A program made the position numbers and the translations under genes. A DNA stretch of 64,000 bases, from contig JBECUL010000002.1 in the NCBI GenBank assembly GCA_040225955.1, positions 38,312-102,311 of the forward strand, given 5' to 3'. A model generated the notes under the pieces. The model ran no database searches and was not told where the DNA came from. It was given only the letters and a program-made list of their open reading frames with translations. Position 1 is the first letter of the stretch; each line of letters opens with the position of its first letter. Origin of the DNA: Candidatus Asgardarchaeum abyssi (GTDB taxonomy: Archaea > Asgardarchaeota > Asgardarchaeia > Asgardarchaeales > Asgardarchaeaceae). This document shows positions 1-64,000 of this stretch, piece by piece.

Positions 1-332
1 ATACAGGAATAGTAACTATGATCGCAGAACTACTTAGCCCAGTAATGTCAGGCTTATTCAAACTCCCTAGCGAAACTTGTGTTGCATTAATAATTAGTGT
101 TTTAAGGAAAGACGTTGCAGTCGGTATACTAGGGGGATACAGTTTATCTCCGCTTCAAATGCTAACAGCAGTAACCGTGGTATCGCTTACTTTTCCATGT
201 ATAGGATCATTTGCAATTCTACTCTCTGAGTTTGGGATAAAGCGAACATTAAAAATGATGTTCTTAATGTCTATAATTTCCTTAGTAGTAGGCTCTCTTC
301 TAGGAATCCTATCATCCATAGTAAACATTTAG
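1..332 (+). CDS. feoB: Ferrous iron transporter FeoB, C-terminal gate region (5' partial)
   Basis: Hydrophobic C-terminus with LRKDVAVG and FPCIGSFAILLSEFG, typical of the FeoB second gate domain; likely begins before the window edge. Confidence 0.75.
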   Translation, partial: TGIVTMIAELLSPVMSGLFKLPSETCVALIISVLRKDVAVGILGGYSLSPLQMLTAVTVVSLTFPCIGSFAILLSEFGIKRTLKMMFLMSIISLVVGSLLGILSSIVNI

Positions 333-721
333 TATATTTAAAGGCAATCATAAATAGAAAGTCTAACAATACCAGAATCAGTATTATTGCTATTATATGT
401 TACTTAAAGTCAGAACACTAATCCTCTTTTATAACGTGATTTTCATTCAAATAAGGCAATCTTTCTATCTAATATAGCTTACGTAAATGGTAAGCATGTG
501 AAGATACTTATGAAAACAATGAGAGTTTCTATAGCGATTTAGACATTAACGTCAGGGCTTCTTTTATCCAATTTAACTGAAAATTCAAGAGTGAACTGTG
601 AGTTATTGTAGTAATTAAGAAAAAATTGTCCACTTTTTTATCGTCGTAAAAATGCGTGTCAGGTGGAGTATAGTCGTGATGTATCGTCATTGGATGCGAG
701 AATAACATTTTCAATTTAGTA

Positions 722-1234
722 ATGGGGTGCCTTATTTCGAAAGATGAGCTGTATGACCTTTTGGTCATTATAATCTCGGTGCTCTGCACAGTACTATTAC
801 ACAGTTCTATCCCACCAAGAATTAAAAAGGCAAATCTCACCCATGGACATTATCTTTCTGAATTACTACGGAGCTTTATTTTTCAAAAGGGGCTGAAACT
901 TGGTTTTTTAAGGCATATTTTTTACAAGTGCTCGGATAAATCAGAAAAACATAAGGAAATAGAACTAGAGGTAACAGGGCCTAATTCTTTCTCTTCAAAA
1001 GACAATAAGATAGCAATATATGGCTATCACAAAGGAATATATTTACTCGACATAGACAAAGAAACAATAGATTCCCTATTTACAACCAAGGGAGATCCAA
1101 AAACGATTAAGTGGTCCCTCACTAGCAAATATCTATTAGCTGTAGATACTAAGAAAAATGTATATGTAATTAATGCTGATGGACGCTTGTTAATAGGTCT
1201 AAAAGGCTTAGATGCATGCTGGTATCAAGCGTAA
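722..1234 (+). CDS. Hypothetical protein, possibly the remnant of a secreted WD40/TolB-like propeller gene
   Basis: C-terminal half has propeller-like strands (IKWSLTSKYLLAVD, VYVINADG); upstream ~510-610 reads as a stop-interrupted signal-peptide-like stretch. Confidence 0.3.
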   Translation: MGCLISKDELYDLLVIIISVLCTVLLHSSIPPRIKKANLTHGHYLSELLRSFIFQKGLKLGFLRHIFYKCSDKSEKHKEIELEVTGPNSFSSKDNKIAIYGYHKGIYLLDIDKETIDSLFTTKGDPKTIKWSLTSKYLLAVDTKKNVYVINADGRLLIGLKGLDACWYQA

Positions 1235-1586
1235 TACTAAAATATCTATCGTCGTAAGGTAGCTGGTGAGGAAATTTCAGTTCATTAGCTATGTATATAT
1301 AGTTAGATTTTTATCTGCACTATTATATTTGATGAGATGTCAATTTGGTAAAGTATATCATTTATAGGAAAAATGATTTTAATACCACTTTTCGCAGCCC
1401 TACTAATGCCTTATTATATTCTATCTGATGATTAATCCATAATGTGGATTAAATGACATAAAGATAGAACTAGAAAATGAGTTAGGGCAAGTAAATATTC
1501 TTGTAATCGTATTTTGTTGTAGAGTAATTTTATTCACCAACAATATATCCGAAGTTGCCATAAATATCGTAGGACACTATAAATAT

Positions 1587-1623
1587 ATAGTAAAATTTTT
1601 ATTATAGTAAAAAAATTTACTAT
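1587..1623. promoter_or_regulatory. Imperfect palindrome upstream of the ABC exporter operon (candidate operator)
   Basis: ATAGTAAAATTTTT-N9-AAAAAtTTTACTAT-like arms, 14 bp with 1 mismatch, beside TATA-like TATAAATA. Confidence 0.3.
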
Positions 1624-1715
1624 CAAGAGTAAATATTATGGCGATTTGCACGAATAAAAATGTTCAAATAAGTAAAAATAGTGATTGTCTTTCAGAATGA
1701 TACGGGGTTACTAAA

Positions 1716-3503
1716 TTGGGTACTTTCAGAACTTTATTTTCATACGTAATGAGGCACAAAACCGAATTTGTGATTAGCCTAGTCGCTATGCTTTTTACCG
1801 TGTTTTTATCTCTAATACCTCCTCAACTTTTTAGGTTAGTTGTTGATGATGCTATTCTTATAGGTGATTCTAGAAAGCTCATAATATACTCCTCTGCAAT
1901 AATAGCTCTCTTTCTTTTTATGGGAATCTTTAGTTATATTAGAAGATATTACGCTCAAAAGCTTAGCCAGAAGGTTCTGTATGATCTTCGAAATGATTTA
2001 TACAGTCATTTAATGAATATGTCTTTCAGTTTCTTTGATAAGCGTCGCACCGGTCAGCTCTTGTCAAGAGTTACGTCAGATGTAGAAAACATACGATTTA
2101 TGTTGTCAATGGGATTCATTATGATGATCTATTCGGTTCTATCGATAAGTTTAACTTTTACAATACTGTGTTCTATGAACCTTTTTCTTGCAGTAATAGT
2201 TTCGATCCCATTCCCATTTTTGCTATATGGTGCCTATAGATATAATAAGATAGTTCGTCCAAAATTTTATGAAATTCGTACTCAATTTGGAAAACTGACT
2301 TCGATAATCCAACAAAATATTACTGGATCTGCAGTGGTTAAGGCATTTAATGCTGAAGAATTGGAAATTAAAAGATTCGCGGAGAAAAATGAAGAGTATC
2401 TCAGAATGAACATCAATGTTGCGAAAGTTCGAGCAAAATACATGTCAGCGTTGATTTTTATAGTTGGTGTGAGTGCTCTCTTAGTATTTTGGGCAGGTGG
2501 AATTTTAACGATTCAAGGAGTCATAACATTAGGAACGCTAATTGCGTTTTATGGATATATTATGCAACTTGTTATGCCAGCTAGATTTCTAGGGTTTTTA
2601 GTTTCATTCTATAGTCAAGCTATGGCTGCTGGTGAAAGGATACTTGAGATTCTCAATGAGAAGCCTACAGTCGTTGAGAAGCCAGACGCGATTGAACTTC
2701 CTCCAATTAAAGGAAACATTAAGTTTGAGAATGTATCATTTAAATATGGCGATAAATGGATTTTAAAGAATGTGTCATTTGAAATTCCAGCTGGGAAAAC
2801 TGTGGTAATTCTTGGAACGACCGGGGCTGGTAAGAGTACAATCCTAAAATTAATTCCTCGCTTTTATGATGTAACTGAGGGGCGTATACTGATTGATGGG
2901 TATGACATTAGAGATGTGAAATTGGAGTCTCTGAGAAAGCAGATAGGTATAGTTCCTCAAGACATCTTCCTCTTCTCTGGTACAATTCGTGAGAACATTG
3001 CATATGGGAAACCCGATGCTACAGAAGAGGAAATTATTCGGGCTGCAAAATTGGCAAATATTCACGATTTTATAGTTTCCCTACCTAACAAGTATGATAC
3101 AATTATTGGAGAGCGAGGGGTGACTCTTTCTGGAGGTCAGAGACAAAGAGTAGCTATTGCAAGAGCTATTTTAACAGACCCCCGGATCTTGATACTTGAT
3201 GATGCCACCTCTAGTGTTGATGTTAAAACAGAATACGAAATTCAAAAAGCACTAGAACAGGTTTTGAAGGGAAGAACATCCATCATAGTTACGCAACGAA
3301 TGTCTGTTGTTAAAAAAGCAGATATGATAATCGTACTTGATAGAGGACGAGTTGTTGGTATAGGGACTCATGACGAATTATATCAGAAGAATCCGGTATA
3401 TACAAAAATCTTTGATGCTCAGTTGATTGGGGCAAGGGCTCCTAAGCTAGCAATTGCTAATGATCACTTTAGAAGAGCACTAAGAGAATCTCATGGTGAA
3501 TAA
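1716..3503 (+). CDS. Heterodimeric ABC exporter subunit A (TMD+NBD, TM287-like)
   Basis: 6-TM domain; Walker A GTTGAGKS, LSGGQ, non-canonical Walker B ILILDD, and Q in place of the H-switch (VTQR). Confidence 0.92.
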   Translation: MGTFRTLFSYVMRHKTEFVISLVAMLFTVFLSLIPPQLFRLVVDDAILIGDSRKLIIYSSAIIALFLFMGIFSYIRRYYAQKLSQKVLYDLRNDLYSHLMNMSFSFFDKRRTGQLLSRVTSDVENIRFMLSMGFIMMIYSVLSISLTFTILCSMNLFLAVIVSIPFPFLLYGAYRYNKIVRPKFYEIRTQFGKLTSIIQQNITGSAVVKAFNAEELEIKRFAEKNEEYLRMNINVAKVRAKYMSALIFIVGVSALLVFWAGGILTIQGVITLGTLIAFYGYIMQLVMPARFLGFLVSFYSQAMAAGERILEILNEKPTVVEKPDAIELPPIKGNIKFENVSFKYGDKWILKNVSFEIPAGKTVVILGTTGAGKSTILKLIPRFYDVTEGRILIDGYDIRDVKLESLRKQIGIVPQDIFLFSGTIRENIAYGKPDATEEEIIRAAKLANIHDFIVSLPNKYDTIIGERGVTLSGGQRQRVAIARAILTDPRILILDDATSSVDVKTEYEIQKALEQVLKGRTSIIVTQRMSVVKKADMIIVLDRGRVVGIGTHDELYQKNPVYTKIFDAQLIGARAPKLAIANDHFRRALRESHGE

Positions 3504-3505
3504 AC

Positions 3506-5296
3506 ATGGGTTGGTATTTTAGGCAATTAAAGGACATTGAAGGTGTCGAAAGGAAATATTCAGATATTGAGATATTTAAAAAATTAATTAGGTATATAAA
3601 AAAGTACAAGTGGCGTCTTTTCCTAATTGTTCTTTCGATTATTGTCTCTTCGCTTGCCGGTCTTGCGGGACCTTATCTAATTATGATAGCCATAGATGAA
3701 TATATTGCAAAAGGCGATTATCAAGGCCTTATGGTTGTTGCTCTTCTGTATTTAACAATTTACATAATTTTCTTCATATCAAATTACGCCACTATCTATA
3801 ATATTAACTATGTTGGACAGAAGGTAATTTTTGATCTACGGCAGGAGGCTTTTCAATATGTGCAAAATTTATCTATGGATTACTTTTCTAAGGTGCCAGC
3901 CGGAGATATAATTTCCAGGCTTACTAATGATATAAACACTTTAAATCAAGTCTTGATATCTGGGCTTGTTAGTACAATCGCTGATATATTATCCCTAGCC
4001 GCAATAATTATCATTATGCTGTCTATTAATGTTCAACTCTCCTTAATTTCCTTTACCATAATCCCCCTATTAGTTCTTGCAACAATATTGTTTTCCAAAG
4101 TGATGAGAAAGATATATCGAGAAACACGGAGAACAATATCAAAATTGACTTCTACTGTTGAACAAACAATAAGTGGTGTTCAGGCAGTAAAGATGTTTTC
4201 ACGTGAAGAATCCACAATAGAGACCTTCTCCAGAGTGAATTTGGAAAACTATAGGGCGAATATAAGGGCTAGTAGAATTCTTGCAGCGTTCTACCCAGTT
4301 ATAGACTTTATTAGTGCGATTGGAATTGCCCTTGTGTTATGGTTCGGTGGTTTACAAATTATAGGTGGGTCTCTCTCCATAGGTGTATTAGTCGCGTTTT
4401 TAAGCTATCTTAATCGATTCTTCCAGCCAATTGCTAACATTAGCCTCTTCTATAATAATATACAGAGTGCTTTTGCTGCAGCAGAGCGAGTTTTTGATCT
4501 TATAGAATCTCGGCCCAGCGTTAAGGAGAAGGAAGATGCAGTTCCTCTTCCTCCATTTTCTAATGAAATTAAATTTGAAAATGTATTTTTTGAATATGTG
4601 CCTGGCATTCCTGTAATAAAGAATTTTAATCTCACAATTAAGAAGGGGGAGAAAATAGCCCTTGTGGGCCATACAGGTGCTGGAAAAACAACAATTGCTA
4701 AATTACTGCTCAGATTTTATGACGTCACAAGAGGACGCATACTGATTGATGGCTATGATATTCGTGATGTAACACTTGCATCACTTCGAAGCCAAATAGC
4801 CATTGTTCTGCAAGAACCATTTCTCTTCAATACGACTGTAAAAGAAAATATACGGTATGGTAACCCGAATGCCACAGATGAAGATATTATTAGAGTAGCA
4901 AAGGAGCTGAAAATACATGATCTTATAATGCGCCTACCACAAGGATATGATACCCAAGTTGGTGAGGGTGGCAAACTCCTCTCAACTGGAGAGAGACAAT
5001 TAATTTCTTTTGCAAGAGCGCTTTTAGCGGATCCTAGAATACTAATACTTGATGAAGCTACAGCGAGTGTGGATTCATATACAGAGCAACTAATCCAAGA
5101 GGGAATTAAGAGGCTGATGGAAGGAAGAACGGCCATTATAATAGCTCATAGGTTGTCCACAATAAGGAACGTTGATAAAATAGTACTTATGCATAAAGGG
5201 GAAATAGTTGATGTAGGCACTCATGAAGAAATGCTGAGCAGAAATAATCTCTATCGGCAACTATATCAGATGCAGTTTCTTATTTCACAGAAATAG
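3506..5296 (+). CDS. Heterodimeric ABC exporter subunit B (TM288-like)
   Basis: GHTGAGKT, degenerate signature LSTGERQ, canonical ILILDE and IAHR; 2 nt after subunit A. Confidence 0.92.
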   Translation: MGWYFRQLKDIEGVERKYSDIEIFKKLIRYIKKYKWRLFLIVLSIIVSSLAGLAGPYLIMIAIDEYIAKGDYQGLMVVALLYLTIYIIFFISNYATIYNINYVGQKVIFDLRQEAFQYVQNLSMDYFSKVPAGDIISRLTNDINTLNQVLISGLVSTIADILSLAAIIIIMLSINVQLSLISFTIIPLLVLATILFSKVMRKIYRETRRTISKLTSTVEQTISGVQAVKMFSREESTIETFSRVNLENYRANIRASRILAAFYPVIDFISAIGIALVLWFGGLQIIGGSLSIGVLVAFLSYLNRFFQPIANISLFYNNIQSAFAAAERVFDLIESRPSVKEKEDAVPLPPFSNEIKFENVFFEYVPGIPVIKNFNLTIKKGEKIALVGHTGAGKTTIAKLLLRFYDVTRGRILIDGYDIRDVTLASLRSQIAIVLQEPFLFNTTVKENIRYGNPNATDEDIIRVAKELKIHDLIMRLPQGYDTQVGEGGKLLSTGERQLISFARALLADPRILILDEATASVDSYTEQLIQEGIKRLMEGRTAIIIAHRLSTIRNVDKIVLMHKGEIVDVGTHEEMLSRNNLYRQLYQMQFLISQK

Positions 5297-5376
5297 TTTA
5301 GAAGCATGCTTGCAAATTACTACATGGCTAATCACATGGGCAAAGAAAGTAAAGAGACGAAATAGTAGCTATCTTT

Positions 5377-6830
5377 TTATGATATTTTCCTTATCGAGCT
5401 TTTTCTTAGTCTGATAAAGTGAACTGTAACTGCTACTAAAACTATGCCTAAAGCAAAAAATCCCCATGGTACTAGAGGATTTAAGGGGTCTATATCAGAG
5501 CTGTCTAAGAATCCATCACCATCGGAATCGCTCTTATTGGGATCTGTACCCAGCTTGCTCTCCATCCATTTTCCGAGGCCATCATTATCTACATCTAATG
5601 AGACACATAGTACTACTATATTCCATTCCTCTGGTTTATTCTCCGGATATGCATTTCCAACTATGAAAATATCATCCTGATCGTCTATTACTGCACTTTT
5701 ACCTTCAACGTACTCCCAATCGTTATTCCATGTTTTTTGCCAAAGCAAATTTCCGTTTGCGTCAAATTTCAACAAAAGTAAGTTTGTTACATATTCTTTC
5801 TTTACTGAGTTATACTCCTCACTAAATCCTATAACGTAGACATTACCATTCCTATCCAGAACAGCATCGTATGCTTTATCGAAGTAGCCTCCATCCCACA
5901 CCTTATACCACAATATATTTCCATCATTATCCAATTTTAGGACCAGTATATCATTAGCAAAAGTAGAATTAAGGCCTATATTGCCAATGACATATATGTT
6001 ACCTGATTCATCGACAGTGACGCTAACTGCCTGACTGGAAGTTTCTTCAATATCAAAGCTCTTATTCCACAGGAGGTCTCCACCGGCATTATATTTTGAC
6101 ACTAGTATGTTAATTCTATCAACATTTTCCAGCTCTGTTTGACCAACAACATAAATGTCTCCGTTTTCGTCAATAGCTATATCTTGGTATCTATCGACGT
6201 ATTTTCCTGAATATGTCCTCTCCCAAATGATTTCGCCCTCAGTACTTACTTTCATTAAAAGGCCATCGTGAATTCTATCTTCTGTTTCCTCATAACCAAC
6301 AACATAAAGATTGCCATCATTTCCTAATATCATACCACAGCCAAATTTAGATGGCCCTGCTAAAGATTTATTCCAAATAAGATTTCCATCTCTATCATAC
6401 TTTAGCATAGTAATGCTAGGGGAATCCAAGTACCAAGAGCGCGCAAGGACGTATATGAATCCATTAGAATCTGTTACTGCTGCAAGTCCCTTGTCTATAT
6501 GTTTTCCACCCACGTTCTATTCCAAATAAGATTTCCATTAGAATCGTATTTCAGGACCAGAATATCCGTGTTGTCGCTATCATTACTAAAAGAGGTTGTA
6601 CTGCCTACTATGTAAATGTTATTATTATCATCTAACATAATGTCTAAACCTTTATTAACACCAGCTCCATACCAAGTAGTATAGTCGATAACATAGTTAA
6701 TATTAGCATTGCTATTTGAAACAGCAGCCACAGAGATTGGCTGAGAAAATATCAAGATCAACAAAATAGACATTATGAGCAGATTTCTTAACCTCTGAAG
6801 ACCGAACTCCAGTCCCCACATCTCTCTCAC
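5377..6830 (-). pseudogene. Secreted SBBP-type beta-propeller with DxDxDG repeats and C-terminal TM anchor, split by a 1-bp frameshift at ~6511
   Basis: ORFs 6495..6830 and 5377..6513 join as ...LIWNRTW-GGKHIDKG... if one G is restored in TGGGT; repeats of the type DxxGNIYVVG / LLKYDxxGNLIW. Confidence 0.8.
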
Positions 6831-6997
6831 AATGTTCTTTCTTTCTAATATCTATACCATTATTTTCATAATTGTTAAATAAAATTTTTGCAGAGTGAAG
6901 CAACTTCTTATAAATATGAAGTAAAAGGTTTTCATATATTTTCACATAAAAGTTTTTTACTTACCTTTAGAATTTATAAATAGATAAGGGGATTGTC

Positions 6998-7420
6998 ATG
7001 AAGTTAGAAAATGAAAAAATGGAACGAATTAGCGTAACTCTCCCAACGGATTTGATAAGCCGCTTGGATAATTTCATTCAAAAAACTGGATACCCGAGCA
7101 GATCCAAATTAGTTCAAGATGCGGTGAGGGAGTTTCTTGTTAAACACGAGGTTGCAGTATCTAAAGAGAAAAAGGCGATAGGCGCATTATTGGTGATTTT
7201 TAAGCATCATCCTCACAATGTTGAAACAAAGCTAACGCACATCCAACATCATTATGGTGATTTGATTCGCTCTACACTTCACATACATTTAGACGAGGCT
7301 AGATGCTTTGAAGTAATATCTTTAAATGGAGCTATAAGTGAAATGAAAGACTTAATGACTCAAATTCAAAGAGTGAAGGGTGTGCTACGGGTAGAGCTTT
7401 TCATAATGGAAGAATTGTAA
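6998..7420 (+). CDS. nikR: Nickel-responsive regulator NikR
   Basis: N-terminal RHH (RISVTLP...SRSKLVQDAVREF) and Ni ligands in IQHHY...STLHIHLDEARCFEV. Confidence 0.9.
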   Translation: MKLENEKMERISVTLPTDLISRLDNFIQKTGYPSRSKLVQDAVREFLVKHEVAVSKEKKAIGALLVIFKHHPHNVETKLTHIQHHYGDLIRSTLHIHLDEARCFEVISLNGAISEMKDLMTQIQRVKGVLRVELFIMEEL

Positions 7421-7545
7421 CTGTAAGAGGCTTGGAGAAGAGTATCTTGGCAGCATATTATCTTTAAAGTACGAATTTTTACTAGTAGTAGATGCAACGT
7501 GATCTTTTCTTACAAGCCAGAATCTTAATATCCTGGATGATATAA

Positions 7546-8022
7546 TTATAGTGGTAACTCACTAATAGACTTTATTTCAAAGCGTGCCTTATTAACAATG
7601 GAAAGAAAATTTCGCTCTTTTATTATTTGGCCTAATTGTTTAATTTTTGTATCTTCTGTTAATAATATATCTGCGTTTTCAAGCGCAGCTGCTAAAATGG
7701 AGCAGTCTATATAGTCGTTATGAAATTCGTAAAGTTTTGTTGCAATATGATCTATTCTAAAATCATAAAAATGAACTATTTTGAACTTACCTGAAAGAGT
7801 TACAAATTGTAGAACGTTATGATACCTCTCTAACAGCAACTTATTCTTCTTTGAAAAATGAAGAATTTTCCATTTAATTTCAAGAAGACTTAATGAATTT
7901 ATTGAAGGGTTGAAATTCTCAATTATGGTTAGGAGTTTCTTTTCATCATCTTTCGTTAATTCGATATCTACTCCAAAGAGAGGAAGAAGGTATGTTGTAT
8001 CTAAGAATATTTTATATTTCAT
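7546..8022 (-). CDS. vapC: PIN-domain (VapC-like) toxin
   Basis: FLDTTYLL, SLLEI, DYIDCSILAAA, LLTED acidic PIN motifs. Confidence 0.85.
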   Translation of the reverse strand: MKYKIFLDTTYLLPLFGVDIELTKDDEKKLLTIIENFNPSINSLSLLEIKWKILHFSKKNKLLLERYHNVLQFVTLSGKFKIVHFYDFRIDHIATKLYEFHNDYIDCSILAAALENADILLTEDTKIKQLGQIIKERNFLSIVNKARFEIKSISELPL

Positions 8023-8266
8023 TTAAAGTGTCCTCCTTCATTTCCTTATGGATTTTTCTTCTGAGTTTCTCAAGTTCCTCTTTAGATATTTTAATTAGCT
8101 TTGGCATCTCTAGAAATTCTTTTGCAGATCCAATTTTACGGATAGTAATTTCGCCTTTCTTACTGGATAATATTATGTAGTCACCAGGCTTAATTCCTGC
8201 CTTTTCTCTTATAGCCTTCCGTAGGACGATTTCTCCTTTTTTCCCAACCCTAGAAATTACAAGCAT
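8012..8266 (-). CDS. AbrB/MazE-type antitoxin
   Basis: VGKKGEIVLRKAIREKAGIKPGD swapped-hairpin motif; overlaps the PIN gene. Confidence 0.85.
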   Translation of the reverse strand: MLVISRVGKKGEIVLRKAIREKAGIKPGDYIILSSKKGEITIRKIGSAKEFLEMPKLIKISKEELEKLRRKIHKEMKEDTLNEI

Positions 8267-8490
8267 AGATGCTCACCGATTTCTAATTCGAATTTTTATT
8301 TATATTCGTAATATTTTAATTTTTCCTAAATTTCTCATTTTTCCGATTTTTTTAAAATGTCTTTTTGCTTCATCAATATAATCACGGAATTTTTAATTAT
8401 AATTAAATATTCTTTGATGTTGTATATAATTTTCTTAGAGAATTTATATTATATCATTTAAGTATTTTAAATAAAAAATAAGAGAAGGAG

Positions 8491-11400
8491 TTAGCGGCCT
8501 TGCATGGCTCTAATTCTACTTATCACATCATACATAGTTGGCCTCTCAGTTGGATTCTTCTTGAGCATGTCTTTAATTAGTTGCCAAAGTGAATCACTAA
8601 TCCCCTCTGGTCTTTTTGGTTCCTCACGCAGTACTCTATTTACAACAACATTCAGCTCCTTTCCGAACGGGGGCTCTCCTGCAACTATCTCATAAAGAAC
8701 AGCTCCAAGTTGCCATACATCAGTCCACTGCGAAACGTTACCGAAGCTTGGGTCAAATTGTTCTGGTGCAAAGTATGCAACTGTTCCCTTAAGCTCACCA
8801 GTAACTATTAATGTTTGCAGTCCTCCGAGTCCCCAATCACTTAACTTATAGACATCTCCTTTGTATAATATGTTCTCAGGCTTAATATCACGATGTACCA
8901 GGTAGAAGTCCTTATGTGCATATTGTAACCCAAGTGCTATGTCTAATATTATTTTTAAGGCCTCTTTTTCATCTAGCTTTCCTTTCTCATTGAGAATATT
9001 TCTTAATGTTCCATCCATCAACTCCATAGAAATGTGCGGTAATGGCTCAAGACCGTAGCTAATCAATCTTACTATGTTTGGATGATCTAAAGTCTTCCAG
9101 ATAGCAACTTCTCTTATAAATGATTTTAGTGCTTCCTGATCCTTTACATTTAAGATTTTAAGTGCTACTGGTCTTCCTTGAGGATCTATAGCTCTAAATA
9201 CTGTTGCAAAGCCACCGACTCCAATCACGCCTTGGACTTTATAACCCGGTACCGCAACAGTAGGCATTTCCCTTGCTTCGACCTTTGCGGGTACCCTTAC
9301 TGCTGGAACAGCTTCGACAAATACCAGCATTCCATCGCTAATTTTTGCTCTAATCTTGCCATCTGCAATAAGTCTAGTGAGAATGTCCTCTACCTCTTTT
9401 GCGTCAATATTTAATTTGTCTGCGATATCAGATATGCGATATTTCTCATATGCCTTTGCTATCTCATTTACGTAATCAGTTAAATAATCCACAAGGTAAT
9501 CTATTGAATAAAATGTTGTCATATCCCTTGAGGTAATAATGCCATAGTCTTTGAGATAAAAGATCTCTGATGGTAGGCTTTCTGGCATATACTCTAATTG
9601 AAGTGATGCCATTAAGTCTGAATAACTGATTTTTCCAGCATTCTTTATTATAGATGCTATACTCATTTTTAGATTCTCAATACCCTCTTTTGTGACAATT
9701 GTCATGTCTCTATTGATAGGCACTCTGTATACGCTCATTAACATACTAATTATGAAGTCAATATCCTCGTTACGGATATCTGTTGCGGCAAGCCATTTTC
9801 TAACATCAATTATAGTTCTACTTGCTTCACTCAATAGATTATCTCTTACGCTGAGCATAAAACTCTCTGGATAAAGAACTCCCGAAGGCCCCATATACAC
9901 GTGATATTTCTTAATAAGTTCATCACTGTGCTTGCTGACTAATTTATATTGATCTTGCAGTGATAGTTTTGATATCTTCGTTTCTCTAACATCTATGGGG
10001 GTATTTGCTTTTTGCACATAAGTAGCTATTTCCTCAAGTATACGCTTTCTTCCCTTTCCTCTCATCACCCTAACTGTAACTACGATAGCTCCTATGCCTA
10101 CTACACCAAATATTGGTAGAAATATGTGTAGATTGAAGTGAATAAATTCAATTGGACCAACTGCAGGATCCAATGGATCATATCCATTCCTTGCTTCCCA
10201 ACCATCAATTATACCATCATCATCAGTATCTGGATTTAATGGATCTGTATGATATTTCTCAACTTCTTCGCCATCCATCAAATCGTCGTCGTCACTATCA
10301 CTATCATATGGATTTGTGTAGCTTTGATACTCCTCTATATTTGTTAAATCATCACGATCAGGGTCATCATACGCATCGCCTGCATCTCTTGCATTAAAAC
10401 CATAGAATATTTCCCATCCATCTGGCATCCCGTCACCATCAGTATCCCATTTATACGGATCTGTCTCAAATATAATCTCTGAAAATGTGGACGCAAAGTC
10501 ATTATCAGGATCGAAGACTCTAGTATTTCTATTATGCATCGGATCGCCTCCGAAGCATGACCAGTACGTTCTAATGCCAAAGGATACCTCACTTGAGGAC
10601 TTCAATGCATATATTCTATTATCATCACTGCCCACAACTATTTCTACTACCCCATCGTTGTCTAAATCCCATATCGCCGGTGTTGATTCTATGCAGTCTC
10701 TTGTTTTATATATCCATAACACTGAGCCGTCTTCGCCCTGAAAAGCGTACAATCCTCCATCTCCACTACCTATAACTACCTCTAATCTATCATCTCCATC
10801 TACATCTCCTAGTGCTGGTGATGCGGGTATATAACCACCAGTAGAATAAGACCAGAGCAATGTTCCATCTTCACCATTTACTACATATACGTCAGATTCT
10901 ACATCTCCAATAACTACTTCTAGTTTTCCATCTCCATCTACATCTCCTATTGCTGGTGATGACATTATAGCACCTTTAGTTGCGTAGAACCAAAGTTCTT
11001 CTCCAGATTTCCCATCTATTGCGTATAATCTCCAATCATAAGAACCAATAACCACATCTAAATCTCCATCATTATCCACATCTCCCAGCGATGGTGAGGA
11101 CCATATGATATCCCCAGTTCGAAAGGTCCATAACAATGTTCCATCTTCGCCATTTAATGCATATATAAAGTTGTCATAGCTTCCAACAATGACTTCCAAG
11201 TTTCCATCATCATCTATATCTCCTAATGCTGGCGATGACCATACGTTATCTCCAGTTTCATATTCCCATAGCACCAAGCCAGTTTCACCATCAAGAGCAT
11301 ATATTTTGTTACCTCCACCAATAACTACTTCTAACCATCCATCACCATTTATATCCCCTAATGCTGGTGACGAAAGAACTTCAATATAGATTTCAAAACT

Positions 11401-11838
11401 CCATATCAATGATCCGTTCTGGCCATTAAATGCATTTATAAAGCCACCTTTGTCCCCAACGACGATCTCCAGATTGCCATCGTTATTTATATCTCCTATT
11501 GCTGCCGATGAAAATATGGGATGTCCAGTATAATTATACCATAATATCGAACCATCTTCACCGTTTATTACGTACATTTTTCCATCGTCACCGCCGATGA
11601 CAACTTCTGGCATTCCATCATTGTCAACATCTCCTATTGTTGGTGAAGCAAGTACATGTCCTTCAGTGTTATAAATCCAAAAGGTAGCAGGCTCTTGGTA
11701 TGATGAGATTTGTTTGCTCTCCACCACGGTTGTGCTAACTAAAGGATTTAAAGCGTATGCTATCGATAATGTAGAGAATATAAGCAATAGGGTAGCTATG
11801 GTTGCCAAAAGCAGTATACCCTTTTTATGATGTTTCAT
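8491..11838 (-). CDS. Single-pass receptor-like Ser/Thr protein kinase: signal peptide, FG-GAP propeller, Ca-binding repeats, TM, PCI-like wHTH, Hanks kinase
   Basis: Likely start MKHHKKGILLL...; TM IFLPIFGVVGIGAIVVTV followed by RVMRGKGRKR; kinase motifs GVGGFATV, VALK, HRDIKPEN, SDWG, YFAPEQ, DVWQLG. Confidence 0.9.
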   Translation of the reverse strand: MKHHKKGILLLATIATLLLIFSTLSIAYALNPLVSTTVVESKQISSYQEPATFWIYNTEGHVLASPTIGDVDNDGMPEVVIGGDDGKMYVINGEDGSILWYNYTGHPIFSSAAIGDINNDGNLEIVVGDKGGFINAFNGQNGSLIWSFEIYIEVLSSPALGDINGDGWLEVVIGGGNKIYALDGETGLVLWEYETGDNVWSSPALGDIDDDGNLEVIVGSYDNFIYALNGEDGTLLWTFRTGDIIWSSPSLGDVDNDGDLDVVIGSYDWRLYAIDGKSGEELWFYATKGAIMSSPAIGDVDGDGKLEVVIGDVESDVYVVNGEDGTLLWSYSTGGYIPASPALGDVDGDDRLEVVIGSGDGGLYAFQGEDGSVLWIYKTRDCIESTPAIWDLDNDGVVEIVVGSDDNRIYALKSSSEVSFGIRTYWSCFGGDPMHNRNTRVFDPDNDFASTFSEIIFETDPYKWDTDGDGMPDGWEIFYGFNARDAGDAYDDPDRDDLTNIEEYQSYTNPYDSDSDDDDLMDGEEVEKYHTDPLNPDTDDDGIIDGWEARNGYDPLDPAVGPIEFIHFNLHIFLPIFGVVGIGAIVVTVRVMRGKGRKRILEEIATYVQKANTPIDVRETKISKLSLQDQYKLVSKHSDELIKKYHVYMGPSGVLYPESFMLSVRDNLLSEASRTIIDVRKWLAATDIRNEDIDFIISMLMSVYRVPINRDMTIVTKEGIENLKMSIASIIKNAGKISYSDLMASLQLEYMPESLPSEIFYLKDYGIITSRDMTTFYSIDYLVDYLTDYVNEIAKAYEKYRISDIADKLNIDAKEVEDILTRLIADGKIRAKISDGMLVFVEAVPAVRVPAKVEAREMPTVAVPGYKVQGVIGVGGFATVFRAIDPQGRPVALKILNVKDQEALKSFIREVAIWKTLDHPNIVRLISYGLEPLPHISMELMDGTLRNILNEKGKLDEKEALKIILDIALGLQYAHKDFYLVHRDIKPENILYKGDVYKLSDWGLGGLQTLIVTGELKGTVAYFAPEQFDPSFGNVSQWTDVWQLGAVLYEIVAGEPPFGKELNVVVNRVLREEPKRPEGISDSLWQLIKDMLKKNPTERPTMYDVISRIRAMQGR
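10595..11680 (-). repeat. Eight ~46-aa intragenic FG-GAP/PQQ-like repeats
   Basis: SPx(I/L)GD(V/I)DxDGxxEVV(I/V)G...(I/L)YA(I/L)xGxxGxxLW repeated 8 times. Confidence 0.85.
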
Positions 11839-12374
11839 TTTTCTTAAACTTTTAATACTTTTTAGGTAGACCAACATAATAATCCCTCAAAAAGAATATT
11901 TCATCTTATTTTCCTCTGAGAATCTATAATTAGCAATCCCATAGCGTCCAAGCGTGGTTGGTTTATTTCTGACTTTATGTTTCACGATCTCTAAAATAAA
12001 AAATGAAGCCAATGTTCCCATCATACCCATTGGACATGTCCATGGCTATCTACTTAATTTCCTTTTTACTACTTAAATTATTATATTATTATAATGCTTT
12101 TTCTTTATCTACTTTATATATATCTTTATGGATAAAAACTTTACTGGGCATGTATAAAAGTGTCTGCATAAAGAACTGCGAGTAACGGCTATACTCACCT
12201 ACATTTGGAAGAAAATCTAAAAACTAAAAATAGACGTAAATATTTAAGGTGGCCATTCTATTCTTCTTATGAAAACATCTTTGCCTTCAGTGTATTTTTC
12301 GAGGTATCCTTGGTTGGTAATACGATCTAATGAATTTAATTATGATTTATATGTAATTTTTCAATAGCTATGTA

Positions 12375-15257
12375 TTAAGTTGTAATCTTTAATTCCTCTA
12401 GAAACTTTTCTGGAATCCATTCAATTCTCAGTGCTTCTGACAAATTAATTTTCATTGAGCTGATACTCACAATAAGACCAAATATGCTGCTGAGTATAAG
12501 GAAGAAGACGGAGTAAAGGATACCATTAAAGAATGTTTCATTGCTAGCGAGTACAGAAGATATAAATGTCAGATCAATGCCTAATATTGGAGAAACTATA
12601 AATGTTAAAACATAGCTGAAGATAAATCCAAACAATACAGCGTAAAGTAAGGTTAAGAAAATCTCAACAAAGACAAGTTCAACTATTTTTCTTCTCTTTT
12701 CACCTATTGCTAAAAGTATGGCTATTTCTCTATTTCTTCTCTTCCCAATCACTATTAAAAGCTCCCAGAGGGCTACTGTTACTAGAACTATTGATGCCAT
12801 ATATGATGCATTAAGCTCAATAACAGTACCCCTTATTACATCTTCTTCTGTTTCATGTTTTATTTCATCAATTGTAAATCTACTAAACGACAGATCGATT
12901 TCAGAGTACTTATACTTTAATAGTGCAAGTCTATTTTTGATCTCTAAGCTTGCTCTTGTTTTATTTGAACTTTCTTTTAATCTTATGAGTAGGGTAACAC
13001 CAACATAATCTTGCAGTTTTAGTACTGTTAATATATCCGTTATTATATAGTCCAAGACTGGATAATAAAAGAAATACTCCCAATCTGAGACATCAACATG
13101 AATATTTATTCTTAAAATTGGTAGTACATGAGCCACAAATATAAACCAGGGAGAAAGGGGCTCATCTATAGTTCCAATAATTTTAATAGGTACAACCTCT
13201 TTTGTTTCATTACTTAATAATTTCAGTACATCGCCCTCTTCGAAATTATAAATCTCTTTCAAATATTCTGATGCTATTCCGTTACCAGTTCCATTTCTAA
13301 TATTGCTAAATAGCTTAGCGTACTCTTTCTCTTTCATTAATTGTCCATCCTTAGAATATACAGTCTCCAGAAAACTTTCTGGGATTATGCCTAGAATGGG
13401 ATAAGACCATATAGTTTTACCATCAAACTCTAAATCGTATAGCGAGGTAATAATAGTATATGCCTCTATATCTGATATGTTTTCAATAATATCCTGTACG
13501 ATTTCATTTATTCTTGTTAGATTATTTGATGATGGAAATGAAATGTTGATATCACTGCCAGTTAGCCAATATTCCTTTGCGTAATAAGAGGAAATATAGC
13601 TATTAAATAACGTATTTGAGGAGATACTTACCATGACTATTATTGTAAACACACCTGCTATTACTTTTGTCATAGTAGATTTATGAAAAACGTTTCTAAG
13701 ACCTATGGTTAAAGACCTTAGTGAGTTATATTTTCTGAATCTTCTTGTTAAGTGCAATAGAAGCGGCTCTAGGTATCTATAAACAATTCTAGTAGTGCCA
13801 ACAACAAGAGTAAAAGGAGAAATCAAAAACATCATACCAAATACTGTTAGTATTATTAATGTGGACAATAATCCAAATCGGTGAATGTTATCCACGTCAA
13901 GGATCATCTGAACAATTAAGGGGAATCGAAAATAAATAGCTATTATTGCGAGCGTGTAAAGAATCAGAAGAGCATCCAAATACGTTCCTTGTAGAACAGT
14001 AAAGACCCTTTTTGTGATGCCCTTTTTCTTCTCTATTGTCTTTGATATGAGAGTATTGAATGTTTTTATAAGCAAATAGATAAACACGCTAATGGTTATT
14101 GTCAATAGATAAATTCCAAGCAAATAGACATAACTCATAAACGACCTAAGAACTACAGGATATTTATAAAATCCTTGTGGGTCATAAGCCATTAGAAATA
14201 ATCGACTAGCACCAATCCCGGCAAGAATCCCAAATAGTATTCCTAAAGCGATTTGCACCGATAAATAGTTCAGAAATATGTATTTTTTAGCTCTTTTCGA
14301 AAACCCTCGAGCGGTGATGACGTTTAATTCTCGTTCCCATTTGAGATAAAATGTCTCGATGAAGAAATACTGAATAGTGTAAAAGGCAATGAAGAGAGGT
14401 ATACAGGCAAGAATAAGTCTTTGCTTGAAAAGGTTCTTCCACGCCAAAAGTTCTTCTACATGATAAAGTAGCGGAAAGTCAATAAAAACACGAACATGAT
14501 ATTTAGGATACGAAAGCTCATCGGGTAGGTTTGAAAGATGATTTGCTAGTGAGGATAGCTCATCTTTTGTTAGCTCAGGATTCTCTTTGTTAACAATTAG
14601 AGAATTATCTATGTCAGCTACAAAATTGTAAGAGTAACCAGAAGTTGCGGCAATCATATGAGCTAAGTTTACTATTGTATCAAGAGGCGCAATCGCTACA
14701 ATGTTGCTTAAACTACTTGTAAAATTGATCAAGAAAAATCCTGAAATTGTTATATTTTTTATAGATCCATAATACGTCTTAACGATTGCAAATTTATCTC
14801 CAATTTTTAGGTTATGGAGCTTTGCCAGATCGGACCGTATACATATCTTATTTTCTTGAAGTGTACCGTTAGTAAGCTTAATTTTAAGAGATTCTAATGT
14901 ACTTTCATTCTCGATACCAACGATTTCCCCATCAAATGTCATATGTATGTTATTTTCACTTGCAGGTAATTTATAGTGTATGCCTAAGCTTTTAAATTCG
15001 AAAAAGTGAGAAATGTAAAACTTTGCTGATATAGTATCTCGAACTGCAATAACTAATTTACGTTCTTGTTGAGCAATTCGGTAGTCTGAAAAAGTTACTT
15101 TAATGAATAAGTCGTTTTCTTCTTCTGGTATTGTACTTTCAGCTTTTATATAGCCAATTGAATCAACTGCCAATAAGGACCCGAAAATAACCATAGTTAT
15201 TATAATGTATGAAAATAATTGAGGACTAAATCTCAATGGGTTAAGAAGGCCCCTCAA
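12375..15257 (-). CDS. FtsX/MacB-like ABC permease (fused double permease)
   Basis: Two RELNVITARG / REIAILLAIG coupling motifs, each followed by TM clusters; large extracytoplasmic loops. Confidence 0.75.
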   Translation of the reverse strand: MRGLLNPLRFSPQLFSYIIITMVIFGSLLAVDSIGYIKAESTIPEEENDLFIKVTFSDYRIAQQERKLVIAVRDTISAKFYISHFFEFKSLGIHYKLPASENNIHMTFDGEIVGIENESTLESLKIKLTNGTLQENKICIRSDLAKLHNLKIGDKFAIVKTYYGSIKNITISGFFLINFTSSLSNIVAIAPLDTIVNLAHMIAATSGYSYNFVADIDNSLIVNKENPELTKDELSSLANHLSNLPDELSYPKYHVRVFIDFPLLYHVEELLAWKNLFKQRLILACIPLFIAFYTIQYFFIETFYLKWERELNVITARGFSKRAKKYIFLNYLSVQIALGILFGILAGIGASRLFLMAYDPQGFYKYPVVLRSFMSYVYLLGIYLLTITISVFIYLLIKTFNTLISKTIEKKKGITKRVFTVLQGTYLDALLILYTLAIIAIYFRFPLIVQMILDVDNIHRFGLLSTLIILTVFGMMFLISPFTLVVGTTRIVYRYLEPLLLHLTRRFRKYNSLRSLTIGLRNVFHKSTMTKVIAGVFTIIVMVSISSNTLFNSYISSYYAKEYWLTGSDINISFPSSNNLTRINEIVQDIIENISDIEAYTIITSLYDLEFDGKTIWSYPILGIIPESFLETVYSKDGQLMKEKEYAKLFSNIRNGTGNGIASEYLKEIYNFEEGDVLKLLSNETKEVVPIKIIGTIDEPLSPWFIFVAHVLPILRINIHVDVSDWEYFFYYPVLDYIITDILTVLKLQDYVGVTLLIRLKESSNKTRASLEIKNRLALLKYKYSEIDLSFSRFTIDEIKHETEEDVIRGTVIELNASYMASIVLVTVALWELLIVIGKRRNREIAILLAIGEKRRKIVELVFVEIFLTLLYAVLFGFIFSYVLTFIVSPILGIDLTFISSVLASNETFFNGILYSVFFLILSSIFGLIVSISSMKINLSEALRIEWIPEKFLEELKITT

Positions 15258-15476
15258 GTTTCTCCCTCAATACTTTTCTGAAAAAATAATATCCAACTTT
15301 AAGCATATTCAACACTAGATATATTATTTATGATAAATAAAAACATTATTAGATTAAATAATAATGCAATGATTGGTGATTGCTCGTTTTCTATTTACTC
15401 CTAACTGAATATTTATTAGTTGATTCCTTGAAATTCTATGTTATAGATAGGCAAGACTGGCTTTTGGTGATACCTA

Positions 15477-16349
15477 ATGTTGGTAGGCTTTATCGGACTT
15501 GGTATGATGGGTTTAAGGATGGCCAAGAGGCTATTAAATAAAGGTATACAGTTAGTTGTTTGGAATAGAAGTAAGGAGAAAATAGAACAATTAAGAAAAT
15601 TTAATATTGAGGTAGCCAGTGCACCTAAAGAGCTTGCCAGAAAAACGAAAGTTATTCTGTTAATGCTATCTGATGAGAATGCTTGTGATGAGGTTATATT
15701 TGGAGAGAATGGAATTCTTGATGGTCTATCGGAAGGCAAAGATCTTACAATAGTGAACTTCTCGACAATATCTCCAGCTTACAGTATAAACTTAGAGAGA
15801 TCACTAAAGAGTGCAGGTGTAAAATATGTGGAGGTTCCAGTATTAGGTAGTTTAAAAGAGGCAGAAGAAGGTCGTTTATTAGCTCTGATTGGTGGTGATA
15901 AAGAAACTGTAGATGAACTGAGCTCTATTCTTGATATTCTTGCTGGAAAGCGTATCTATGTAGGTAGTGTTGGTAAGGCATCCGCACTAAAGCTGACTGT
16001 TAACTCGTTGTCGTTGACAATTGTTTCTTTGTTCTGTGAGGTTCTAACTCTTGCAAGAAGTTGGGGCGTGGACGTAAACACAGTGTATGATGTTCTCAAA
16101 GAGACATGGCTTAAAGCGGTTGTGGAAAAATATGGTAGCCGGGTTCTCTCAGATGATATACCTCCAAGGTTTAAAGTTGAGTTGGCTAAGAAAGATCTTT
16201 TTTATGCTCTTAAAAGTGGCTACGAGAAGAATGTCCCTCTCTTGATAATATCATCCGCAGTACAAGTATATACAAACGCAACCAAATGCAAAGACCCTTC
16301 GAAGGACTACACAAGAAACGTGTTTAAATATTACAGCCGTTTCCTATAA
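15477..16349 (+). CDS. NAD(P)-dependent beta-hydroxyacid dehydrogenase (3-hydroxyisobutyrate DH / GarR family)
   Basis: VGFIGLGMMG Rossmann motif, WNRS, EVPVLGS, catalytic K in ALKLTVN, LAKKDL. Confidence 0.88.
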   Translation: MLVGFIGLGMMGLRMAKRLLNKGIQLVVWNRSKEKIEQLRKFNIEVASAPKELARKTKVILLMLSDENACDEVIFGENGILDGLSEGKDLTIVNFSTISPAYSINLERSLKSAGVKYVEVPVLGSLKEAEEGRLLALIGGDKETVDELSSILDILAGKRIYVGSVGKASALKLTVNSLSLTIVSLFCEVLTLARSWGVDVNTVYDVLKETWLKAVVEKYGSRVLSDDIPPRFKVELAKKDLFYALKSGYEKNVPLLIISSAVQVYTNATKCKDPSKDYTRNVFKYYSRFL

Positions 16350-16581
16350 CCTTTTCAGTTCAAAAATATCATTTTTGTCTATAACAATACTATACATTTA
16401 AACTCTTTCGATTTTTTATACCTAAAAAGTAAATTTTATATTGCTGATAAGTTAACTTTTTTGACATTGAAGTTTCCTTATCACTCACAGAGTCCGTTCA
16501 AGATTAAAAATTAATAAGTATGAAGATAGATTAAATACTATTACGCTCTTGGTAATAGACGGGAATATAGGAGGATCTGTA

Positions 16582-17136
16582 TTGAGCATCCTTCTAACCG
16601 AAAATAAGTTAAAGCTACTATACTTGATATATCTCTATACGATGAACAAGGATCCCGAAAAAGGTGAAACTTGGATCAAAGAGAATGCTTTACTTTCACT
16701 AGCACACTATTTAATCGAGAAAAACGTTTTGGACTATGACTATGCACCCCAGCTTGTGTTATGGGGAGATAAAACGAGAATTGCCAATATGTCTACACAG
16801 CTAATTCAAGAACTTAATGAATTAAGACTAACACATGTAGCCCAGATGAGAGTTGCAACAACAGATTATAGATACCTAAAGGCATATCGAATAACAAATT
16901 CCGGTGTTGAGGCTTTGAGCAAAATTCCAGATGAAGTGAAGAATGCAGTTAGGCAAGCACTTAGCTGCCCTAACTGCAATTCCTTACTCGAGATAAAGTT
17001 TAATGAGGAAAATTTAGAGCCCTTTCTATTTTGTAAAAATTGTAATTTGAAAATAAAAATAGGTTTGCTGGATATAGGTGATTACTCCTATGAGGTAAAA
17101 TCATTCAAGTTGAGGGATTTCCTAGATGACATCTAA
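16582..17136 (+). CDS. Uncharacterised protein: wHTH-like domain plus C-terminal Zn ribbon
   Basis: TTG after GGAGG; DYDYAP motif, YRITNSG wing-like motif, CPNC-x18-CKNC. Confidence 0.75.
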   Translation: MSILLTENKLKLLYLIYLYTMNKDPEKGETWIKENALLSLAHYLIEKNVLDYDYAPQLVLWGDKTRIANMSTQLIQELNELRLTHVAQMRVATTDYRYLKAYRITNSGVEALSKIPDEVKNAVRQALSCPNCNSLLEIKFNEENLEPFLFCKNCNLKIKIGLLDIGDYSYEVKSFKLRDFLDDI

Positions 17137-18565
17137 CGGAGAGGATAATAGTATAAAAATTGAGCAAGAGCCTAAGGAATTTCTGTTCTTCAAGGAACCA
17201 AAAATAATAATTTCAGAATGGTATCCTTTTGGCCCTATACAATTTGAAAGCTTCGCTAATCTTGTAATGCGTCAAGATATTCAGAGAAAGGTATTCCTAT
17301 CTCTAAGAGTAAAAGATCACCCGCAAGAAGCTTATTTCAAGACAACCAAAAAACTAGCTCAATTATTAGTTGGTCCACCTTCAAGTAAAAGCTGGAATGT
17401 TATCGAATTTGAAACTATTATGGAAATCGGTTCTAAAACACAAGTTGAGAGGATTAATGCATTAGTGATGGATTACGGATCAGTACTATACAGTATTGAG
17501 CTAGTGAAGATTGGTGAGGAACATACTTTCTTTGGCTCTGATAGGGTTGCCAGAGTAATTGCTAATTTATTTGACGATATATCCTCTTTAATGACCTCAT
17601 TACTGAGCAGCTACCAATTAAGAGCAATAAAAATAATATATCCGCAATATGAGAAAGAGGGCTTTGAGAAATCTAAAATTTTCTTGATTGCAACCAAAGA
17701 AACTAAAGCAAAGGTCAAGGACACACAAAAATTTGAAGAAGTAAACATAGAATATATGCAACTTCTTGGTAGTAGACTAAAAATAATAGAGCTCAACGAT
17801 TTAAAGATAGTAGAGGGAGAATTAGGCATAGTAGCTGAAGGAGAATACGAGAAATACCTTTCAGGACTTATATACTATTTGCAAGTTTTAGCAATAAAGC
17901 GATTTTTGAATGATTTATATTCCCGAATATGGATAATGTGGGATAACGTCATTTATATTCGAGAGGGGATATTTAAGGAAGAGGAAGAAATACTGACCCT
18001 TCTAGAAGAGCTATCAAAATTGCATAGTGACTTAAACATCTTAAGGAATATCGGTCTGCTGTTTACGCATGCTGTTTGTAGGCTTAAAGAAAAATACGAT
18101 ATTATCATAAGAAAAAGGAATGTATACACTGAAAGTATCATTAATAAACTTAGAGTGATAGACCTAATAGAAAGCTTGGAGAACCAAGTTAAAGAACTAT
18201 CGAATTTCATTGCATCGCTTATCGACGAAATAAGGAGCCTACAAATTGTTGCATCATCGTTCTTAGAAGAAGAGCATTATCAGCTGAGAAAGATCATGAC
18301 TGAAAATATCAAAAAGCAAGCAAGCATGCAAGCAGCTCTAGAAGTTATAGAAATAGTCATTATAGGCGTATATGGTTTAGAGGTAGGTCATCTCTTGGCA
18401 AATTACCTTATTTATGGGCCAGAAGCCATTCAATCAGAACATTTTCTTATGGTAATCGGTACTGGAATAATCTTCTTACTCCTAGGTATACTCATTATTC
18501 ACACTATTAGAGAACGGTATCTTGAAAAAGCAGAGATTATCAAGGAAAAAAATAAGAAGACATAG
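17126..18565 (+). CDS. Uncharacterised protein with long helical stalk and two C-terminal TMs (CorA-like architecture)
   Basis: Overlaps the upstream gene; SEWYPFG motif; heptad-rich helices; two TMs at the C-terminus. Confidence 0.7.
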   Translation: MTSNGEDNSIKIEQEPKEFLFFKEPKIIISEWYPFGPIQFESFANLVMRQDIQRKVFLSLRVKDHPQEAYFKTTKKLAQLLVGPPSSKSWNVIEFETIMEIGSKTQVERINALVMDYGSVLYSIELVKIGEEHTFFGSDRVARVIANLFDDISSLMTSLLSSYQLRAIKIIYPQYEKEGFEKSKIFLIATKETKAKVKDTQKFEEVNIEYMQLLGSRLKIIELNDLKIVEGELGIVAEGEYEKYLSGLIYYLQVLAIKRFLNDLYSRIWIMWDNVIYIREGIFKEEEEILTLLEELSKLHSDLNILRNIGLLFTHAVCRLKEKYDIIIRKRNVYTESIINKLRVIDLIESLENQVKELSNFIASLIDEIRSLQIVASSFLEEEHYQLRKIMTENIKKQASMQAALEVIEIVIIGVYGLEVGHLLANYLIYGPEAIQSEHFLMVIGTGIIFLLLGILIIHTIRERYLEKAEIIKEKNKKT

Positions 18566-18661
18566 TGACTGCTAGTGATTGCATAAAAGGAAACCTAATA
18601 ATAAATTTTTTATGAGGTATTAGAATAAACTATTATAATATACGGCTATAGGGGATCTGGC

Positions 18662-21175
18662 TTGATAATTCGTCAAGCAAAGGAAGAGGAACTCGAGGAA
18701 ATATTAAATCTCTACTATGAATCGTCAAAAGAAATACTCGGAATTGATGACATACAAGAGATGATAGAGTATGATCGTAGAATGTATGGAGAACAATATA
18801 AATTCCTATCGCTTGAGAATTTAAAAAAATGGTTCCAAGGAAATTCTCATAAACTGCTTGTTGCGGAAGTAGATGGGCAGATTGCAGGTTTCATAATTTT
18901 TCATCATATTGAAAAAAGAAATATAGGTTATATTGAGGAAATTCATGTCAAGAAGGAACATAGAGGAAAAGGAGTAGGTAGCACACTTCTGCTTGAAGCA
19001 GAAAAAAGATTATATGATGCGAACATAAAATTCATCTTCTTAGAGGCTCAAGAGAAAAGTGTTCCCTTTTTCTTGTCTAAAGAATATATTCCGCTATATC
19101 ATGAGCGAACTCTCTATATGGGCATTCTTGATTATGTGGATATGGTTAAATTTCCAGATGTTAACTTATCATCGCTAATAGGCGCAGCCCTTGAGTACTT
19201 TAAATATTCTGAAGAAGCTTCAAGTGTATTAAAGAAAGTAATCCAGAAAATTGAAGAGAATAATCTTCAATCAATTTATGCCAGTATCGCGTATCTAATT
19301 ACTTTTGCGGAGGAAGAAGACAATAGAACACAGTCTTACATTCCATTATACAAAAAAATAAAGAAAGAGACATGTAGAATACTTGGAAAAGAGTCCAAAT
19401 ATAAGAATCTCCTTGAAGCTATAGGACTTCGTATCTTGGCATATGGTGATATAGATTTAGGTAATTACAGGCGTGCAATTGATAAGCTTGAAAGAGCTAA
19501 GGTAAAACTAGAAGAAGTTTATAATATGATGAAAAAGGATATTGTTTGGAATACATATCCTTATTCGATTATTAGAGATTTTGTTCGATGTTACCTCTAC
19601 TACGTAGAGAGAATGAAGAGATTTTGTGAAGCCTATGTTCAATATGCAGAGACTGGAAATATCATTGAGGATGTAAATAGGGCCTCAGATAAGATTTTAT
19701 GTGAAGAGTTTTCAAATCAAGATACGGAGATAGATTTCTTTGAGAAAAGTATTGAATGGATTCTTAATTTTCTTAGAGTCAAGGCTCCTAGGATTCCGCC
19801 TAATAAAGTAAAATTGGATGGTACAGTATGGTTTCTTAATTTCTTCACAATTGAAAATTATGAGGAAAAATTCCCTGCGGCTCCTAAAATTAATGATTTA
19901 AGGAAAATCTTTACTGAGATTCTGGGAAAGAGGGTTGTTTTTACGGAAAATTTGATAATCTCTGAGGACATTATTCCAGAGCTTCAGAAAAAACATTTAA
20001 CAACACATGTTAGTTTGATGATTCCTAACCCAATACTCTATTGCAGAGTTATGGATAAGAGATTTTATGAAATTGCCGCATCATCTGCAATTGAAATTGT
20101 AATTTTCGGTAACGGCACTGGTATAGTTCGTTTTTCACTTAATTTTGAAGATTTAACACCTCTCGAACTCTATCATTTGACTTTTATCACAAATTCCTCA
20201 ATTTTGGAATATGACGTAAAACTTGGAGACTTTTATGTCTCATTGAAGGATTTTGAAGAAGCAGAAAATTGGAACTCATTATGGTACGCCATAAAATCGA
20301 TCCTTGACAAGTTTTCAGAGAAGATAGGAACTGGTAAGGTTCTTATGGAAAGTGAACCAATCAGCTATGTAGTTGTTAACATTCAAGACTCAAACGTGCA
20401 TGATATTAGTGTGTTAAAAGACTTTCCTGAATTATTTTCAATTGTTGATAGGGTTCAGACCGTTATGTCTGGACCATCAATTTATTTCAGAAGATACTTA
20501 ACAAATAAAGATGCATTTTCTAAGAATCTTGCCCCCCTCATAGGATTCGACGATGCAGAGATATATGCATCCAAAACGGGTTTACTACTACAAACTACTA
20601 CTATGCCACAGTGGATTGTCGATGAAATAATGGAGATTTCAACTCTTTTGACCTACCAGAGATTTTATCTTTACATAATTAGACTCATGTTAGATAAGTT
20701 TTTAACCTTCAGCCGTGAAGGCACTTCAATACGGCTTTCTGCAGAAAATGTAAATAAACTCCGAACGGAGGTTATTACTAAGCTATGGATTTTATCCAGC
20801 CCATTACCACTAAGATACAGCGAATACTTAAAGTTCATAGAAACACTAAAAGAAAGCATGGGCATTAATAATTTCGAGGCTATGATAAAGGAGCAACTTA
20901 GTGCATTGTCCAGAGTCATTGAAATCGAGCAGATTAGTGCGTTACATGACCTTCAATATCGATCTGAAGAAGAAAGAAAGATTCTTGATTATATCGCAAC
21001 CATAGTTGGTATACTCGGTGTTGGGGAAATATTATGGAGAATAATAAGCGTTATCTTTCCAGAATTCCCTGAATATACAATTGTAATAATTTATGCGATC
21101 CTGAGTATAATAGGATTAGTTATACTTAGAAGGAGCTCGGAAGTTTCAAAAGAAAGTGAAAGTACATCATTATAA
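18662..21175 (+). CDS. GNAT acetyltransferase fused to a helical region and a CorA-like 2-TM C-terminal domain
   Basis: GNAT motif A IHVKKEHRGKGVGSTLL; IVIFGNGTGIVRF strand; C-terminal helices and two TMs. Confidence 0.7.
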   Translation: MIIRQAKEEELEEILNLYYESSKEILGIDDIQEMIEYDRRMYGEQYKFLSLENLKKWFQGNSHKLLVAEVDGQIAGFIIFHHIEKRNIGYIEEIHVKKEHRGKGVGSTLLLEAEKRLYDANIKFIFLEAQEKSVPFFLSKEYIPLYHERTLYMGILDYVDMVKFPDVNLSSLIGAALEYFKYSEEASSVLKKVIQKIEENNLQSIYASIAYLITFAEEEDNRTQSYIPLYKKIKKETCRILGKESKYKNLLEAIGLRILAYGDIDLGNYRRAIDKLERAKVKLEEVYNMMKKDIVWNTYPYSIIRDFVRCYLYYVERMKRFCEAYVQYAETGNIIEDVNRASDKILCEEFSNQDTEIDFFEKSIEWILNFLRVKAPRIPPNKVKLDGTVWFLNFFTIENYEEKFPAAPKINDLRKIFTEILGKRVVFTENLIISEDIIPELQKKHLTTHVSLMIPNPILYCRVMDKRFYEIAASSAIEIVIFGNGTGIVRFSLNFEDLTPLELYHLTFITNSSILEYDVKLGDFYVSLKDFEEAENWNSLWYAIKSILDKFSEKIGTGKVLMESEPISYVVVNIQDSNVHDISVLKDFPELFSIVDRVQTVMSGPSIYFRRYLTNKDAFSKNLAPLIGFDDAEIYASKTGLLLQTTTMPQWIVDEIMEISTLLTYQRFYLYIIRLMLDKFLTFSREGTSIRLSAENVNKLRTEVITKLWILSSPLPLRYSEYLKFIETLKESMGINNFEAMIKEQLSALSRVIEIEQISALHDLQYRSEEERKILDYIATIVGILGVGEILWRIISVIFPEFPEYTIVIIYAILSIIGLVILRRSSEVSKESESTSL

Positions 21176-21225
21176 CTATAGAAAAAACTAAGTAGAGAGG
21201 CTCTAAATATGGCTAGGGAGTTAAA

Positions 21226-21915
21226 ATGAATAGAAGAATTCCTGTTTGTTGCTTCATTTTTGACCTTGATGGCACGCTTGTATATTATAAGGATGGTGTT
21301 CTTGAGTTTCTTGATAAAATAGTCATACATACTTTGCAAGACCTTAATTTGCCATTGCCTGACAAGAAAGAGCGTCTGAAATTATGGGATGGAAAAATAT
21401 CCTCTAATGACGTACTTCGGTCATGGAAAATATCAAACTTATATGAGTTTTGGAGAACCTTTGACAGCTATCAGCTTCCTGCAGTTGAAGACGGAATTAA
21501 GAATGGTGAGATTTTGCTCTACGATGATGTACTTCCCACACTCCGAAAACTAAAAGAAGAAGGATTTGTAATTGCTGTTGTTACAAATACACCCTCAGAT
21601 ATTACAGAGATAAAACTAAAAGGTCTAGGTATTCGCGATTTTTTCTCATGCGTTATTGCACTCGGAACAGAATTGCAAGAGCTGGCAAAGCCGAATCCAT
21701 ATGGAATCCTTAAGTGTATTAAAAAACTGGGATTTTCTCCAAAGGAGGTTGCTTATGTAGGCGATTCTCAGTTTGACATATTAGCAGCCAAAAATGCTGG
21801 TTGTTATTCCGTACTAATTAACAGAGAAAGAAGAGTGCTTGAGGAAGAACCAGATTTTGAAATTGTGGATCTTAATGATCTGCTCAGCACTTTTAAGAAA
21901 TGTGAAAGATATTAA
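21226..21915 (+). CDS. HAD-superfamily hydrolase (phosphoglycolate phosphatase-like)
   Basis: FDLDGTL, VVTN, KPNP, YVGDSQFD. Confidence 0.9.
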   Translation: MNRRIPVCCFIFDLDGTLVYYKDGVLEFLDKIVIHTLQDLNLPLPDKKERLKLWDGKISSNDVLRSWKISNLYEFWRTFDSYQLPAVEDGIKNGEILLYDDVLPTLRKLKEEGFVIAVVTNTPSDITEIKLKGLGIRDFFSCVIALGTELQELAKPNPYGILKCIKKLGFSPKEVAYVGDSQFDILAAKNAGCYSVLINRERRVLEEEPDFEIVDLNDLLSTFKKCERY

Positions 21916-22073
21916 TGTTGTTTTATTTAATTATGCCTGCTATGACTTCTGTAATGGCTTTATATATTAAATGCTCCAGCTTATGCTGAGATATACACCT
22001 TAAAGTTATTTTTTGATACTTTGAAAATTAACTATAAACCAATGCTCTGTTTATTTGAACTTAATACAATGAT

Positions 22074-24920
22074 TTATAATGCTCGAAATACTTCAGCTAT
22101 CGAAGTTCTATAGAGCTTTTTTACAGATGTTACCACGGTTATAAGAACAATTAACCCGAACAAAGAAATAACCAAGAAAATATAATCCAACGGTATTTCA
22201 TTTAAAAATAGATAGAAATCAAGCGCTGACGGCATTCTGCCATAATTGTTTTCAATGTATATTATAAACATAAAGAGTATGAGTCCAAAACTTCCCATAG
22301 TACCGACTATCATAGCGAGAAGGAATACAAAGAGGTTTTCGTAAAGTAAAGATAGTAAAATATCTTTTAAAGATGCCCCTAAGGTTTTCAAAATTGCTAT
22401 TTCTCTTTTCTTCTCGTCTATTGAGAAGTAAAAAATAAAGACAAAAACGGAGGCAATGAGCATATATGGTACCAGAAGGATTTCTTTTAGAAATATTTGA
22501 TATTCCCTCTCACTTTTTATTCTTTTCAAAACTTCATCTATGTCTCCCACACTAATGGATAGATATTTATAATTCTCCTTTATGTATCTCACAACGCTTA
22601 TTAAATTCCCTTTCGAAGCCTTTATATAAAAGGTATGTGATACAAACGTTATATCTAGTGTTACATTTGCTAAATGTTTAATAATATAATCTTTAGGAAG
22701 TATTATAAAATAATCATTCGTAAAAACTCGTTCTAAAAATGGAACGTAATTCTCAGCTATAGCTACTACTATAAAATTATCGTAGATTGTAAATTTTTTT
22801 GGGCCTCCAGTCGTAATCTCCAGTGAAATCAAACTTCCTACTTTAGCATTCACTTTGCTGGCTAGTTTTGAGGATATTATGGCCATAGCAATTCCCTTGC
22901 TGCTCCTATTAAACATACTGATAACTTTCTCAAAACTCATATTTACTTGTGCTATCCGGAACCAGGTGGCTAAATCTGTATTATTCAGCTCTATATTTGT
23001 TTTTATATACATCTCTGATACTTCAATATCGTCAGTGGATGTTATTATTGTATCATTACATTTACAGTTTTTAACATAGAACTCTCTAAAACCAACAACA
23101 TACTCAACACCTGGTATTTCTGCAAATTCATCAACCAGATCTAATGATGATACTGTTGTTGTTTCACTTACAACAATTGGTATTTTTCCTTCATTCAGCT
23201 CATGCAATTCCTTTCTGTAGCCTATTACCCAAAAATTAGAAAAAGCCATTGGAATCAGAGTGTAGTGGAAAACGAAAACTAATAATATAAATAATATAAG
23301 CGTACGTGCGTAATATGCTTTAAGATGTTTTGTCGAAATATATGCAGATCTTGAGAATTTAGTTACAACTTTATTTATATAGCTAGGAATCTTGGAGAAA
23401 AGTGTAATTCCAAACAAGATAGGCCATGTAAACCAAAGAATAACATCTATCTGTAAAATATCAATATTCAGAGGTTCAAACAAAATTGCATATGCGGATA
23501 ACGTGATGCATAATATAAAAACTAAAAGACTTATCACATGATACCATCTACTAATAGAAATTCTTTTAATCTTCGACGCTTTAAACTGATAGAGCCCAGT
23601 AGCTATACTTTCTCTCATTGTAAATATGAATGGAGTGAGTGTCGCAATTTGGGAAGAAATAAGTAGAATTGCGTAACTTGAAAGTAGCATTTCTAAATTC
23701 CACGGCATCTCAGAAGATGTTGCTAGTAACTTATTTCCTGTTATCTCCTTTAATATTTTTGTGATGACTTGTGAGATTATCGGTGAGAGCATCACGCCTA
23801 TTATGAATGAGATTGTTAGAATAAATGTTGTAGTAAGCACTAAAGCTAATGAAATTGAAAATGGTGATAATCCTAATGCTCTAATAATTGCTATTTCCCT
23901 TCTTCTTTCATTTAATGACGATAAAAATGCGACGAACGTTATACAAAATGCTATTGTTATAGAAAAATATGAAATCGCATCTATGATGAGTCGAACGTTT
24001 TTAATAATGTCCTCATTAACTGAATTTATTAATTTAATTTTTGGCATGCTTGAAATAAGAATAAGCTTTGCATCAGGAACATAGGGATATACTGTTGCAC
24101 CGTCTTTTTCTATGCCAAGAATTATTTTTTTCTCTGCTAATCTATCTTGAAGGAAAGTAAGGAAGCTCATAAGTTCTTCTTCATACTGATTAACATCTTT
24201 AATTAAAGGGTCTCTATATCTAATCGCTATTATTCTCTCAATTATTTTAGAAGTTGTGTAATTAAGCATGATGTTAAATGTATTGATAGAGGTAAAAATT
24301 GGTAACTCAAAAAGAACATTAGCTAGTATGTCACTAAAGAGAGTCGTGACATTATATATCGCGGCAACGGTAAATGTATATCCTTCATAAGAAATAATTT
24401 TATCACCAATTGTCAAATTAAGAAAATCTGCTAAATATTTAGGAATAATTATCGTAAAATTATTATAATGATTATCAAAAGTGAAGTTACTAAGGCATGC
24501 AATTATATTATTTTTTAAGAACTCTACAACCCAGTCACTACTCATATTAATCCCTACAATATAGTTAAATGCTTCGCGTGGGCTTACTATGGCGAATCCT
24601 TCTTTTAGCCGGAAGGCAATATCTATTTTAACATTGGGTCTATATTCTAAGTACTCATCTGTGATAATACTACTAATCATATTCACAATACTCAATGTAA
24701 AATTTTCATTAGAACTTCTAATTCTAACATCTGGAATTAAATTAAGTGATTCCAAAAAAATCACATTTCTTAAATTATAAATTGAGTACTCACTGGCATA
24801 TATGGATGCTGATGCAGTAATTAAAATAAGAATCATAGGAATTATCTTTTTCCGATCTCTTAATAATATCTTTAAAAAATGAAGCAACAATTTTATATTC
24901 ATGAGCATTGAGCCTCCCAA
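22074..24920 (-). CDS. FtsX/MacB-like ABC permease (fused double permease)
   Basis: ERRREIAIIRALG and EKKREIAILKTLG motifs with TM clusters. Confidence 0.8.
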   Translation of the reverse strand: MGGSMLMNIKLLLHFLKILLRDRKKIIPMILILITASASIYASEYSIYNLRNVIFLESLNLIPDVRIRSSNENFTLSIVNMISSIITDEYLEYRPNVKIDIAFRLKEGFAIVSPREAFNYIVGINMSSDWVVEFLKNNIIACLSNFTFDNHYNNFTIIIPKYLADFLNLTIGDKIISYEGYTFTVAAIYNVTTLFSDILANVLFELPIFTSINTFNIMLNYTTSKIIERIIAIRYRDPLIKDVNQYEEELMSFLTFLQDRLAEKKIILGIEKDGATVYPYVPDAKLILISSMPKIKLINSVNEDIIKNVRLIIDAISYFSITIAFCITFVAFLSSLNERRREIAIIRALGLSPFSISLALVLTTTFILTISFIIGVMLSPIISQVITKILKEITGNKLLATSSEMPWNLEMLLSSYAILLISSQIATLTPFIFTMRESIATGLYQFKASKIKRISISRWYHVISLLVFILCITLSAYAILFEPLNIDILQIDVILWFTWPILFGITLFSKIPSYINKVVTKFSRSAYISTKHLKAYYARTLILFILLVFVFHYTLIPMAFSNFWVIGYRKELHELNEGKIPIVVSETTTVSSLDLVDEFAEIPGVEYVVGFREFYVKNCKCNDTIITSTDDIEVSEMYIKTNIELNNTDLATWFRIAQVNMSFEKVISMFNRSSKGIAMAIISSKLASKVNAKVGSLISLEITTGGPKKFTIYDNFIVVAIAENYVPFLERVFTNDYFIILPKDYIIKHLANVTLDITFVSHTFYIKASKGNLISVVRYIKENYKYLSISVGDIDEVLKRIKSEREYQIFLKEILLVPYMLIASVFVFIFYFSIDEKKREIAILKTLGASLKDILLSLLYENLFVFLLAMIVGTMGSFGLILFMFIIYIENNYGRMPSALDFYLFLNEIPLDYIFLVISLFGLIVLITVVTSVKKLYRTSIAEVFRAL

Positions 24921-25029
24921 TATTATCTAAGGTTATATTTCTTTATTAAAATATTTTGAAAAAATAAAAATAGTAATATTGAGATTATTGTTCTTTATTT
25001 TTAAGAGAGTATTACAGTTAATTCTCTTT

Positions 25030-25551
25030 TTAATAGTATGGTGGTGTTGTGCATGTTCCCTCTACTTCTATTATTGGTGAGCCGGTCCATCCCGAAAACG
25101 TACCTTTTGCCCACATATATAATTCGTTTCCTCCATCTTCGCTTACGTCTATTTCAAAGTTTACGATTTCATAGCTTTTTGGATAATTATGATAGTAATT
25201 ACCTACAAGTTGATCATCAACATAAACCTTAAACCATCTTTTTACAGTAACGCCAAAGAATGGTTTCCACTCGGCTTCAGCTTTAGTCCATCGATACGTA
25301 CCATAAACATAGACATGATAAGCTCTAATCCATATAGAATGGCCGTTTTCAGTTTTATGATTCTCATAGAAAACATAATGATATTCCTGATAGCTTTCAG
25401 GCACAACTATTGAATCAGGGTCAGGTATGTTAATAACGATACAGTCTGATGGAGAATTTGTGTCTCCCTTTATAGCAGCTACGTTAAGCGGCATTACCAG
25501 TATAGATAAAAATAATATCATTATAGAGACTTGCCATAAGCCCCTACTCAA
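25030..25551 (-). CDS. Small secreted protein (~173 aa)
   Basis: TTG after GGAGGGAAAGGT; signal peptide ...ILFLSILVMPLNVAA; aromatic beta-rich mature part with 2 Cys. Confidence 0.65.
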   Translation of the reverse strand: MSRGLWQVSIMILFLSILVMPLNVAAIKGDTNSPSDCIVINIPDPDSIVVPESYQEYHYVFYENHKTENGHSIWIRAYHVYVYGTYRWTKAEAEWKPFFGVTVKRWFKVYVDDQLVGNYYHNYPKSYEIVNFEIDVSEDGGNELYMWAKGTFSGWTGSPIIEVEGTCTTPPYY

Positions 25552-26022
25552 TACCTTTCCCTCCAGAACATTATTTTTGACAAAAAACCATTTATAACTT
25601 TGTTTTTCGTATATATATATTTCGGAGCATCTGGATCGTCTCAACCGTTTTCTGGTTAGAGGCAAATGTCAGTCAAATCAACAGTGAAGTCCTTAACCTA
25701 CTTAAACTTGATGACATTCTCAAGATTTAATATAGAGATAGCATGTCTCATAATTCTCATTCTGTTTTCATTTTGATCCTGACAGAAATTTTCTTAAGAA
25801 TTGAATACAGAATAATAATATAAGTGATTTGTTTTTATAACATCGTCATCTGCTATGGTAACACTCTAAGTGAGTGGAATAAGGTAAAGGGTTTGTCATC
25901 TGGATAAGAAGAGTTTTAAATGATGTACTACTTACTTAGAGTTTATAAACAAGCATTAGATGCTGCAAGCGTAAGATATAAATTTTCAACATAGTTTAAT
26001 ATGATATTGGAGATGGTGCTGA

Positions 26023-27342
26023 ATGACTTTCAAGGGGACCGTAAGAATTAAAGTATTGCTACTACTAACAATTTTGGTTTTTAGTATGTTTGGATTCGTT
26101 TTTATTTCACCAGCGCCTTATGAGTTAGAAATAATAACAAAATCACGTTTTGTGCCTAATCCAGGAGATTATGATGAGCATGTGGATTATTTTTTCATAG
26201 ATGATGTAGCTGAATGTGAGGGTTATCTTTATATTTGTGGATATAGATCAAATCCGATGTGGCCCTTTTTGGCGAAATTTAATGATAATGGCAGTATTGA
26301 GTGGTACCGAATACTTAAGATCTACGGGAATGTGCTTTTCCGCTATATGGGATTGATTACTGTTGATAAGGCTGGTTATGCTTACTTTCTTACAACAAGG
26401 ACTGTAAATCAGCCAAATTCATCCTCACTATCAAATGTCTCTCCAGTTCTATTAAAAATAGCACCCAACTCAACAATAGTATGGGAGAAAATAATTGGAG
26501 TTGCAGTAAACATTACATGGTTCTATTCTATAAATTACATGCACGACGATACTATTCTGATATTAGGTAAATCGCCCTCAAATGAAATAGTACTCACAAA
26601 GCTAACTCTAAACGGTGAAATCATTTGGTCAGTACATGATGACGTAAATCTGAATATTACCAACGCTAGGGTTGCATTATCAAATTATTCGATTTACGTA
26701 TTCGTTGAAGGTATTGAAAAATACGTGTATAAAGATCTAATAATGATAAAATATTCTAATACTGGACACAAAGTTTCTTCTATTATACTCAGAAAAGGCT
26801 ATGTGCTATCCACAGAACTTATCGATATTGAGTACTCGAATGTAGACAATGAGACAGTTCTCCTATTTGATGATAACATGCTCTATAAAGTTTCACCTGA
26901 CGGACTTATTAAATTCGAGAGAAATCTCTCTGCTGATGAATATACATACTATGGTGAAATAGCGATTGACAATAAGGGAAATATATACGCAGTAAAGCCT
27001 AGTTCGGCGGGCGTTTCTATACTTAAGCTTGATAGATCTTTAAATATTATTCACACATATTTTATAGAGGTTGCTGAGTCGGAGAATGAAGAAACAACTT
27101 TAGCTCATCGAAATGCAATTTTCATAAAAAATGATAATCTCTATCTTTTCCTTTCAGTAGGAAAAATAAATTATCATATCTGGGCGGTTTATCTAAAATT
27201 GAGAGAGCAAATCAGCCCACTATTCATTACATTATCTATATCACTTGTTGCTTCAACAGCTATTTGTGTTGCATTCTTAATGAAGATGATAAACATCCAT
27301 AAACTCCGAGAAACCCAGCACAATCCTAAAAATAACCTTTAA
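26023..27342 (+). CDS. Membrane-anchored beta-propeller surface protein
   Basis: N- and C-terminal hydrophobic segments; repeats such as LAKFNDNGSIEW, IAIDNKGNIY. Confidence 0.7.
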   Translation: MTFKGTVRIKVLLLLTILVFSMFGFVFISPAPYELEIITKSRFVPNPGDYDEHVDYFFIDDVAECEGYLYICGYRSNPMWPFLAKFNDNGSIEWYRILKIYGNVLFRYMGLITVDKAGYAYFLTTRTVNQPNSSSLSNVSPVLLKIAPNSTIVWEKIIGVAVNITWFYSINYMHDDTILILGKSPSNEIVLTKLTLNGEIIWSVHDDVNLNITNARVALSNYSIYVFVEGIEKYVYKDLIMIKYSNTGHKVSSIILRKGYVLSTELIDIEYSNVDNETVLLFDDNMLYKVSPDGLIKFERNLSADEYTYYGEIAIDNKGNIYAVKPSSAGVSILKLDRSLNIIHTYFIEVAESENEETTLAHRNAIFIKNDNLYLFLSVGKINYHIWAVYLKLREQISPLFITLSISLVASTAICVAFLMKMINIHKLRETQHNPKNNL

Positions 27343-27523
27343 ACCGCTATGAACACATTTATATTCTTATCTCTTTTTCAAGCCAGTCTATATGTTCCTT
27401 CTTATGTTTCCAAAATAGGTATTAGAGATGAAATAACAAATCTTGCAAAAATTTTTATAGCATTTTTGCGATGACTTATAAATTCCTCTGAATGTTATAA
27501 ATCGATGATTCAGAGAAATCAAG

Positions 27524-28387
27524 GTGTGCAGATTGATTGCAACTTGGAAAGTAATCACAAAAATTAAGATCCGGAATTCTTCAAACAAGCGAATCCTTAA
27601 TATGATAATAAGAATTCCTACCTTTACTGAGGATTATCATCAAAAAGTTTTGTCTCTAAAATGTGATAATAGATGTAGAGTTCGAAAGAAAAGTGAAATG
27701 AATAACATGGCTTATATCTTAATCAGAGAAGTAAAACCAAGTAGTATTAAAACCGTAAATATGGAGAGTCTGATTGAAGTTAAAGCCCTTACATTTAATC
27801 TTAAAAAGGTATACAATCCAACCTTTTTCACATCTCTCCCGCAAAAATATATAGTATATACAAGGCCTCAACAATACTGGGAGACTGAGGATGAGATAAT
27901 AAAGAGTGCCGTAGAAAAACTAATTAAAGAAACGAAAGAAGATACGCTAAAATACATAAGAGCCGCATTTAAATTCGTCAATGAAAATATCAAACTAAAG
28001 AGTCCCATGAATGTTAGGTTAGGAGCTATAAAGGCTCTTAAATCTTATGAAGGTGATTGTGACGAACTCTCTGATGTTTTCATCACATTACTTCGAGGCA
28101 GAAACATCCCGGCAAGAAGAGTTGTGGGATACTTTGTAAAATCTAAAAATAATGGGACATACGAATTAGAACCTCATGCATGGTCGGAAGTACTTCTCTC
28201 AGATGGTATTTGGGTGCCGTTTGATCCAGCACTTGGATTTTTCGCAATGATTACAGAGAGGCATATAGTTCGATACAAGATCGGATTAACATCGAGCATT
28301 TCAATGATCTCAGCAAGGTGGAAAAATGTACCATCAGATAAAGTTAGTATAGAGATGGAGGAAGAAGTAGAACAGTATCAACAATAA
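27524..28387 (+). CDS. Transglutaminase-like (Cys-His-Asp) protein
   Basis: GDCDELS, PHAWSEV, WVPFDPA triad motifs. Confidence 0.88.
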   Translation: MCRLIATWKVITKIKIRNSSNKRILNMIIRIPTFTEDYHQKVLSLKCDNRCRVRKKSEMNNMAYILIREVKPSSIKTVNMESLIEVKALTFNLKKVYNPTFFTSLPQKYIVYTRPQQYWETEDEIIKSAVEKLIKETKEDTLKYIRAAFKFVNENIKLKSPMNVRLGAIKALKSYEGDCDELSDVFITLLRGRNIPARRVVGYFVKSKNNGTYELEPHAWSEVLLSDGIWVPFDPALGFFAMITERHIVRYKIGLTSSISMISARWKNVPSDKVSIEMEEEVEQYQQ

Positions 28388-28550
28388 TAAGTATACATTT
28401 TGCTTCGGAAATAATTCTTTAAAATGCTGTAGAATCTTATATGAAAGCTAAATTCCTAGTAGATAGTGATAAAGGAATTAAATCATTATCTTAAGGTAAG
28501 AATATGTTAACTGAGAGGAAAGTAATGTCCAAATGAATCTCTGAAGGTAA

Positions 28551-30071
28551 TTATAGGGTAATTGTGAGGTTATATATTCGTAATTCACTGTATTTATTTA
28601 ACAAAGTGTCTAATGGTTCAAGAAAGATAATGATTTTCATGTTTCCACTCGATGTGCTACAGTAATAAATTCTCATCTGCATCGGCTTCTCTGTAATCAT
28701 CTTCTTTAGTATCAACTCACCATTACTACCAATTATAAGAAGAAACAAACCTTGTTTATTTTTTGCAAACATGTTAGCTCCAACTATAATTTCTTTCTTT
28801 GAATCGTTGTTTAAATCGATAACTATTGGTTTAGTCCATGTGGTGTATGTATGAATTGTTTCTCTCATATCATGAATTTCTCCTAGGTCCTCTTTATTCT
28901 GAGAGGTTAAGTTTAAGAAGCAATTAAGATCAACAGTGAAATTATGCAAAATTGTTCCATCAAGCAATCTTATGAAATAAAAGGTGTTATTGTATCCGCT
29001 GACAAGTTCTAGCAAGTCGTCACTATCGATATCATCTACAGTTTCATAGTATAATGGTATTTCCTTGCTCCATATCAATTCTCCACTTTGAGCATTGATA
29101 ACGCTAATTTTTCCACAACTACGCACATAAACATAGGTTTCTGTGTCCCTATAGACGGATACTTTCATGGGTGCTACTGAGAGTGAAAGGCTCCATAAAA
29201 ATCCCCACGACATACCCCTGATATTATTTTTAGAAAAACTAATTGCATAAATACCCTTGCCTTCTCTTGCATAGATCACATCTTCAGCACCATCATTGTT
29301 AATATCATATATTGTAGCCGAAAAATAATCATACTTCTCATCAAGAGTTCCAAACTTCAGCTTTGATAATATCTTTCCATTATCACTAGAAAGTACATAG
29401 ATAAGATTTTCTGAGCATCTTACTACTTCAATTCTTTTGTCTCCATTAACATCGCCTACTAAAACAATATTAGAGATATCATCGTAGTCTATGTTTCTTT
29501 CCCAAAGCAATTGTCTAGCCTTCAAGTCTATGACAAATACAGAAAATGGCGTGGCAGCAATTACATCCTCTACAGAATCATTGTTGATATCAGCAAAGGT
29601 ATAGCTTACAGAGTATTGAAAGGCCTTCTCAAAGTGCCATAAAAGGCTATCACTAGATTGAATTGAGTAGCATAAAATTTGCAGAGCCTCATGAGTTTCA
29701 TTAACGAAGGATGCTCCTACTACTACCAACATACTTGTGCCTTGAACGTCAATAATCTTTGCATTAAGATTATGTGCTTTCGTAATGTATTTTGAGATGT
29801 TATATGACAGGATAGGGCTGTCCAATGATGATATTGTATACACTTCTATTATTTTTTTATTATTTAGTACTGCAACTTCTTGAATTCCATCACCATTTAC
29901 ATCATTTATAAATAAAATTTGGCTGTGTATTGGAACTTGCTTGCTTTCTAGTAGCTCGACTTGTAAGTGTAAAGGTGCCCATGTGTAAGTTTCATTAAGA
30001 AAGACTAGCACTACCGCAGTGATTAAAAGTACACTAACTATGCATACACCAAAAACTTTTCCCCTATTTAT
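28551..30071 (-). CDS. FG-GAP/PQQ-repeat propeller with N-terminal membrane anchor (probable ATA start)
   Basis: DVNGDGIQEV, DINNDSVEDV, DVNGDKRIEV, DINNDGAEDV repeats; the hydrophobic anchor begins upstream of the first GTG (30011). Confidence 0.7.
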   Translation of the reverse strand: MNRGKVFGVCIVSVLLITAVVLVFLNETYTWAPLHLQVELLESKQVPIHSQILFINDVNGDGIQEVAVLNNKKIIEVYTISSLDSPILSYNISKYITKAHNLNAKIIDVQGTSMLVVVGASFVNETHEALQILCYSIQSSDSLLWHFEKAFQYSVSYTFADINNDSVEDVIAATPFSVFVIDLKARQLLWERNIDYDDISNIVLVGDVNGDKRIEVVRCSENLIYVLSSDNGKILSKLKFGTLDEKYDYFSATIYDINNDGAEDVIYAREGKGIYAISFSKNNIRGMSWGFLWSLSLSVAPMKVSVYRDTETYVYVRSCGKISVINAQSGELIWSKEIPLYYETVDDIDSDDLLELVSGYNNTFYFIRLLDGTILHNFTVDLNCFLNLTSQNKEDLGEIHDMRETIHTYTTWTKPIVIDLNNDSKKEIIVGANMFAKNKQGLFLLIIGSNGELILKKMITEKPMQMRIYYCSTSSGNMKIIIFLEPLDTLLNKYSELRIYNLTITL

Positions 30072-30191
30072 AATAATACCCCCCTTAATGTTAGTCCCTC
30101 TTGGATCAAAGGTATAACCACTGTCATCAAATTTAATAATTCCAAGATCATTTATATATTTAGGGGATGATGCTATTTTTCTTAAGCATTA

Positions 30192-30980
30192 TTATACATC
30201 TACTTTTTCCAAACCCATGAGCTCTATCGATTCTTTCTTAATCCGATCACTTATTGTTACAGCCCATGTAAGTGTTATTTCTTTCCCATCGATAATTTCT
30301 GCAAGTTTGCCTAACCAGTCGCAAACGTCTTGTAGTGTCGTTTTTTCTGTTAATCTAAAAACAGCTATAATCTCCTTAATCTTTTCAATCTTATTTTGAA
30401 TAATGCTTAATGCCCTGGAAATGTTTTCATCATCAACTATGATTCTGCCGTAGTAGTTCCAGTACTCGTTACGACTGAAAGAACCATAAGTATGAAGGTC
30501 GATGCTGATATTCAAATGTTCTGTGTGATAAAAATCAATAATGAATCGCAAACACCTAAAAATTCCCTCATAATTATCTCCTATCTGCCCATCTTCTAAG
30601 GTAATCAAGAAAATGTAATCTTTGTGTCCAAGTTTTTCAAAAAGGTCCTTAATATTCTTCAACCTGCTTTTAGGTACTATTGCAATAAAGTGAACCCCTG
30701 TTTCTCTCAAAAGGCTGTCTAATTCATCCGTAAACCTATTAAAGTTACTAGGTACTTGCTCAACTATCATAATTACATATTTTTCGGTGCTTTCTTTGCT
30801 CCTCTTAACAAACATTATAATCTTTTCCAAAAGAGAATCTTTGTATGTAGTTGTGTCTCCTTGATTTAGCGTGATAAAATTGAGAGTCACTCTGGCTGAT
30901 AGCTTTTTAGTTTCTCTTTTGAGAAACTTTAAAAATTCCTCAGTTCCGATACCAATTACATTAAAAATCTGTTTCTTTAT
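30192..30980 (-). CDS. Highly divergent FtsZ/tubulin-like protein lacking the GGGTG motif (probable ATA start)
   Basis: N-terminal extension IFNVIGIG...LNFITLN; C-terminal LNISIDL and TLQDV...ITLTWAVTISD resemble FtsZ; AGGAGG before ATA at 30980. Confidence 0.45.
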   Translation of the reverse strand: MKKQIFNVIGIGTEEFLKFLKRETKKLSARVTLNFITLNQGDTTTYKDSLLEKIIMFVKRSKESTEKYVIMIVEQVPSNFNRFTDELDSLLRETGVHFIAIVPKSRLKNIKDLFEKLGHKDYIFLITLEDGQIGDNYEGIFRCLRFIIDFYHTEHLNISIDLHTYGSFSRNEYWNYYGRIIVDDENISRALSIIQNKIEKIKEIIAVFRLTEKTTLQDVCDWLGKLAEIIDGKEITLTWAVTISDRIKKESIELMGLEKVDV

Positions 30981-31208
30981 TTTCTTCCTCCTCCTTTCTC
31001 TAAAATTATCTACTTAGGCTATGAAATTAAACAGTATATGTTCATATACATGATTAAGTAAATCAATCAAAAGGTAAATAAATTTTAGAGAAAGTAAGTT
31101 GTTTCTCAGCTAAGTGTAAAGCGTACCATTGCCAAAACATTATCGATAAAAAATTAAACTGATTAGAGAGTATCGTGATCATCTCTTAGCAATTTTTGAG
31201 CGGTTCCT

Positions 31209-32117
31209 TTAAGTGTAACTGGCAAAAGTATTAATAAATTCAAATACCTCTTTGACTGTTCTCTTTTTCTGTATTTTTTCCATTTTATCTTCAAGCTCAA
31301 TTAATATTCCGATAGGTGCATGATCCGAACCGTAAACATCCTTCAGTATAAATGCATCTTTAAGATTTGGAAGCAAATCTTCAGTAATCACTATATAATC
31401 GACACGCCAACCTATGTTCCTTTCTCTTGCACTAAATCTATACGTCCACCAAGTGTAATGTCCAGGTTCGTCTGGATGAAAATGTCTGAATGTATCAATA
31501 TACCCTTTGCTCAATAGCTTGTCCATAAATTTCCTTTCTTCTGGAGTGAAGCCTGCATTTCTAACATTATCTTTTGGTCTGGCCAAGTCTATCTCTTTGT
31601 GTGCTACGTTAAAATCACCACAAACTATTAGTGGCTTTTCTTTTCTTAACGTTTCTAGGTATTCTAAAAATTTCTCATTAAACTCGAGTTTATATGCAAG
31701 CCTTGTCAATCCCCTTTGTGCATTTGGGAAATAAACGTTAATCAGGTAGAACTTATCATAGCTTAGTGTGATAACTCTTCCTTCACTATCAGCAATTTTT
31801 TCACCAAATCCGTATTTTACTGATTTTGGCTCTACTCGCGTAAGGACTGCAGTTCCAGCATATCCTTTTCTCTCTGCTGGATACCAATAAATCAAGTAAT
31901 CTTCAAGACCGGGCCCTAAAGACATAGGTGCCATATGTTGCTTAATCTCTTGCAAGCAGATTACGTGAGGTCTCTCTTTCTTCATAAATTCGATGAACCC
32001 TTTTTTCATCACAGCTCTAAACCCATTTACGTTCCAAGAAAGGATCTTCCAAATCATCGCGTTCATCTCTTTTAGAATCATGTAAAAATCAAAGTTGATT
32101 GTTTTATATAGATTCAC
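31209..32117 (-). CDS. xth: Exodeoxyribonuclease III / AP endonuclease
   Basis: SWNVNG, CLQEIK, NVYFPN, CGDFNVAH, GWRVDY, SDHAP; true start probably ~32066. Confidence 0.95.
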   Translation of the reverse strand: MNLYKTINFDFYMILKEMNAMIWKILSWNVNGFRAVMKKGFIEFMKKERPHVICLQEIKQHMAPMSLGPGLEDYLIYWYPAERKGYAGTAVLTRVEPKSVKYGFGEKIADSEGRVITLSYDKFYLINVYFPNAQRGLTRLAYKLEFNEKFLEYLETLRKEKPLIVCGDFNVAHKEIDLARPKDNVRNAGFTPEERKFMDKLLSKGYIDTFRHFHPDEPGHYTWWTYRFSARERNIGWRVDYIVITEDLLPNLKDAFILKDVYGSDHAPIGILIELEDKMEKIQKKRTVKEVFEFINTFASYT

Positions 32118-32268
32118 TAGCTAATAAACTTTAAATGAAAAGAAGAGATGAGAGTGAGCATTAAAAGTACTATTTTAGTATTCAACCAATACCACTTAAA
32201 GAAGAAAATATTATTTATACTGAGGTTATGATAATAGTAATGGAAAATCTTCGTAAGAGTGCTCAAGC

Positions 32269-33477
32269 ATGAAGAATAAATTGCGGAAATACAAAACTTT
32301 AGCAGTTGTATTCTTCATAATCGGAATTACCTTTACGACTATAAAATACAATGAATTGTCAAGTGATGTAATTTGGCTATATGACATTGGATCCACGCTA
32401 AAACTTGAGGTTAAAGAAATCTATAATGGGACTAAGCATACGATAGTAGATGAAATTGCTAGAGAGTACAAGCTGGATTTGTCCAGAGAGATTTATATTA
32501 AGCTTGATAGTAAGATAGCCACACTGGAACCGAGGGTCATAGCTCTTGGAATTGTGAACTTTAAGATGCCTTATAATCTCTCCGTATCGGTTGATAATAA
32601 GAATTTTAATAGAATTAAAAGGTATATTCTGCCTATATTTTTCCCTAAGAATTTCGATAGTGTTGAAAAAGAGTTACAAGCATTAGAAAACGTCAGTTTT
32701 AGGTATAAACACTATCTCATTTCGGATATAATAGATTGGTATTTAGAATTCTCACTTGCTGATGCTAGGGTATATCTATATATCTGCATAAAGAAAGATG
32801 GCTGGCTTGATGGATATAATATAACCGTAACCAAAGACGGTAATAAAGAATCTTTATTCTTGGTTTGGGGTGGTAAAAAGAACTTTATTTTTGTTCAAGA
32901 AGTATCAAGTAAAACCACTTTAAGAATAATTGGGACTATTCCATTTTTAGCAGCCGCTGTATTCTTTGGTCTTTATATTAAGAATAGGAGACTTCAAAGT
33001 ATTGACTTGTATGAAGCTTTAGAGAAAGCTTTAACTAGGATTGAGAAATATTCAGATACATATTATAGGTTATGGTTAAGTTTATCACTAATAGGACTTG
33101 CCTTAGGAATCTTTGTAGCACATGGGCTCATTACTTTGGATAGTGAAATTACGGTTCTTACTCTTATGGTGTTCTTTTTAGTATCAACAGCAATATTACT
33201 TGTGTTCCTAATGTGGATGTGCGTATTACCAAAACTGGATGAAATTGGGTCTTTAAATTTTTTAAGCCCAATAACACCGACTGTTATTTCATCAGTGAGC
33301 TTTATTCTTGGAGTCTTAATAGCGACAACTTTTAATGATGACCCTTTATTTTGGAGTTTGCCTCTGTTTATACTACTTGGCTTAACACTCATATTAATAA
33401 GGATATCAGAGCCAAGAAAAGAATTAAGGATATTTAAAAAGGAGGTTACGAAGGGGTTCAGCGGATGTCCGCATTAG
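32269..33477 (+). CDS. Multi-pass membrane protein of unknown function
   Basis: N-terminal anchor, soluble loop, ~5 C-terminal TMs; last codons overlap the GC-rich element. Confidence 0.65.
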   Translation: MKNKLRKYKTLAVVFFIIGITFTTIKYNELSSDVIWLYDIGSTLKLEVKEIYNGTKHTIVDEIAREYKLDLSREIYIKLDSKIATLEPRVIALGIVNFKMPYNLSVSVDNKNFNRIKRYILPIFFPKNFDSVEKELQALENVSFRYKHYLISDIIDWYLEFSLADARVYLYICIKKDGWLDGYNITVTKDGNKESLFLVWGGKKNFIFVQEVSSKTTLRIIGTIPFLAAAVFFGLYIKNRRLQSIDLYEALEKALTRIEKYSDTYYRLWLSLSLIGLALGIFVAHGLITLDSEITVLTLMVFFLVSTAILLVFLMWMCVLPKLDEIGSLNFLSPITPTVISSVSFILGVLIATTFNDDPLFWSLPLFILLGLTLILIRISEPRKELRIFKKEVTKGFSGCPH

Positions 33478-33651
33478 TGAGCGAACATCCACCTTGGGCC
33501 TCATCAGCCTCAGCTCCCTCTGGGTTCATGGGGAGCAAGTCATCGGTCTCGACCCCGTTCAGGGTAACCCCGCAAGCCCCACATCGCAGCGTCCTTTCAC
33601 ACCGCAATGTCCTTTCGGTGCTTTACTCCCACCACATTCGGACATTGCTTC
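33436..33651 (-). ncRNA. Structured GC-rich RNA resembling an IS200/IS605 TnpB omega-RNA / non-autonomous element
   Basis: GC island; hairpins 33604-33648 and 33461-33492 (latter needs G-U pairs that form only on the minus strand); GATGTGGGG...CCCTGAACGGGG...GATGA motifs like archaeal tnpB 3' ends; TATA TTAAATAT at 33681-33674; T5 at 33440-33436. Confidence 0.65.
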
Positions 33652-33742
33652 AATACTCACAAGTGCTCACAAAATATTTAACTGTTTCGGAAGGCACTGG
33701 AAGAGAAACAGCAAATTAATACTACCTAAAGAAGCTATCATG

Positions 33743-34102
33743 CTATTCTACACGGATTTCCTTTTCCATTTCCCACTGTCCGTGAATATTGCATCTTGCT
33801 ATTACTTTTAGCTTTGCATTCTTTCCGACTCTTATTTTTAACGTTACTTCTGGCTCCATAATAATCGGCACAAACATAACTCTAGACAGAAAATGATCAT
33901 CCAAAATTAGGTCTATCCAAACGATATAATGCTCAAACGTATTGGGATGAGGTATCTCACCAACTTTTATTTTCACCTCAAATGGCTCACAGCTTTTTAC
34001 CTTATCAGGAATTTTAATGATGGGCTTGTGCATTTTCCCATATTCTGTTAATTCTGCCTTTTTGCTCAGAACAACGATGGGCTCAACACACTTTTCAGCC
34101 AC
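33743..34102 (-). CDS. sor: Superoxide reductase (neelaredoxin / class II SOR-like)
   Basis: KMHKP, PHPNTFEHYIVWIDL, CNIHG iron ligands. Confidence 0.85.
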   Translation of the reverse strand: MAEKCVEPIVVLSKKAELTEYGKMHKPIIKIPDKVKSCEPFEVKIKVGEIPHPNTFEHYIVWIDLILDDHFLSRVMFVPIIMEPEVTLKIRVGKNAKLKVIARCNIHGQWEMEKEIRVE

Positions 34103-34185
34103 ATCAATACCTCCTATCTTTTTGGCAATCTTTTTAAACCAACTTTAAATAAAAATTTTGTTAATAAGTATGAAATCAGTTATTG

Positions 34186-34491
34186 TTACTCTATTTCCTC
34201 TACAAGCAAGTCCTTATGCTCGGGATGCTTTTTGAAATAATAGACTGCGTAACTACAATTTGGTTTTATTTTATATCTGTTCTCTCTTGCAAATTTTATA
34301 GCCTCTTCCATTAGTCTTCCAGCAAGTCCTCGCCCTCTAAACTCTTCAGGTGTATACGTGGCATCTATGTTCATAACATTTCCCTGCACGTTATATTTCA
34401 AGTATGATGCCTTTCCTGGTCCAAGCTTTATGAGAAACCTCTGTGATTTCTTATGATGGATTATTTCTAATTTTTCTCCTCTTTCATTCAT
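34186..34491 (-). CDS. Small GNAT acetyltransferase (YjdJ-like)
   Basis: TYTPEEFRGRGLAGRL, IKPNCSYA. Confidence 0.85.
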   Translation of the reverse strand: MNERGEKLEIIHHKKSQRFLIKLGPGKASYLKYNVQGNVMNIDATYTPEEFRGRGLAGRLMEEAIKFARENRYKIKPNCSYAVYYFKKHPEHKDLLVEEIE

Positions 34492-34628
34492 AGTTTCACA
34501 GCCTTTTGCTCTATACGGTACTCATTGCATAACCACTTTTTTATTTTTTACGGGATTTTTAAGTGAACTATAAATTCTGAAATTAAAAGTATCTTTGCAA
34601 CATCATAAGATCTTAATAATTTAAATTA

Positions 34629-35294
34629 TCATTTATTGATTTTCTTCGTTATTTTAATTGCTGCAAAAAAGAGACAAATAGCTGTAAAAATATATACAGC
34701 AAGCCTTACTGTTAAATACGCTAGGTGTGTGGGAAGGGAGAAAAACTCGAATATCAATGGAAACGTTACAGCAAAGCCGCTTATTATAAGAAATAGTGAG
34801 TGAAATGAGTAATACAGTAAACTTTTCTTCTTTAGTAAATGTAATGCAATAGTTGTTTGAGTTAGGAAGATCGCATACCACCTAATCCAGAGAAACACAC
34901 ATATGATAATATAGAAGGGAATCCACATTAGAGAGGGAAGAGTGAACAAAAAGAATGCACTGTTGTAGTAAGAGGCAGCAAAAGTGGCAATCAATATAAA
35001 AATGATTATTGAAGGCAGTACTTTCGAAGTATAACTATTTTTTTCTATAGAACTCTTATCATCATTGCTAATACGCTTACCTAAAAAGGGAGCACAGCTC
35101 AAAAGTCCTATTACAGTTGAAAAGAATAGAACATACATATAGTAGTTTTTGGGTACAATAAGCTCCGGACCAAAAAAATACTCAAAAGCAAGATATTCAA
35201 AAACATGGGCATAGCCATATGATAAGAATCCAGAACTAACTGCCGATAAGACTGTATTCAGAGAGTTATGTGCTTTTCCAAATTTCATCATCAT
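34629..35294 (-). CDS. Hypothetical integral membrane protein (~6 TM)
   Basis: Six hydrophobic segments, no recognised motif. Confidence 0.55.
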   Translation of the reverse strand: MMMKFGKAHNSLNTVLSAVSSGFLSYGYAHVFEYLAFEYFFGPELIVPKNYYMYVLFFSTVIGLLSCAPFLGKRISNDDKSSIEKNSYTSKVLPSIIIFILIATFAASYYNSAFFLFTLPSLMWIPFYIIICVFLWIRWYAIFLTQTTIALHLLKKKSLLYYSFHSLFLIISGFAVTFPLIFEFFSLPTHLAYLTVRLAVYIFTAICLFFAAIKITKKINK

Positions 35295-35499
35295 TCCCTA
35301 CCAGTATGTACTTAATTTTTTTATTATATGTTATTTATTTATATTTTATATTATGTTATTTTAATACTGTGCTAAAATCGATCAACTCCAATAATAATAC
35401 AGTTTTTCAATAAGGCACATCTCAAATATGACAGTTCGAGATAGGGTAAAAAATATCATCTCTATTTCAGTAAAAATACTCCATGAAATAATAATTCTA

Positions 35500-35522
35500 T
35501 CCAAAATATTTTAAAATTTGGA
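35500..35522. promoter_or_regulatory. Palindrome around the TATA box of the TA operon (autoregulatory operator candidate)
   Basis: TCCAAA-atattttaaaa-TTTGGA, ~25 nt before ATG 35547. Confidence 0.35.
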
Positions 35523-35546
35523 AAATAAGACTTTTTTGGTGATTAT

Positions 35547-35783
35547 ATGGCCATTGTAAAAATTAGCAAGAGACGAATATATATTCCATCGAAGATTGAT
35601 TTTAAAGGGGATAGAGCAATAATAATCCCATTCGGAAAAGGATTACTAGTATATCCAATTCCAGCAAAATTTAGAGAGATAGATATTCCCCATTCTATAA
35701 AGGAACTCAAAGAAATTGCTGAGCAGAAAGCTAAGGAAGAGGCTCTTAATAAATTGAAAAAGAGGGAAGCAAGAAGATGCTAA
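35547..35783 (+). CDS. AbrB-like antitoxin
   Basis: VKISKRRIYIPSKI motif; overlaps the downstream PIN gene. Confidence 0.7.
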   Translation: MAIVKISKRRIYIPSKIDFKGDRAIIIPFGKGLLVYPIPAKFREIDIPHSIKELKEIAEQKAKEEALNKLKKREARRC

Positions 35784-36208
35784 TTGAAAGCGATATAATT
35801 ATCGCACTTATTAAAAGAAGAGACTGGTTAAAACCAGTTGCTGAAAACATTTTAATGTTGATCAAGAAGGGAGATCTGCGTCCAATAGAGATTTCAACTG
35901 AAATACTTCATGAACTTTATTATGTAGCATCAGAGTTTGCAGATCTTGATATTGTTTTGGAAAATTTTGTAAAAATTGCTGGTTTAGAAAATATTAAATT
36001 CTTAAGACCAAAACCAGAAACTTACATAACCGCGGTTTTTATTATGAAAAATTATAATATAACATCTATTTTCGATGCTATATATGCTGCACATATACTT
36101 AATAAAGATAGTTCAGATAATATAATCATAAGTACTGATCACATTTATGATAAGATTCCTGGGATTAAAAGAGTAGATCCGAGAAAGCTTAATAGTTTAA
36201 TTGAATAA
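35777..36208 (+). CDS. vapC: PIN-domain (VapC-like) toxin
   Basis: IESDIIIA, ILHEL, SIFDAIYAA, IISTDHIYD. Confidence 0.85.
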   Translation: MLIESDIIIALIKRRDWLKPVAENILMLIKKGDLRPIEISTEILHELYYVASEFADLDIVLENFVKIAGLENIKFLRPKPETYITAVFIMKNYNITSIFDAIYAAHILNKDSSDNIIISTDHIYDKIPGIKRVDPRKLNSLIE

Positions 36209-36391
36209 AGAATGTAGTAAAATCAAACACAATATGATATAATGAAAAAGCTGTGCTTGTGTTTGAAAAAGATAACATTCACTTTAATGTCTGCACTCCG
36301 CTCCCAATATGTAGATGCACTAATGTAAATTCATATGATTGGTCTAGTAATGTACTCTGGAAAAATGTTAGTTAGTTTTTAAAAAAGAATC

Positions 36392-36715
36392 TCAAAAATC
36401 AAATATGATACCCTCTTCTAATGCTATTTTCACTATGCTTGGTCTTTTTTTAAGCTTCTCAAACTCCTCAATTGTATAACAGATGAAATCCACTGGGTAA
36501 TCAAGATCCCATTCAAGATAAAGAGGAACTGGTCTCTCTAAAGGACTTTTGTCTTTAAAAAAATCACTAACAATTATGAGGTCGACATCACTATCCTCTC
36601 CGAATTCTCCTCTCGCAGCAGAGCCAAAAATTATAGCTCTTCTTATTTTGTACTTTTTGCTAATCCTCCTTAGGAACTCTTTAATCTCTTCTATGTTAGC
36701 TGTCTTTTTACCCAT
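36392..36715 (-). CDS. Minimal nucleotidyltransferase (MNT antitoxin)
   Basis: IIFGSAARGE...DSDVDLIIV. Confidence 0.9.
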   Translation of the reverse strand: MGKKTANIEEIKEFLRRISKKYKIRRAIIFGSAARGEFGEDSDVDLIIVSDFFKDKSPLERPVPLYLEWDLDYPVDFICYTIEEFEKLKKRPSIVKIALEEGIIFDF

Positions 36716-37051
36716 TTTATCACCTTTTCTGCATACTCTATTATTTTTTCAACTTCTTCTTTGTTAAATTCTGATAAAACATCTGGATACCTTGTTGCTG
36801 TATAGGCAGGAGTGATGCTTGCATAGTCTTAGAATACTTTCTGGTGCGTTTAGCATCCTATCAAGTCGTGTTAGGTCGTGTATTTTTGGAAAACTTCCAG
36901 TATTTCTAATAAGTAATGCTTTTAAAGCTTTTTCAACCGATTGTTGGGCCAAAAATGCAGCTACATGATATTCTTCAATCTCATAATTCTTTTTTGCGGC
37001 TTTTAAATCTCTTATTGCAAAATCCCACCACATTTTTATAGAATCTTTCAT
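36691..37051 (-). pseudogene. HEPN-domain protein, frameshifted at ~36820
   Basis: AAFLAQQSVEKALKA, KIHDL; a shifted frame continues SITPAYTATRYPD...KWVKRQLT* to 36691, overlapping the MNT start. Confidence 0.8.
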
Positions 37052-37263
37052 AAAGAATACACCACTAATGATACTATATAAATTTATAAACCTAATAATG
37101 GATAAAAATTTTCAGCAAAATAAGTAATCTAAGGAAGAAGGTTATTATTATTGCGACATCGTATACTTCAAAAATGTTAGAGAAAGATCTGCAAAAATCC
37201 GAATTTGTTTATTCATAATATGGTTTTAACTTTTCTCTAATGCTTTTTATGTTAATTAAGCTT

Positions 37264-37764
37264 CTAATTTAGCTTATTTGAGTCATCTATCGTTGTCTTA
37301 TACCCATATTCACGAAGCGTTTCGAGGAAGTCATCAAAGTTTTTTACGGAGATTATCGTAACTCTGTCATCAAACTTCAATAATCCGCCACCATAACCCG
37401 ATTTTTGCTTTCGATCCATATAAACAAAGCCCTTTATAGCACTACGTGGAATGAAAACAAGTGCTTTTGCCTTTTTTATGTATAAGCCCTCTTTTGTTAC
37501 TATATAGCCCTTAGTAAGATTCAGAACGAATGGAAAGAGCATTACGGAAATAGGAGCCGCAAAAATTAATATTAGCAGTAATATCTCAAAGAGCTGAATC
37601 CCCATGACATTATAATTAGCAGCTGGAATCATAAATATATGAATCCAAATTATTAAAAGAATGGCTCCTATCATGAGAGTAAACAGAAAAACAACAAGTA
37701 CTAATATTAAGTTTGGTTGTGGAAAGAACTTGCCCTCTATCAACCTATTAGACACTTTCATCAA
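37264..37764 (-). CDS. 2-TM protein with bPH-like C-terminal domain
   Basis: Two TMs then YIVTKEGLYIK...FIPRSAIK. Confidence 0.5.
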   Translation of the reverse strand: MMKVSNRLIEGKFFPQPNLILVLVVFLFTLMIGAILLIIWIHIFMIPAANYNVMGIQLFEILLLILIFAAPISVMLFPFVLNLTKGYIVTKEGLYIKKAKALVFIPRSAIKGFVYMDRKQKSGYGGGLLKFDDRVTIISVKNFDDFLETLREYGYKTTIDDSNKLN

Positions 37765-38273
37765 AATTCCACCTCACGTCTATTTAAATCAATTAGCATT
37801 CTTAAGTCCTGGACAAATTTTTCGGGATTCTCAGGAACAAGAAATATCAAAGTTGCTACGCTGGAATCAATTAAACTAACACTCGGAGGCCCATAACGTT
37901 TAATGAGAACTTTAAGCTCTTCTCGTCCCTTCCGATCCCAAGAAACAAATAAGAAAACATGCTCTATATCGGAATACGCTATTTTCTTATTACGATACAA
38001 GAGTGACCATGGAGATCTAATTATGAGCTCCTTATCGGTTAATACATATTCTAAGGATATAACGGGCAAAACGATTCCTATAAAAATTAAAATGACCGTC
38101 GCAAAAATACAAACAATGCCAATTAAATATGGAATATCAATTTTAAACGCTAAGAGATTCAATAAATGACTGCGAGTTTTATAAATGAAAAGGCCACTAA
38201 GCTCTATGAGAATGACCGTTATTAATATTGCTAAAGTCTTTTCCGTCTTTGATTTGTAAATAATATACACCAT
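37761..38273 (-). CDS. 2-TM protein with bPH-like C-terminal domain
   Basis: YVLTDKELIIR...KIAYSDIEHV...PENPEKFV; ATGA overlap with the next gene. Confidence 0.55.
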   Translation of the reverse strand: MVYIIYKSKTEKTLAILITVILIELSGLFIYKTRSHLLNLLAFKIDIPYLIGIVCIFATVILIFIGIVLPVISLEYVLTDKELIIRSPWSLLYRNKKIAYSDIEHVFLFVSWDRKGREELKVLIKRYGPPSVSLIDSSVATLIFLVPENPEKFVQDLRMLIDLNRREVEF

Positions 38274-38393
38274 AGCTCATCTGGAAAATTATCAGCTTTT
38301 TCTTATTAGTTTATTTAAATAAAAACTCTAATATGATTCCATTTCTATATTAGGAATTATCTCAAATCTATAAATAACAATCTCAACAGCCTT

Positions 38394-38614
38394 TAATCTA
38401 GCTGATGGCATTTCTGGCTCCTGGATTTATATCGATAATAAACTCCAAAGAGAGGTTCATATACTGTGATTATAGAAACTGCTTTTATTGCGATTACCTT
38501 ATCTATTTATTTTATTTTTCTAATTGCGTCTTTATTTGGTACCTTCTTTATTACGTCTATTAATACTCATGTATCAAGAGGCTGATCTCTTTCGAAACTC
38601 TAGCTTACTTCCAT
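38394..38614 (-). pseudogene. Decayed VapC/PIN toxin remnant
   Basis: Reads LDT*VLIDVIKK...AVSIITVYE with in-frame stops, directly after the antitoxin. Confidence 0.6.
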
Positions 38615-38835
38615 AAGTAACTTTTTTTCTTTAAATCCAAATCTTCTTTTTCTTTCCTTAATCTTTCTAAAACCTTTACATCTTCGTCATCAAAGATCCC
38701 TATACCTATTATGTCTGATATGCTTGTACTTCGTGTAATAGCTCTTTTTATGGCATCACTGAAACTTTCTCCACGTCTCTTAAATCTTTTTAGCATCTCG
38801 TATACCTCTTCAGAAACCATTATTGTGCGTGCCAT
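38605..38835 (-). CDS. Archaeal VapB-type antitoxin (DUF217-like)
   Basis: RTIMVSEEVYEMLKRFKRRGESFSDAIKR. Confidence 0.85.
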   Translation of the reverse strand: MARTIMVSEEVYEMLKRFKRRGESFSDAIKRAITRSTSISDIIGIGIFDDEDVKVLERLRKEKEDLDLKKKSYLWK

Positions 38836-38971
38836 CTTTTCACTTGATTAAATATTATATACATGTACATTTATTTTTTGCGGATTTCTCATCAGAAAAT
38901 CGTTCCTCAAGCAAAATATAATAGGATACATAACATTTAATAATTACTGAATAAACCATGATGAACAAAGG

Positions 38972-39180
38972 ATGAGCGAATTGAACATAGACTTAATAAG
39001 AGAAAGAATTACAGAGATTCGCGAGGGTATTAAGCAACTTAATAATTTTCTGAAAACAATACAAAGACCTGAAGCTAACTGAGAAATTGACAATTAGATA
39101 TTGATGCTAAAAAAGATTAAAGGATTTCATTGAGTTTGTAAAATTTGTGGAGGATTTTGTGGACAAATGGAAAAGATAAA
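38972..39180 (+). pseudogene. Internally deleted HepT/DUF86-like toxin remnant
   Basis: MSELNIDLIRERITEIREGIKQL start and ...EFVKFVEDFVDKWKR end overlapping the MNT start; middle missing or interrupted. Confidence 0.5.
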
Positions 39181-39565
39181 ATACTACACACTTAGTCAAG
39201 AAGAAAGAATAAAAATCGAGAAGAAAATAAAGGATATTCTAAGCCATGATGAAAACATAATCTTTGCTTTTATCCATGGCAGTTTTATATCGGGTAATCC
39301 ATTTAGAGATATAGACATAGCTGTTTTTCTAAAAGATGAGAAGGATGCTTTTTCGTATGTAACTCGTTATTCCGCAAAGATTGAAATTGAAATTAAATAT
39401 CCAATTGACCTCCACGTATTAAATGAAGCCCCCTTAACATTTCAGTATCATGCCATTACCAAGGGAAAGCTGCTTCTCTCTAGAGATGAACTAACTTTGG
39501 ATCTATTTATTGAAAGAACTTTAAAGAAATATTGGGATTTTAAAATTTTGCTGGAATATATTTAA
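39167..39565 (+). CDS. MNT nucleotidyltransferase antitoxin (MntA-like)
   Basis: AFIHGSF...RDIDIAV...IDLHVLNEAP. Confidence 0.88.
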   Translation: MEKIKYYTLSQEERIKIEKKIKDILSHDENIIFAFIHGSFISGNPFRDIDIAVFLKDEKDAFSYVTRYSAKIEIEIKYPIDLHVLNEAPLTFQYHAITKGKLLLSRDELTLDLFIERTLKKYWDFKILLEYI

Positions 39566-39665
39566 TATCCAACGTTATTATTCTGCCTAACTACTAGAAT
39601 AATGGAAAAGAAAATTTTTGTATATATAATAATACCACATTTGTCTACAAAGGAAGGTATGATCT

Positions 39666-39968
39666 ATGAAAGCTACAATTTCGGTTCGTGTGCCCAAAGA
39701 GCTCATTGAGGAGATCAAAAAAATTGCAGAAGAGGAGGATAGAGATAAGGCTGATGTTCTTAGGGAAATACTTGCAAAAGGTGTGCAAGAGAAGAAAATA
39801 GAAATTGCAATTAAAAAATACAAGGAAGGAAAATTCACCCTATGGAAAGCAGCAAGATACGCGGGTATATCCCTATGGGCAATGATTGAACTATTAAAAG
39901 AGAAGAAAATCGAACTACAATATGGCGAAGCTGAATTAGAAAGCGATCTTAAAGCGTTGGAGGAGTAA
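39666..39968 (+). CDS. UPF0175-family antitoxin with N-terminal RHH
   Basis: ISVRVP..., AIKKYKEGKFTLWKAARYAGIS. Confidence 0.85.
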   Translation: MKATISVRVPKELIEEIKKIAEEEDRDKADVLREILAKGVQEKKIEIAIKKYKEGKFTLWKAARYAGISLWAMIELLKEKKIELQYGEAELESDLKALEE

Positions 39969-39970
39969 TT

Positions 39971-40469
39971 TTGATTATTATTTCAAATGCATCAACGCTC
40001 ATCTATCTTGCAAAAGTAAACCGATTACATCTATTAAAAGATCTTTTAAAAAGTTATAATCCCTATGGAAGTTTATGAAGAGGTTATAATTAGAGGCATA
40101 AAAGATGGTTTTCTGATGCAAGAATTGTTGAGAACGCTGTTAAAGACGGATGGATTGAAGTTGTTAAGTCACCTAAGGATATTGAAGTGAGATGAAGTTC
40201 AAAGAACTTGATTATGGAGAAATACTGTCTTGAAACTTGCTGAAGCATATCCAAATAGTCTAATATTAATGGATGATGCATCAGCAAGAAAGATTGCTGA
40301 AAACCTTGGATACAATGTGAAAGGAACTTTTATATGTCATTTTATTAGCAGTCAGAAGAAAAATAATTTCCAAAAAATTGCTCGTGAGATCATTAATAGG
40401 TTGGTTTCTTCTGGATTCAGAATGTCAATTGAGTTGTATATTAAGGTAATTGAAGGTTTAAAAGAATGA
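39971..40469 (+). pseudogene. DUF3368-type PIN toxin, multiply frameshifted
   Basis: TTG start MIIISNASTLIYLAK; segments VIIPMEVYEEV, LDYGE, LILMDDASARK, VKGT and GFRMS are separated by several frameshifts. Confidence 0.8.
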
Positions 40470-40648
40470 AATCATAAAAGTTTCTTGTTAAACCATTGTC
40501 AGTTAAGGGTCTAATATTCAAACTGTAGCACGGTTTTTAAGGATTTTGAGATCCTCCCATCACTCCTAATTTGATTCTAAAAAGTAAGATAGCTATTAGG
40601 TGGTTGTAGTTATTCGCCGTGTTTATTCTTTCGGACCACTGCTCTAGG

Positions 40649-41380
40649 CTAACGATATACTTTGAGGATATACGTAAAAATCGCAATTGTAAATATGTAT
40701 AGGTTTGCCAAAGCATAATCGCGAAATATTACATTAAAGAATACCCTGTTTGCCATATCCATACTTCTGTTTACATAAATCCTGAACAATACGTAAAACT
40801 CAACACCCTTCTCGTAACTTATTTCCGATACAGAATTACTAAGATATGCGTTATACACCTCTATGTGCCATACTTGGTAGTCTAATTTCTTCGAGTAGTA
40901 GTATGGGAACTCTGTGTTGTTCTCGTTGAACTTCCAGATGGGCGCAGTATAGTTTATCACAAGCGTTTCGTTCTTGCCGTCAAAAACCCAGAGCCTGAAG
41001 TTTATATACGTCATGTTCAAGTATGGGAAGTCCTTGTAAAGATAACGGTCTAAATCACTTTCATTTTTTATGGGGGTCCCTCCTTTGACGATTGACCACT
41101 TATACGGTCTAATAAATATTCCCTCATGAAAGATGTCCATATAGACTTGATAGCTATCCGTCTCATCACAAAGCATGTTCCACCATTCGTTCGTAGGAGC
41201 TGTTACATTCTCGCGGGTTCCCCCTCCAATAAAAGTCAACGTTCCGATATGAACAGGAGGACCAGCTAGGAACGAGGAGTAAAACCAATAAATAAATGTA
41301 AGGTTTCCCAGTAACATGATCAATAAAAATATTAGAAGCCAACCCTTCGGAGAGACATTTTTCATGGCTATTACCTCCAT
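40649..41380 (-). CDS. Hypothetical membrane-anchored extracellular protein
   Basis: N-terminal TM, many NxS/T sequons, C-terminal hydrophobic segment. Confidence 0.6.
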   Translation of the reverse strand: MEVIAMKNVSPKGWLLIFLLIMLLGNLTFIYWFYSSFLAGPPVHIGTLTFIGGGTRENVTAPTNEWWNMLCDETDSYQVYMDIFHEGIFIRPYKWSIVKGGTPIKNESDLDRYLYKDFPYLNMTYINFRLWVFDGKNETLVINYTAPIWKFNENNTEFPYYYSKKLDYQVWHIEVYNAYLSNSVSEISYEKGVEFYVLFRIYVNRSMDMANRVFFNVIFRDYALANLYIFTIAIFTYILKVYR

Positions 41381-41431
41381 GTTTAGTAAATAATAATAAA
41401 TAAATTAAAAAAGATAAAATAAAATCAATAA

Positions 41432-41887
41432 TTATCCTGCCATGTAGTAGTATGTCCAATAACCGAATGTGTATTGTCCTAGTGGAACTTCGTAATATCC
41501 TTGATTTTGATATATTCTTGCTATGATATTTAAAGATATAGCGTAAATCACTTTAATCACATAATTTTCGGTTTCAACATCTGGATCTAAGTTCACTGAA
41601 TAAAGATCATAAAAGAAAATTACTCCATCCGACTCACTTGTAATGCAAGGTATATCTTTGTATGTGATTGTTATTGTATTTAAATCTTGATTAAGATTTG
41701 CCGATGGGCTTACTTTAGATTGTGAAAGTGCTGACACTCCAACACCGATTATTGATGTAAGAATGCCAACAGTGCCCCATCCACATAATTTACCTATAGC
41801 ATTAACACTAGCAATAAGAAGTCTAATAGCTGTATGAGCATGTTGCTCTTCTTGAGATTCGCCAACATCCGCTAAATATTCACGCAT
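41432..41887 (-). CDS. Hypothetical protein, probably the 3' fragment of a secreted protein with a Gly-rich hydrophobic hairpin
   Basis: LLIASVNAIGKLCGWGTVGILTSIIGVGVSAL; no SD or signal peptide at the 5' end. Confidence 0.45.
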   Translation of the reverse strand: MREYLADVGESQEEQHAHTAIRLLIASVNAIGKLCGWGTVGILTSIIGVGVSALSQSKVSPSANLNQDLNTITITYKDIPCITSESDGVIFFYDLYSVNLDPDVETENYVIKVIYAISLNIIARIYQNQGYYEVPLGQYTFGYWTYYYMAG

Positions 41888-41954
41888 AGTGGCGGTTGGA
41901 GATTCAACAATTGCTTTTAGTAAGAAAAATCATTACATCCGAACTTTAAGCTAT

Positions 41955-44900
41955 TTATATCTCCTCCTCTAAGATGCTCTCAAGTTCAATGTATTTTTCT
42001 TTAAGCCGTTTTAATGTTTCTTCGTCTGTTTGCCAATATCCTCTGCTGTTAGCTTCAAGCAACTTTTTAATTACTTTTTGAGCTGCCCATTTGTTAGCTT
42101 TTACAAGCTTATTGTATCTTTCTTCATCAAAAACTATTTTATCGGCAATCTCATTCCACATCCAGTTTTCAACTTCATTCAATGTAGAAGCCAAGCCTAA
42201 TAGGTTTTCTACGCGTGTTGCAATTTTTTCGGCTCCTGAAAAATCATGCTTTAGCATCGAGTCAAGCCATTTAGGATTTGCTAATCGAGTTATGACCCCT
42301 CGTTTTATTGCCTCTGTGGATTTCTCAACAACTATAAATTCCTTTGTAGTATCTGCCACCAACACTTGAGGCTTCTCACCTTTCAGTTCTTTTACCGTTC
42401 TTGCAACTCCACCTAGAAACTCGTAATAATGATCTAAGTCGGTGATTTCGTATTCTACAGTGTCTCTAACCTGTGTAACCAGATCTACGCTCTTTAGAAT
42501 TTCTTTAAAGATCTCTTCTGCTTTAACATTGCGGTATGTTCGTCCGTATGCGTATCTCATGCTATTCAAATATTCTCTAACGATATCCTGTTCTGTTGTC
42601 CAATTTGATGATTCTATTAATGCTGTGAGTGATGTAGCATATTCCCCTTCTGGTGGTCCAAATATTCTATAGATCTTCTCCTCTCCAATTTTTTCTTTGA
42701 GTTGTTTATTATTTGCTCTCACATAGTTCATATCATCTGGTTCATCCAATTCACTTACCTTTCTGATGGCTTGATCTAAAAGTTCAACTAAATTATAGAA
42801 GGTATCTCTAAAGATACCACAAATCGTGACCACGACGTCAATTCTTGGTCTTTTAAGCTCTTCGAGGGGTATAACTTCTATATCTCTAACATAGGGTCCC
42901 TTCCAGACTGGTTTAACACCTAATAGATGGAAAATCGTTGCAATTGTTTCTCCACCAGTTTTCATGGTTTCAAAAGCCCATAAAACGAGGTTTACTGTTC
43001 GCGGATATCGCCCATTTTGTTTAAAGAAGGTGTTTATGTAGTCCTCCGCGATCTTCCTTCCTCTTTCCAAAGCTATATCGTTTGGAACTGTTGTTGGGTC
43101 AAGCTGATATGTATTTCTTCCAGTTGGGAAAACATTAGGGTTCCTAATAATGTCTCCACCGGGACCCGGAAGAATATACTCTCCATTTAGAGCTCTACCT
43201 AAGTTTTCTAACTCCTTTGACTCTTTAATATTCTTCTTCACATGAATAAGGAAATCACGCACAGCTAGAAGGTCTTGTTCTCTCTCATCGGGCACGTTTT
43301 CTTTTATAACAAAGGTATAAATCCAGTCCCTAGCTTCATTTTCTATTTCTTCGATAATCTTACCATATCTTACACCCTGACTACTCATTTTTGATGGATT
43401 CTTTAGTAAATCAAAATATTCTAAGCCTCTTTTTTCAGCAAATATTCTAAAAAGACTCTTAATATTCCCTCGATCGTATCTGGAGATGTGAAGAAGTATA
43501 TCAACAATTTTCTGGTCATCTATTTTTTCACCGAAAGTATGAAGCCCTTCAGGAACCAAGGTTCTCTTATACTCTACAAGTTTATCATGAATCTCATCCG
43601 CTGAATTTCCTAGGTTAAACACCTTTGCTTTTTCGACTATTTTCTTTTCCAGTTCACTCGCTTTTTGCTTATCATATTGCAGAATCTCAAAGTATTGGTC
43701 TAGCAGCCTTTCAATTTCGATTAACTCTTCACTAAGTCCACTAACCATCGTTGGGGGACTTGCATGATTTATTATGAGTGCGTAGCTTCTTCTCTTAGCT
43801 ATGGAGGACTCAGAAGCATTGACAACATGATATAAGTAAATATTTGGTAGATTGCCTATTAGAATATCTGGGTAGCACTCGCTAGACAACCCTACTTCCT
43901 TACCTGGCAGAAATTCTAAAGTTCCATGAGTTCCAAGGTGGATAACTGCATCAACATTAGCTTTCTTTTCTAACCACTTATAAAAGGCAACATATTGGTG
44001 GTGGGGAGGTAAGTCTCTTGAATGATAAACTTTTGATGGATCCTCGTGCACACCCCTTGATGGTTGAATTCCAATGAAAACGTTACCAAGCTTAATTATC
44101 GGAAGGATAATCATATCACTGATTGCCATTATGCTGCCTGGAGGTTCGCCCCAAGCGCTAATAATATTTTCCTGAGCTGGCTTAGGTAGTTCCTTAAACC
44201 AATTACGATATTCCTCTAATGAAACTTTAGGAAGTTTTGCTATAGCATCTTGAGTTAATATCCAATCACCAGAGTTAACAAGCCCAGATGAAAGTATCAG
44301 CTTCTTTAATTCTTGAGGAGAGTACTCTTGTGGAATTGCGTAACCTAACTCTTTAAGATAGCTCAGTATATTTGAGAGACTTTTAAATGAGTCCAGGTAA
44401 GCTGCTTTTCCTATGTTTGCCTCACCAGGAGGATAATTGTAGAGGATAATCGCAATCTTCTTCTCTGAGTTCTTCTTTCTCCTAAGGTTAATCCATTTCT
44501 CCACCCTATTAGCAATTTTTTCTATTCTATCTTCCACAGCAATAAACTCTTGAATATCACCTGAAACGGTCTTTTCTGCTAAAACAGGACCAACAGAAAC
44601 TATTGGCTCAAAACGGCCATCAAGCTCAGGAAGTATAACAGTCGTTATTGTGACTATTGGGGATATTCCACCGCGATCTTTTTTCCATCGGTCTATAGTT
44701 TTTTCGGAGAGCAAGATTCCATGTAAGACTGGTACATTTAACCTTTTTAAAACATCAAATGTCTTCTCATGATCTCCTCCAAGAGGCCCACCTGCAAATC
44801 TGAACCAAAGTAAATCCACCATGATATCAATAATCGGTTTCTCACCATTTAGGAAGAAACGTTCAATTGCTAAATAATACCTAAGATCCGCTGAAAAGAC

Positions 44901-45701
44901 AGGAATCACACCTATTCCCTTTTCCTCTAATTTTTTTACGAGTGCTTCAACTGCTGGATATGTATGGTCATAGTGATAGCCACCATAACATAATATACCA
45001 ACAAGTGGAGCTTCTCGAAGGTCATAATCCTTTAAATAATCGTCAGTGCTTTGATATATCTTACCTGTCTTTACATTGATAATTCCCATTGATGGCATTA
45101 CAATAGGTGGTTGTGACACTTTTAGTATCTTCATGCCAGCGTATTCTTTCAGAAGCAGTATAAACATGTTGTAATAATTCTCTTCACAAGGATTATCATA
45201 ATACTTAGACAAGTACACATAATTCTTAGCATGTTTCAGAATCCCGATTGGAAGCCTCCGACCTATTTTTTCAAACCGCTCTCTCATTTGGAGAATTTTT
45301 CCATAATCGATCTTGCGTTCTTTTCTGAATAACTTTCCGATAATAGGTATCTTCTTCATCTTCTCAAAACTGGAAAAGGAAAAACTTCCCATTCGAGTTA
45401 ATCTGAAAAGTTGATCTGATCCCCCAATTAAGCATATTACTGTATTTTTTGTGTCCTTCAAGTTTTCAGTAAGTAGCTTAGTTACTATGTCACCGCCTCT
45501 GACATCGATTAAAACTATATCCGCGGTTCTTATCTCATTGACAAATTTTTCGATGTTTATAACTTCTCTATCTATATCGTATGGGCTGTAAAATTTGAAG
45601 GAAAAAATCTCACCGTATTCTTCTTTTATTTTCCTAATCGCACTGGCCATAGCCGGTTTAAACTGGTAGCCTATTAGTACTATAAGCGGTTGTCTATCCA
45701 T
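41955..45701 (-). CDS. cobN: CobN/ChlH-family chelatase large subunit
   Basis: LPELDG, NYPPGE, HLGTHGTLEFLPGK, AKRRS, PTGRN, RPRIDV, DHYYEFLGG, NPKW. Confidence 0.9.
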   Translation of the reverse strand: MDRQPLIVLIGYQFKPAMASAIRKIKEEYGEIFSFKFYSPYDIDREVINIEKFVNEIRTADIVLIDVRGGDIVTKLLTENLKDTKNTVICLIGGSDQLFRLTRMGSFSFSSFEKMKKIPIIGKLFRKERKIDYGKILQMRERFEKIGRRLPIGILKHAKNYVYLSKYYDNPCEENYYNMFILLLKEYAGMKILKVSQPPIVMPSMGIINVKTGKIYQSTDDYLKDYDLREAPLVGILCYGGYHYDHTYPAVEALVKKLEEKGIGVIPVFSADLRYYLAIERFFLNGEKPIIDIMVDLLWFRFAGGPLGGDHEKTFDVLKRLNVPVLHGILLSEKTIDRWKKDRGGISPIVTITTVILPELDGRFEPIVSVGPVLAEKTVSGDIQEFIAVEDRIEKIANRVEKWINLRRKKNSEKKIAIILYNYPPGEANIGKAAYLDSFKSLSNILSYLKELGYAIPQEYSPQELKKLILSSGLVNSGDWILTQDAIAKLPKVSLEEYRNWFKELPKPAQENIISAWGEPPGSIMAISDMIILPIIKLGNVFIGIQPSRGVHEDPSKVYHSRDLPPHHQYVAFYKWLEKKANVDAVIHLGTHGTLEFLPGKEVGLSSECYPDILIGNLPNIYLYHVVNASESSIAKRRSYALIINHASPPTMVSGLSEELIEIERLLDQYFEILQYDKQKASELEKKIVEKAKVFNLGNSADEIHDKLVEYKRTLVPEGLHTFGEKIDDQKIVDILLHISRYDRGNIKSLFRIFAEKRGLEYFDLLKNPSKMSSQGVRYGKIIEEIENEARDWIYTFVIKENVPDEREQDLLAVRDFLIHVKKNIKESKELENLGRALNGEYILPGPGGDIIRNPNVFPTGRNTYQLDPTTVPNDIALERGRKIAEDYINTFFKQNGRYPRTVNLVLWAFETMKTGGETIATIFHLLGVKPVWKGPYVRDIEVIPLEELKRPRIDVVVTICGIFRDTFYNLVELLDQAIRKVSELDEPDDMNYVRANNKQLKEKIGEEKIYRIFGPPEGEYATSLTALIESSNWTTEQDIVREYLNSMRYAYGRTYRNVKAEEIFKEILKSVDLVTQVRDTVEYEITDLDHYYEFLGGVARTVKELKGEKPQVLVADTTKEFIVVEKSTEAIKRGVITRLANPKWLDSMLKHDFSGAEKIATRVENLLGLASTLNEVENWMWNEIADKIVFDEERYNKLVKANKWAAQKVIKKLLEANSRGYWQTDEETLKRLKEKYIELESILEEEI

Positions 45702-45731
45702 GTTATTACACCTAATTGCTTATTATAGATA

Positions 45732-45759
45732 GTATGAAAAATTTAAACTAAAGTAATAC
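45732..45759. promoter_or_regulatory. NikR operator overlapping the cobN-like promoter
   Basis: GTATGA-N16-TAATAC (consensus GTATGA-N16-TCATAC), spanning TTTAAA, 31 nt upstream of ATG 45701. Confidence 0.7.
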
Positions 45760-45915
45760 TGTCGTTCAAAGATTATTTGATCATACTATTTAAGGATTGA
45801 TGTTAAAAAATAAGGCTGATTCTTAATTGGATATAAATAGAATATACTCTATTCTATAAGGCTAGTTTAGTGATGAAAAGGAATTTTAAAATGGAAAAAT
45901 TAATTATGTTATGTC

Positions 45916-46600
45916 TTAAATCTTAGAATCACTTATAATTTTTCCATCTCTTATTTTAATTATCCTATCAGCAATGGTGATAATTTCGGGATCGTGAGTA
46001 CTAATTATAAATGTGACATGGTACAGGTCTCTTAGTTTTTTCATAAGTTTTATTATACCTCTTCCAGTATTGGTATCTAAGTGTGCCGTTGGTTCATCAG
46101 CAAGAACTATTTTTGGATTGTTTATTAGTGCTCTTGCTATTGCTACGCGCTGTTGTTCACCCACACTAAGTTGCGATGGTTTATGCCTCAGTCTTTCCAT
46201 AAGTCCCACGGTTTCGATAAGTTCTAGTGCCTTATTCTTAACAGTCTCGAAATCATCTGCATATGGATACATTGGCAACGTTACATTTTCTAAAACATTA
46301 AGAAATTCGATTAAATTTATCTTCTGGAAGATAAAGCCGATGTTATTGTGCCTCCACTCAGCAGCTTCATCTTCAGAAAATTTAGTGATATCTACTTTAT
46401 CATAAAGAATCTTTCCCTTTGTAGGTTTTATTATAGCACCCAATAACAGTAGTAAGGTTGTCTTTCCACTACCAGAAGGGACCGAAAAGAACTATAAATT
46501 CGCCTTGTTCTATTTTTAAACTTACATCACGAACAGCATGGATATATCTTTTTTCGATACGATATACTTTAGATACGTTTGAAAGTTTAATTTGTGTCAT
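45916..46600 (-). pseudogene. LolD/MacB-type ABC ATPase with a +1 frameshift in Walker A
   Basis: ATG 46600 MTQIKLSNVSK...; GGTCCCTTCTGGT has one extra base, and removing it gives GPSGSGKTT; LSVGEQQR, LADEPT. Confidence 0.8.
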
Positions 46601-47613
46601 CTAGTAAGCACCTCTACAAACCTCTTTGCTACATAAACTTTTGCATAAAAATAAAGTAAGAACAGATCAATTAATACAACAAGAAGCGGATAATACACGA
46701 AAAACACGGCATTCAAAAATAAGATGTATTTCAGAGAGAGAATTGTAATATATGCAAGAAATAACAAATTAAGAAAGTATCCAAGTAGGAAAAACAGTGA
46801 ATACTCAATAAGAACTGTAAAAAGAATATACTTAAATTTCCATCCAACCGAAAACAAAATCGCACAATCGTCTCTTAAATTCAGTAAAAATAAAAAAGCA
46901 ATAATACATGTTGCGAACAACGATGTTATGGAGATAATCTTTAAATCTTCTACCTCATATTGAGATACTTTAACCAAACCGATTATTACTTTATATTCTA
47001 ATAATTCCTCTATGTTCTTTCTTACTCGTGTTACATTGGCAAAAAGATATAGCCATATCACAAGAAGTCTTATCCGTTCTATCTTTTTCGAAAACTTTAG
47101 AAGTATATCATACTGCAAAAAATCCGAGCCTATAATATCCTCTAAGCCTTCAGAATCCAATATACCAACAATCTTATATTTTGTTCCATTAAAAACTATG
47201 AAATCCCCTATTTCTTTATTCAAAACATTACTTACCACAATCTCATCTTCCGTATACGGAAATCTGCCTTTAGAGAGAGACCTTCTAACGAGACATTTCA
47301 TTTCTTCACTTGCTTCAATAAGTACGGTATCGTTAAGTATTTTGTAAGAGACCTCTGCCACGGTGATAACATCTTTTAGGTCTCTTACCTTATTGACCTG
47401 AGAAGTACTGATAAAATAATCTGGCGACTTCGAAGAGACAAAAAAGTACATTTTGTTTTGAAGCACTTCAAAGTTGTATAAGGGATAAAGAAATGTGAAG
47501 CATATAATAAAACTTATAATTAACCTTTCATGCCATTTTCTTTTTCCTCTTTTTAATAAGTATCTTGCCATGAGACTTATATTCACGATACAAACCATAA
47601 AGGAAAACCCCAC
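46597..47613 (-). CDS. FtsX-like ABC permease
   Basis: KGRFP loop, DDCAILFSVGW coupling motif, TMs; ATGA overlap with the ATPase. Confidence 0.7.
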   Translation of the reverse strand: MGFSFMVCIVNISLMARYLLKRGKRKWHERLIISFIICFTFLYPLYNFEVLQNKMYFFVSSKSPDYFISTSQVNKVRDLKDVITVAEVSYKILNDTVLIEASEEMKCLVRRSLSKGRFPYTEDEIVVSNVLNKEIGDFIVFNGTKYKIVGILDSEGLEDIIGSDFLQYDILLKFSKKIERIRLLVIWLYLFANVTRVRKNIEELLEYKVIIGLVKVSQYEVEDLKIISITSLFATCIIAFLFLLNLRDDCAILFSVGWKFKYILFTVLIEYSLFFLLGYFLNLLFLAYITILSLKYILFLNAVFFVYYPLLVVLIDLFLLYFYAKVYVAKRFVEVLTR

Positions 47614-47636
47614 ATCATAATTACTGAAGTGAAAAA

Positions 47637-48836
47637 CTATACTCGGAGCACTTTCTCTGCACTCACATTATAAGCTTTTATTATTGCAGGCAATGAAGAT
47701 ATAACTGTAAGAGATGTAGCTATGCATATTTGTATCGGAAGCATAACAACAAAGAAGAGATATATCATATAAAGATTAGGAATAGAGAACATAATTAATG
47801 AGCTAAGTAAAAGAGATATCGACAATCCTAAAATACTGGAAATTATCCCAAATATCGTATATCTCATAATGAAAAATTTCAGTATATCATTTCGTCTCCA
47901 TCCAAGTACTTTAAGAAGCGAAATTTCATTTGTTTTTCGTCTTATCTCCCAGATCATAATGAAAACCGAGAGGATGTATCCTATGAGTGTAGGATATAAG
48001 GTGCTTTCAACCAATAGTTCATGGTAACTCTTTTCATACTCAGTTACCGTCTCAACAACCACACCATGTGGATATTTTGATTTTATCCTATTAGCCACCA
48101 TGTCGATATCATAGCCTTCCTTGACTTTTACATTAATTGCATACTCAAAATCCACTTTCAACTCCGCACGTTCAGTAAAATTAAGCTGAGAAATTGCTTT
48201 ATATAACTTTAAATATGTTCCTAAGGGTGCATATACAGCAATTATATCAGTAAGGTCCAAATAAGCCTCTTCACGTCCATTCATTAATTGATTTGTAATT
48301 ACACCAACTATTGGCAGGCTGGCAACACCTAAATCCAACATGGTTTTATTTTCACCAATGCCTTTATACTCGCCTATATCTTTAAGAAGCTGCTCACCAA
48401 TACTCTCAATTATAACCGAATTCTCATAATTTGATTCGAAAAATCTACCCCTTACTATGAATTTGGGATGAGGAAATGTGATATCCTCAACATTACACCA
48501 ACTCAACTCTAAATAATAACTTCTATTCTGATACCTAAATTTTCCCGAAAAATAGATTTTTGCGGGATATACGGTCCATTTCACTCCTTCAATTTCTCTA
48601 ATAGCCTCTTCGATCACGGGAAAGTCTTCAACATCACCTAGAGGATGTACGATGATTTCAGTAGGCCACATCTGCAAATCCCAATATTCATCAGCTTCAG
48701 TGTATATTATAAGATTCCTAATTACAATGGAAACGAAAAATGATGAAACTATAAGCAGAATAAATACAGCGATACTGCTTTTTCTGCGCAAGTCTTTGGA
48801 CAATAGATGTAGTAATATAAATATTTTCTTGGGCAA
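47637..48836 (-). CDS. FtsX/MacB-like ABC permease
   Basis: RGRFF, NEISLLKVLGW, TMs; TTG after GAGGTGA. Confidence 0.8.
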   Translation of the reverse strand: MPKKIFILLHLLSKDLRRKSSIAVFILLIVSSFFVSIVIRNLIIYTEADEYWDLQMWPTEIIVHPLGDVEDFPVIEEAIREIEGVKWTVYPAKIYFSGKFRYQNRSYYLELSWCNVEDITFPHPKFIVRGRFFESNYENSVIIESIGEQLLKDIGEYKGIGENKTMLDLGVASLPIVGVITNQLMNGREEAYLDLTDIIAVYAPLGTYLKLYKAISQLNFTERAELKVDFEYAINVKVKEGYDIDMVANRIKSKYPHGVVVETVTEYEKSYHELLVESTLYPTLIGYILSVFIMIWEIRRKTNEISLLKVLGWRRNDILKFFIMRYTIFGIISSILGLSISLLLSSLIMFSIPNLYMIYLFFVVMLPIQICIATSLTVISSLPAIIKAYNVSAEKVLRV

Positions 48837-48839
48837 TAT

Positions 48840-49049
48840 TTAACTCACCTCATTATTTATATTATCACCAACACTTTCCCAGTTGCCATCGACTTGCACT
48901 TGAGCTGATTCACCCCAGAAGCCTTGGTCAACTACGTATTCTGACTTAGCAGAACCACTTGCTCCAATTATTTGAATAACATCAATAGAAAATGATACCA
49001 TTACTAAAAAGAATTAGGACAACATGATTAACTTATGCTTTAATCGCAT
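48840..49049 (-). pseudogene. Small secreted-peptide gene remnant with in-frame TAA
   Basis: MRLKHKLIMLS*FFLVMVSFSIDVIQIIGASGSAKSEYVVDQGFWGESAQVQVDGNWESVGDNINNEVS*; stop at 49016-49014. Confidence 0.45.
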
Positions 49050-49602
49050 CTTTATGCTCTACTCATCAACAAAGATCATTTATAATCTATATTTCTATTC
49101 TTTATTGTAGTTATATATTTTTTCGATGTAAATTTTCACCGCTTTGATGTTTGTTTTAATTAAATCTATTTAATGAAGTAGGCTTCAATCTCATGGAGAA
49201 GTAAATCTTCATTATTATTTCAATTTTTATTATTTTTCAAAAAATGACAATTTTCTTTTTATTTTAAAATTGCTTTTTTATATGAAGAAAGAATTCGATA
49301 TGAAAAATCTTTAACTTTTAATGATTCTTTCCGAAAGGCTTAGAAGGTGATTAAGTTAGCACTTTTTAAGAAAATCATTATATTCAAGCTTTAAATTAAT
49401 TATCAATTAAGCAAATTATGATAAAGGTAATTTCATTCTCTTTTTCTTACACGTGGATTTTTCCAATAGTGAATAAAATATTAATAGGTGTTTTAGTTTA
49501 AGTTATAATATAGTTTACAGACGTTAATAATGACTCCATATCATCACTTATATTGATTAGGTGAGCATTTTGAGAGTCAAGTTGGAGGTTTTAGAAGATT
49601 TT

Positions 49603-50148
49603 ATGAATAGGAGCATTTATAAATGGAGAGAAATTTACCTTAAGGAGATTAAAGAAGGCCCTTCAAGAAGACAAGTTATAACTAGGCCCAGTTTCAATCA
49701 TTTTGTTCACACACAAAGACCTTTCTTTAGCGATATTAATTTTGAAGATTCACATTACATTGCTAATTTTAGAACTATTGAATATACAACTTTAAAGTAT
49801 AATTTGTCTTCGAAAATAGTTATTTTGAGGCTTTCGGGATATAATCTCGGTAGAAGTATGGTTAAAAAGGGAATAATTCATAGTATGGACGACGTACCGA
49901 TAGCTCTTGTTCTATATAAGGTGGGCTTGGTGGACTTGATTAAAGAATCCTTCAACACCATGAAAATTAACATATATGAATGTATAAGTTGTTATGATCT
50001 ACCAAATGTTGGAAAGGCTATGTGCGACTTTGAGGCAGGCATTTTGCAAGGGATTCTAACGGAGCTTTATGGTAGTAACGTGGTTAAGGAGAAATACTGT
50101 TGGGGACTTGGAAATTCATTCTGCGGATTCGAAATATACTTCGAGTAA
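49603..50148 (+). CDS. corQ: V4R-domain sensor (CorQ-like)
   Basis: ECISC...MCDFEAGIL...CWGLGNSFCGF V4R cysteines; upstream of the CODH genes as in Thermococcus. Confidence 0.75.
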   Translation: MNRSIYKWREIYLKEIKEGPSRRQVITRPSFNHFVHTQRPFFSDINFEDSHYIANFRTIEYTTLKYNLSSKIVILRLSGYNLGRSMVKKGIIHSMDDVPIALVLYKVGLVDLIKESFNTMKINIYECISCYDLPNVGKAMCDFEAGILQGILTELYGSNVVKEKYCWGLGNSFCGFEIYFE

Positions 50149-50161
50149 ATTGGTGAGCAGC

Positions 50162-51289
50162 ATGTCCAAGAAGACACTCCTTGTTTCACCATCAAATAAA
50201 TGTGAGGGAAATTGTCATCATTGTTCATTAGTAGCGTTGAATGAGAAGGAACGCTTCCTACCCCTTAGGGCAATAGAAAGACTTGGAAGGCTCTGGAAAA
50301 ACTTTATGTTTGATGAGTCTATTATTCTATGTACTAATCCTCTTAAGCATACTCAGCTTCCTTCTATAATTGAATTATTACAGAGTTTTTCAAGGAAAAT
50401 ACATCTCTTCATCAACATAAACTCTCTTTCTAATGCATTAGATAAATCTATATTCGAGAGAATTAACGAGATAGTTCTCGTGATTCCTAGCATAGAGCTC
50501 GCAAGAAGATTTGAGAAACATATAAAGGTACTAATCTCTCAAGGTATAGAAAACATCTCTCTCTACTACGTTGTTATGGGAACTGCAAAGGACATAGGTA
50601 ATATTTTTTCATTGATACCTTTCTGCAGAACTTATGGTTTATCACTTAGGGTGGGCGAGCCACCATATTCTAAATATGTGAATATAAACCCAATTACACT
50701 ACTGGAAGGAAAGAGAAACGTAGAGATTTGTCTCCGATACGGCACACTTTATGGTTATTATGCTACGAATGCATTTATTAAAGGATATCCAGTAACTTTG
50801 TTGGCTAAACCATTTGAAACTACATGTAGAATGTTATACGTGGATGCCTCTGGTAGAGTAGGAAAGTGTCCGATACTTGATGGAAGGGTGCATTATAGAA
50901 AAGTAGACGAGAAGATTGTAAGAAGATTTATATTCTCAAAGTGCACAAGTAGCCATTTCAAATTGGAGTTCATACCCGTAGCTAATATCTCACTTATGAT
51001 AGGCGATAAGAAGGAAATACCTCACGATGTGCTTATGCTACTGGAAGTTATTGAACAGCTTAAGTCCTTTAGGGCTGCATGCTCTGCTTTGGGTTTCTCT
51101 ACATCTACCTATATGGAGAAAATTAAAAGCTTGGAGTACACTCTAGGCTTTAAACTTTTAACTTCGGAGAAAGGAGGTAAAATTAGAGGGAGAACAGTTT
51201 TAACAGATAAAGGGAGGTACATATTACAATTATACAAGGAGATTAGTGAGAGTGTAAACAAATATCTTTATCAGAATATGCATGCATGA
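50162..51289 (+). CDS. corR: CorR-like regulator: radical-SAM-like N-terminus plus C-terminal ModE/LysR-type wHTH
   Basis: CEGNCHHC (CX3CX2C), CRMLYVDASGRVGKCP, SFRAACSALG...GGKIRGRTVLTDKG. Confidence 0.7.
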   Translation: MSKKTLLVSPSNKCEGNCHHCSLVALNEKERFLPLRAIERLGRLWKNFMFDESIILCTNPLKHTQLPSIIELLQSFSRKIHLFININSLSNALDKSIFERINEIVLVIPSIELARRFEKHIKVLISQGIENISLYYVVMGTAKDIGNIFSLIPFCRTYGLSLRVGEPPYSKYVNINPITLLEGKRNVEICLRYGTLYGYYATNAFIKGYPVTLLAKPFETTCRMLYVDASGRVGKCPILDGRVHYRKVDEKIVRRFIFSKCTSSHFKLEFIPVANISLMIGDKKEIPHDVLMLLEVIEQLKSFRAACSALGFSTSTYMEKIKSLEYTLGFKLLTSEKGGKIRGRTVLTDKGRYILQLYKEISESVNKYLYQNMHA

Positions 51290-51294
51290 TCTGA

Positions 51295-51354
51295 TTCGTT
51301 TTCGAAAAAATATGCATTTAGATACATTAGTCGCTTATTTTTCGAATAACGGAA
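51295..51354. promoter_or_regulatory. Inverted repeat upstream of the cooF TATA box (candidate CorR site)
   Basis: TTCGTTTTCGAAAAAATATGC ... GCTTATTTTTCGAATAACGGAA, then TTATTTAAAT. Confidence 0.55.
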
Positions 51355-51406
51355 CGCTTATTTAAATGTAAGAAGCTCTTATAAAAATAGAAAAGGAGGG
51401 TAATCT

Positions 51407-52042
51407 ATGGCTTATAAGGGTACAGAGTTCATTATTCTCATCGACCCCGAACGTTGTATGGGATGCAGATCCTGTGAGATAGCCTGCGCCGTTGAGCACT
51501 CAATTTCAAAGAATATATATGGAGCACTCGCAGAAAAGCCTAAACCAAGACCCAGAATCACAGTACTACCAGTTTCTAATTTTACCGTTCCTATGAGGTG
51601 TCAGCATTGTAAGGATGCACCTTGTATGGCCGTGTGTCCAACTCAAGCAATTCAACGTACTGATGAGGAATTTGTGATTTTGAATCCAGAAAAATGTATA
51701 GGCTGTTTAATGTGCGCACTTGCATGCCCATTTGGTCATCCCCGATACGAAAAAGAATACAAAACTGTAATCAAGTGTGATTTCTGCATAGATAGAATAA
51801 GAGAAGGGAGAGTACCTGCTTGTGTTGAAGCTTGTCCAACAGAGGCACTTAAATTTGGAACTTTAGAAGAACTCATGAGGGGAGTAGCAAAAGAGAAGGC
51901 TCAACAGCTCCTTACAGGACTTGCAGCAGCACCAGGCAAAATTTTAGTTCTTCCAGGGCTTAAAGAAGTTGAGGTAAAACCAGCACCACCAATTAAGCCC
52001 TCTGATGTTATTTCTAAATATTCTCGTGTGAGGTGGGTTTAA
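51407..52042 (+). CDS. cooF: CooF 4x[4Fe-4S] electron-transfer subunit
   Basis: CMGCRSCEIAC, CQHCKDAPCMAVCP, CIGCLMCALACP, KCDFC...PACVEACP. Confidence 0.92.
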   Translation: MAYKGTEFIILIDPERCMGCRSCEIACAVEHSISKNIYGALAEKPKPRPRITVLPVSNFTVPMRCQHCKDAPCMAVCPTQAIQRTDEEFVILNPEKCIGCLMCALACPFGHPRYEKEYKTVIKCDFCIDRIREGRVPACVEACPTEALKFGTLEELMRGVAKEKAQQLLTGLAAAPGKILVLPGLKEVEVKPAPPIKPSDVISKYSRVRWV

Positions 52043-53949
52043 TGTCATCCCTAGAGTATAGAAAATATAAACTTCCAGCTAAAGAAATTTCAATAACTCC
52101 GGGCGTTTCAAGTCTTATTGAAAAAGCAGAAGAAGAGGGCATTAAGGTAGCATGGCATAGATTCTTGGAACAGCAACCACAGTGTGGTTTTGGTTTACTT
52201 GGAATATGCTGTAGAAACTGTAACATGGGGCCATGTCGTATTGATCCATTTGGTCATGGCCCAACTAGAGGAACTTGTGGAGCCACAGCTGATACTATTG
52301 TTGCTAGGAATATTCTAAGGATGATAGCTGCTGGGGCTGCCGCACATAGTGATCACGCTAGAGATATATGGCACGTATTTCACATGGTAGCACATGGAGA
52401 AACGAAGTACTATGTGATTAAAGACTCTGAAAAACTTAAAACAGTGGCGTCAGCTGTTGGCATAAAGGTTGAAGGAAAAGAAGACTTAGAGATAGCTAAA
52501 GAACTAGCTGAAATTCTCTCATGGGAATTTGGGAAACCGGGAGAAGAGCCATTAAAACTATTGATGGGATTAGCTCCAAAGAAGAGAATAAAAGTATGGG
52601 AGAAGTTAGGTGTTCTTCCCAGAGCCATCGATAGAGAGGTAACTGAATGTATGCATAGGACGCACGTAGGTGTAGATGCCGACCCAGCAAGTTTGCTGCT
52701 ACATGGAGTGAGAACAAGCCTATCTGATGGATGGTCAGGTTCGATGATGGCAACGCTTCTTAGTGATATCCTATTTGGTACTCCTAAACCTATAAAATTC
52801 ACTGCAAATTTAGGTGTTCTCAAAGAGGATATGGTTAACATAATTGTTCATGGTCACAATCCTGTGCTATCTATGAAAATAGCTGAAGTTGCACAATCGG
52901 AAAAAATACAAAAGTTAGCAGAAAAATATGGCGCAAAAGGAGTTAATGTGGCAGGAATGTGCTGTACTGGCAACGAAGTATTGATGAGACTTGGTATCCC
53001 TGCTGCTGGTAACATGCTAATGCAAGAACTAGCGATAGTTACTGGAGCGGTAGAGGCTATGATTGTGGACTATCAGTGTGTTATGCCAGCTATCGTTGAT
53101 GTGGCAGGATGTTATCATACAAAAATTATAACCACAGAACCTAAAATGCATATTCCAGGAGCCTTACATATAGAATTTAAACCTGAAAAGGCCGATGAAA
53201 TAGCTGAGAAAATAGTAACAACAGCAATTGAGAACTTTCAAAATAGAAGTAAAGAAAAAGTCAAGATTCCAGAATACAAGATGGAAGCCATGGCTGGATT
53301 TAGCGTTGAAGCTATATTAGAAGCACTTGGAGGCACACTTGAACCTTTGATTAATGCTATAAAAGATGGAACAATTAAAGGTATAGTAGGCGTAGTTGGA
53401 TGCGTAAATCCAAAGGTTAAACATAATTATAGCCATATAACTCTGACTAAGAAACTTATAGCCAATGATATATTAGTAGTTGGGACTGGCTGCTGGGCTT
53501 TGGCAGCTGCAATGCACGGATTACTATCACCTGAAGCTGCTAAAGAAGCTGGCCCTGGAGTTAGAAAGATATGTGAAGCATTAGGAGTTCCACCATGCTT
53601 ACACATGGGCAGCTGCGTTGATTGTTCAAGAATACTCATAGCACTAGGCGCTATAGCCGATGCTTTAGGTGTTGATATCCCAGATCTACCAGCTGCTGGT
53701 TCTGCTCCAGAGTGGATGAGCGAAAAAGCTGTTAGCATAGGGACATATTTTGTGGCTAGCGGAGTATTCACGCACTTAGGTACAATACCTCCAGTATTAG
53801 GAAGTCCAACAGTAACTAAATTGTTAACTGATGATGTTGAAGACCTCCTTGGTGGAAAGTTCTATGTAGAACCAGACCCAGAAAAGGCAGCAGATACAAT
53901 AATTGAAGTAATCATGGAGAAAAGGAAAAAGCTCGGCCTGCCACTCTAA
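52042..53949 (+). CDS. cooS: Anaerobic Ni-CO dehydrogenase catalytic subunit
   Basis: CGFG...CCRNCNMGPC, AHSDH, VHGHNP, MCCTG, DYQC, GCVN, TGC, GSCVD, MSEKA. Confidence 0.97.
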   Translation: MSSLEYRKYKLPAKEISITPGVSSLIEKAEEEGIKVAWHRFLEQQPQCGFGLLGICCRNCNMGPCRIDPFGHGPTRGTCGATADTIVARNILRMIAAGAAAHSDHARDIWHVFHMVAHGETKYYVIKDSEKLKTVASAVGIKVEGKEDLEIAKELAEILSWEFGKPGEEPLKLLMGLAPKKRIKVWEKLGVLPRAIDREVTECMHRTHVGVDADPASLLLHGVRTSLSDGWSGSMMATLLSDILFGTPKPIKFTANLGVLKEDMVNIIVHGHNPVLSMKIAEVAQSEKIQKLAEKYGAKGVNVAGMCCTGNEVLMRLGIPAAGNMLMQELAIVTGAVEAMIVDYQCVMPAIVDVAGCYHTKIITTEPKMHIPGALHIEFKPEKADEIAEKIVTTAIENFQNRSKEKVKIPEYKMEAMAGFSVEAILEALGGTLEPLINAIKDGTIKGIVGVVGCVNPKVKHNYSHITLTKKLIANDILVVGTGCWALAAAMHGLLSPEAAKEAGPGVRKICEALGVPPCLHMGSCVDCSRILIALGAIADALGVDIPDLPAAGSAPEWMSEKAVSIGTYFVASGVFTHLGTIPPVLGSPTVTKLLTDDVEDLLGGKFYVEPDPEKAADTIIEVIMEKRKKLGLPL

Positions 53950-53956
53950 ATTAAAC

Positions 53957-53992
53957 CTTTTTATTTATTTTTATTTTATTTATAATTTTATT
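53957..53992 (+). terminator. Oligo-T tract after cooS (partial terminator or attenuator)
   Basis: CCTTTTTATTTATTTTTATTTTATTT right after the stop codon. Confidence 0.35.
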
Positions 53993-54010
53993 CATAAGGA
54001 GAGCTTAAGT

Positions 54011-54814
54011 ATGAAAATAATAGTTACTGGAAAAGGAGGTGTTGGGAAAACATCAATAACTGCTGTTCTGGCGCATATATTATCTTCTAGCGGTTATTCT
54101 GTACTAGCAATAGATACTGACTCTGTTCCAAATCTTGCTCAAAGTTTAGGCATTCCTTACGACAAGGCATCAAAAATAGTTCCTTTATCAAAGAACGATA
54201 AACTTGTTGAAGAAAGAACTGGAGCTAAGCCTGGCGAGAGTTGGGGGATGCTCTTTTCATTGACTCCAAAGGTTGATGACCTAGTGGACAATTATGGTAT
54301 TAAAATCTCTGAGAATTTAAGAGTGTTGGTTGTAGGGAGCATAGATTCAAGTAAGGAGGGGTGTCTCTGCCCTGCTATCGCTCTTGCAAAGGCTTTCTTA
54401 CGCCATGTATTACTAAAGAGAAACGAAGTTGTTATAGTTGACTCTGAAGCAGGCGCAGAGGTCTTCGGTAGAGGCCTAGCTGAGAAATTTGATTTAATGT
54501 TATGTATTAGTGAGCCAACATTAAAATCGATGTCAATTGCAAGAAAGCTTATAAAAATGGCGAGAGAGCTTGATATAAAAAAGAATATACTTATTATAAA
54601 CAAGGTTACTGACATTGAGAATGCTGTGAGTCTTTATGAGAGAGTGTTTGGTGATGAAGATATACCATACCATATAGTGAGATTGGATAATCAGTTGTAT
54701 GAGTTAGAAGTAAAAGGGTTGGGTGTTGATAATTTAGGGCCCAATAGTATCATTTTTCAGGATATTAATAGGCTTTGCAAGACTATTTGTTACTTACATA
54801 AGTTGAAGGTGTAA
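54011..54814 (+). CDS. cooC: CODH nickel-insertion ATPase CooC
   Basis: TGKGGVGKT, EGCLCP, VDSEAG. Confidence 0.93.
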   Translation: MKIIVTGKGGVGKTSITAVLAHILSSSGYSVLAIDTDSVPNLAQSLGIPYDKASKIVPLSKNDKLVEERTGAKPGESWGMLFSLTPKVDDLVDNYGIKISENLRVLVVGSIDSSKEGCLCPAIALAKAFLRHVLLKRNEVVIVDSEAGAEVFGRGLAEKFDLMLCISEPTLKSMSIARKLIKMARELDIKKNILIINKVTDIENAVSLYERVFGDEDIPYHIVRLDNQLYELEVKGLGVDNLGPNSIIFQDINRLCKTICYLHKLKV

Positions 54815-54817
54815 GAT

Positions 54818-55015
54818 ATGTGTGAGTCTGATGTTTATATAATTGAAAATGGAAAAGAGAAAATCCTCCTAAATGAAGTTTCAAGTCTAAAATTAGAAAA
54901 CAATACTGCTCTACTCCAAAATATCTATGGCGAGGAGAAAAAGTTAGAGCATGTAAAAAGAATAATTATTGATTTTCTTAAACACAAGGTTCTAATTGAA
55001 GTGGAAGGAGCTTAG
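54818..55015 (+). CDS. cooT: Nickel chaperone CooT
   Basis: MCESDVY N-terminus, NIYGEEK, DFLKHKV; 65 aa. Confidence 0.85.
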   Translation: MCESDVYIIENGKEKILLNEVSSLKLENNTALLQNIYGEEKKLEHVKRIIIDFLKHKVLIEVEGA

Positions 55016-55026
55016 GAGGGTAGTAA

Positions 55027-56928
55027 ATGATATTTACACCCTACCATTTTATTTTATCTATCTTAGGTCTCTTTATCGTAGGATTTATATGCCTTTTTCT
55101 CTCAAAGTTTTCAAAATTGACGCTTACAATAGCCATAGTTTCATCGCTTGTAGTTTTAATCATAAATGTTCTAATCTTCCCAGATATAGTTACTAATGGG
55201 ATCACTTTCGAGTATCGTTTAGTTAATCTTCCCTTGTTAGAGATTCGTTTTGATTCGTTATCTTATTTCTTTTCCATTTTGGTCTCTCTAATCGGATTTC
55301 TATGTATTTTATATTCTTATGACTATATGAGCCATGAAAGGTCTGTGGGCCGTTATTGTTTCTGGATGTTGGCTTTTATAGGTTCCATGATTCTGCTTGT
55401 ATCGGCAAATGGAATACTATTACTGATATTAAGCTGGGAACTAACAAGTTTATGTTCTTACAGTTTAATATCTTTCTGGAACGAAAGAAAAGAAGCCCTT
55501 CGAGGGGCTTATAAAACGATAATCATAACCGAAACAGGATCTACCATACTAATAGTTGGATTGGCCTTGCTGTCAAATATCACTGGCAGTGTACTTATCC
55601 ATGAGATGATATCAAAATATGTAGGAACGTCCAATAATATTTTCTCCGCCCTAATTTTCGTCTCGCTTTTCATAGCTATAATAACAAAATCGGTTCAGTT
55701 TCCATTTTATATATGGCTCCCAGATGCCATGGAAGCACCAACACCTGTAAGTGCACTTTTGCATGCGGCAACCATGGTTAAAGCTGGAGTTTATCTTCTA
55801 ATCCGATTGTGGCCATTATTCATGCTCTTTGTTCTCCCATGGCAATCAGTAGTGCTGATTATAGGATTAATAACGATATTTGTTGGAGTTTTCTATATGC
55901 TAATCCAAAATGACTTAAAGCGATTTTTAGCCTACAGTACTATAAGTCACATAGGTTATATGGTTACAGCTGTAGGAATAGGGACTCCGTTTGGAGTATT
56001 GGTTGCACTATTTCATCTATTTAATCATGCTATAACTAAAGGTCTTCTCTTCCTATGTGCTGGCTTTGTTGAGCATTATGTAAAAACTAGAGACATGACA
56101 CAGCTTGGAGGTTTAGCTACAAGAATGCGTATAACCGCCGCAACATTCTTTATAGGTGCAATTTCTATATCTGGGATTCCTCCATTTAATGGTTTTGTGA
56201 GTAAGTGGATGATTTACGAGGCAGGAATTAAAGCTTGGGTTGATAGCAAGAATGTTCTGCCATTGTTAGCAACTTTAGTAACCTTAATTGCAAGCGCTGT
56301 AACTCTGGCTGCGTTTATAAAAGTAATTCATAGTGTGTTTTATGGTGCACCGAAAATTAAATTCGAAACTATAGAAAAGAAAAATTCCGTAATTATGGAA
56401 CTGCCTTTAGTATTCCTTAGCATCTTATGTGTGATATTTGGGATATTTCCTTACTTACCTCTTAATTATCTTATCTTGCCAGCTATATTAGCTATAGGTA
56501 TACAAGTTGAGGAGTTTGAATTTTTAACGATAAGTACTGGTGTGGGAGTAATCTCAGAACCGATCGCATCATTTATGTTAGCTTTTGGAATTCTTTTAGG
56601 GTTACTTATTTATGTTTCCACTTTCAGACCTCGAGAAATAAGAGTGGAGAGAGAAAAAACTAAGATCTTTATTTGCGGTGAAGATCCAGAACTATACTCT
56701 CCAGAGCAGATTCATATTTCCTCTGAACACTTTTACATAACTACTATAAAGGACCCCCTGAGTGCAATGTACCGCTATAGCGATTTGGATTCGATGTTTA
56801 CATCGCTTGCAAAATATACTGATAAGGTGCTTCAAAAGCTATCCGACAAGAAATTAGTCTTTGTAGGATATGCTATTTTAATTCTAATGATAGTATCGGC
56901 GCTGATTCTTTTGCTTATCGGAGGGTAA
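55027..56928 (+). CDS. Group 4 hydrogenase antiporter-like subunit (NuoL/HyfB/EchA-like)
   Basis: SWELTSL, WLPDAMEAPTPVSALLHAATMVKAG, LAYSTISH, NHAITKGLLF. Confidence 0.92.
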   Translation: MIFTPYHFILSILGLFIVGFICLFLSKFSKLTLTIAIVSSLVVLIINVLIFPDIVTNGITFEYRLVNLPLLEIRFDSLSYFFSILVSLIGFLCILYSYDYMSHERSVGRYCFWMLAFIGSMILLVSANGILLLILSWELTSLCSYSLISFWNERKEALRGAYKTIIITETGSTILIVGLALLSNITGSVLIHEMISKYVGTSNNIFSALIFVSLFIAIITKSVQFPFYIWLPDAMEAPTPVSALLHAATMVKAGVYLLIRLWPLFMLFVLPWQSVVLIIGLITIFVGVFYMLIQNDLKRFLAYSTISHIGYMVTAVGIGTPFGVLVALFHLFNHAITKGLLFLCAGFVEHYVKTRDMTQLGGLATRMRITAATFFIGAISISGIPPFNGFVSKWMIYEAGIKAWVDSKNVLPLLATLVTLIASAVTLAAFIKVIHSVFYGAPKIKFETIEKKNSVIMELPLVFLSILCVIFGIFPYLPLNYLILPAILAIGIQVEEFEFLTISTGVGVISEPIASFMLAFGILLGLLIYVSTFRPREIRVEREKTKIFICGEDPELYSPEQIHISSEHFYITTIKDPLSAMYRYSDLDSMFTSLAKYTDKVLQKLSDKKLVFVGYAILILMIVSALILLLIGG

Positions 56929-56931
56929 CAT

Positions 56932-57360
56932 ATGGAAAGCGAGGAAAGTCTATTAAATAAGATAAGCAAAGAACTGAAAGATTTAGTTCAAAATCTGAGG
57001 ATTATTGATAAGCGCAGAATCCAAGCAGATGTCAACAAAAGAGATCTAGAAGAGATCGCGAAGATACTCAAAGAAAAATTTGGAGCTCATCTGTCCATGA
57101 TAACATGTAGAGATGCAGATAAAGAATTTGAAGTCATTTATCACTTTGATATTAACGGCAATCTTCTCAACTTAAAAACTCTTACCTCAAAAGCGATATC
57201 CAAAGTCCCGTCCATCATTTCAATATTTCCCGTTGCAGATTTTTACGAGAGGGAAATAATGGATCTTTTTGGGGTGAAATTTGAGGGGCATCCCAAACCT
57301 AGGAGATTTATTCTACCAGATAATTGGCCTAAGAATGTATACCCTCTCAGGAAGAGGTGA
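56932..57360 (+). CDS. Hydrogenase NuoC/EchD-like subunit
   Basis: YEREIMDLFGVKFEGHP, YPLRK. Confidence 0.9.
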   Translation: MESEESLLNKISKELKDLVQNLRIIDKRRIQADVNKRDLEEIAKILKEKFGAHLSMITCRDADKEFEVIYHFDINGNLLNLKTLTSKAISKVPSIISIFPVADFYEREIMDLFGVKFEGHPKPRRFILPDNWPKNVYPLRKR

Positions 57361-57364
57361 GCTT

Positions 57365-58495
57365 ATGCCGAGAGAAACAATAATACCATTTGGGCCTTAT
57401 CATTATGCGCTAGAAGAGCCTGTAATGTTTAAGTTAAGTGTTCTAGGAGAAAAAATAGTAGATGTGGATGTAAGACTTGGGCATGCTCATAGAGGTATAG
57501 AATATCTTATGGAGAAAAAGCGTTTCGAGGATTGCATAAGACTTGCAGAGAGAGTATGTGCTATTTGCACACAAGCTCACTCTGAATGCTTTGTAATGGG
57601 AATAGAAAGAATAGCAGGAATAGAACCACCTAAAAGGGCTAAGTACATACGAACAATAATATTTGAGCTTAACAGAATAGAAAGCCATCTTCTAATACTC
57701 GGACTCACAGCGCATCTGATGGGATTCGATACGGTTTTTATGCATTTATGGGCTTTCAGAGAGGAGGTTATGCAAATATTAGAAGAGCTCACTGGAAATA
57801 GAGTACAATATGCCATTACAGCAATTGGTGGTGTCAGAAGAGACATCTCTGAAAAACAAGTATCAAGAGTTTTAAAATCACTGGAGAAACTAGAGGAGTC
57901 TATTAGTAGATTCAGAGAGATATTTGAGAGAGATAAGACTATTAGAATGAGAGCAAAAGAGGTTGGCTATCTATCTAAACAAGATGCATTAAAACTTAAT
58001 GTAGTAGGCCCCGTTGCACGGGCTTCAAGTGTAGATTTCGATATCAGAAAAAGAGATCCCTATCTGGCATATGATGAAATAGATTTTGATGTAATAGTTC
58101 TTGATGAAGGTGATTCGTGGGCAAGAACCTTGGTTAGGTTGCTAGAGGTTTTTGAGTCATTAAAGATAATAAAAGCAGCATTAGAAAATCTGCCAAAGGG
58201 AGACATAAAAACAGAATATGAGAAAATACCTGCAGGAGAAGTTACAAGCAGAGTGGAGGCCCCAAGAGGAGAATTACTGTACTATATTAAAACTACTGGT
58301 TCCATAACTCCTGAACGTGTAAAAATACGTACACCTACCATACCAAACCTTATAGCAGCCAAACCTATATTGGTTGGAGGAACTATAGCAGACGCTCCAG
58401 TTTCAATAGGTAGCCTAGATCCATGTATTGCTTGTGCTAACAGAGTGCTAATTCTAGATCTAAAGAGTGGAAAATATAGGCTTATGAGGTGGTAA
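57365..58495 (+). CDS. Group 4 [NiFe]-hydrogenase large subunit
   Basis: L1 RVCAICTQAH, L2 DPCIACANR plus a C-terminal extension; EAPRGE; ATG after GAGGTGA. Confidence 0.95.
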   Translation: MPRETIIPFGPYHYALEEPVMFKLSVLGEKIVDVDVRLGHAHRGIEYLMEKKRFEDCIRLAERVCAICTQAHSECFVMGIERIAGIEPPKRAKYIRTIIFELNRIESHLLILGLTAHLMGFDTVFMHLWAFREEVMQILEELTGNRVQYAITAIGGVRRDISEKQVSRVLKSLEKLEESISRFREIFERDKTIRMRAKEVGYLSKQDALKLNVVGPVARASSVDFDIRKRDPYLAYDEIDFDVIVLDEGDSWARTLVRLLEVFESLKIIKAALENLPKGDIKTEYEKIPAGEVTSRVEAPRGELLYYIKTTGSITPERVKIRTPTIPNLIAAKPILVGGTIADAPVSIGSLDPCIACANRVLILDLKSGKYRLMRW

Positions 58496-58496
58496 T

Positions 58497-59099
58497 ATGA
58501 ACCACTTGATACTATTCTCGCTGGCATCTCTCATAGCTATTATATATGCTATTGGTCAAAGAAACATTTATAGGATAATATCATTTGTCTTCATAAGTCA
58601 AATATCCTTGGCACTATTTGCATTTTCAATTAAGAATCTACTGGGATACTTATACGTTCTAAGTATACTCCCTCCTCTCCTAGCTTTAATGGTAATCTCT
58701 TACATAGTAGCAATTACATCCAGTGCTGAAATAGATAGAGTAGAAGGGCTCTTAAGCAAAATGCCAGTCTCAACTTGGACATTCATAACGGCATCTATCA
58801 TGGTTTCCCTATTTCCTCCATTCATGCCATTCATATTAGAACACTTCATTATAGAGGAAAGCTTACTTTTAGGTCAAATAGCTGCAGTCATAGTCATAAT
58901 ACTGATATCAATAAGAGTCTTAACCATAATATGTCTTTTCAAAACATCACATAAGGTATTTTTCGGAACACCCAGTAAGCTAGAAGTAAAAGAACCTAAA
59001 GTAGCTTATATAGCCCTTATTTTGATAATACTTTCAATTTTTCTTACGTTCAATCCTTACTTCTGGAATATGGCAGTAAGCTTGGGGGTGACTGAATGA
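58497..59099 (+). CDS. Short antiporter-like membrane subunit (half NuoM/N-like)
   Basis: GLLSKMP, SLFPPFMPF, VFFGTP...VKEP motifs; 200 aa. Confidence 0.7.
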   Translation: MNHLILFSLASLIAIIYAIGQRNIYRIISFVFISQISLALFAFSIKNLLGYLYVLSILPPLLALMVISYIVAITSSAEIDRVEGLLSKMPVSTWTFITASIMVSLFPPFMPFILEHFIIEESLLLGQIAAVIVIILISIRVLTIICLFKTSHKVFFGTPSKLEVKEPKVAYIALILIILSIFLTFNPYFWNMAVSLGVTE

Positions 59100-59542
59100 G
59101 TCGTATTGCCTCCTACTTGCTAAAGAGAAGCATTTGGGTTTATCATCTAAATACAGGTTCATGTAATGGCTGTGATATAGAAACTGTGGCTGTATTCACA
59201 CCAAGATTTGATGTTGAACGTTTTGGTATTCGTCTCGTAGGAACGCCTAGGCACGCTGATGTAATTCTAGTTACTGGTCCAGTCACTGCACAAACCATTG
59301 ATAAGTTAAAAAGAATCTATGAACAAGCACCAGAACCAAAACTTGTAATAGCTGTAGGTACTTGTGCCTGCACGTGTGGAATGTTTAAGGGGAGTTACTC
59401 GATTGTAGGACCCGTTAATAAAGTAATCCCAGTAGACTATTACATTATGGGCTGCCCTCCAAGAGCTCATACTATTCTAAAAGGCATCATAGAGGCACTT
59501 AGTCTATTTAAGAAGAAGGTGATGAAAGGTGGGAAATCTTAA
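59096..59542 (+). CDS. Hydrogenase small subunit (NuoB/EchC-like)
   Basis: GSCNGCDIE, PRHAD, VGTCA, GCPP. Confidence 0.95.
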   Translation: MSRIASYLLKRSIWVYHLNTGSCNGCDIETVAVFTPRFDVERFGIRLVGTPRHADVILVTGPVTAQTIDKLKRIYEQAPEPKLVIAVGTCACTCGMFKGSYSIVGPVNKVIPVDYYIMGCPPRAHTILKGIIEALSLFKKKVMKGGKS

Positions 59543-60467
59543 TATTATAACTCTAATCTTGGAATACTTAATCTTTCCAGGATTCTTGTTCTCAAGCGCA
59601 TTAGGATTTCTTCTGTTAGGCTTTAGAAGGAAAATTCGTGCTAGAATTCAAGGTCGCAGGGGACCACCAATAATCCAGCCATTCTATGATTTTATGAAGC
59701 TCTTAGTGAAAGAAGATATAGAGCCTGCTACAGCTAGCAAAACAGCCTATAGAGTGGCTCCTATACTTTCGTTAGCATCTGTAACTTTTGCTTCGGCATT
59801 GATTCCTATAGGTTATTATATGCCACAATTATCATTTACAGGTGATATAATACTTGTATTTTACTTACTCTCAATGTTGGTATTTGCAACAATATTAGGT
59901 GGCTCGTCTTCAAGTAATCCTTACAGTGCTGTGAGTGCTGCAAGATTTGCAACAATGCTAATAGTTTTTGAACTACCATTAGTCTTTACAATAGCAACTA
60001 TAGCTGTGTGGAGTAAATCACTAATGCTTATCCAAATAATCTCAACTAAGAGGTTGGGAATAGAATATGCTGTCCTTCTGCCTACAGCAATTGCCTTTTT
60101 ACTATATATAATGGCTAAACTCTATGTCAATCCCTTTAGTATACCTGTTGCAGAGACAGAGATTCTTGAAGGTATATATGTGGAATATACAGGTAGAAAG
60201 CTTGCTTTATTTGAGCTTGCTCATGCTATTGAATTTTCAGTCTTAACGAGTTTATTTGTAGATTTCTTCATACCTCTTCCAAATATGGGATTGATAACTA
60301 TTATCGTTCATGTAATTTTGTGCATACTATTAGCTATACTAATTACGTTTATTGAAGCTATATTCGCCAGAATAAGAATTGATCAGTTCGTTAAGTTTTT
60401 TGGAATTTACGTAAACTTATTATCAATTCTTGGCTTAGTAGTCACTCTGCTTTTATTGGGGTGGTAG
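59529..60467 (+). CDS. Hydrogenase membrane subunit (NuoH/EchB-like)
   Basis: RKIRARIQGRRGPPIIQPFYDFMKL, AETEILEG..VEYTG. Confidence 0.93.
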   Translation: MGNLNIITLILEYLIFPGFLFSSALGFLLLGFRRKIRARIQGRRGPPIIQPFYDFMKLLVKEDIEPATASKTAYRVAPILSLASVTFASALIPIGYYMPQLSFTGDIILVFYLLSMLVFATILGGSSSSNPYSAVSAARFATMLIVFELPLVFTIATIAVWSKSLMLIQIISTKRLGIEYAVLLPTAIAFLLYIMAKLYVNPFSIPVAETEILEGIYVEYTGRKLALFELAHAIEFSVLTSLFVDFFIPLPNMGLITIIVHVILCILLAILITFIEAIFARIRIDQFVKFFGIYVNLLSILGLVVTLLLLGW

Positions 60468-60468
60468 C

Positions 60469-60996
60469 ATGGGTAACATAATTCATGAAGTCCTAAAGGT
60501 TCTGAAAAGAGGCCCTTTCACAGAGAAGTATCCCAAGGCTCCAAGCCCTGCAGCGGAAGAATATAGAGGGAAACCAATATTCGACCCAGAGAAGTGTATT
60601 GGTTGTGGAGCATGTGCTAAAGTCTGTCCAGTGGATGCGATTGATATTCTTGATGGGGATGGAAAACGAGTTCTTAAAGTAAACTATGGAACATGTATAT
60701 TCTGTGGGAAGTGTCAGGAGAAATGTCTGTACGATGCTATAACATTAACTAAGGAATTTGAAATATCTTCAAGTAGGTTAGAAGATGCTGTTACCACAAT
60801 AGAAATCCCGCTAAAGACATGTAAGATATGCGGTGGACCCATAACAACATTACCTCAAATGGCAGAGATAGAAAAAATATTAGAAAAGGAGAAATTTGCA
60901 GAAGACATAAAGGAAGCTCTTGAATTATGCATAAAATGTAGACTTAAAAAATATAGTAATACCGTGGCAACAAAGTTACCTTATCCCCGCGAATAG
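60469..60996 (+). CDS. Hydrogenase 2x[4Fe-4S] subunit (NuoI/EchF-like)
   Basis: TEKYP...RGKP, CIGCGACAKVCP, CIFCGKCQEKC, extra CKIC/CIKC. Confidence 0.93.
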   Translation: MGNIIHEVLKVLKRGPFTEKYPKAPSPAAEEYRGKPIFDPEKCIGCGACAKVCPVDAIDILDGDGKRVLKVNYGTCIFCGKCQEKCLYDAITLTKEFEISSSRLEDAVTTIEIPLKTCKICGGPITTLPQMAEIEKILEKEKFAEDIKEALELCIKCRLKKYSNTVATKLPYPRE

Positions 60997-61114
60997 AATA
61001 GTCGCAAGAGATATAATAGTACTTATTCTAAAAAGCAATAGTTCTAAATGACCAAATAGGTAATTTTAATAATAAAATCAATTATAAGCAACATGCACAA
61101 AGGAGATGTAATCA

Positions 61115-63136
61115 ATGCCTCATCACATAAAGAGATACGTTTTCCCCTTTTCAGCGATTGTTGGCCAAGAAAATATGAAACTTGCCTTGCTATTGAATGC
61201 CATAAATCCGAGGATAGGCGGTGTTCTGATTCGTGGTCAAAAGGGAACTGGAAAATCTACAGCGGTTAGAGCTTTAGCTGATCTATTGCCAGAGATAGAT
61301 GTTGTAGAAGGTTGTCCATTCAATTGCAACCCTCATAATCCAAGAGAGATGTGCGATTCTTGTTTTTCGAAATTTGAGCATGGAGAAAAGCTAAAAGTAA
61401 AAAGAAGAAAAGTCAAAATAGTTCTACTTCCTCTCAATGCAACAGTTGATAGGGTTGTCGGAGCACTTGATATAAGTAAAGCACTAAAAGAGGGAATTAA
61501 AGCTTTAGAACCTGGACTGCTTGCAGAGGCACATAGAGGTATTCTCTATATTGATGAAGTAAATCTTCTTGATGATTACATCGCAGATATTCTCTTAGAT
61601 GTAGCTGTATCAGGGATCAATGTTGTGGAAAGAGAAGGAGTTTCTGTTTCTCACCCATCAAATTTCATTCTAATAGGCACTATGAACCCAGAAGAGGGCG
61701 AACTAAGACCACAATTGCTTGATAGATTTGGACTGCAGGTTACGGTGGAAGAATTAAAAGATCCTAAGGACAGAATAGAAATAATCAAAAGAGTGGAAGC
61801 CTTTGAAAACGATCCTGAGGAGTTTCTTGAGCAATTTAAAGAGAAACAAAAATTATTGAGAAATAAGATTATTCGGGCAAGAGAATTACTGCCCAAGGTG
61901 GAAATTTCGGACGATTTACTTCTACTGATAGTTTCATTATGCTTAAAGATAGGAGCCAGTAGCCACCGTGCGGAGATTACTTTAACAAGAACCGCTAAGA
62001 CATTGGCAGCATTTGATGGAAGAACCTACGTAACCGAAGAAGATATCAAAAGAGCAGCAATTCTTGCGTTGCCACATAGAATAAGGAAAATGCCGTTTGA
62101 AGTACCACAACTTGATTATGAAGCCTTAGAAAAGACAATGCATGAAGTCAAAAACGACTTAAAAATCTCAGGAGAACAGATAACTCAAATAAGAGAACAT
62201 CTCGAAAGAGAAAAAGACAGCAACAAAGAAGATAATGAGATAACTAGCACTGGAAGCAATAAGAGCACACAAAAGAAGAAAGTGTTTGACATACGTAAAG
62301 TATCTGACTTAAAGCTAAATAAAAATTTTACAGCCGCTGCTAAAGCAACTAGACCAGGACGAAGATTAAAAACCATTAGCAATAATAAGAGAGGAATCTA
62401 TTTCAACTCCAGAATACCTAAAGATAAGAAGATCCATGACATTGCATTTGATGCGACTCTTAGAGCTGCAGCCCTCCGAATGATCAAAAACAAAAATAAA
62501 TCTCAACAGCTTCAAATACAAAAAGAGGACCTACGCGAAAAAATCAGACATACTAAAACCTCTTCACTCGTTGTCTTCCTTGTTGATGCAAGTGGGTCAA
62601 TGGCTGCTATGAAAAGAATGGAAATCGCAAAGGGAGCTATGTTCTCCATATTAAAGGATTCCTATGTCAATCGGGATTTTGTTGCCTTTATAGCTTTCTT
62701 CGGAAATCAAGCAGAAATTTTAGTCCCTCCAACAAGAAACTTAGAAGCAGCAATAGCTACGCTTCGCAATCTGCCTACAGGCGGAAAGACACCACTAAGT
62801 CTTGGATTATTAACTGCATATAATGTCATAAAAAATGAAATTGTCTTCAAAGGAAAGCAAATAACACCATACTTGGTAATTATAACAGATGGAAAAGCAA
62901 ATGTTCCCCTAAGCCCACATACTGACATTAAAGACGAAATAATACTCTACTCTGAGAAAATAAAATCTCTCGGAACAAAAGTCCTCATCATAGATACACG
63001 ACCACCAATAGAGGACATAATCAAACTTCCTAATTATCTTGATGACATTGCAAGGCATACAAATGCAGAGTACTTACGAATCGATAATCTCAATAAAGAT
63101 AAATTGTTCCGTATCATAAAGTGTTATAAAGAGTAA
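61115..63136 (+). CDS. chlD: Chelatase AAA+ / vWA subunit (ChlI-ChlD-type)
   Basis: [43 protein letters not shown], acidic linker, MIDAS DASGSM, TDG. Confidence 0.9.
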
Positions 63137-63325
63137 CCTTAATATCGATCATTAAAAGCTTAGAGTAATAATCGGATAATGCTCTCCATTTTGAGTTTCA
63201 CTTTAACTGCCTTGTTGAATAGATCAAAAATAATCCTTATCTTGGTAAAAGCTATGAAAAGGAAAATAATGAAATCTCTATAAGAAAAGTATGGAAAGAC
63301 TTAAGTTTATTAGTAATAGCGGGAA

Positions 63326-64000
63326 TTATAATTGCAATATAGTAATAACTAAGAAAAGAATAGTTGTAGTAAGAAAATCGGATAGAGATGCGATTAATGG
63401 TATAGTAAAGTTGTCTGGATTTAGGCCATGTTTAAATGTAAGGATTGCCGATGCAAAAGCGATTAACGTTACAGGAAGTAAGAGCAAGCCATTAGTCAAA
63501 ATTACAACCATGATTGCTTTTAGAATTTCAAATATTGATATCGTATAGATAAAGCATCCAATTATTGTGAAAATTATGAAAATTGCTGTTCCAGCTGAGA
63601 ATGTTCCGATAATAACTATTCGGTTTTCACGCTTGACAATCTCTTTGAAAGAAGGAGTAGCATATCCTATATTTAACTTTGTAGTGAACACTGATGCAAT
63701 AATTGACCCCTCATCGCCAACAGTATCTATAAGAGAAGGATATACTACTAGGATATACGGGAATTTTTCTATTTGATATCTGAACTGAGAGAGTATTCCA
63801 CCAGTAAAATTACTGATGATCGCTAAAATTACCACCGTGGGCATGCCCTCAAAGATTGTTTGCTGAAAGTTTTTACTTTTTATATACTTAGAAGATATTA
63901 TTAGAATGAACACGAAAATGAAAAGTGAAATATAAGAGAGTAGTATAAAGAGTTCTTCTGAAAAGATGAGAATCATTATAATAAGTACATATGTTGCGGA
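63326..64000 (-). CDS. MgtE/SLC41-type divalent cation transporter membrane protein (5' partial)
   Basis: YPSLIDTVGDEGSI and GLNPDNFTIPLIASLSDF motifs; frame open to the window end. Confidence 0.85.
   Translation of the reverse strand, partial: SATYVLIIMILIFSEELFILLSYISLFIFVFILIISSKYIKSKNFQQTIFEGMPTVVILAIISNFTGGILSQFRYQIEKFPYILVVYPSLIDTVGDEGSIIASVFTTKLNIGYATPSFKEIVKRENRIVIIGTFSAGTAIFIIFTIIGCFIYTISIFEILKAIMVVILTNGLLLLPVTLIAFASAILTFKHGLNPDNFTIPLIASLSDFLTTTILFLVITILQL

Follow-up and report, generated by a model that had tools for sequence, protein, structure and literature searches.

A 240-nt island in an Asgard archaeal genome is probably a protein-less IS607-type mini-element with an omega-RNA usable in trans

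What is the origin of a short GC-rich island that overlaps the 3' end of a predicted membrane protein gene in Candidatus Asgardarchaeum abyssi, and does it encode an RNA of its own? The window, by which the whole analysed stretch of 64,000 nucleotides is meant, had been examined before from its letters alone, and this sequence-only reading took the island for an orphan omega-RNA of the TnpB type with its own promoter and a short guide antisense to the neighbouring gene, to be used by a TnpB or TldR protein encoded in trans. The GC contrast on which it was based is real, as the minus-strand island (33453-33694) has 58-61% GC versus about 0.32 in the flanks and 34% in the genome, and the 225-nt RNA of the island is predicted to fold with -94.1 kcal/mol (z = -4.57), a stability reached by none of 200 shuffled sequences. 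The host genome is an archaeal metagenome-assembled genome (MAG) of 2.64 Mb in 189 contigs (34% GC, 93% complete), and as a TATA-binding protein and an archaeal RNase P RNA are found in it, it is appropriate to read the box in the island as a BRE/TATA element. A search of the window's contig gave no match to a tnpB, a Y1 tnpA or a resolvase, in agreement with the claim that neither tnpA nor tnpB is present, and the box, the hairpin, the core, the K-turn-like boxes, the terminal hairpin and the TTTTT run all lie where they had been reported. The features are:

33453..33694, minus strand: entire mini-element with the CC core of either junction; net insertion 240 nt
33694-33693 and 33454-33453, minus strand: CC core junctions of the mini-element
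33695..33695, minus strand: invariant G directly before the left-end core, nGCC in the target (15/15 aligned copies and the empty site)
33671..33694, minus strand: left-end terminus CCTTCCGAAACAGTTAAATATTTT with the BRE/TATA-like box, nearly invariant in all copies
33681-33674, minus strand: TATA-like box TTAAATAT, a predicted promoter element
33653..33672, minus strand: two tandem 10-nt direct repeats, TTGTGAGCAC and TTGTGAGTAT, seen in the sequence and conserved in the copies
33604..33648, minus strand: hairpin 1, GCAATGTCC (33648-33640) with GGACATTGC (33612-33604), 9 bp
33458..33607, minus strand: relic frame of 49 codons (...CGACGVTLNGVETDDLLPMNPEGAEADEAQGGCSLTNADIR and stop), remnant of a TnpB C-terminal tail, no gene
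33453..33585, minus strand: omega-RNA scaffold, 133 nt
33580-33577 with 33456-33453, minus strand: P1, GGGG/CCCC, adjoining the guide
33572-33560, minus strand: P2, a triloop hairpin
33555-33551 with 33500-33496, minus strand: P3, GGGNC/GNCCC
33548-33506, minus strand: K-turn-like module, optional across sequences
33492-33461, minus strand: P4, terminal hairpin of 12 bp with two G-U pairs
33437..33452, minus strand: guide position TTCGTAACCTCCTTTT, 16 nt of flank
32269..33477, plus strand: host gene, 402 aa, predicted membrane protein
33694..33729, plus strand: former 3' end of the host gene, now cut off (ALEEKQQINTT and stop); it directly follows codon 395 in the metagenome contigs L065 and L066

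Read on the minus strand from 33695 to 33436, the order is thus a G, CCTTCCGAAACAGTTAAATATTTT, the repeats, the 9-bp hairpin, a GC-rich block of 133 nt (33585-33453) that runs from GATGTGGGG to CTGAACCCC, and host DNA (TTCGTAACCTCCTTTTT). The block opens with the core GATGTGGGGCTTGCGGGGTTACCCTGAACGGGG at 33585, the GATGA and CTGA boxes in it sit around a GCTCCC/GGGAGC stem, and the terminal hairpin is followed by TGAACCCC, then TTCGTAACCTCC, then TTTTT (33440-33436).

That the island is an insertion follows from alleles without it. The sequence-only reading had advised to look for an empty site in relatives, and two were found: the metagenome contigs L065 and L066 share synteny with the window (98.7-99.6% identity) and are free of the element. 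The empty contigs read ...ACGAAGGCACTGG..., whereas the window reads ...ACGAAGG, then 240 nt, then CACTGG..., with GG at both junctions. The comparison of the occupied with the empty site therefore defines an insertion of exactly 240 nt with a single GG/CC core, without target duplication and without inverted repeats, and shows that the insertion took place by exchange at the CC/GG core. For the host gene, which has no Pfam family, this meant a new 3' end, as its last 7 codons (GFSGCPH) and the stop (33454-33477) are supplied by the element and replace the 11 original codons ALEEKQQINTT; the uninterrupted homologue P0001, encoded on the two empty-site contigs, has 406 aa and is 99% identical to the 402-aa product. 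Further along the window (35547-36208, plus strand), a 78-codon ORF overlaps the gene of a 143-aa PIN-domain protein in a layout like that of VapBC toxin-antitoxin systems, and this gene pair is also found on the empty-site contigs.

The island is not a single case either. A BLAST search of the whole genome, likewise proposed by the sequence-only reading together with a search for tnpB 3' ends, found both and gave 31 matches, of which at least 15 are full-length at 82-97% identity, the others including fragments. The copies begin with GCC(T/C)TCCGAAAC and end with GAACCCC, and beyond these points the flanks diverge, so that at least 15 copies have sharp ends. A covariance model of the scaffold (R1) matched the genome 27 times, 18 times with 98-138 bits and once in the window, where the copy scores 137.5 bits, and decayed or truncated copies exist as well (C26, C68 and C24:2892-3024; C numbers are contigs of the MAG). 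In total, the genome contains about 19 copies of the mini-element in unrelated flanks. The description as a single stand-alone gene has thus to be given up, and as the copies occupy about 19 unrelated sites and this site is polymorphic in metagenomes, the mini-element is mobile or has been so recently. It is also not confined to this genome, since of 150 other genomes sampled from the phylum, 13 have matches to the model of its scaffold; they belong to 8 other genera and contain up to about 20 copies each, and 10 metagenome loci carry the gene-less form, some of them in new sites.

Several observations concern the copies individually. The metagenome contig L064 (Ga0116200_10002317) joins the flank of C53 to that of C91 across a single mini-element, and therefore these two MAG contigs are neighbours. 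In the metagenome Ga0164318, two gene-less copies (L057 and L060) have the middle module of the C97/C135 type (GATTTACTCCCCCATGAACCCAGAGGGGAGTTGAGGCTGATGCGAC), which suggests an exchange of modules between scaffold lineages. At C68:1-126, a different GC-rich sequence (...CCCACCACCCAGCCCCCTCCCTCCCAGACCGC...) adjoins a 5'-truncated copy of the mini-element and may be another inserted element. A second gene-less family is found in the same genome outside the window (C53:490-651, C91:144 and C29:7587, the latter two on the minus strand); its left end, GCCTAACGAAACTGTTC...CTTTAAATATTTTTATGAATAAATATGAG, is like that of the C44 tnpA, and on C53 it is joined to a C1-type scaffold ending with GTGAACCCC.

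The origin of the scaffold can be traced to tnpB genes. Both in the host genome and in other archaea, tnpB 3' ends together with right ends are homologous to the 3' 133 nt of the island, with DNA identities of 84-87% to the tnpB 3' ends. The tnpB genes on C97 and C135, which are cut by contig ends, carry a stretch 84% identical to the island that overlaps the C-terminal tail, and end with ...GGACAGACCCC (...GACCCC) at the point where the flanks break off; the intact tnpB on C1 (393 aa) ends with GATGTGGGGCTCCGGGGTTACCCCGAAGG...GTGAACCCC. An exact-pattern scan of the genome contigs with the P2/P3 core found nothing; a second such scan, with the right-end hairpin, returned 16 loci with the terminal hairpin and CTGAACCCC, which belong to MAGs with the labels Baldrarchaeum, Archaeoglobales, Desulfurococcaceae and Methanobacteriota. 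At several of them, the hairpin directly follows a tnpB of 337-435 codons, the product of which has the tail ...GGCSL(T/I)NADIR before the stop. As a separate observation, the right-end hairpin AATGYGGACATCCRCTGAACCC is found in the loci L039-L054, whose MAGs bear the labels Asgard, Archaeoglobales, Desulfurococcaceae and Methanobacteriota, and judging from these sequences, this tnpB lineage seems to have spread horizontally between archaea. In the window itself, the frame 33607-33458 still reads ...GVTLNGVETDDLLPMNPEGAEADEAQGGCSLTNADIR and stop, and residues 301-337 of the L045 TnpB align by tblastn to 33571-33461 with 78% identity (E 4e-11). What had been described as a TnpB zinc-finger tail is hence indeed the relic of a TnpB tail, only that this part follows the zinc ribbon and is not the zinc finger itself; the ERTLRC motif, given twice in the reported peptide, occurs once. 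Searched against Rfam, the window had no match at the gathering score, and with E values up to 10 the region 33200-33950 gave only two chance matches (E 3-5). The sequence-only reading had made itself dependent on similarity to tnpB 3' ends and on whether another Rfam family matches; as the similarity was found and no family matched, both outcomes favour an omega-RNA.

The structure of the scaffold was scored on an alignment of 25 gene-less and tnpB-linked sequences. Its pairs are formed in 91.6% of the cells, versus 34-50% when the structure is slid along the alignment, and 15 pairs show double changes, versus 3-7 when slid, with 0 of 500 shuffles reaching such values, where it has to be considered that the structure was derived from the same sequences and that some rows are linked to tnpB, where coding constraint also acts. 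One pair in P3 occurs in 6 pair types, and compensatory changes are also found in P4 and in stem pairs, whereas one of the K-turn-like stems has an A-C mismatch in the window copy. The scaffold clearly shares covarying helices with the homologous tnpB-linked scaffolds, and the view that the island contains a TnpB-type omega-RNA scaffold without a tnpB gene, with a guide from the flank at its 3' end, is supported.

To which kind of transposon the ends belong can be judged from their details. IS607 elements are characterized by GG at the termini and in the target, and by the lack of target-site duplications and terminal inverted repeats (PMC6188088). The mini-element has an identical core dinucleotide (GG/CC) at both termini and in the target, no target-site duplication in 15 copies, and no terminal inverted repeats. 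An IS607-type tnpA on C44 is preceded by a left end that is similar to that of the mini-element in its terminus and TATA region (GCCTAAAGAAACTGTT...TTTAAATG); the TnpA encoded there, behind GCCTAAAGAAACTGTT...TTTAAATGTTTTTATGG, combines a MerR-like HTH with a resolvase domain. The first 17 nt of the mini-element also resemble the left termini of C1-type tnpB elements (GCCTTTTGAAACTGTTA at C1:3692). A resolvase fragment on C135 adjoins a right-end fragment. The two 10-nt repeats of the left end, with the consensus TTGTGAGYAY, are candidate subterminal repeats for TnpA binding, as IS607 ends carry short direct repeats (PMC6188088); at the right end, no short subterminal direct repeat was identified. 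A palindrome-associated element (PATE) mobilized by a Y1 transposase was considered and rejected because of the empty site with its CC core and the left end of the serine-recombinase type; moreover, the left terminus has no hairpin, and only the G and the CC core are fixed. A classical MITE was also dismissed, since terminal inverted repeats and target-site duplication are both absent and the likeness is limited to the small size and the non-autonomy.

The similarity of the left end to those of tnpB and tnpA elements also bears on the promoter. There is a BRE/TATA-like box upstream of the scaffold, as claimed, but it belongs to a left end resembling that of the C44 tnpA element, and the supposed own promoter is thus most simply explained as the left-end promoter of the parent element. 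Such a box upstream of the scaffold is also kept by independent gene-less derivatives in other archaea (L044/L051 and L053, and likewise C53:490-651). Hairpin 1 begins 25 nt after the TATA-like box and occurs only in gene-less copies, a related form being present in a locus of a Methanobacteriota MAG (L047); no parent tnpB with this hairpin was found in the genome, in the fetched loci or among 10 metagenome matches, all of which are gene-less. One of its pairs changes across copies from A-U via G-U to G-C while another turns into A-C, which is weak evidence for a constraint as far as sequence comparison can tell.

Among possible partners, the TnpB of C1 can be aligned with solved TnpB structures, keeps the D, E and D motif residues, and is 67-68% identical to TnpBs whose scaffolds share this terminal hairpin. 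In the 93%-complete assembly of 189 contigs, none of the tnpB genes has this terminal hairpin and right end, and the nearest tnpB scaffolds in the genome differ, those of C97 and C135 in P4 and that of C1 in the middle module. That no full tnpA-tnpB copy is seen is a consequence of the assembly breaking at autonomous elements. The IS607-type tnpA with its left end runs off the contig end (C44:1-800, minus strand), and contig ends are also where the 3' halves of two tnpB genes begin (C97:1-445 and C135:3430-3895). Upstream of the intact tnpB of C1, a frameshifted relic with a MerR-like HTH (...AAKILG.../...IRTVIMWIKKGLIKAVRLPNRRYRIP...) at C1:3753-3908 (L022:463-618) is probably the remnant of an IS607-type tnpA.

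The boundary between scaffold and guide is fixed by the empty site, and the scaffold ends at the element boundary in all copies. A guide of about 15 nt had been assumed, and it does derive from the flank; however, the CCC at its beginning belongs to the scaffold and recombination core, which leaves only 12 nt of flank before the T5 run. This run is host coding sequence that is also present in the empty allele and lies outside the element, and the guide bases, too, are original host coding sequence found in the empty allele. The guide is antisense to the final codons of the host gene mRNA because the element landed 36 nt before the stop codon of that gene, and this orientation, which had been pointed out before, is a by-product of the insertion, judging by the empty-site alleles. 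The guides of 19 copies (16 nt after the scaffold) were searched in the genome and have no second perfect site, but only matches with 1-2 mismatches, so that nothing points to a regulatory or TldR-like role, and the suggestion of a TldR-type partner in trans found no support. The right end carries a C where the left end has the G (CCC versus GCC); beyond the G, the 5' flanks of the copies show only a weak preference for a pyrimidine or A at position -4. In an IS607 element of C. botulinum (CboIStron), TnpA target and TnpB TAM coincide (TGGG), the core forms the end of the scaffold, and the empty site is told apart from the right end (TCGG) by the G at -3 (PMC10690162). By analogy, nGCC may be the TAM of the present element.

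It is therefore the most probable explanation, to which we assign a probability of about 0.75, that the island arose by deletion from an IS607-type element (serine-recombinase tnpA plus tnpB) and is now a protein-less derivative of 240 nt with an omega-RNA usable in trans. Such a derivative would have retained the left-end terminus with the BRE/TATA-like box and the two 10-nt repeats, the hairpin that is specific to gene-less copies, and the last 133 nt of the parent, that is a relic tnpB 3' end plus the right end, which encode the scaffold. A TnpA encoded elsewhere, for example by the IS607-type gene on C44, would move it, and the left-end promoter would give rise to an RNA of about 215 nt, the 3' end of which would be adjacent host DNA. 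A compatible TnpB supplied in trans, either the intact protein of C1 (393 aa) or one of the C97/C135 type, could load this RNA, the loaded TnpB would cut the empty site at nGCC followed by TTCGTAACC..., and repair from the occupied copy would restore the element there, while the occupied site would be spared due to the difference of G versus C at position -3. The antisense overlap with the neighbouring gene is incidental.

The same island could in principle be an inert passenger, a remnant mobilized by TnpA in which the scaffold is kept only by its overlap with the recombination site of the right end and by recency, without any functional guide RNA. It agrees with such a passenger that the assembly contains no cognate tnpB with the same right-end hairpin, that the window copy has the mismatch in its K-turn-like stem and some copies are decayed or truncated, and that the copies are young (82-97% identical), so that the scaffold could be conserved within the genome because there was little time for change and not because of selection. 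Yet 18 copies reach their 98-138 bits over the full model, stepwise compensatory changes occur within the gene-less copies (in hairpin 1 and in P4 and stem pairs), the independent derivatives have kept the TATA-like box, and stand-alone omega-RNAs were shown elsewhere to work in trans (PMC10691335), and we thus regard a mere passenger as unlikely. It has also been considered that the gene-less copies form an autonomous library of guides with which one TnpB polices about 19 loci in trans, and that some copies might in addition act on host genes, silencing or trimming them by antisense transcription or by RNA-guided binding. The promoter of their own, the hairpin specific to gene-less copies that is also met in a Methanobacteriota MAG, and the K-turn-like module are the basis offered for this idea, which appears quite improbable to us.

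Control of the 402-aa gene by a domesticated regulator, with the RNA either serving as the guide of a TnpB- or TldR-like protein or simply acting in antisense, would have a precedent in the TldR-type exaptation of TnpB (10.1101/2023.11.30.569447) and would fit to the complementarity of guide and read-through to the 3' end of the 32269..33477 mRNA. This overlap was created by the insertion itself, however, the 19 copies lie in unrelated places with no guide having a second perfect site, the site is polymorphic and not fixed, and the RuvC residues are present in the candidate TnpBs, for which reasons a TldR-type domesticated guide was rejected and regulation in general is considered highly improbable. 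The least probable alternative, with practically negligible weight, is an unrelated structured RNA family, such as a C/D-box-like or another small archaeal RNA, that merely resembles an omega-RNA. The GATGA and CTGA boxes flanking a stem and a GC-rich, stably folding island in an AT-rich genome would be expected of it, but there is no Rfam match at the gathering score and no relevant one at E values up to 10, the homology runs into tnpB coding tails, and the island has transposon-like ends and an empty site.

A protein-less IS607-type derivative with an omega-RNA adds no new principle, as selfish DNA of this kind, namely stand-alone mobilized omega-RNAs, is already known. It is a clean natural case, from Asgard archaea, in which no more than the ends of a transposon and a guide RNA are left, with both the occupied and the empty allele recovered. 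Since the exact 240-nt insertion at the CC core fixes the boundary of scaffold and guide and suggests an nGCC TAM, a direct test of homing by a trans-acting TnpB in archaea is straightforward. For annotation it follows that a GC island of this kind in an AT-rich archaeal genome is a mobile cassette for a guide RNA and not a new family of RNA genes.

The closest known systems are the stand-alone, mobilized omega-RNAs of OMEGA systems that act in trans (Altae-Tran et al. 2021, according to PMC10691335). They share with the present element a scaffold inside transposon ends, the lack of an effector or transposase gene, a guide derived from the flank, and a genome that also holds effector-carrying copies; unlike them, our element is from an Asgard archaeon and has an IS607-type (serine recombinase) backbone and an archaeal BRE/TATA-like box. 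PATEs of the IS200/IS605 group often encode omega-RNAs as well (Meers et al. 2023, 10.1101/2023.03.14.532601), and like the mini-element they are protein-less, their omega-RNAs needing TnpB in trans, but PATEs have palindromic ends and depend on a Y1 transposase that inserts them beside a TAM of 4-5 nt, in contrast to the IS607-type ends and the CC core found here. With CboIStron (PMC10690162) and IS607, IS1535 and ISC1926 (PMC6188088), the element has in common that there are no terminal inverted repeats and no target-site duplication and that a 2-bp core is present at the ends and in the target, and the two 10-nt repeats at its left end may correspond to the subterminal direct repeats of such elements, from which it differs by the loss of both genes and the lack of a group I intron. 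As in CboIStron, the scaffold ends in the core, and the base 3 nt before the guide is a G in the target and a C in the right end, with the difference that the core on the omega-RNA strand is CC and not GG; the putative motif here is nGCC.

Follow-up and report, generated by a model that had tools for sequence, protein, structure and literature searches.

A predicted NikR operator at a cobN/chlH-type gene of an Asgard archaeon suggests a chelatase used in nickel starvation

Main finding

The 64,000-nt stretch of DNA analysed here (the window; Candidatus Asgardarchaeum abyssi, GCA_040225955.1 JBECUL010000002.1:38312-102311) carries a gene that, by its profile matches, encodes the large (H/N) subunit of an ATP-driven class I chelatase with three subunits, and comparison with related archaea supports the prediction that the box in front of this gene is a genuine NikR-type operator. 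The best overall explanation, which we hold tentatively and at slightly under even confidence, is an ATP-driven class I chelatase that would be induced by nickel starvation, has no home-made substrate and may serve to harvest nickel.

The role of the many archaeal CobN/ChlH homologues that do not belong to a pathway for B12 or chlorophyll has been acknowledged as a question, and the EMBO J 2025 paper on HmuS states that their use in Archaea is unclear. The locus offers three handles on this question: a defined cis-element by which, in several archaeal lineages, the family is linked to NikR, the nickel sensor; hosts in which tetrapyrrole, F430 and Mcr genes were not found, a result that speaks against the customary biosynthetic roles; and an orthologue situated within a cluster of F430 genes. 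These handles agree with the one available experimental observation, the production of CobN1 in a methanogen only under nickel limitation. An unknown CobN paralogue is thus turned into a testable nickel-economy hypothesis for anoxic sediments, including possible cross-feeding of nickel via cofactors; the comparison also yields a consensus for the NikR operators of Asgard archaea and a candidate nickel importer of the ZnuA type.

The source is a metagenome-assembled genome (MAG) with a completeness of 93% and a contamination of 7.8%, which was compared with 60 related Asgard genomes (61 counting the window's own). Among the sequencing runs listed as containing this DNA, none is recorded as RNA.

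The gene product and its partner subunits

The features on which the argument rests are the following.

6998-7420, plus strand: nikR, 140 aa, presumed repressor (Pfam NikR_C plus RHH_1, NCBIfam NikR)
41955-45701, minus strand: cobN/chlH-type gene with its ATG at 45701, 1248 aa, substrate-binding large subunit of an ATP-dependent class I chelatase (ORF, Pfam, NCBIfam)
45709-45713, minus strand: AGGTG, Shine-Dalgarno-like element before the ATG (read from the sequence)
45720-45727, minus strand: TATAATAA, second TATA-like element (read from the sequence)
45732-45759: predicted NikR-type operator, 7-N14-7, 28-bp imperfect palindrome (sequence, matrix scan, orthologues)
45741-45747, minus strand: TTTAAAT, TATA-box-like, within the operator spacer (read from the sequence)
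61115-63136, plus strand: chlD-type gene, 673 aa, with AAA+ and VWA domains, encoding a motor subunit for this chelatase (Pfam, NCBIfam)
L004:1096-2196 (contig C23): ChlI-type gene, AAA+ partner of the same chelatase

The Pfam model CobN-Mg_chel is matched over its full length (1156 bits, profile positions 2-1090 of 1090) by residues 166-1230 of the 1248-aa protein, and DUF3479 is matched at the N-terminus. The NCBIfam model BchH (TIGR02025) is passed with 965.1 bits at a cut-off of 829, while the score for CobN (TIGR02257) stays below its cut-off (734.4 against 822.05 bits), as do those for the remaining NCBIfam CobN models. Among solved structures the top match is ChlH (4zhj, 649 bits), ahead of CobN (503) and HmuS (374). 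The columns of the central cleft were fixed by aligning wild-type ChlH and the mutant entries E660D, E660W and E625K. H588/H592, E596, E631 and H1091/E1094 are kept, within the motifs H588-LGT-H592-G and D1090-H1091-YY-E1094-FLGG, and all residues of the ChlH tetrapyrrole site (E625, E660 and the histidines of HxGxHG and DHxxEF(L/M)GG) are present. These residues are common to the whole superfamily, so that neither the metal nor the reaction direction can be read from them. The protein contains 19 methionines in total.

The chlD-type product matches AAA_lid_2, VWA_2 and Mg_chelatase in Pfam and falls just under the cut-off of the NCBIfam model TIGR02442, 'putative cobaltochelatase' (774.7 against 779.45 bits). 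Together with ChlI, both the AAA+ and the AAA+/VWA partners are encoded in the genome, across which cobN, chlD and chlI are scattered. Full-length ChlD orthologues are confined to cobN-positive relatives and always lie on the cobN contig, adjacent to cobN or within about 1.5 kb of it in eight relatives and about 3.6 kb away in one. In the window the chlD-type gene follows the CODH/hydrogenase cluster, an adjacency unique to this genome, whereas every relative has its ChlD gene beside cobN and not beside CODH. The proposal of the sequence-only reading that the chelatase serves the CODH-hydrogenase locus is therefore not supported: the link is not conserved, and no NikR-type box was found in this genome upstream of the CODH operon, of chlD or of chlI. 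The CODH cluster contains a CooC-type maturation ATPase of its own. The same reading had seen no further cobalamin or chlorophyll genes in the window, which overlooked the ChlD-type gene; pathway genes proper were not found anywhere in the genome with the markers PF00590, ALAD, CbiX and CbiB.

The operator at cobN

On the plus strand the operator reads GTATGAA-N14-GTAATAC, i.e., GTATGA-N16-TAATAC, and on the gene strand A-GTATTAC-TTTAGTTTAAATTT-TTCATAC. With 31 nt between its end and the ATG of cobN, it overlies TATA-like elements, exactly as had been reported. TTTAAAT may act as a promoter element, and the element at 45720-45727 and AGGTG would be TATA-like and ribosome-binding-like, respectively; an A/T-rich, TATA-like spacer is also present in most of the orthologous operator sites. 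The distal half-site GTATTAC (45753-45759) fits the lineage consensus, and the proximal one, TTCATAC (45732-45738), has two mismatches.

Measured by the E. coli NikR consensus alone, there is nothing unusual about the site. With N16 and at most one mismatch there are five sites in the genome, compared to 2-10 for the other spacer lengths between 12 and 20, which is no enrichment, and the other four N16 sites all lie within ORFs. The lineage's own operator leads to a different conclusion, namely that the site is not due to chance. Comparison with the 60 relatives gives it the consensus GTAWTAC-N14-GTAWTAC, the spacer of which has conserved runs of T and of A. At least eight lineages, including a non-Asgard one, have this operator a short distance before genes for NikR, for CbiM/NikM nickel importers and for CobN orthologues. 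The exact motif occurs 19 times in 12 of the 61 Asgard genomes (reversed control, 8), at 4-60 nt upstream of nikR (L037, L038), of CbiM genes in three families, of the gene of a Peripla_BP_2 (PBP2) binding protein (L035) and of cobN, as well as in the divergent nikR/cbiM region of L039 and, by position only, of L040. The boxed CbiM genes are those of L039, L043, L046 and L047.

A position matrix trained exclusively on non-cobN sites ranked the upstream regions of 11 cobN genes within the top 1% of the null (a Promethearchaeota MAG, P0015, the non-Asgard contig P0040 and families f1, f6, f7, f14 and f18), so the motif does stand before orthologues of the gene. In the same scan no top-1% box was found upstream of the cob-cluster CobN of family f3, Nezhaarchaeales and Methanothrix or of the F430-cluster gene. 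The cobN of G058 (f19) has GTATTAC-N14-GTGTTAC 15 nt before its ATG. The window site ranks 13th of 2,628,813 genome positions and scores 10.8 bits, as against 19-34 in most orthologues, both of its mismatches being in the proximal half.

The published NikR signals are GTGTTAC-N13/14-GTAACAC (delta-proteobacterial) and GTATGAT-N13/14-ATCATAC (Rodionov et al. 2004, PMC545781). Like the E. coli nik operator (GTATGA-N16-TCATAC) and the delta-proteobacterial ones, the Asgard element is an inverted repeat of 27-28 bp whose 7-nt halves are separated by about two turns of the helix, situated over the promoters of nickel importers and nikR; it differs in its GTAWTAC-N14-GTAWTAC sequence, in its position across an archaeal TATA box and in having a class I chelatase among its targets.

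The nikR gene does lie in the same window, as the sequence-only reading had it. Its product exceeds the cut-off of NCBIfam NikR (130.5 bits against 111), its four nickel ligands (H, HxH, C) align with those of P. horikoshii NikR (2bj1), and it is the single NikR found, there being one NikR_C match genome-wide. The nikR of this genome has no such box upstream. A perfect operator site is located 16 nt upstream of a znuA-fmdE-ABC operon in the same genome, the product of which is a candidate ZnuA-type nickel importer. We consider control of cobN by NikR, which would bind to and repress the cobN promoter, to be probable from these sequence comparisons. Since related archaea carry this 7-N14-7 motif before nikR, before CbiM/NikM importers and before cobN orthologues, induction by nickel starvation, the earlier idea, is the likely mode of regulation.

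Supply of the ring

The tetrapyrrole methylases (PF00590), of which B12 synthesis would be expected to need at least five genes, ALAD (PF00490), CbiX (PF01903) and CbiB were all unfound in this 93%-complete MAG. The search for cbi/cob genes elsewhere in the genome, made with TP_methylase, CbiX and CbiB, hence speaks against a complete B12 pathway, so that the refuting case named in the sequence-only reading does not arise, and supply of chlorophyll or protoporphyrin, judged by ALAD and the tetrapyrrole methylases, is likewise without either marker. Ten further cobN-positive Asgard genomes, which represent six families, show the same pattern (0-1 TP_methylase matches each). A real cbi cluster is confined to one Asgard family, f3, whose CobN is distant (35% identity) and has no box. 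The F430 marker CfbD was above its cut-off in 0 of 61 Asgard genomes, neither McrA nor phototrophy was found, and no hmu operon is present here. The five B12-binding domains of the genome show that cobamides are used, not made. As for import, the tetrapyrrole importer candidates Peripla_BP_2, CbiM and Trep_Strep gave no match in this genome.

The neighbourhoods of relatives add to this picture. Orthologue P0014 (56% identity) lies inside a cfbB-cfbD-cfbE / cfbA F430 cluster, and a close orthologue from Nezhaarchaeales is found in a cbi/B12 cluster with ChlD, adjoining CbiMNQ; both group with the window's protein in one well-supported clade, and the cbi context points to forward insertion of cobalt or nickel as the ancestral job. 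The gene orders PBP2-FecCD-ABC-CobN-CobN-ChlD in Thermococcus and PBP2-CobN in Methanothrix may be counted as links of the CobN family to imported chelates.

Comparison with known systems

With ChlH/BchH and its ChlI/ChlD partners (Synechocystis ChlH, 4zhj/6ysg) the protein shares its full-length architecture including the N-terminal DUF3479, the equivalents of ChlH E625/E660, HxGTHG and the ChlI- and ChlD-type partners; the nickel-repressor operator, the scattered genes, and the lack of detected tetrapyrrole synthesis genes and phototrophy set it apart. CobN of the CobNST type (M. tuberculosis 7c6o, CobN 9uk9; 503 and 453 bits) is alike in superfamily and fold class, in the closeness of the ChlD partner to the TIGR02442 cut-off and in one close orthologue in a cbi cluster, and unlike in that the window's protein is below the CobN equivalog cut-off, has partners of the ChlI/ChlD and not the CobS/CobT type and comes without a detected cob/cbi pathway.

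HmuS/BtuS, the haem de-chelatase of Bacteroidota (9d26; PMC12583661, PMC6460266), belongs to the same superfamily (374 bits) and shares the HxGxHG and DHxxEF(L/M)GG histidine motifs; as here, the host is auxotrophic for tetrapyrroles and the gene is tied to metal acquisition, in our case through the putative NikR control. HmuS is membrane-anchored, on the periplasmic side in the cell model of that paper, independent of ATP and ChlID and works with NADH; it has a 120-residue Met-rich insertion, predicted N- and C-terminal membrane helices and the head/neck haem ligands Met-79 and His-254 (PMC12583661). The window's protein has 1248 aa compared to 1463, and its match at 166-1230 leaves no space for the terminal helices or the insertion; it also keeps the ChlD/ChlI motor partners, which are dispensable for HmuS.

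The closest parallel in behaviour is CobN1 of Methanothermobacter marburgensis, produced at a high level only under nickel limitation, along with NikR1, and called a 'possible metal-chelating protein' by the authors (Nature 2025 proteomics, PMC12350162). Such production is what the operator here would predict; the methanogen, however, makes F430 and B12, and no operator or regulon was described there. The statement in the sequence-only reading that no system of this kind had been described should accordingly be softened. CobN-like proteins had also been proposed, as a guess, to be nickel chelatases (Kaster et al. 2011).

Proposed function and its alternatives

When nickel is sufficient, Ni-NikR would sit across the TATA region and keep cobN off; when it is short, cobN would be expressed together with the other boxed operon, that of the ZnuA-type metal ABC importer, and CobN would assemble with ChlD and ChlI. 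In an organism without tetrapyrrole synthesis, F430 or Mcr, the enzyme would have to act on an imported metal-tetrapyrrole or a similar chelate. The reaction may then be the ATP-powered release of nickel from scavenged Ni-tetrapyrroles, e.g., F430 or products of its degradation. This would be the counterpart, for nickel and in the cytoplasm, of what HmuS does with haem; HmuS is the precedent for de-chelation within the superfamily. We regard a nickel-related role on a tetrapyrrole as somewhat favoured, and de-chelation specifically as considerably less likely; harvest from imported Ni-tetrapyrroles, as substrate and direction, is speculative. The protein scores nearer to the forward chelatases ChlH and CobN than to HmuS and keeps its AAA+ partners, which counts against de-chelation, and we know of no demonstration of an ATP-driven nickel de-chelatase in biology so far. 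A broader and rather doubtful extension is that the archaeal ChlH-like clade as a whole (Asgard, Thermoproteota, methanogens) is a nickel-starvation machine, of which the ring-auxotrophic Asgard members would use the ChlI/ChlD motor to pull kinetically inert nickel from scavenged Ni-tetrapyrroles, e.g., F430 and derivatives of it that stem from neighbouring methanogens or ANME.

The reaction might instead run forward, with an ATP-driven nickel (or cobalt) chelatase loading scarce metal into a salvaged ring, as a low-nickel counterpart of the ATP-independent CfbA/CbiX. The placement of P0014 beside cfbA and of the Nezhaarchaeales gene in its cbi cluster, the retained motor partners, the proximity to ChlH, the induction of CobN1 in an F430-making methanogen and the proposal of Kaster et al. 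all agree with this, yet neither a source of the ring nor a use for the product is seen in this genome. Metal-free ring precursors are, to our knowledge, not an abundant environmental resource, and we find forward insertion improbable. An ordinary B12 cobaltochelatase, the rest of whose pathway was missed in an incomplete MAG and whose box is incidental, would suit the TIGR02442 name of the partner, the Nezhaarchaeales context and the use of cobamides. It would, however, require every pathway marker to have been missed here and again in the ten other genomes, and it conflicts with the low TIGR02257 score and with the distant, unboxed CobN of f3, so that we judge it very unlikely.

The lack of both a ring source and a ring importer would be accommodated if no tetrapyrrole were involved and the protein were a nickel-binding buffer or an ATP-driven metallochaperone for CODH and [NiFe]-hydrogenase at low nickel, to which the name given to CobN1 and the location of chlD after the CODH/hydrogenase cluster also lend themselves. 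The complete retention of the tetrapyrrole site, the restriction of that adjacency to this genome and the CooC-type ATPase make such a role quite unlikely. It is about equally unlikely that the box of this genome has decayed or arose by chance, and that nickel no longer regulates the gene here. The two mismatches in one half-site, the low score, the 12 other genome positions with an equal or better score, several of which are in ORFs, and the unenriched E. coli-type consensus would fit that view. Against it stands the same promoter position in orthologues of at least eight lineages; besides, only 0.11% of the 2642 upstream windows of this genome reach the score of the site, and the sites of family f6 carry the same T-for-G change in their proximal half.

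The chelatase and its subunits

The window encodes, in a single long ORF, a protein of the CobN/ChlH superfamily that is full-length by its Pfam CobN-Mg_chel match (1156 bits) and has an N-terminal DUF3479 domain; the nearest database protein, at 97% identity, is labelled Candidatus Odinarchaeota. This CobN is the only copy in the host MAG (2.64 Mb in 189 contigs, 93.5% complete, 7.8% contamination; the window lies on contig C2), and since ChlD- and ChlI-type genes are also present, the genome has all three subunits of a class I chelatase:

41955-45701, minus strand, cobN/chlH-type ORF, 1248 aa
61115-63136, plus strand, chlD-type gene, AAA+/VWA; NCBIfam TIGR02442 'putative cobaltochelatase', 774.7 against a cut-off of 779.45
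L004:1096-2196, contig C23, chlI-type gene, partner subunit

The first part of a second ChlI/ChlD-like reading frame (G000:C14:34491-35569, L005) contains several in-frame stops, and the frame could be a broken copy, or a gene split by an insertion.

By NCBIfam the window protein scores 965 with BchH, above the equivalog cut-off of 829, and falls under all CobN cut-offs; among solved structures ChlH ranks first (649 bits), then come M. tuberculosis CobN (503), a further CobN (453) and the haem de-chelatase HmuS (374). The residues of the central cleft are kept (H588-LGT-H592-G, E596, E631 and D1090-H1091-YY-E1094-FLGG), E596 and E631 aligning with E625 and E660 of ChlH, columns that were fixed by the mutant PDB entries in the alignment. 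Judged by these residues, the H subunit is catalytically intact. The same residues are common to ChlH and CobN, and to HmuS at the positions that could be compared, so they indicate a working cleft and specify neither the metal nor the direction of the reaction. The active-site Glu was considered as a metal discriminator and rejected, because the supposed CobN His at the position of ChlH E660 is Glu in CobN 9uk9. HmuS differs from our protein in having terminal membrane helices and a 120-residue Met-rich insertion (PMC12583661). Here the Pfam match takes up residues 166-1230 of the 1248, and HmuS is longer by 215 residues; with no space for either feature, our protein is not of the HmuS type described in that paper.

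The operator at the cobN promoter

The gap upstream of cobN is 214 nt long, and its promoter reads on the gene strand A-GTATTAC-TTTAGTTTAAATTT-TTCATAC-TATC-TATAATAA-GCAATT-AGGTG-TAATAAC-ATG. Here a conserved NikR-type operator, recognised by its sequence, spans the TATA region. The sequence-only reading had described it as GTATGA-N16-TAATAC, which is the box at 45732-45759 read on the plus strand and is confirmed. The E. coli-type GTATGA-N16-TCATAC did not hold as the regulon motif: with at most one mismatch, five host-genome sites have the N16 spacing against 2-10 across spacings 12-20, so that N16 is no commoner than the others, and the four N16 sites elsewhere all lie inside ORFs. The lineage consensus was used instead. 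A matrix trained on 14 sites, none of them upstream of cobN, was scanned blind and gave the window box 10.8 bits, rank 13 among 2.63 million host-genome positions, a score reached by only 0.11% of the host's 2642 upstream windows. The box is among the weaker copies; both of its mismatches are in the promoter-proximal half, where the T-for-G change is also present in sites of family f6.

The host's only NikR (6998-7420) retains the four Ni ligands. No box was seen upstream of chlD, chlI or the CODH operon in the host, and none within two mismatches upstream of nikR, so that autoregulation through this box was rejected. Another palindrome, ATATGAA-N10-TTCATAT, lies at 6914-6937, about 60 nt upstream of nikR, and is not the GTAWTAC-N14 motif.

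The only perfect NikR-type site of the host, TAGTAATAC-N14-GTATTACCA (G000:C2:27829-27856, L026:5830-5857), is 10.5 kb before the window start and 16 nt upstream of an operon for a ZnuA-type binding protein, an FmdE-domain protein, an ABC ATPase and an ABC-3 permease. Because no CbiM/NikM was found in the host genome, this boxed operon is a candidate for its nickel importer; a ZnuABC cluster has likewise been noted in Methanothermobacter, adjoining a NikR homologue (PMC3087415). The second-best matrix match in the genome (22.6 bits; G000:C34:16902-16929, L027:2903-2930) lies between genes for a TRASH-domain metal regulator and a nucleotidyltransferase. An identical 28-nt string, GTATTACCTCAATACTCACAAATATCAC, occurs at G000:C24:815, C39:7206 and C144:2089; it probably belongs to a repeated mobile element and is unlikely to be an operator.

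The operator in related genomes

At the same upstream position, cobN orthologues of other Asgard families (54-59% identity) have GTAWTAC-N14-GTAWTAC or a near match, which in the relative G027 is perfect (CAGTATTAC-N14-GTAATACTG). The exact motif was found at 19 sites in 12 of the 61 Asgard genomes, compared with 8 for the reversed control. The real sites are positioned 4-60 nt upstream of genes, with the extended consensus TTAGTAWTACTTTTT-N4-AAAAAGTAWTACTAA. In its 7-N14-7 layout and its GT..TAC halves the motif matches published NikR signals, GTGTTAC-N13/14-GTAACAC and GTATGAT-N13/14-ATCATAC (PMC545781).

Genes downstream of exact boxes, identified by Pfam
nikR: loci L037, L038
divergent nikR/cbiM pair: L039; L040 alike by ORF position alone
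CbiM/NikM, three families: L039, L043, L046, L047
Peripla_BP_2 binding protein: L035
cobN: L034, L042
Trep_Strep membrane protein: L048:1501-1565 (G046:C95), two tandem exact sites

The Trep_Strep protein is a possible orphan importer that would share a regulon with the CbiM and cobN of its genome, G046.

The matrix found sites of 16-34 bits upstream of cobN in G047, three f6 and two f18 genomes, a Promethearchaeota MAG and the non-Asgard contig of orthologue P0040, and of 6-7 bits, yet within the top 1%, in Baldrarchaeia and at P0015. In the same upstream scan no site was found at the CobN of the f3 cob cluster, the Nezhaarchaeales gene, Methanothrix, P0052, P0057 or the gene of an F430 cluster. 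The association of the box with the chelatase is therefore conserved and specific. In Baldrarchaeia, Promethearchaeota and P0015 the genes chlD and cobN stand side by side in divergent orientation, with the box in the gap between them. A one-mismatch NikR-type site (L083:12015-12042) is found at the start of an FmdE and zinc-ribbon gene that lies 2 kb from a cobN with a box of its own. Together with the host's znuA-type operon, this makes two cases of FmdE-domain proteins next to the motif.

Gene neighbourhood

The proposal that the chelatase serves the CODH-hydrogenase locus rested on the position of chlD after the hydrogenase genes and is not borne out by the relatives. All nine that have a full-length ChlD orthologue carry it on the cobN contig. 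In eight of them it adjoins cobN or is separated from it by no more than about 1.5 kb, and in G055 the distance is about 3.6 kb; the position of chlD in the host is therefore idiosyncratic. Apart from chlD, what lies beside cobN is not conserved and consists of toxin-antitoxin genes and orphan ORFs. NikR adjoining cobN was considered for the ~140-aa ORFs upstream of the f6 genes, which turned out to be PIN and HEPN toxin-antitoxin genes. In the window the cobN stop codon is succeeded by a run of T, and the downstream ORFs 41432-41887 and 40649-41380, which have no Pfam or NCBIfam match and are unlike the ORFs flanking the orthologues, were treated as unrelated. The upstream ABC/FtsX genes (45916-48836) are not kept beside cobN orthologues and were likewise discarded as partners.

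Ring synthesis and substrate supply

Searches of the host genome found no tetrapyrrole methylase (PF00590), ALAD, CbiX, CbiB or McrA, and CfbD was above its cut-off in none of the 61 Asgard genomes. Five B12-binding domains are present, so the host uses cobamides and does not make them. Incompleteness of the MAG is unlikely to be the sole explanation because the pattern repeats in 10 other cobN-positive Asgard genomes of six families, with 0-1 TP_methylase matches each, the single ones being short and partial. Among Asgard families real cbi clusters occur in f3 only, whose CobN is distant (35% identity). A ring or chelate importer was also sought in the host genome, where no Peripla_BP_2 (BtuF-type), CbiM or Trep_Strep protein was found; no control genome gave a Trep_Strep match either, so little can be drawn from that blank. 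With the PF00590 blank, diphthine synthase (Dph5) was also not found in the host. Genomes of family f18 have a short TP_methylase-like gene right beside a NikR paralogue (G046:C187:60815-61553, G037:C1:2238146-2238988).

Host DNA was detected in marine and sediment metagenomes; no RNA run is on record among the runs listed as holding it, and in four runs 50% or more of the sampled words are present.

Possible role of the chelatase

Under nickel sufficiency Ni-NikR would block the access of TBP/TFB to the cobN promoter, and at low nickel the H subunit would be made together with the boxed metal importer. As the host has nothing home-made to metallate, the chelatase must act on an imported substrate. 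We favour ATP-powered removal of nickel from Ni-tetrapyrroles, the substrate being speculative, because a gene induced, like importers, by lack of nickel is most readily read as one for nickel acquisition. Ni(II) in tetrapyrrole rings is kinetically inert. This could explain why the AAA+ motor is retained, when HmuS needs none.

The main rival is forward insertion of Ni or Co into a salvaged ring. A quick maximum-likelihood tree (34 proteins) unites the window CobN, most boxed Asgard genes and the boxed P0040 gene in a fully supported clade that also holds the Nezhaarchaeales gene, situated inside a cbi cluster beside cbiMNQ and chlD, and P0014 (56% identity), situated between cfbB-cfbD-cfbE and cfbA (L088:2816-11273). 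By NCBIfam CfbE and CfbD of the latter cluster are above their cut-offs, CfbB is above the generic cobB cut-off only and CfbA is just under its own; P0014 is thus a class I chelatase gene within an F430 biosynthesis cluster. For these two orthologues forward insertion is the more natural reading. A sister clade holds the boxed f18 genes and CobN paralogues placed directly after BtuF/FecB-type importers, in Thermococcus sp. CX2 (PBP2-FecCD-ABC-CobN-CobN-ChlD, L079:1-11497) and Methanothrix (PBP2-CobN, L085:4790-9729); this placement points to processing of an imported chelate.

Published data agree with this picture of the family: M. marburgensis has high levels of 'CobN1' and 'NikR1' only under Ni limitation (PMC12350162), and Kaster et al. 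suggested CobN-like proteins as nickel chelatases (PMC3087415). The HmuS study calls the role of archaeal homologues unclear (PMC12583661). The protein family, NikR, its operators and the Ni-limitation-induced CobN1 (2025) are already known. Undescribed in the literature searched are the Asgard operator consensus, the predicted conserved membership of a class I chelatase in an Asgard NikR-type regulon, and the persistence of such a chelatase in ring-auxotrophic hosts.

In the Nezhaarchaeales cbi cluster (L080:3709-6000), cbiMNQ and cobN-chlD share another palindrome, TGGATAATCNATCCAGC, right after a TTTATATG element, which suggests that there a different regulator co-controls transporter and chelatase.
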